Source: Thermoplasmata archaeon | GTDB lineage: Archaea; Thermoplasmatota; Thermoplasmata; GCA-020350865 | Assembly: GCA_020348445.1 (NCBI GenBank) | Contig: CP070751.1 | Location: 3,976,485 to 4,000,561 of the forward strand | Reading direction: 5' to 3' | Length of the DNA stretch: 24,077 bases | In this document: positions 1-24,077 of the stretch, one piece after another | Layout of the letters: each line of letters opens with the position of its first letter | Numbering within the stretch: position 1 is the first letter of the stretch | The notes under the pieces: model-generated | Told to the model about the DNA's origin: nothing | Databases searched by the model: none | What the model saw: only the letters and a program-made list of their open reading frames with translations | Position numbers and translations under genes: made by a program

Positions 1-2008
1 CTTTTTCAGCATTCCAGTTATCCTGCCCTCCTTCTAAAACAGTACTTGGGGGTGTGGTATCCAAATATACGTCTCTCCAATCCGGTTCCTCTTTTTGCAG
101 CAGGTTATCTGTGCTGTTGAACCATATCCTGTAATAGCCGTCACCCCAGGATTCGTCCAGGGAGAACATTTCTTGAGGGTAATATTCACGGAGTGCAACG
201 ACATCAGATTGAGTGCTGAGGTTCTGAATCCTGTAGAATATGCCTGATCCGGGGGTGTCGTTTATACCGACTGCATAGTCCTTACTAATTATACTTACAC
301 CCAGTGGAAGATCATCTGCAGAAAGTGTAAAGTTGACCTCAGGGGTGATGTTCCAGACATCCCCTACCTCCTTATATTTTGGATCGCCTATAGTTATATC
401 CGTCTCTGGCGGGTACATGTCCATGATCACTGTCCATTCTTTTGTGTCCTCTGTCACACCTAAACTGTTAGTGCTATTATATTCTATTAAAAAGGGGCCC
501 TCTCCCCATGATGATTCAAACGTGAAATATGCCTGACCAGTGAAATCCACCCAACCCACTGTGGGATATTCGAGGGATGTCAAATTTCGAATCCGGTAAT
601 ATGGATAAATAGGGGCATTAGCTCCCCCAGCGGTAAAGAAGATTTGTGTTGCGGTGTTGATATATTCCCATGAACCATTATCATCTGGATATCTTGGCCA
701 ACGTGAGTAAATAAAAGTCACTGGTTTATCGGAAATGTGAAAATGTATCGTGAAGTTGTTGTTGTGTTCATTGGCCTCAAAGGTTTCGTTGCGGAAGTCC
801 ACAGATATATTGATGTAGTAGTCTCCTCCTGGGTCATTTGGTGATGTCCATATCCATGTCTGAAGAGCCGAAGTTTCCCCTGCATCCAGTACAGGTATGT
901 TTTTCTCAACTTCGGTGCCAGGTATAATGGATCCGCCAGGAGCTGGGATTTGATATATTGCCATTTTTGTTGGATTTCCAGTGGAGGAATTTCCCACATT
1001 ACTGGTCATTGCTTCAATCCGCATAGGCCATATCGGGGGGACAGTTATCGTTCCCACTGGAAAAATATCGTCCACTTCAATACCAGTTAAAACAAGTTCA
1101 GGTCCAATTACAAAATGTATTGGTCTATCTTCCCCATACTCATCCACCTTAAAAATATTATTTGTTTCATCGTATTCTGCGACAGAATTGTTGCAGTCAA
1201 TTGTTATGTTTATATAAAAATCCCCGGGTGATGATGGTGAAGTCCAATAAACAGTGGGTAAATCAATTGTCCCATCACCTGAAACGTTGATATTATAAAA
1301 TATTGTTATTACCTGGCTGTTTACGAATGTAGCTGAACAAGTCCAAAAGGATACATTGAAATAACCTGATTCAGATGAACCGTAATTTGTAACACTAACG
1401 TTGATGGGTACGCTCGTGTCAGGAGGAACTGGTATGCCGTCATCAAAATCTTCAGGATTCTCATCATAGGCCATGACATTAATGGGCGCAAGGTCTATTG
1501 CGGCCCTGGTTCTAACATCCCATTGCTGCGCGTTTCCTGTTCCGCCGCCGGCGAGGTAATTTATCAAATTATTGATATTTGAGGGATTTTGTGGGTCGTA
1601 GGGTGCGGGAAATGGATCCCCTACTGAGCCCGTGCCGTTGCTTGTTGCATTTGTGTCGAAATCATCCCAGGGTAGACCGTTCACCTGAACCCTGTATACA
1701 TCTCCATCACTCCATTTTATGTCGTAATCTTCATCGGGAAGGACATAGCCGTACCACCACAGGTTATCATTAAGTCCCTTTTGCGCGTTTTCCCAACCTA
1801 TATCCGGGAATCTGTTCCAATCACCACTATGCTGCACCCAGATGCAATATTCAGTTGATTGGGATGGTATATCGCCGTTGCTCTGCCAAACCAAACCTGA
1901 GAGGTTATGCTCATTCTCTGCAGCATGCACCTTTACCGTGAAAAAGGTGATGAATATGCTAGTAATTATGAATGTAACAATTAAAAAACTTGAAATTCTT
2001 TTAATCAT
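1..2008 (-). CDS. Secreted multi-domain surface protein, 3'-truncated by the window edge (signal peptide, orphan N-terminal domain, 2 CARDB-like domains, >=3 Ig-like DxxPP repeats); paralog of 2319..7517
   Basis: Not in the ORF track because no stop codon lies in the window. Manual translation from ATG at 2008 (preceded by AGGGGG-caagagt) gives MIKRISSFLIVTFIITSIFITFFTVKVHAAENEHNLSGLVWQSNGDIPSQSTEYCIWVQ...QQWDVRT...IDLAP...EYDETNN...PEL...EANEHNN...DMYPPET...DTTPPSTVLEGGQDNWNAEK. The frame was checked at several points and stays open to the left edge. Strong similarity to the adjacent 1732-aa protein. Confidence 0.92.
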   Translation of the reverse strand, partial: MIKRISSFLIVTFIITSIFITFFTVKVHAAENEHNLSGLVWQSNGDIPSQSTEYCIWVQHSGDWNRFPDIGWENAQKGLNDNLWWYGYVLPDEDYDIKWSDGDVYRVQVNGLPWDDFDTNATSNGTGSVGDPFPAPYDPQNPSNINNLINYLAGGGTGNAQQWDVRTRAAIDLAPINVMAYDENPEDFDDGIPVPPDTSVPINVSVTNYGSSESGYFNVSFWTCSATFVNSQVITIFYNINVSGDGTIDLPTVYWTSPSSPGDFYINITIDCNNSVAEYDETNNIFKVDEYGEDRPIHFVIGPELVLTGIEVDDIFPVGTITVPPIWPMRIEAMTSNVGNSSTGNPTKMAIYQIPAPGGSIIPGTEVEKNIPVLDAGETSALQTWIWTSPNDPGGDYYINISVDFRNETFEANEHNNNFTIHFHISDKPVTFIYSRWPRYPDDNGSWEYINTATQIFFTAGGANAPIYPYYRIRNLTSLEYPTVGWVDFTGQAYFTFESSWGEGPFLIEYNSTNSLGVTEDTKEWTVIMDMYPPETDITIGDPKYKEVGDVWNITPEVNFTLSADDLPLGVSIISKDYAVGINDTPGSGIFYRIQNLSTQSDVVALREYYPQEMFSLDESWGDGYYRIWFNSTDNLLQKEEPDWRDVYLDTTPPSTVLEGGQDNWNAEK

Positions 2009-2318
2009 ACTCTTGCCCCCTTACTTACCAACGACGTACATGTAAACATATGATATCTTATTCTATGGTTCTCAATTTTGGGTATGGAATTTTACCATAT
2101 AAGCCTTACCCATACAGACTTCATGGTTTTTGATATTTTCGGATATTACAATTGCACTATTTATCACACTTTAACCCCTTTTAACGAATAAGAAGGGGTG
2201 GTTTTAACAGTTTATACATGTAAAAAGCCCATCACAAACACCAGGTTTAGGAAGACCGTCATAGTTTATGAAAACTCTTTGATTTATTAGACATTATTAC
2301 TCGACCAAAGGCACTTAC

Positions 2319-5300
2319 CTAAATACCTGATTGAGAGAGGTTCGCATCCTCATCAGGGATGTAAACTATATATGCTGAACCTACACTGACATCAGCATTA
2401 TTTATATGATCGGGTAGAATCCTCGGGTGACCTACCCAGTAACCGGCCATCCTATCGTAGTAATAAAACATATTAGAATCAGAGGAAAACCAATTAGTGG
2501 TGAACATGGAAACAGTACTTGCAGGTCTTGGATTCAATTCAAAGGAGAACAGGTTGTAACCCTCTTTGAATTCATAGGTCCTGAAACCCACGGCATAGGT
2601 ACTGCCTTGCTCCCCCATATCATCCAGAGCCACTACCAGATAATAGTACTCGTAACCGGTGGCCTCGGTATCGGTCCAGGAGGTGGCATCTTGTGGTAAA
2701 CCCTCTGCTATTGGCTCAATACTATAATCTGTCAAGGAGCCATTTCCCATTCTTACCTCGGCCCTGTAAATATTATAACCTGTTGCATTTGGGGAGGTAT
2801 CCCATTTCAATGCCACATCGCTTCCCTGGATCTCCACTATCAGGCTGTCCCTGAATACTAGCTCACTACCTGCACCGGGTGCGTATCTTATGGCTGTGGC
2901 TGTGGAGCCCACAAAGGTGTACTGTACATTATTCTCAACTATGTACAACATGTATCCATCACCCATCACAAGCTGGAAATTGTCCATAAAGGAGGGAAGG
3001 AACTTTGGACGGCCTTTCCATTTCTGCGAACCTGAATCGTACCTGTATATTGTGTCAGATTCACCGAAAACCTCATGCTCAAGCATTTCAGAGGCCGTGA
3101 TGGTTTCAAAGGGCTCCAAGGGCAGAGAGAATGTGTTGTACCCCTTGTCAAAGGTCATGGTGACCTTGCCCACGATGTTCGAGGGATAGCCAGTATTGTT
3201 GCGGTCATCCACCCCTCTGATCGTATAATAATATTCAGGGGCACCGATAACAGCACCTGTGTCGTTCCATGTGGTTCTCAGGGGGATAGTTTTTCCATCG
3301 ATGGGGTCGACTCCATTGACCAGGAATCCTGAGGTGTCCACCCAGGGAGACGAGAAATCGAAGCCCGTTTTTGTTGTGCTTCTGTATATGAGATAATGAT
3401 GGATATCTTGGCTTTGCTCATCAGGTGATGGGACCCATTCCAAGACTATGTCATCCCCGCTTACCCTCAGTGTTAAAACCGGGGGTAAGGGAGGTGCCAC
3501 ATCGCCCTCTATATAATATTCAGTTGAACCGATAGGCCCATCCAATCCAAGATTATCGACAGAATAGTAATAGATCATATGGGAACCGGTGGTGGTTATA
3601 AGGAAGGTCTCATTGTAAAGGGTCCAACCATTCGAATCGATCTGATACCATATTTCCCTTATCCCTGATCCATCTCCATCATCTGCAGTCAGGTTGAATG
3701 TGGTTGTTAGCTCCACCTCCCAGGCATCATGTTCAACGTTCCAATCCTCAGATGTGTGCTCCCATTCTATTACAGTTGTCGGCCTTGAGTTGTCGAGATT
3801 GACATCCGTTTCGTAGTCCCTTCTATTCCACAGATAATCGATGCTCTCGTATTGTATGGTGTATATTCCGTCGTTTAGGGAGAGTGAGGAGAAATTGAAG
3901 TTCCCCTGATAAAGCATCCATCCTGAGCTGTCCGTTGAATTGTAGATCCTGTAATGTGTGATATTCACCCCACAGCCCTCCCCGTCGTCTGCAGTCAAGT
4001 TGAATTCAGATTCGTTTGTGATGTTCCACAAATCAGTGTCCTGGGCCCTGTAATGGGGACCAATTGGAGGATCTGATATGACCGTGGTTGGCGGGGTATT
4101 GTCCAGGTATAGGGTGTCATTGAACATATTCCAGTTGTCGAAAACATCATAGCTTATCCACTCTATTGTATACACCCCATCGTTGAGGGAAAATACACTG
4201 AGATTGAACGGAATTGAAAGGAAAGTAATCTGGCCTGAGTCAAATATTGCATCATATATACGATAGAGTGTTCTATCTATTGGAACCCCTGCTCCACGAT
4301 AAGGATATATCATCATATCGGTGTCATCTGTTATATTCCATCTATGGGTATCGTTCACCCTGTATTTTGGAGTGAAGAACTGTAAGGGAGCGTTGGGCCC
4401 TGTGTCATCCACATACACATCTATTCTCCCTATGTCCCCGTCATTATTCAGGTTGTCATATGCCATGAATTGGATGTAGTAGAAGTCATCCCCTCGTGGA
4501 AGAACTGAGGCGATATCAAAGGTGGTACCTTTAATCCACCCCGTGGAATCACTATCATCATGTAATGAAACCTTATACTGGATAGAGGAGGCGTTAACTC
4601 CACTTCCAACGTTTTCAAAGGCGTCTAAGGTGAATTGAGTGGTTGATTTTACATAATCAAAGATGGTGGCATTGAGGGATGGAAGACCAACTGTGATGGT
4701 GGTGGTTGGACCTGTGTTGTCGAGGTAAATTTGCGTTATATTCTCATTTTCCTGCCAACCTAAGTTGTCAGTTGAGTTGTAGTGAATCCAATAATCGCCA
4801 TCTTCTCCGGAAATTTTAAAGGGTCCTGAATATTCCTGCCATGGATACAGCCAACTTGTGGCGTTTCTGACTCTATAATAACTATTAGCAACTCCAGATG
4901 CATTGGTCATACCCTCACTATTATTACCCGTTGGGTTATCGTAAGCTGTTAATGATATCTCTGTAGCATTGGTAATATTGAATATATCCGAAGATGAAGG
5001 CCGTCGATATTTAGGCTCATCAATAAAAATCGATGTTGTAGGTGGTGTATCATCCACCACAACCAATGCATCGTATGTATCTCCCGTCGTATTTTGACCA
5101 TCTATGGTGTAAAATTCTATAGTATATGTGTCCTCTCCATAATCTATAGTAAAGTTTTTTCCACCGTCTTCGGTATAATTGGTCCAAGTCTTTGCCTCTG
5201 TGCGGTTGTTCGTCCAGAGAATTCTATACCATTGATAATATGGCTCGTATAGACCCCAGGAGGTGAGGTTCAGCTCAGTGGAGCTGGTGATATACCATTT

Positions 5301-7517
5301 TTTCCCAGCTGTATGAACATATTGAGGATCTCCCACTTTTAGGTAGGTAACAGGTTTTGGTGTAAGATTTATCTTCAGGGTATAGGTGTTGTTCGTTTCA
5401 TCGTTCAATTCTTTTATCCGGCCCTTGTAATTAATGCTTCCATTGTAATCCACTGTTAGATTGATATACCAGATTATCCCAACACCTCCGAATCCGGGAT
5501 TTGGCCATTCGGCAATTACGGTCTGTCCCACCTCTGATGTCTGATCCCCAAAATAACCTAAACCCTTAAGGTTAATTGCATCTGGTGCGGTTTGATAAAA
5601 CGGTGTCGCATTTGCAGGGGCGCCCTCTGCACTTATATTGTAGAATGTGGCATTGGTTCCAATGCTCATGTTGACACCCCCTACATTTTTAACATCGAAT
5701 ACAATATAAATAGTTCCAACCACAGGAATATCTATCTGAGTAGAGTTAAAACCATCTCCATAGGGATTATCTGATTGGAACATGACATCTGAGCCCAATC
5801 TTACCTCAATCCTATCAGGAGTCAGATCAGGGGCATCCAACCGAAAGTGTATGATATACTCGTTGTTGTCCTCGTCTATTTCGGATACTGTTCCATAGAT
5901 ATCTACCTTGATCTTCACATAAAAATCTGTTCCTGAATCAGGCTCAGGCATTTGCCATAGCGCGTACACATCTACTGAGAAACCACCGGATATAAGAGGC
6001 CCCACATCTGAACTTATATTAAATGGGCCAGCTATGGGGGATCCGTCTTCGGAACAATTTTGAAAAGAAATGGCAAATTGAAAAGTACCGGTACCGCTTG
6101 AGCCGTTGTTGGATGCATATGCACCGATAATTATTGTCTCCAATGGTGCTAATACGACCGGGTCCTTGACGGGTTCATAGTTAATTGTAACATTGTATGG
6201 AACCAGATCAGGTACAACTGCGAAGTATATTGTGAACGAGTTGTTGTACTCATTCCCCTCTGGGATCACTCCTTGATAATCCACGGTTATGTTGACCCAG
6301 TAGTATCCCGCAGTGTCGGGTGCCGTCCAATCCCATGTAAACGATGAGGAAGTCTGGCCTTCGAGTAAATTACCAACTGTATAACCATATACAGGATCTC
6401 CTGGGATTTTATCTCCTCCCGGTCCTGTGATTCTGTACAAGCTGATGTCAAAAGGTCCTCCTGTCTGTGAGTTGCCCACGTTAGAAGCGTTTGCCATAAT
6501 TTGGACAACCTGCCCTGGATCGATGTATATTGGATCCACAGGAGGAGGTGGACTACCATCAACCAAAACGTTGGTTGGTATTAAATCCGGTCCAATTTTG
6601 AAAAACAGGATAAACGTGTTGTTAGTTTCATCCGATTCGAATATCTTATAGCCACTATCCACAGTTATATTGAAATAATAATCTCCAGGTGCAGTAGGGC
6701 CAGTGGGAGCATCCCAATAAAACGTTAGAACAATTGTTACATAACCATCACCCGAAGTATTGCCGAATTCATTTAAGGGTCCCAATAAAGTAAAGTGTGC
6801 ATCTGGATTTAGAGGATCATAAGGGTCGCCCCCCGAATCACATTCCCAAATTGACGCATTGAAGGTAATTCCGGTTCCTACAATTCCAAAGTTCGTGACT
6901 GTGAAGTTAATGGTTACTGTATCTCCAGGCCCAACAGGATTGCCTGTGGGATCTGGTGGTGCATCGTTAACCATGACATCTGTAGGGGCCAGGTCTATGG
7001 GGGCCACGGTCCTGACGTCCCACTGCTGCTCATTGCCGTATCCTCCCCCAGCAGCATAATTTATCGTGTTATATGTGTTGGCCGGATTTCCGGGATCATA
7101 GGGCGTGGGGTAGGGATCCCCTACCGATCCTGTGCCATTGCTTGTGATGTTTCCGTCTAGTTCTCCCCATGGGTCACCGTTTACATGTATGGTATAAGCA
7201 GAACCATCCCCCCATCTATCATTAAAATAATTGTTGGGGAGCACAAAAGAATAGTAATATACAGTAATTGGATCATCATCGTCTGTCATTGCCCAACCAA
7301 TCTCTGGAAATCGATACCATTCACCAGTTACTGGGGGATATTGAACCCAGACGCAAAATTCAGTTTTTTGTGTGGGTAGAGAGCCATCGCTTTGCCAAAC
7401 CAAACCAGAGAGGTTATGATCGTTGTTTACCGCCGAAACGCTTCCTGTGAACATTATCGTGTAAATTGTTCCAACCAGTAGCAAAGCCAACCAGATGCTG
7501 ATAGATTTTTTCTCCAT
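2319..7517 (-). CDS. 1732-aa secreted surface protein: signal peptide, orphan N-terminal domain, 4 CARDB-like domains, 6 Ig-like (OmpL47-type DxTPP...SG...D..GN) repeats, then 2x [FN3-like + GYN(T/L)FS module]; no C-terminal TM
   Basis: ORF track; RBS GAGGGGG 7 nt upstream of ATG; hydrophobic N-terminus ending VSA; four PDLxP...E.[DN]E.NN units; six D[DN]T[PG]PTT-type units; FN3-like L.W...Y.IYR...YYY.V.A.D twice; many NxS/T sequons. Confidence 0.93.
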   Translation of the reverse strand: MEKKSISIWLALLLVGTIYTIMFTGSVSAVNNDHNLSGLVWQSDGSLPTQKTEFCVWVQYPPVTGEWYRFPEIGWAMTDDDDPITVYYYSFVLPNNYFNDRWGDGSAYTIHVNGDPWGELDGNITSNGTGSVGDPYPTPYDPGNPANTYNTINYAAGGGYGNEQQWDVRTVAPIDLAPTDVMVNDAPPDPTGNPVGPGDTVTINFTVTNFGIVGTGITFNASIWECDSGGDPYDPLNPDAHFTLLGPLNEFGNTSGDGYVTIVLTFYWDAPTGPTAPGDYYFNITVDSGYKIFESDETNNTFILFFKIGPDLIPTNVLVDGSPPPPVDPIYIDPGQVVQIMANASNVGNSQTGGPFDISLYRITGPGGDKIPGDPVYGYTVGNLLEGQTSSSFTWDWTAPDTAGYYWVNITVDYQGVIPEGNEYNNSFTIYFAVVPDLVPYNVTINYEPVKDPVVLAPLETIIIGAYASNNGSSGTGTFQFAISFQNCSEDGSPIAGPFNISSDVGPLISGGFSVDVYALWQMPEPDSGTDFYVKIKVDIYGTVSEIDEDNNEYIIHFRLDAPDLTPDRIEVRLGSDVMFQSDNPYGDGFNSTQIDIPVVGTIYIVFDVKNVGGVNMSIGTNATFYNISAEGAPANATPFYQTAPDAINLKGLGYFGDQTSEVGQTVIAEWPNPGFGGVGIIWYINLTVDYNGSINYKGRIKELNDETNNTYTLKINLTPKPVTYLKVGDPQYVHTAGKKWYITSSTELNLTSWGLYEPYYQWYRILWTNNRTEAKTWTNYTEDGGKNFTIDYGEDTYTIEFYTIDGQNTTGDTYDALVVVDDTPPTTSIFIDEPKYRRPSSSDIFNITNATEISLTAYDNPTGNNSEGMTNASGVANSYYRVRNATSWLYPWQEYSGPFKISGEDGDYWIHYNSTDNLGWQENENITQIYLDNTGPTTTITVGLPSLNATIFDYVKSTTQFTLDAFENVGSGVNASSIQYKVSLHDDSDSTGWIKGTTFDIASVLPRGDDFYYIQFMAYDNLNNDGDIGRIDVYVDDTGPNAPLQFFTPKYRVNDTHRWNITDDTDMMIYPYRGAGVPIDRTLYRIYDAIFDSGQITFLSIPFNLSVFSLNDGVYTIEWISYDVFDNWNMFNDTLYLDNTPPTTVISDPPIGPHYRAQDTDLWNITNESEFNLTADDGEGCGVNITHYRIYNSTDSSGWMLYQGNFNFSSLSLNDGIYTIQYESIDYLWNRRDYETDVNLDNSRPTTVIEWEHTSEDWNVEHDAWEVELTTTFNLTADDGDGSGIREIWYQIDSNGWTLYNETFLITTTGSHMIYYYSVDNLGLDGPIGSTEYYIEGDVAPPLPPVLTLRVSGDDIVLEWVPSPDEQSQDIHHYLIYRSTTKTGFDFSSPWVDTSGFLVNGVDPIDGKTIPLRTTWNDTGAVIGAPEYYYTIRGVDDRNNTGYPSNIVGKVTMTFDKGYNTFSLPLEPFETITASEMLEHEVFGESDTIYRYDSGSQKWKGRPKFLPSFMDNFQLVMGDGYMLYIVENNVQYTFVGSTATAIRYAPGAGSELVFRDSLIVEIQGSDVALKWDTSPNATGYNIYRAEVRMGNGSLTDYSIEPIAEGLPQDATSWTDTEATGYEYYYLVVALDDMGEQGSTYAVGFRTYEFKEGYNLFSFELNPRPASTVSMFTTNWFSSDSNMFYYYDRMAGYWVGHPRILPDHINNADVSVGSAYIVYIPDEDANLSQSGI

Positions 7518-7567
7518 ATAGTGGCCCCCTCTAAGGTATACTCCTTCATCATATTAGTAAATTCGCG

Positions 7568-7575
7568 TTTTAAAG
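7568..7575 (-). promoter_or_regulatory. Candidate TATA box (CTTTAAAA) for the 1732-aa gene
   Basis: Minus-strand ggaaggaCTTTAAAAcgcg, about 50 nt upstream of the ATG at 7517, leaving room for a short SD-containing leader. Confidence 0.4.
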
Positions 7576-7684
7576 TCCTTCCAGTTTGGTCTTTTGTGTA
7601 TTATAGAAGGTCACATACAGACTATAAGACTTAATACATATATATTTTTTTCTAATACGGGAATGGGTGCCATCATATAATAAC

Positions 7685-7692
7685 TTTATATA
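7685..7692 (+). promoter_or_regulatory. Candidate TATA box (TTTATATA) for the winged-helix gene
   Basis: Consensus archaeal TATA box about 57 nt upstream of ATG 7749; SD-like GAGGA precedes the ATG. Confidence 0.55.
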
Positions 7693-7748
7693 TCAATATG
7701 TAGAGTACGGATGGGAAATATATTGACATGGCGTTGTGAGGATCATAT

Positions 7749-8687
7749 ATGAAAAGACGAGAGAGAAAATGGACAAAGGGGAAACTGCTTACAGAACCTA
7801 AAAAACATCCTATACTCGCTCTCTGGCATAAACCGGAAGTCCAAAAAATAATAGGTAAAAGAGGGGAGAAGGGGCTGCATTTCAATGATCTGCGATACAT
7901 GCTTTGCAAGGATTACAAGCAGATAAAGAAACCGCCTTCGGAATGGAGCATATTCTCTGACAATACCCTGAAGAAAATGAGGGAATACAACGATTACACG
8001 ATACTTCAGAAGGACCTCACAAAGCTCTGCGATATCGGTTTTTTAAGAAAGGAATCCAGGGGATACTATACCCATGTTGAGATACCTGTTATGCGATACA
8101 TCCAGGATATCAATTTTTCAGGAAGAAACCTAATAGGAACCACCAATGATTGCGATATCGTGGCCACAGAAGCAATAGAACTTTCAGAAGATGTGGAGGG
8201 CGAGTGCGGAGCCCTTTTTAAGGATATCATGAGTGCCAGGGCCATTATGTTCGAGCCAAGGATTCTGGATTTCTGGAATAAGGTGGATTCATCCAAGCTT
8301 GACATACAGCAGAAGATCCTCTTAAGAAGCGAACTGTACCATTTCACAGGAAATGATCATCTCAAAAAGACGATCAAGAAAAAGTGCGTGTTAACCACGA
8401 AAAAGGGCAAAGAATCCTATGATATTCCTCCATTTAAAAAAAGGAATGCAGAAAAACTGAGGAGATTCATAGATCTCAGTAAAAAGCACTCAAAGTTCCT
8501 GGGAGATTACACTGTCAAGTACGCAATCGGGATGTACACATATCCAAATCTCTTTACAGAGGACTACATTAAGGAAAAGGGCGGGGAGTTTCTGGATGAC
8601 CTTGAGCCTTACTTTTCAAGACTACAGGATTTAATTATAGAATTTTCGAAGCCATGTTATGTTCTATTGGCGCCAAGAAGGGAGTGA
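7749..8687 (+). CDS. 312-aa Lys-rich orphan protein with a probable N-terminal winged helix-turn-helix and an unrecognised C-terminal domain
   Basis: ORF track; pattern GLHFNDLRYML...LQKDLTKLCDIGFLRKESRGYY resembles wHTH helix 2, recognition helix and wing (ArsR/MarR-like) with an insertion; no signal peptide or TM; divergent from the surface-protein pair. Confidence 0.7.
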   Translation: MKRRERKWTKGKLLTEPKKHPILALWHKPEVQKIIGKRGEKGLHFNDLRYMLCKDYKQIKKPPSEWSIFSDNTLKKMREYNDYTILQKDLTKLCDIGFLRKESRGYYTHVEIPVMRYIQDINFSGRNLIGTTNDCDIVATEAIELSEDVEGECGALFKDIMSARAIMFEPRILDFWNKVDSSKLDIQQKILLRSELYHFTGNDHLKKTIKKKCVLTTKKGKESYDIPPFKKRNAEKLRRFIDLSKKHSKFLGDYTVKYAIGMYTYPNLFTEDYIKEKGGEFLDDLEPYFSRLQDLIIEFSKPCYVLLAPRRE

Positions 8688-8716
8688 GAGCTCAATATTT
8701 CCTTTTCCCCATCCTT

Positions 8717-9778
8717 CTACTTTGTGGGTTTTTTTCCCATTTCAAAGATCACAATAATAAGAAGGATGACGACGAACAAAATAATAAGAATCATTGCTAT
8801 TAAAAATAAGAAAAAATCGGAATCGTTCAAAGAAGGCACGAAGGGCGGGATGTCATGGTCCGGGGGAGAAGCAGATTCTGTATCTTCTACAGTAAGATTC
8901 CAGCTGTACTCAACACTGTCTGTGCCGTCCGAAACCACTACTTTGACGATATGTTCACCCGCAGCTGAATTGTCTGCAAAATAGGTATAGGAGCTTCCTG
9001 AGGTTTGCACTACATTCTCGTCAAAGAACCAGGTAATCTCAAGTGTGTCCTCTGCATCAGGATCCTCTTCCTCTATCATAAATTTAAGAGATGTAACTTC
9101 TTTCATTTTTGGAGTTTTTGAAATCGGCTCTTTAACCTCTATTTGGGGTGGTAAATTCACATTATTCACAATTATTGTCCATTCATACGATAAGGTATAT
9201 GAATTTTCACCTATGTCTTGGACAGTTAGAGTTAATAAATATGCCCCAGCACTTTCATAATCTGTTGCAAATATATAAGTTACGTCGTCTGCTTCAATCT
9301 CTCCGCTCAGGTTCCATTTATATAACAAAAAATCTCCATCTGGATCCTCAACTTGAGCATAGAAATTTAAACCTTCTGTTTCATCTATTGTGATATCAGA
9401 TACATTAGGGGATAATTCAAGGATTACAGGGGGCGAGTTAGAAATCTCAACATAGCTTGATGTGTTCTCATCACTGTAATTGAATCCATCGAATGCTCGA
9501 ATACTATAGTGCCAAAGATCACCTTTCACAGTTGCACTTGCAGGTAGTGTTTCTAAATCATTATATTGTCCCTGCTCAAGACCAGATTTAAACCACCTAA
9601 TCTCGATATCTTCAATTTCATCACCATCGGGATCGTAGACATCATAAATGGCCACCAAATCGTCATCGGTTAGGGGGGATGATGGTACAATTACCGGATT
9701 TATAACTTCTGGCTTTGAATTTGCGCATACATTACCTGGTATTGTAACCACACCTAAGAATAAGATGATTACAAGCAT
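8717..9778 (-). CDS. Single-pass membrane-anchored protein with three Ig/PKD-like domains (353 aa from ATG 9778; possibly 373 aa from ATA 9838)
   Basis: ORF track; three N..P.I...DPD[GA]D...W...G.....V.D units, then a hydrophobic stretch FFLFLIAMILIILFVVILLIIVIF and a basic tail GKKPTK. Confidence 0.9.
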   Translation of the reverse strand: MLVIILFLGVVTIPGNVCANSKPEVINPVIVPSSPLTDDDLVAIYDVYDPDGDEIEDIEIRWFKSGLEQGQYNDLETLPASATVKGDLWHYSIRAFDGFNYSDENTSSYVEISNSPPVILELSPNVSDITIDETEGLNFYAQVEDPDGDFLLYKWNLSGEIEADDVTYIFATDYESAGAYLLTLTVQDIGENSYTLSYEWTIIVNNVNLPPQIEVKEPISKTPKMKEVTSLKFMIEEEDPDAEDTLEITWFFDENVVQTSGSSYTYFADNSAAGEHIVKVVVSDGTDSVEYSWNLTVEDTESASPPDHDIPPFVPSLNDSDFFLFLIAMILIILFVVILLIIVIFEMGKKPTK

Positions 9779-9956
9779 ATAAAGTATGAAGATAGAAGAT
9801 ATTTTTGTTCTTTTTTTAGATCTTTTTTTATTGAATATCGTCCCACCTCAACCCGTCTCAATTCATCCTTTTATTTCGCTGTAATACATATCGTTCTTAT
9901 TTTATTTCAGTTTTTTCATGTTTAAAGGGTAAAATCAGGATTCAAAGCTTTCTTTT

Positions 9957-9964
9957 AAAAAAAA
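9957..9964 (-). terminator. Candidate oligo-U terminator (T8) downstream of the 583-aa gene
   Basis: A8 on the plus strand, i.e. T8 on the minus strand, 40 nt after the stop at 10004; archaeal intrinsic terminators are U-tracts. Confidence 0.4.
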
Positions 9965-10003
9965 CATATAATGCTCTTCTAGCACAAAGATGGGGGTGAA
10001 AAT

Positions 10004-11752
10004 TCAACGTTTGTCCTTTTTTTGGTGCTCAAGATTCTCAGGTTTCTTCTTCTTTTTAAGGATTAAAAACGCAAGAATTATGATGATGATTATGACAATT
10101 GCCATCATAACCACCAAAAATAACAGGAATTCGGGATCGTCTAGGGAAGACTTAAATGCCGGGGGCCCTTCGCCTGTCAAATTTATTCCAACATCTTCCA
10201 CAGTTAGATTCCAGATGTGATCAACGCTGTCTGTCCCGTCATTTACATCCACTTTCACAACATGCTCCCCTGCCGCAGTAAAATCAGGATAATATGTAAA
10301 TGATCTCCCGCCATTTTGTACCACAGCATCGTCAATGTACCATGTAATCACTAGCGTATCCAGGGGATCAGGGTCACTTGCCTCTATTGAGAATTTTAAG
10401 GATGTACCTTCTTTTGTTGTTGGATCATCTATGGTTGGCTCTATAACTACGATATTTGGTAGATGATTATATATGCTGGATACCATGATTGTGGTATCCT
10501 TATTTTTATCCACTATGATCTCAGGGGATGTGTACCCAGTGTGTGTGAGGTTATAGGCTGTTACATTGTGTGGAGTATAGAAAACCGTGGATGTCTGAGT
10601 CTGGATATATTGGGTTAGTAAAATCCAGTTCACTTCACCTTCGGAGTTTGTGGTGAATGTCTCGTTCAGACTCCCATTTGGATTATCCTCAACATATATT
10701 TTTATTCCACCAACAGGTAGACTATATTCGTTTATGACCTTGACATGCAGGTACCATTTTACAGTCAGGGTTGAGCCATCCCCCAACAAGGAGACTTTGG
10801 CTGCATCAAAGGTTGTGTTGATCAAGGTAATCTCTGGATTAAGAGAATCAGGATCATTAATCCAGACATCATCGGAAGCAGAATTTGAAATTGAGCAGTT
10901 CTCAACAACCATGGAAGCACTGGACACTTTAAGACCGTAGTTGTTGTCCGAAATTACATTGTCAGATAGGAAGAGATCGTCAACAACAAAAACGTTGATA
11001 CCATTTTCTCCATTGGAAATCTGGTTGTTTTCGATGCGATTGCTCTCTGATTCATAGATATAGATGCCGCTTCCATATTCATAGCCTGAGATCGTATTGT
11101 CATGAACTAGATTATCATGAGCCTGGCTTTGGATACTGATTGCCCTATCCTCGCATGATATGATTGAATTATATCTCAGAATATTGGAATTGGATAGAAA
11201 ATTACCAACGATATCACTGGATATAAAAATCCCTTTTAAATTATCAGAAAATAGATTATTTTCTATCAGGTTCCCAGAACCGGGGAAGATCCCCAGTGCC
11301 GAGCCTCCAGCATTTTTAAGGATGTTATCGTAAATATGTGAGTTGTTGCTTGCGGTAAGGAGAATGTTATATCCATTGGCATTGGTCACTGTAAATCCGC
11401 TTATGTTCACATAATCTACATTGACAAGGTGCACACCATAGGTTTTTGAATTGATATCGATTACAGTGGTGTCCTTATCCTCACCTATTAAGGTTACAGT
11501 TTTGTTTATCTTAACCGCGGTTGTTGGATCCACACTTTCATAATAAACACCAGAATAAACGAAGATAGTGTCACCTGGTCCTGCAAGGTCTATTGCACCT
11601 TGTATCGTGGTTGAATCGTTACCGAAACCAAAGCCGACATATAAAGTGTCGGCATCTGCATTGATGGTCGTGATATCAGAAGCAATATCCAGGAAAACGA
11701 AGGAACCCATTAGGATAATCATTGCGACAGATACGGCTTTTATTCTCCTCAT
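10004..11752 (-). CDS. Membrane-anchored surface protein with a right-handed parallel beta-helix (NosD/CASH, pectin-lyase-like) domain, Ig-like stalk, TM helix and Lys-rich tail
   Basis: ORF track (11755 is TTG; the ATG at 11752 is the likelier start). TLYVG...TIQGAIDLAGPGDTIFVYSGVYYE and repeated N.I..N.I..N...GI.I units are typical of NosD-type beta-helices; C-terminus FLLFLVVMMAIVIIIIIILAFLILKKKKK. Confidence 0.9.
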   Translation of the reverse strand: MRRIKAVSVAMIILMGSFVFLDIASDITTINADADTLYVGFGFGNDSTTIQGAIDLAGPGDTIFVYSGVYYESVDPTTAVKINKTVTLIGEDKDTTVIDINSKTYGVHLVNVDYVNISGFTVTNANGYNILLTASNNSHIYDNILKNAGGSALGIFPGSGNLIENNLFSDNLKGIFISSDIVGNFLSNSNILRYNSIISCEDRAISIQSQAHDNLVHDNTISGYEYGSGIYIYESESNRIENNQISNGENGINVFVVDDLFLSDNVISDNNYGLKVSSASMVVENCSISNSASDDVWINDPDSLNPEITLINTTFDAAKVSLLGDGSTLTVKWYLHVKVINEYSLPVGGIKIYVEDNPNGSLNETFTTNSEGEVNWILLTQYIQTQTSTVFYTPHNVTAYNLTHTGYTSPEIIVDKNKDTTIMVSSIYNHLPNIVVIEPTIDDPTTKEGTSLKFSIEASDPDPLDTLVITWYIDDAVVQNGGRSFTYYPDFTAAGEHVVKVDVNDGTDSVDHIWNLTVEDVGINLTGEGPPAFKSSLDDPEFLLFLVVMMAIVIIIIIILAFLILKKKKKPENLEHQKKDKR

Positions 11753-11819
11753 CAAAATGCCTCGGTCAGTTGGTTATTGCTATACTATGTATTAACATTT
11801 TTCTTGTAATTATTTTAGA

Positions 11820-12884
11820 TCACCAATAACCAGTTCTTAGGTGCCTCAGTTTCTCTAGGCGATAAAATACCTCTCTTAGAATCTTCCCTTTCACACCGCT
11901 GGGATTAACACGTCCCCAATCCACCTTATCACCTGATTCTGTGTTTCTGAAAACGTGCTCTATGGCCCGGTCCCCGAAAACCACCATGGCATATCTTCGG
12001 TATAAATCAGTTTTTATCCTTCTCTTAAAGTGGCTCTTCCATAATCTATCGTAGTTATCGCCCTCTAGGATGGCCTTTGCTGCCAGAAAACCAGACTCCA
12101 GCGCGTAGTTCATACCAAAGCCCCTGAATGGATCTTGAAATCCAGCAGCCTCACCAACATACAAGGTTTTTCCCTTTACAGCGCTTTTGGGAAAATCGCA
12201 GCCTCCAAAGCCTCCAAATGACTCTTTTGGCTTTCTGTCACCTACAATATCCCTGAGTATTTTCCTCTCCGATAAGGCCTTGTAATAGAGGCGTTTCGTC
12301 ATTTTAACATGGGGCTGGGAGGTGCAGTTAACGATTTTAAAAGTGCCATCGGGTAAGGGAGTGACATAAAGATACCAGCCTCTCGGAGAGTACCGATCAT
12401 CGTGCATATAGAGGAACTTATCCCTTGGAAAATCAAGATCTTCATAAACACATCCATAGGCGAGCATGTCACACCTGAAATGACCAGTTGCCACGATATC
12501 CACCTGGGAAGGATCAATCTTCTCGTTGAACCTGAATTTGACTCCCATGGATTTGGCCTGCTCATAAAGACCGTATTCCAGGCTCGATTCGCCTCCCCTC
12601 ATCGCAAAATCAACAGGCTCTCTTAAGGTAACATCTATGTCCCTGGTCCTGGTGCAAATGAAAGCCCGATCCATTCTGAAAAGATGGAATTTAGGCTCCA
12701 GATTATAGGATTTTAGATACCCCAGGGGATCGCCTTTCGTTTTCAGAAGGCCCTGATAGTTGGGTCTAATATGCTGTCCAACATCACTTTTTCTTTCGAA
12801 AACGATAACCTCCTTGCCTTCCTTTGCAAGATTTATGGCTGAGGACAGCCCAGAAAGCCCTGCTCCTAAAATTTTAATGGCCAT
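11820..12884 (-). CDS. FAD-dependent oxidoreductase, divergent geranylgeranyl-reductase family
   Basis: GAGLSG dinucleotide-binding motif, VGEAAG..DP..G.GM second FAD motif; lacks the canonical PxxCG and YxWxFP motifs; GAGG RBS; directly downstream of the canonical GGR. Confidence 0.8.
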   Translation of the reverse strand: MAIKILGAGLSGLSSAINLAKEGKEVIVFERKSDVGQHIRPNYQGLLKTKGDPLGYLKSYNLEPKFHLFRMDRAFICTRTRDIDVTLREPVDFAMRGGESSLEYGLYEQAKSMGVKFRFNEKIDPSQVDIVATGHFRCDMLAYGCVYEDLDFPRDKFLYMHDDRYSPRGWYLYVTPLPDGTFKIVNCTSQPHVKMTKRLYYKALSERKILRDIVGDRKPKESFGGFGGCDFPKSAVKGKTLYVGEAAGFQDPFRGFGMNYALESGFLAAKAILEGDNYDRLWKSHFKRRIKTDLYRRYAMVVFGDRAIEHVFRNTESGDKVDWGRVNPSGVKGKILREVFYRLEKLRHLRTGYW

Positions 12885-12937
12885 TTACTTCCTCTACAAA
12901 TAGATTTATTATACGGGTAAAATCCCTTTCCAAACTT

Positions 12938-14128
12938 TTAGGTTAATAAGTCTTCGAATTCCTTGACAAGCTCGGGGTATTTGACTTTTATGGCCTTCAT
13001 AAGCTCCAGTGATGTGATCTTTTCAACCTGGACATCCAAAATAGCCTCAATGATTTTATTGAAAGTGTCATCTGATAATGTTGCCAGCTTCTCCTTTGCC
13101 ATCCAATTTCTGTACATCTTATCCTCAAGGATCTCTCTCCAGCCCTTTTCGTACTTAGTTAGGAGTTCGGCTGAGAAGTCCTTTGTCTCTAATGCCTCAA
13201 TTATTACCTTTCCTGCTATTTGAGCCGCGATACCGCTGTTCACTATTCCCCCGCCTGTTATGGGATCGATTTGTCTTGCTGCGTCTCCAACCAGTACAAT
13301 TCCATTTCCAACAGTTCTTTCGATTGGGGCGCAGACGCTCACTGCCCCTGCAATATGGGCGATGGGCGTGCCTTTTGAGAAGTTCTTTTGGCTTTTCACA
13401 AATGCATCCAGGTACTGTTTGGGCTCGCCTTTCTTTTTGATTTTTGCCACCTGAAGACCAAGGCCCACATTGGCACGGTGTTCGTTTTTTGGGAAAGCCC
13501 ACGCATATGCTCCCGGTGCACAGCTTCCAAGGTAGAAATTGCTGAAATCAGGATCTATGTCTATCCCGATCATATCGTACTGAAAGCAGCTGTACACGTC
13601 CTTTGGTTTGACTGTTGTGTCTATCCCTGCCCATCTGCCAACCTGGGATTCGAATCCATCTGCTCCAACAACGATTTTTGCGTTTATGTCTAATCGTTCA
13701 CCCATATGCTTTGCCTTTATCCCTGCAATGTAACCTTCCTTTTCTATTATGCCTATCGCCGAGGTCCGAATCATGATGTCCGCACCCGCCAAAATCGCCT
13801 GTTTTGCCAGCACCTTGTCAAATATGTCCCTTTTGATGACAAAGCCCACCTCGTTTCCTGCCATGCCCTCCTTGAGCTCCAGTGTTGTTCCGTTTGGTGC
13901 AATGACATGGGCACCTTTGACCTCATTTGAAATCCACTTTTTATCAGGCTTAAGTCCCATCTTCGCCAGTCCACCCTTATCCAATCCCTCTCCGCATCGA
14001 ATGGGTGATCCAACCTCGGCCCTCTTTTCAATCATAAGTACATTTGCTCCGCTTTTTGCAATATGCTTTGCTGTAAGGCTTCCAGCGGGACCGCAACCCA
14101 CCACGACTACATCATAATCAAGGGCCAT
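12938..14128 (-). CDS. Digeranylgeranylglycerophospholipid reductase (archaeal geranylgeranyl reductase, GGR)
   Basis: GCGPAG Rossmann motif, PIRCGEG (PxxC), YAWAFPK (YxWxFP), VGDAA..IDPITGGGI; 396 aa; GGAGG RBS; adjacent ferredoxin. Confidence 0.93.
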   Translation of the reverse strand: MALDYDVVVVGCGPAGSLTAKHIAKSGANVLMIEKRAEVGSPIRCGEGLDKGGLAKMGLKPDKKWISNEVKGAHVIAPNGTTLELKEGMAGNEVGFVIKRDIFDKVLAKQAILAGADIMIRTSAIGIIEKEGYIAGIKAKHMGERLDINAKIVVGADGFESQVGRWAGIDTTVKPKDVYSCFQYDMIGIDIDPDFSNFYLGSCAPGAYAWAFPKNEHRANVGLGLQVAKIKKKGEPKQYLDAFVKSQKNFSKGTPIAHIAGAVSVCAPIERTVGNGIVLVGDAARQIDPITGGGIVNSGIAAQIAGKVIIEALETKDFSAELLTKYEKGWREILEDKMYRNWMAKEKLATLSDDTFNKIIEAILDVQVEKITSLELMKAIKVKYPELVKEFEDLLT

Positions 14129-14155
14129 GGATTTCCTCCTATCCTAATAACACTC

Positions 14156-14323
14156 TTAGATTTTTTCATCTATGGCGCCTACAGGACATGCCCTTATACA
14201 AATTCCGCACTCGTTGCAATTTTCAAGAAACTCGATTCTGGTTTCGTGAAGGAACATGGCGTTCTGGGGACACGTCCCCACACAAGCGCCACAGTGCATA
14301 CACATGGTCCTGTCTACATCCAC
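14156..14323 (-). CDS. 2[4Fe-4S] dicluster ferredoxin, 55 aa
   Basis: Manual translation from GTG at 14323 (GAGGT RBS 6 nt upstream): MDVDRTMCMHCGACVGTCPQNAMFLHETRIEFLENCNECGICIRACPVGAIDEKI*; two CxxCxxCxxxCP motifs; stop 27 nt before the GGR start. Too short for the ORF track. Confidence 0.95.
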   Translation of the reverse strand: MDVDRTMCMHCGACVGTCPQNAMFLHETRIEFLENCNECGICIRACPVGAIDEKI

Positions 14324-14356
14324 AATATTACCTCGAATGTGTCAATAACGTTGAAA

Positions 14357-14364
14357 AATTTAAA
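14357..14364 (-). promoter_or_regulatory. Candidate TATA box (TTTAAATT) for the ferredoxin-GGR operon
   Basis: Minus-strand aaaacaTTTAAATTtttc about 34 nt upstream of GTG 14323, with an A-rich BRE-like segment before it. Confidence 0.5.
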
Positions 14365-14458
14365 TGTTTTGTAGTGCCGGGAACTACTAATTTTTATGTT
14401 TTGGGAATAAGCGCCCCTGCATGTAAATTAACGCGATTATATTAATCAAATTGTATCG

Positions 14459-14971
14459 TTAATTTCCATTCGATTGCGAAGACAAATATTCCATAAGGAT
14501 GGGCATCAATATCCTTGTCTCGGGGAGGAAGTCGTGTTTTTTCAAAAAGCCTTTTAATTCATCTAAACCATAAAATTCACCCTCCTCGAGCTCCTCTTTG
14601 TTGAGAATTGGTTCTTCATTTGTAACTACTCCATAGACCCTTACATTCTCCTTCTCTTCAGGAATGCGTTTTTTGAAGAAGGCTATAAAGAAGGGGGCGA
14701 GCTTCAAACCCAGCTCCTCTTCCACTTCCCTTTTTGCTGCCTTTTCATAGCTTTCATCTGCACTGACATGCCCTCCAAGAACAATACTCCAATATTCTGG
14801 GAAGAAATCCTTTGTCTTCGTTCTCTTTGTCACAAGTACCCTGCTCTCTTCATCAAAAACGAAGAACATGACGCTCCTGTGGATCAATCCTTTATTGTGG
14901 CATTCTTCCCTTGATGCTTTGCCAATTACCTCGTCATCCTCATCCACTATATCGAATATCTCGATTGGCAT
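14459..14971 (-). CDS. Nudix hydrolase, type-1 IPP-isomerase-like (YfcD-like) subfamily
   Basis: Perfect Nudix box GHVSADESYEKAAKREVEEELGL; IDI-like N-terminus IVDEDDEVIG..SREECH..GLIHRSV; lacks the IDI catalytic Cys. Confidence 0.88.
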   Translation of the reverse strand: MPIEIFDIVDEDDEVIGKASREECHNKGLIHRSVMFFVFDEESRVLVTKRTKTKDFFPEYWSIVLGGHVSADESYEKAAKREVEEELGLKLAPFFIAFFKKRIPEEKENVRVYGVVTNEEPILNKEELEEGEFYGLDELKGFLKKHDFLPETRILMPILMEYLSSQSNGN

Positions 14972-15126
14972 GCAAATGCACCATTTTTCATCTGAATCGA
15001 TTTGAAAAGGTGATGTATTTAGGAGGTATATGAGTTCATCTGCCCTTAACCTGTTCTCTACCTACAAAAAAAATCACTCCATAAAGAATATATAGGAATG
15101 CTTCTCTCTCAGGTCAAGGTGATTCA

Positions 15127-18100
15127 ATGACCTTGGCGAGTGCCGAAGGTTGCTTTTTAAAAAAGAGAAGGCTTTCTGTGCTGTTGCTTACTGGTATGAT
15201 AATGATGTCATACTTTTTTGGTCTTGATATGAACGCAAGGGCACAATCAGAAAATGTCTATGTGGATGGATACGTGTTTGATATTGGCTTTGGCACACCT
15301 ATAGACAATGCCACTGTTTATCTTCAAAATACCCGTGATGGCTCAACAAACTTCACCAAAACCAATGCCACAGGTTATTACAATGTCAGCATTTATGCAC
15401 CACCCTTTGGCGAAGTATTTGTTGTAACAGCATTTCACGAGGATTACCTGATGAATTCCCAATATGTCTGGCTAGAACCTGGGAATCCACAATATGTTGA
15501 ACTCTATCTTAACCGCGCAATGAACAAGAATTCCTCTGTTCATGGAAAGATTTTGGATGCAGTGACCATGACTCCCTTACCCTTTGCAAGGGTTGCTGCA
15601 TTGGGTGATAACTACATCAACACAACGAGCTCCGATGCCGCAGGATACTTTTGGATGGCACTGGAATCAGACCAACGATATTATATCCAGGCAGAAATGG
15701 ACGGTTACGAGGATCAGATGAGGTCCGGTTATTTCGACATGGGTGATAACTTGACTTTTAATTTCTACATGGAGCCTCTTAACTGCACATTAAAAGGCTT
15801 TGTGAACAATTCCAAAGGGGCCCTTGGATCTGCAACCGTCTACGCATATAGATTGGATGAGGTGGCTACAACAGAGTATTGGCCCGAAGTAAATGCCAGC
15901 ACAGGTTACTTTGAGCTCAACTTAACAAGGGGTGTTTGGCAGGTTGAAGTGAGCGAGTATCTGCATTATTCACAGACCCTTTCTGTCATAATGTTAAATG
16001 ACCAGACAACCTGGCAGAACTTCACTTTAGCAAAATTACCAACTGAAAACGCAACTGTTCAGGGATATGTGCGATATTACCACAATGGTTCTGGAGCTCC
16101 ATGGGCTAACATTTACGCCAACAACCAAAATAGAACATGGAGTGGGTACAACAGCACGAACGAGACTGGATGGTACACGATGACAGTGATTCCCGGAGAA
16201 ATCATATTTAATACCTGGGTTAACGGATACAGCGGTGCAGAAACATCTATAACCGTCGAGGAGGGGGGAACCTATTACCATAACCTTACTGTTTTTAATT
16301 GGTGGTCAACTGGCTATCTAGAAGGATATGTTAATTACAGCGGCATCGGAGAACCTGATGTGGTTATCAGGGTATCATATGGAAACTGGCGTTACGATGA
16401 TAGAACCGATCCGTCAGGCTATTATAACATATCGGTTCCAGGTGCACCCTTGGAGGTTCAGGCATATAAGAATGGATTCAAACCTGTGATGACCCAGGTC
16501 AACACCACGGCGGGCCAGACCACTGTTTTGAACATGGACCTGGAGCCTATTGACTGGAGCTGCGAGGTTAGAGGTTATATAAATAACACAAATGGCGAAC
16601 CCTTAGAGGGGGCCTACGCAAGTTTCGATTACAGCGGCTTTGGATGGGACAGTGCAACTGGTGTTACAGATTACACAGGCCTTTATCAAATGATGGTCCC
16701 TGCAGGATACACAACCACATTCGTATTTGCCGATAGTCATGAGTACAAAACAGGAGAAGTCAACCTCCCGAAAGATGAAATATACTGGTTTAACGAAACC
16801 CTTGAGCCTGTGGACCAGGATGCGAGGGTAATCTGTAAATTCACAAATATCTACACTGGAAAACCAATAAAACACACTGAAATTACGTTCAGTGAACAGG
16901 ATCTATTATGGTTTACTTCCGCAGAAACAGATGAAAATGGAATGGTAAAAGCAGACGTTCCATCTGGTTTTGTCGGAGTCAGTATAAATGCCTGGGAAAG
17001 CGGATACAAGAATCCTGGCATGTCCCGGGACCCCTCCACCATGCAGTTTTTACTATCGCCCTCTGAAACGAGATGGCTGAACATAAGCCTTTTTCCCAGG
17101 GAAAATAGGGCTATGTTGCATGGTTATGTTAACGATACCCTTGCCAATCCAATTGTAGGTGCTACTGTGTATCTACGGTACGGGGATACGATCATATCCA
17201 ATACAACGGACAGTTCAGGATATTATGAACTGGAAATACCAGGGGATCAATGGATAAACGCATGGGTAAGGGCATCGGGGTATAGGATATCAGAATACAG
17301 TGACCAGATTTGGGAATTTGATGACAGATGGAACGATTGGATTCTTGAGGATTCACCAGCGTCAATTGAAGGGCCAATTACCGATTCAGCAGTGGATTTG
17401 GATGGTGATACCAAATATGATGTCCTGTATGTCTATGTTCCTGTAAATGTAGCTCAGCTTGGAGAGTATCGTTTGGAGGGGTATCTTGCTGAGAGCAGTG
17501 ACTCACGCCAAGGAATTACAAGTGCTGGAGCACAATTTGGTGATACATTAGGGGTGCAGATAATTACCCTAGCCTTTGTGGGGGAGCAGATTCGCAATTC
17601 AAAGAAGGACGGATACCTGGTAAATATCCAGCTTCTTTCCGAATCCACATGGGAATTACTGGATAAAACCGAGCACTACACAACTTCCTACTTCCATGAT
17701 GAGTTCGAGATTCCAGATGCCAAAATCGAAAAACCTGTTGAGCAATGGCTTGTGGATACTGACCTTGATGGACTCTACAATTACCTTATAATCAATGCGA
17801 CCTTAAATGTCAGTGTAGCTGGAGATTATTCGCTATTAGGACCCATGAGAGATATCTGGGGTGACGAGTTTGAGATGGCCTTCGAGACCTTGTCCCTGGA
17901 AACAGGTATACAGGAAGTCCAGATTACATTTGACGGCACCTCTATATACAACAATGGCGAGACCTTAGGTTCTGTCTATATGGTTCTATTTGAGGGAACC
18001 CCTGAGGAGGGAAGCGAGTATATTCACTCGCACTTCTTCTACACACCATACGCATATGATATCTTTCAATTCTACAGTATTGATTCATTTGTATCTGGAT

Positions 18101-21100
18101 ATGTGACTGATATGGGGAATCAACCAATAGAGGGCATGACAGTCTGGATATACAACATCACCCAAAAGTACCTGAACGAGACCACGACCAACGCCTCGGG
18201 ATATTACGAGCTTGGAGGATGGAGTGGTGATTGGATTATCGTGGTAAATGATGACGAGGGTGATAACCTATACCAGGGAGATTTAACTGAAATTACACTT
18301 TCAACAGGTATGACCTCCCATGATTTCCTGAATCTTCCGTATACAATGCTGGACGAAATCGAAATGCAGCTGATTTTCTCGGACTGGAACAACACCAGAT
18401 TGGATTGGCTGCTTTATGCCATGGGAGATAATCGGACCATAAGATTTGAGATGGACGTGCTTCAGTTTGGTGATGGGGATGGTTTCGTATCAGAAGAGGA
18501 AGCGGAGATGGTTATGGGTATGATAGGCACCCTGAACCTCCCTTCCAACAGTAATGATTCCTTCCTTGTGGATGACATCTGGTATGATCTAAATCAATCT
18601 TCCATGACCAGGGATGTCGGCCTAACTGGATCGATAACATCAAAAGACCCGGTCTATATTCACCTGACAGCAGATTACATTGCCAATTCCACTATTCCTG
18701 ATCCAAGCCCACATAATCTCACCCTGAACTGCACCTACGATGATACTGATTCAGGTAGCTTCATAGGTAACAATGTGACAAATGTTTATTATATTGATCC
18801 CCCGATGGATTGGGGAAGGACAGGAAACGGAACAATCCAGAATATTACCATTTCTGGTTCAGATTACATTATTGTTGATCCTTTAGAAGATCCAGATCCA
18901 GGTGATGGGAACATCTCGGAGTGGGTGAATATAACCATATCCCTTGGTATTTCCCCAACCACCGGATCCATAAAGGGTAACGTCACTTTGCAGGGTACCG
19001 GTGATCATAGTGGTGTTGTGGTCACTGTTTATGATAATGTCACCAAGATAGAGGTTGCCAACGCTCCAACCGATCCTAATGGTTATTATGAGATTTCAGG
19101 AATAGCACCAGGAAATTATTCAATCGTGGCCCACAAGGCAGGATACGGCGACAATACCTCACAAAATAATTCCTTGATAGAAGGTGAGACTCTCTGGTTG
19201 GATTTTACACTCTTTTCCTATCCGCCCAAAATCCTTCATTCCCCCACAACAAGTGCTGTTATAGGAGATACAATAAACATCATAGCGGATGTGACAGACG
19301 ACGGTGAAGTTGACGAGGTTATCATCTATTACAAGGACGTGGGTTCTGGCTCGTATTCCTCCGCCGCCATGATCCAGATTCCATCAACACCAACATATAT
19401 GGGAACTATCCCGGCCCAGTCCCAATTAGGTTATGTGGATTATTATATATGGGCAAATGATACAAAAGGTAATTTCGCAACCCATCCTAAAACCGGCAAC
19501 CATTCAATATTCATCTATGAGGCAAATCCTCCCGAAATATCCAATTTAATTGTATCACCAGACCCAGCAGAGTATCCAGATTTTGTTAACATCAGTGTAA
19601 ATGTGACAGATGATACGCTCCTTGTAGATGTATCATTGTATTTGGAGATGCCGGATTTAAGCACTATAAACCTCACAATGTTGTATGATGCTAGCCAGGG
19701 CCGGTACTATATCAATGCCTCATATTCGATGCTCGGAACATATAATTTTACCATATGGGCAAACGACTCCTTCAACAACTGGAACTTTTCATCCGGCAGC
19801 TTCATTGTCCAGGACACGATTGCACCAACAAGCAGCGCGGATTGGATTTCCCAGTACTGGCAGACATCCTCACCCATAACTGTTGATGCCACAGCCAGCG
19901 ATTCCAGCGGAACAGGTGTGGATTATGTGGACCTCTGGTACCGTTATTCCATCGACAATTCAACATGGGGTTTGTGGACCCAATTCCAAACAGATTCCTC
20001 AAGTCCATACAATTACACATTCAATTTCCCAGATGGTGAAGGCTACTATGAGTTCTTCTCCATTGCCACAGATTATGCGGGAAATCCTGAGACAATGAAG
20101 TCCACCAATGAGACCCTGGTGGGCTATGATGCCTCTGCACCCACCTCTTATGTGGATACCATAACCACCTATTGGCACACAACTTCCCCTGTTGTAATCA
20201 ACGTCACTGCATCCGATACTGTAAGCGGTGTAGCATACGTAGAGCTATGGTACCGATACTCAATAGACAACTCATCATGGAGCTCTTGGACAATTTATGG
20301 CACCGATTCCTCAATACCTTATGACTGGATCTTCAACTTTCCTGATGGAGAGGGATACTACGAATACTTCTCAATTGCCAACGACACTCTGGGTAACTCC
20401 GAAGCCATGAAAGTCTCGTATGAAGCCTTATGCGGATACGATGCAACTGATCCCTCTTCAAATGTTGAGGTTATCGATTCTTATTGGCACACCACTTCGC
20501 CTGTCATAATAAATGCCACTGCTTCTGATACTGTAAGCGGTATAGAATACGTGGAGCTGTGGTACCGATATTCCATCGACAACTCCTCGTGGAGCTCCTG
20601 GACACTATTTAGCACCGATACATCAGAACCATATGGATGGACGTTCGACTTCCCAAGTGGCGAAGGTTATTATGAATTCTACTCAATTGCAATAGATTAT
20701 GCACAAAATCCCGAGCCTGCAAAGTCATCATCTGATACTCTTTGCGCTTACGATGTTTCCCCACCTGTTTCCAATGTAGATGCTATTGATAAATATTGGC
20801 ACATCACATCCCCATTGATCATCAATGTAACAGCATCTGACACTGTAAGCGGCATAACATACGTAGAGCTGTGGTACCGATACTCCATCGACAACTCATC
20901 ATGGGGCTCCTGGACAAATTACAACATAGATAACTCAGTACCCTATGGATGGGACTTCGACTTCCCAGACGGTGAAGGTTACTACGAATTCTTTTCAATT
21001 GCCAACGACACCATAGGGAACTCCGAAGCCATGAAAGTCTCCTACGAGGCCCTGTGCGGGTACGATGCAACTGATCCCACTTCAAATATGGAGGTTATTG

Positions 21101-23928
21101 ATCCTTATTGGCAGCCCACCTCAACCATTATAATAAATGTCAGTGCCTCTGATACTATAAGTGGAGTGGAAACGGTTTGGCTATATTACCGGTTCCTACC
21201 TGACAACTCATCGGGAACACCGTGGATTATGCACAGCTCTGATTCCTCCATACCATATCAATGGAACTTCAACTTACCAAATGGTGAGGGATTTTACCAA
21301 TTCTTGTCAACAGCCATAGATTATGCGCAAAATACCGAGGCAATTAAGCCTTCTTATGAAGCCCTTTGCGGTTATGATATTACCCCACCTTCATCCAATG
21401 TGGATTTAATAGACACATATTGGCAAATCACATCTCCATTGACCATCAACGTCACAGCATCCGATACCGTGAGCGGTATAGAACACATAGTTCTATGGTA
21501 CCGATACTCAATAGATAACTCATCGTGGAGCTCTTGGACAAATTATGGTGTAGATACGTCGGAACCCTATGGATGGAACTTCAACTTCCCTGACGGAGAG
21601 GGATACTACGAGTTCTTCTCCATTGCCAACGACAGTGCACAAAACCCCGAGACCATGAAATCCTCAAACGAAACCATATGTGCCTATGATATTACACCGT
21701 CTACCTCAAATGTAGATGGTATAGACACATATTGGCAAGTCACCTCTCCATTAACCATCAGTGCCACAGCCACAGATACTATGAGCGGCATAGAATACGT
21801 GGTGCTGTGGTACCGATATTCTATAGACAATTCATCATGGAGCTCTTGGGAAAATTATGGTGTAGAAACGTCAGAACCCTATGGATGGAACTTCAACTTC
21901 CCAGACGGCGAAGGATATTACGAATTCTTCTCAATTGCCAACGACAGTGCACAGAACAGCGAGACAATGAAAAATACAGCCGAGGCACTTTGCGCATTTG
22001 ATGCTGTAAAGCCCGCATCCTTTGTTAATAATATCTCCCCATATTGGCGGACCACTTCCTCGATTGTTTTGGATGCCACAGCCTCTGATGGCACAAGTGG
22101 TGTTGTCAGTGTTGCACTTTATTACAGGTACTCATCAGATGGCTCTTCATGGGGTTCGGATATGATATTTGGAACCGATACCTCTTTCCCATGGTCCTTT
22201 AGCTTCAATTACCCTTCAGGCGACGGTTACTATGAATTCTACAGCAGGGCAGCCGATTTATCAGGTCTTGTGGAGGATGAACCTGCATCTGCTGATACTG
22301 CATGCGCATTGGATACATCGGATCCTGCATTTCTCAGTGCTATTGAATTGCCAGCACCATGGGAATTTAGCAATACTTACAATCTCTCCATATCAATTTC
22401 AGATATATCGGGAATCAGTGATGCATGGATGGAGATAACAATAAACGACGCACCAGTGGAAAACGAATCAATGGATAACTTGGGCCAGGACTTCTGGAAT
22501 TCCTTTTCTGCAACAGAGGAAGGAACATTGAATATAACGGTATGGGTGGTGGACAACAACGGCCAGTGGAATTCTGTTTCCTTCTCCACCCAGGTCAAGG
22601 ATACGATACAGCCATCTATCACGAACTTCAATTTCTCACCCTCCGATCCCCAGGTGAAAAGCAGTGTGAGGGTGAGCGTTCAGGTAAGCGACGTCAGCGG
22701 CATTGCGGCCTGCACCATCGACATCAGAAGGCCAAACGGTGTTAGACTCCTTAACGAGTCCATGACCAGAGAAGGGAGTTCAGATGTTTACTCTTACCAG
22801 ACCGATTATAATGATTTGGGTGAACACCAGATCTTAATCTGGGCTGAGGACGGACATGGTCTTGGAACCCTGCTCAGTGATTCGATCACAACTGTGGATA
22901 CAGAACTACCCCATGCAGATGCAGGATCCTCGCAAGAGGTAGCTGTGAGGCAAGAAGTCAATCTGGATGCAAGTCTCAGCACGGACAACGATGATATAGC
23001 AAATTATACATGGTCGTTTTTAGACGATGGTCGGAAATACCTGTACGGAAAAAGCGTGCAATATACTTTCAATTCTGTGGGTGATTATGATATAACATTA
23101 ATTGTTACTGACTTTGCAGGCAACACAGATTCAGCAGTCATCTGGATAAATGTCTCTGCCATTTCGGGTACAGGCTCTGTGACTGGGACTGTCCGTGATA
23201 AGGATGGAAACCCGATTTCGGGAGCCACAGTGTATGTGGAGGATTACCCATCAATTGAGACCACCACTGATTCTCTTGGCAGGTTCACGTTGGATGGAGT
23301 TCCCACTGGCAACCAGACTATCATTGTGGAAAAGGATGGGTATAAGTGGAAGTCCCAGGACGTCACAATACAGCAGGATCAAACCACACCGGCGGGTAAC
23401 ATAGAACTGGCAAAATCAGTCTCAGAAGAGGAGGCACCCTGGTTGATATTCTCAGCAATCGCGGCAGCCATAGCAGTTTTAGCTGCCCTCCTTATATTCT
23501 TCTTGTTGAAGGTGAAGAAGTCCCCAGAGGGGGCTGTGATCGATGAAGTGTTCTTCATGTACGGTGACGGTAGATTAATCAAACATTTCACAAGAAGGTT
23601 GAAACCTGATATAGATGAGGACATCTTAAGCAGCATGCTGGTTGCGGTCCAGGACTTTATCAAGGACTCCTTCAAGGATCAGGAAGGAATATTGGACGAG
23701 ATGAAGTTCGGCAGGTTCCAGTTCTTACTAGGCAGGGGGAAACACATTATACTTGCCGTGATCGTTCTCGGCGACGAACTGGAGCAATTCAAACCGCAAG
23801 TCAAGAAATGCATAGAGGATATCGAAGAGAATTATGCCGATGCCTTGGAGGAATGGGACGGTGAGATGGCCAAGGTTAGGGGAGCCTCTAAGTACATCAT
23901 GGATTTAATAGATGGGAGATACACCTGA
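15127..23928 (+). CDS. 2933-aa giant type-I membrane surface protein: signal peptide, ~11 carboxypeptidase-regulatory-like domains, 2 DxDxDG-bearing Ig domains, orphan acidic domain, 8 tandem 104-aa Ig repeats, further Ig domains, PKD, TM helix, cytoplasmic longin-like domain
   Basis: ORF track; AGGTGA RBS 4 nt upstream; KKRR + hydrophobic signal ending ARA; repeated .G.V....G.PI.GA.V....T...G.Y....G.Y......GY units; PKD-type PHADAG...LDAS.STD...NYTW.F...G.YDITL.VTD; TM WLIFSAIAAAIAVLAALLIFFLL at 23440..23508 followed by KVKK. Confidence 0.95.
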   Translation: MTLASAEGCFLKKRRLSVLLLTGMIMMSYFFGLDMNARAQSENVYVDGYVFDIGFGTPIDNATVYLQNTRDGSTNFTKTNATGYYNVSIYAPPFGEVFVVTAFHEDYLMNSQYVWLEPGNPQYVELYLNRAMNKNSSVHGKILDAVTMTPLPFARVAALGDNYINTTSSDAAGYFWMALESDQRYYIQAEMDGYEDQMRSGYFDMGDNLTFNFYMEPLNCTLKGFVNNSKGALGSATVYAYRLDEVATTEYWPEVNASTGYFELNLTRGVWQVEVSEYLHYSQTLSVIMLNDQTTWQNFTLAKLPTENATVQGYVRYYHNGSGAPWANIYANNQNRTWSGYNSTNETGWYTMTVIPGEIIFNTWVNGYSGAETSITVEEGGTYYHNLTVFNWWSTGYLEGYVNYSGIGEPDVVIRVSYGNWRYDDRTDPSGYYNISVPGAPLEVQAYKNGFKPVMTQVNTTAGQTTVLNMDLEPIDWSCEVRGYINNTNGEPLEGAYASFDYSGFGWDSATGVTDYTGLYQMMVPAGYTTTFVFADSHEYKTGEVNLPKDEIYWFNETLEPVDQDARVICKFTNIYTGKPIKHTEITFSEQDLLWFTSAETDENGMVKADVPSGFVGVSINAWESGYKNPGMSRDPSTMQFLLSPSETRWLNISLFPRENRAMLHGYVNDTLANPIVGATVYLRYGDTIISNTTDSSGYYELEIPGDQWINAWVRASGYRISEYSDQIWEFDDRWNDWILEDSPASIEGPITDSAVDLDGDTKYDVLYVYVPVNVAQLGEYRLEGYLAESSDSRQGITSAGAQFGDTLGVQIITLAFVGEQIRNSKKDGYLVNIQLLSESTWELLDKTEHYTTSYFHDEFEIPDAKIEKPVEQWLVDTDLDGLYNYLIINATLNVSVAGDYSLLGPMRDIWGDEFEMAFETLSLETGIQEVQITFDGTSIYNNGETLGSVYMVLFEGTPEEGSEYIHSHFFYTPYAYDIFQFYSIDSFVSGYVTDMGNQPIEGMTVWIYNITQKYLNETTTNASGYYELGGWSGDWIIVVNDDEGDNLYQGDLTEITLSTGMTSHDFLNLPYTMLDEIEMQLIFSDWNNTRLDWLLYAMGDNRTIRFEMDVLQFGDGDGFVSEEEAEMVMGMIGTLNLPSNSNDSFLVDDIWYDLNQSSMTRDVGLTGSITSKDPVYIHLTADYIANSTIPDPSPHNLTLNCTYDDTDSGSFIGNNVTNVYYIDPPMDWGRTGNGTIQNITISGSDYIIVDPLEDPDPGDGNISEWVNITISLGISPTTGSIKGNVTLQGTGDHSGVVVTVYDNVTKIEVANAPTDPNGYYEISGIAPGNYSIVAHKAGYGDNTSQNNSLIEGETLWLDFTLFSYPPKILHSPTTSAVIGDTINIIADVTDDGEVDEVIIYYKDVGSGSYSSAAMIQIPSTPTYMGTIPAQSQLGYVDYYIWANDTKGNFATHPKTGNHSIFIYEANPPEISNLIVSPDPAEYPDFVNISVNVTDDTLLVDVSLYLEMPDLSTINLTMLYDASQGRYYINASYSMLGTYNFTIWANDSFNNWNFSSGSFIVQDTIAPTSSADWISQYWQTSSPITVDATASDSSGTGVDYVDLWYRYSIDNSTWGLWTQFQTDSSSPYNYTFNFPDGEGYYEFFSIATDYAGNPETMKSTNETLVGYDASAPTSYVDTITTYWHTTSPVVINVTASDTVSGVAYVELWYRYSIDNSSWSSWTIYGTDSSIPYDWIFNFPDGEGYYEYFSIANDTLGNSEAMKVSYEALCGYDATDPSSNVEVIDSYWHTTSPVIINATASDTVSGIEYVELWYRYSIDNSSWSSWTLFSTDTSEPYGWTFDFPSGEGYYEFYSIAIDYAQNPEPAKSSSDTLCAYDVSPPVSNVDAIDKYWHITSPLIINVTASDTVSGITYVELWYRYSIDNSSWGSWTNYNIDNSVPYGWDFDFPDGEGYYEFFSIANDTIGNSEAMKVSYEALCGYDATDPTSNMEVIDPYWQPTSTIIINVSASDTISGVETVWLYYRFLPDNSSGTPWIMHSSDSSIPYQWNFNLPNGEGFYQFLSTAIDYAQNTEAIKPSYEALCGYDITPPSSNVDLIDTYWQITSPLTINVTASDTVSGIEHIVLWYRYSIDNSSWSSWTNYGVDTSEPYGWNFNFPDGEGYYEFFSIANDSAQNPETMKSSNETICAYDITPSTSNVDGIDTYWQVTSPLTISATATDTMSGIEYVVLWYRYSIDNSSWSSWENYGVETSEPYGWNFNFPDGEGYYEFFSIANDSAQNSETMKNTAEALCAFDAVKPASFVNNISPYWRTTSSIVLDATASDGTSGVVSVALYYRYSSDGSSWGSDMIFGTDTSFPWSFSFNYPSGDGYYEFYSRAADLSGLVEDEPASADTACALDTSDPAFLSAIELPAPWEFSNTYNLSISISDISGISDAWMEITINDAPVENESMDNLGQDFWNSFSATEEGTLNITVWVVDNNGQWNSVSFSTQVKDTIQPSITNFNFSPSDPQVKSSVRVSVQVSDVSGIAACTIDIRRPNGVRLLNESMTREGSSDVYSYQTDYNDLGEHQILIWAEDGHGLGTLLSDSITTVDTELPHADAGSSQEVAVRQEVNLDASLSTDNDDIANYTWSFLDDGRKYLYGKSVQYTFNSVGDYDITLIVTDFAGNTDSAVIWINVSAISGTGSVTGTVRDKDGNPISGATVYVEDYPSIETTTDSLGRFTLDGVPTGNQTIIVEKDGYKWKSQDVTIQQDQTTPAGNIELAKSVSEEEAPWLIFSAIAAAIAVLAALLIFFLLKVKKSPEGAVIDEVFFMYGDGRLIKHFTRRLKPDIDEDILSSMLVAVQDFIKDSFKDQEGILDEMKFGRFQFLLGRGKHIILAVIVLGDELEQFKPQVKKCIEDIEENYADALEEWDGEMAKVRGASKYIMDLIDGRYT
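19813..22311 (+). repeat. Eight in-frame tandem repeats of 312 nt (104 aa; first unit 315 nt) encoding Ig-like domains
   Basis: Unit starts at 19813, 20128, 20440, 20752, 21064, 21376, 21688, 22000; consensus D...P.S.V..I..YW..TSP..I..TASD..SG...V.LWYRYSIDNSSW..W.....D.S.PY.W.F.FPDGEGYYEFFSIA.D...N.E..K...E.LC.Y. Confidence 0.97.
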
Positions 23929-24033
23929 ACTTTCTTCAACAGAACCGATAAGTGTGTCTAAGTATATTCCCAAAAGGATCAAAAATCATTATATTAAAAA
24001 TAATAAGAAGACAAATCGATAGGAGGCGGGCAC

Positions 24034-24077
24034 ATGGCAAAAAAGAGTGTAATTGTAACTGGTGCATCCCGGGGTAT
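24034..24077 (+). CDS. Short-chain dehydrogenase/reductase, 5' fragment
   Basis: AGGAGG RBS at 24021..24026; translation MAKKSVIVTGASRG, the start of the SDR TGxxxGxG motif; only 14 codons visible. Confidence 0.7.
   Translation, partial: MAKKSVIVTGASRG

Follow-up and report, generated by a model that had tools for sequence, protein, structure and literature searches.

A longin-fold domain predicted at the cytoplasmic end of a giant Thermoplasmata surface protein belongs to a family linked to Ras-like GTPases

We found that a 2933-residue surface protein, encoded in the 5.16-Mb genome of an uncultured Thermoplasmata archaeon, ends beyond its transmembrane (TM) helix in a domain with a predicted longin fold, and that the family of this domain is linked to small GTPases by gene neighbourhood and phyletic co-occurrence. 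In eukaryotes, the longin fold docks and controls Rab/Ras-type switches, and longin and roadblock platforms with their Rab/Ras-like GTPases are usually viewed as Asgard-to-eukaryote innovations. On balance, we lean towards a reading in which the tail serves as a platform on the membrane that docks or regulates a Ras-like GTPase of the genome (as GEF, GAP or effector-type anchor).

The features of the gene are given in Table 1, numbered within the 24,077-nt stretch of DNA that was analysed (the window). Within the ectodomain, Pfam matches are CarboxypepD_reg (3.7e-82, 8 stretches), Big_7 (5.9e-21, Ig repeats) and PKD_4 (7.5e-15), and the motif of the 104-aa repeats, G-E/D-G-Y/F-Y-E/Q-F/Y, recurs at residues 1637, 1741, 1845, 1949, 2053, 2157, 2261 and 2365. 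The TM helix has a Kyte-Doolittle mean of 2.88 over 19 residues, and 135 more residues lie C-terminal to it and the KVKK that follows. A sequence-only reading had claimed such a helix, KVKK and then a globular domain of ~130 aa; all three are present, and the motifs that it quoted are found in the 135-residue tail. Anchoring by PGF-CTERM or archaeosortase was dropped because a folded domain of ~135 aa comes C-terminal of the TM helix. The orthologue (P0006) has 58% identity across 2100 aa, the first 2100 residues of the ectodomain, compared with 74% in the tail, and the neighbouring genes are the same at both loci.

Table 1. Coordinates of the gene and its predicted parts, in window numbering
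Feature	Coordinates	Strand	Basis
Whole gene, predicted 2933-aa type I membrane protein	15127..23928	+	One uninterrupted ORF; stop codon 23926-23928
Signal peptide-like N-terminus (KKRR, hydrophobic core, ARA|Q)	15127..15243	+	Translation; hydrophobic residues 16-34; cleavage site inferred
Ectodomain, adhesin-like, ~2730 aa	15244..23439	+	Pfam domains, N-glycosylation sequons
8 tandem repeats, period exactly 104 aa	19855..22353	+	Recurring motif; Pfam Big_7, DUF7743; boundaries approximate
Single TM helix, residues 2772-2794 (23 residues)	23440..23508	+	Hydropathy; flanking charges
Basic juxtamembrane linker KVKKSPEGA	23509..23535	+	Model residues 1-9, low confidence; positive-inside signal from sequence
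Predicted cytoplasmic longin-fold domain, residues 2804-2928 (125 aa), β1 β2 α1 β3 β4 β5 α2 α3	23536..23910	+	AlphaFold2 with alignment A1, VIA-align, Foldseek

The sequence on the two sides of the TM helix supports a cytoplasmic tail, as had been claimed. The helix is preceded by acidic SEEEAP (outside) and followed by KVKK (inside), satisfying the positive-inside rule. The ectodomain contains 85 N-x-S/T sequons, compared to 34 expected from shuffles, while the tail contains none, and the K+R content is 15% in the tail versus 3.7% in the ectodomain. As predicted from its sequons, the protein is a heavily N-glycosylated type I surface protein.

We modelled the tail with AlphaFold2. A single-sequence run was too uncertain (pLDDT 57), and the model built with alignment A1 (pLDDT 87.9, pTM 0.82) was used instead. 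Its order of elements, β-β-α-β-β-β-α-α, is the one that had been read from hydrophobic periodicity, and DSSP assigns them to E10-18, E23-28, H37-54, E64-67, E70-76, E80-87, H91-114 and H120-134. The model has the longin arrangement: five strands form the sheet, which carries a single helix on one side and the two C-terminal helices on the opposite side. In VIA-align, solved longin domains (CPLANE, TRAPP, Mon1-Ccz1, VAMP7, AP sigma/mu, Sec22 and SRX) superpose at Z 12.4-9 over 116-133 of 139 residues, including 7q3d_C (Z 12.4, 124 residues), 3cue_A (12.1, 126), 9rs6_B (11.7, 131) and 4afi_B (11.1, 125). AP sigma/mu subunits score Z 10-10.7, the SRX structures 2go5, 6frk, 5ck3 and 1nrj score 7.4-9.1, and roadblock proteins score ~9-10 over a shorter stretch (91-106 residues). 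The best Foldseek matches are Mon1-Ccz1 (E 8.8e-5), MglB, Asgard roadblocks, Ragulator, AP sigma and TRAPP. The top 50 matches listed by each structural search are all longin or roadblock proteins, with no PAS, GAF or profilin fold among them. This structural check, which the sequence-only reading had suggested against other folds, leaves its longin topology standing, and the model supports longin rather than PAS, GAF or profilin as the closest fold, although a distant kinship with these would not necessarily appear among the listed matches.

Sequence profiles detect little of this similarity. Against Pfam (hmmscan, E<=10), the tail, alone or with its TM helix, has two sub-threshold unrelated matches only; none of the named longin families (Longin, Clat_adaptor_s, Sybindin, Sedlin_N, Fuz_longin_1, SRP-alpha_N) matches above its curated cut-off, and PF03259 (Roadblock/LC7) does not match the focal domain. 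Searching PDB sequences with the tail by phmmer and by profile returned nothing relevant. One paralogue scores 15.5 bits against PF03259, below the cut-off, and hhalign places the focal domain weakly but in register with the genome's six roadblock proteins (probability 41%, E 2.8e-4, 101 columns). In the model, the N-terminal helix of roadblock/LC7 proteins is absent and β1 starts nine residues past the TM helix. In a 37-sequence alignment, the late WDG motif shows no variation at W2910 or G2912, and helix α1 is the most conserved segment.

Judged from its sequence relatives, the tail is a genuine conserved domain and not a chance pattern. The family comprises 3037 cluster representatives at a cut-off of E<=1e-3; a cut-off of E<=1e-10 leaves 1233. 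The focal genome carries 21 copies in 19 genes, most of them after a TM helix at the ends of 1600-5200-aa proteins, while one soluble paralogue holds three copies within a single 2171-aa protein. Other members are fused to Response_reg, occur in soluble STAND, SAP and response-regulator proteins, or are nested in AAA_16-TPR STAND proteins whose genes are followed by GTPase genes. A single-protein scan for relatives gave one Thermoplasmata MAG contig, and the names of the closest relatives are consistent with the non-Asgard origin that had been assumed. The nearest non-orthologous relatives of the tail (56-61% identity) are ~270-aa proteins with zinc ribbons, a TM segment and a longin domain, whose genes are in an operon with a rhomboid protease gene rather than a GTPase gene and precede it by 10-14 nt. 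Literature searches, with most subscription journals outside their scope, found no description of the architecture.

The data supports a link between the domain family and small GTPases. The genome has ~34 Ras-like GTPase genes, and 6 of the 19 family genes have a Ras-family gene no more than 1 kb away, compared to 0.79 expected; none of 5000 random placements reached six. Two of these loci (L032 and the 2.657-2.670 Mb region) also hold a V4R (Bet3-fold) gene, completing a TRAPP-like trio of longin domain, Bet3-fold protein and Rab-type GTPase. At least 13 further genomes in the phylum have adjacent domain-GTPase pairs, and many GTPase-V4R gene pairs are also adjacent in Thermoplasmatota. Among 150 sampled genomes of the phylum, 25 combine the domain with strong Ras matches; the domain stands alone in 1, Ras alone in 2, and both are missing from 122. 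The 25 genomes, out of 26 that bear the domain, span 14 families.

The proposed GTPase connection is supported at the family level. Neither the focal gene, in the whole window and 12 kb downstream, nor its orthologue, at locus L040, has a GTPase, roadblock or V4R neighbour; the TRAPP-like trio is likewise absent from the window and the 12 kb downstream. The closest Ras-like GTPase gene lies 36 kb away, and the genes downstream of the focal one are housekeeping genes (EF-1alpha, S10, radical SAM, OMP decarboxylase, MCM and NMD3). In a tree of the genome's own 21 copies, the focal domain groups with no GTPase-adjacent copy, the forks concerned being unresolved. Co-folding the tail monomer (A1) with the 182-aa Ras-like GTPase beside paralogue 4118138-4123045 (A2), a non-cognate pair run without controls, scored 0.02, which speaks neither for nor against an interaction. 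The focal gene is a typical member of its family yet not the most informative one, because its partner is not encoded nearby.

Several other functions could be assigned to the tail. The rhomboid gene pairs of its zinc-ribbon relatives, conserved and tight on several unrelated contigs, suggest a GTPase-independent module for intramembrane proteolysis or membrane-protein handling, which would bring in or control a rhomboid or flag the protein as its substrate, and by which the giant ectodomain could be shed or turned over via cleavage of the TM helix. That helix is rich in small residues (SAIAAAIA), and the lack of an adjoining GTPase gene fits as well. However, no rhomboid gene adjoins the focal gene or its orthologue, the family overall tracks Ras-like GTPases and no case is known to us of a rhomboid under the control of a longin domain; we consider this function unlikely. 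It is also doubtful that the tail serves in dimerisation, clustering or anchoring only, pairing surface proteins, arranging them in lattices or attaching them to a scaffold in the cytoplasm without the involvement of a switch protein, although longin and roadblock domains are typically obligate dimers and helix α1 forms the dimer interface in roadblock proteins (PMC10933270), α1 being also the most conserved segment of the tail. The three-copy soluble paralogue would suit a scaffold, but the near-perfect phyletic coupling to Ras-like GTPases and the repeated adjacency would be left unexplained.

The SRX longin domain of SR-alpha binds the SR-beta GTPase, and by analogy the tail could be a targeting device in biogenesis, aiding the insertion or export of very long secreted proteins rather than signalling. 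SRX is among the structural matches and the domain is enriched on the genome's largest secreted proteins (1600-5200 aa); yet a C-terminal domain is made last, when most of the ectodomain would already have been translocated, and soluble STAND, SAP and response-regulator proteins carry the domain too, making such a role highly improbable. The chance that the tail is a small-molecule or protein-ligand sensor, with a PAS/GAF/profilin-like fold mistaken for longin, appears slighter still: its structure is a prediction only and a β-sheet and helix core is common to these folds and to longin/roadblock domains (PMC10933270), but its strand and helix order is that of longin and every one of the top 50 matches in both structural searches is a longin or roadblock protein.

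Compared to eukaryotic longin platforms (TRAPP Bet5/Trs23-Ypt1, Mon1-Ccz1-Ypt7, Fuzzy-Inturned CPLANE and SRX-SR-beta), the focal domain shares fold and element order over its full length (Z 10-12.4), and its family is likewise genomically coupled to Rab/Ras-like GTPases. The two paralogous V4R-bearing loci place the three folds of the TRAPP core side by side. The focal domain differs in having only 5-13% identity to them, in matching no Pfam longin model and in its covalent attachment, in a non-Asgard archaeon, to a membrane anchor that follows a giant extracellular region. No GTPase or V4R gene neighbours the focal gene. Asgard longin and roadblock proteins (PDB 8yqg, 9jue, 9jq8, 7yh1 and 7f8m) belong to the same fold superfamily (VIA-align Z 8.7-10) and come from genomes in which Rab-like GTPases are expanded (Tran et al. 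2024, PMC10933270). They are either soluble or GTPase-fused, whereas the focal family, in Thermoplasmatota, is mostly TM-anchored and often GTPase-adjacent; for MK-D1, an Asgard archaeon in culture, GTPase genes are reported generally not to share operons with their candidate regulators (PMC10933270). MglB/Roadblock-LC7 (PF03259; GAP/GEF of MglA) shares the β-sheet and central helix core (Z 9.4-9.8, ~105 residues), but the focal domain lacks its N-terminal helix and has two C-terminal helices, the longin arrangement. Bacterial Group 1 Rup GTPase neighbourhoods include a protein with an unnamed conserved domain, a TM helix and OmpA (Wuichet and Sogaard-Andersen 2014, PMC4316618), in which an unannotated domain is likewise tethered to the membrane and the gene lies next to that of a Ras-like GTPase, and OmpA and OmpA+BON proteins of bacteria are among the structural neighbours of the tail model in the ESM Atlas (TM-score 0.82-0.83 by query). 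The Rup protein is bacterial and reversed in order (domain, TM, periplasmic OmpA), and its domain is equated with the focal one by predicted-structure similarity only.

As a docking or regulatory platform, the longin-fold tail would be held by one TM helix at the inner membrane face, probably as a dimer, as in other longin/roadblock modules. Its partner would be one of the ~34 Ras-like GTPases, encoded elsewhere in the genome, and the state or location of that GTPase would be tied to the surface protein's place and perhaps to its engagement. The longin domains of SNAREs and of AP sigma/mu subunits function without direct GTPase binding, which counts against this reading; for the focal tail we infer GTPase binding, the direction of signalling and biochemical activity.

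The same folds occur in large numbers in a different archaeal phylum, with the longin part wired to the cytoplasmic end of giant surface proteins. Thousands of proteins annotated as "hypothetical" or "carboxypeptidase regulatory-like domain-containing" hold this unmodelled cytoplasmic domain, which merits a family model. Many longin-GTPase and GTPase-V4R pairs are adjacent in Thermoplasmatota, and therefore candidate partner pairs can be named for biochemistry. A more speculative idea, which we think improbable, is that Thermoplasmatota, a non-Asgard phylum, possess a receptor-coupled, TRAPP-like switch, in which the membrane-tethered longin tails of giant surface proteins, along with V4R (Bet3-fold) proteins, are exchange-factor platforms for eukaryote-like Rab/Ras GTPases whose genes lie beside those of the V4R proteins. 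If true, surface contact would be relayed to a GTPase inside the cell, the switch would take input in trans from many receptors, the focal protein among them, and Rab-GEF complexes of eukaryotes would have a core logic that is older than, and found outside, the Asgard-eukaryote lineage.

The focal gene forms one uninterrupted reading frame of 2933 aa in a window at positions 3976485-4000561, and its host genome, a single contig of 5.16 Mb, is the largest in a 150-genome sample of the phylum, where all others are 4.5 Mb or smaller. In Pfam, the ectodomain matches CarboxypepD_reg in eight stretches (3.7e-82), along with a PKD domain and Ig repeats of the Big_7 type. Its tandem repeats are closely alike among themselves, which suggests recent expansion or homogenisation.

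We assessed the orientation of the C-terminal tail from three properties of the protein. The transmembrane (TM) helix is preceded by the acidic SEEEAP and followed by the basic KVKK, after which 135 residues extend to the stop codon. The ectodomain holds 85 N-x-S/T sequons, compared to 34 expected by shuffling, while the tail has none, and lysine plus arginine make up 15% of the tail versus 3.7% of the outside part. Because flank charges, sequons and K+R content all agree, we infer that the tail is cytoplasmic. Together with the hydrophobicity profile, these properties bear out the sequence-only reading of one TM helix, KVKK and a cytoplasmic domain. Compared to the orthologue P0006, the tail is more conserved than the ectodomain (74% versus 58% identity).

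Features of the focal protein and predicted elements of its tail model
Feature	Position	Strand	Remark
Reading frame	window 15127-23928	+
Signal-peptide-like segment	N-terminus	+	KKRR, hydrophobic core, ARA/Q (slash marks the putative cleavage site)
Ectodomain, ~2730 aa	after signal-peptide-like segment	+	Pfam domains
Eight tandem repeats	window 19855-22353	+	period exactly 104 aa
TM helix	residues 2772-2794, nt 23440-23508	+	besides the N-terminal segment, sole strongly hydrophobic stretch
b1	10-18		predicted
b2	23-28		predicted
a1	37-54		predicted
b3	64-67		predicted
b4	70-76		predicted
b5	80-87		predicted
a2	91-114		predicted
a3	120-134		predicted

The tail had no match in Pfam or PDB sequence searches, and folding it from a single sequence gave a weak model (pLDDT 57). 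With an alignment of 37 sequences (21 same-genome copies and 16 short stand-alone relatives), AlphaFold2 returned a model with a pLDDT of 87.9 and a pTM of 0.82, whose predicted element order is that of longin domains. We compared the model to 48,161 PDB representatives using VIA-align, and the top matches were longin domains covering almost the entire tail model: CPLANE 7q3d_C (Z 12.4), TRAPP 3cue_A (12.1), Mon1-Ccz1 (11.7 and 11.1), the VAMP7 longin (11.1), AP sigma/mu (10-10.7) and Sec22 (10.2). Roadblock proteins and MglB, with Asgard members among them, scored Z 8.8-10 over just 91-106 residues; unlike the tail model, they lack its two C-terminal helices and possess an N-terminal helix. 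Foldseek concurred, ranking Mon1-Ccz1 at the top (8.8e-5), then MglB, Asgard roadblocks, Ragulator, AP sigma and TRAPP. The proposed β-β-α-β-β-β-α-α longin topology thus held up in the predicted structure, and we consider fold and topology, taken jointly, highly probable. A profile-profile comparison to the six Robl_LC7 proteins of the same genome gave a weak, in-register match (probability 41%, E 2.8e-4, 101 columns); a remote relationship with the roadblock superfamily is plausible.

An exhaustive HMMER search with the tail domain retrieved 3037 cluster representatives at E≤1e-3, 63 of them at E≤1e-30. In the majority, the domain is C-terminal, a few residues past a TM helix, in proteins of about 150 to over 2600 aa with diverse ectodomains, while other members are soluble and carry two or three copies. 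One soluble 2171-aa protein without a TM helix (554290-560805 of the source genome) contains three copies about 505 aa apart; its homologues in further genomes, P0008, P0016 and P0017 among them, have two or three. The domain is also fused to Response_reg or nested inside AAA_16-TPR STAND proteins. Three of the latter, of ~936-982 aa (L030:6918-9728, L030:9733-12543 and source genome 23701-26649), hold it past residue ~100 of the ATPase, and a Ras-like GTPase gene directly follows two of these three genes. All named relatives come from Thermoplasmata or Thermoplasmatota MAGs and carry the labels hypothetical, "carboxypeptidase regulatory-like" or "zinc ribbon", and the domain is unnamed in every source covering them.

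In the source genome, 19 genes carry the domain, with 21 copies in all. The genome also has ~34 genes that match the Ras family strongly (down to 1e-38) and show canonical G1, G3 (WDxxGQ), G4 and G5 motifs. A GTPase gene lies within 1 kb of 6 of the 19 domain genes, compared to 0.79 expected under random placement (0/5000 permutations). For example, six tandem GTPase genes come after the gene of a 5179-aa protein, three GTPase genes precede that of a 3605-aa protein, and a GTPase gene plus a V4R (Bet3/TRAPPC3 fold) gene follow that of a 1635-aa protein. Another run reads GTPase, V4R, 3915-aa protein and 4-TM longin protein, with a roadblock gene 1.2 kb further.

The Ras-family count is the highest in the phylum sample, several of the genes lying in tandem arrays of two to six (for example, 3131858-3137264, 3703403-3705877 and 5073516-5075072). 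Ras-like GTPase and V4R genes directly adjoin at L032:5667-6716 (4123166-4124215) and at 2669296-2670298, and where TM-anchored longin genes lie beside such pairs, the three TRAPP-core folds are adjacent. About half of the GTPases have a conserved helical C-terminal extension of ~100 aa (IIDDFC...AMP..R.QF) with no Pfam match; these 276-309-aa proteins, such as L033:5408-6292 (-) and L030:12545-13417 (+), compose the arrays beside longin genes.

Across the 150 genomes, the domain was found in 26 and a Ras match (E≤1e-18) in 27, with 25 genomes from 14 families having both, one the domain only and two Ras only, though related genomes are not independent. At family level, the proposed link to small GTPases is supported. 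Neighbouring domain/GTPase pairs occur in at least 13 of these genomes, and 18 of the 27 Ras-positive genomes have a V4R match and a Ras match within ~2 kb of each other. Four genomes (G028, G077, G083 and G146) have many longin genes and a single Ras gene each; consequently, if the link is functional, pairing in trans would have to be common.

At the focal locus itself, 36 kb separate the gene from the closest GTPase gene, the neighbourhood of P0006 consists of the same genes and likewise contains no GTPase, and a tree of the source genome's copies does not assign the focal tail to a GTPase-adjacent clade. Downstream are genes for EF-1alpha, S10, a radical-SAM protein, OMP decarboxylase, MCM and NMD3; the MCM gene (L038:5559-9632, ~5.1 kb past the focal stop codon) is split by an intein that includes a LAGLIDADG endonuclease domain. 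The window also has genes for geranylgeranyl reductase and NUDIX proteins. Its other large genes likewise encode surface proteins (CARDB, NosD/beta-helix and PKD domains), two of which end in a TM helix and short basic tail without a longin domain. A basic 312-aa protein with no Pfam match is encoded between surface-protein genes at 7749-8687 (+).

Several rival roles were weighed against a GTPase platform. A rhomboid-linked role draws on the tail's nearest non-orthologous relatives (56-61% identity), ~270-aa proteins that combine zinc ribbons with a TM segment and a longin domain. In a conserved arrangement within a housekeeping context, their genes end up 10-14 nt upstream of one for a rhomboid protease. 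Their TM part is a PLDc_N-type hairpin, and the rhomboid gene is followed by tiaS in several Thermoplasmatota contigs (L063:6001-7732, L065:6001-7730 and L066:3375-5104). The tail could instead serve in SRX-like biogenesis, SRX matching its model at Z about 9, or act purely as a dimerisation or scaffold module. It could also, with low probability, be a sensor fold wrongly assigned as longin.

Among the ESM Atlas proteins closest in shape to the tail model are bacterial OmpA and BON proteins. [quoted passage not shown]

A literature search found no paper on a giant surface protein with a TM helix and longin tail; the nearest published items are that unnamed Rup1-neighbour domain and Asgard longin and roadblock structures (PMC10933270). 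On balance, the best-supported reading, which we hold to be somewhat probable, is that the tail is a membrane-tethered longin platform for a Ras-like GTPase encoded in trans, which it would dock or regulate as a candidate GEF, GAP or effector-type anchor.
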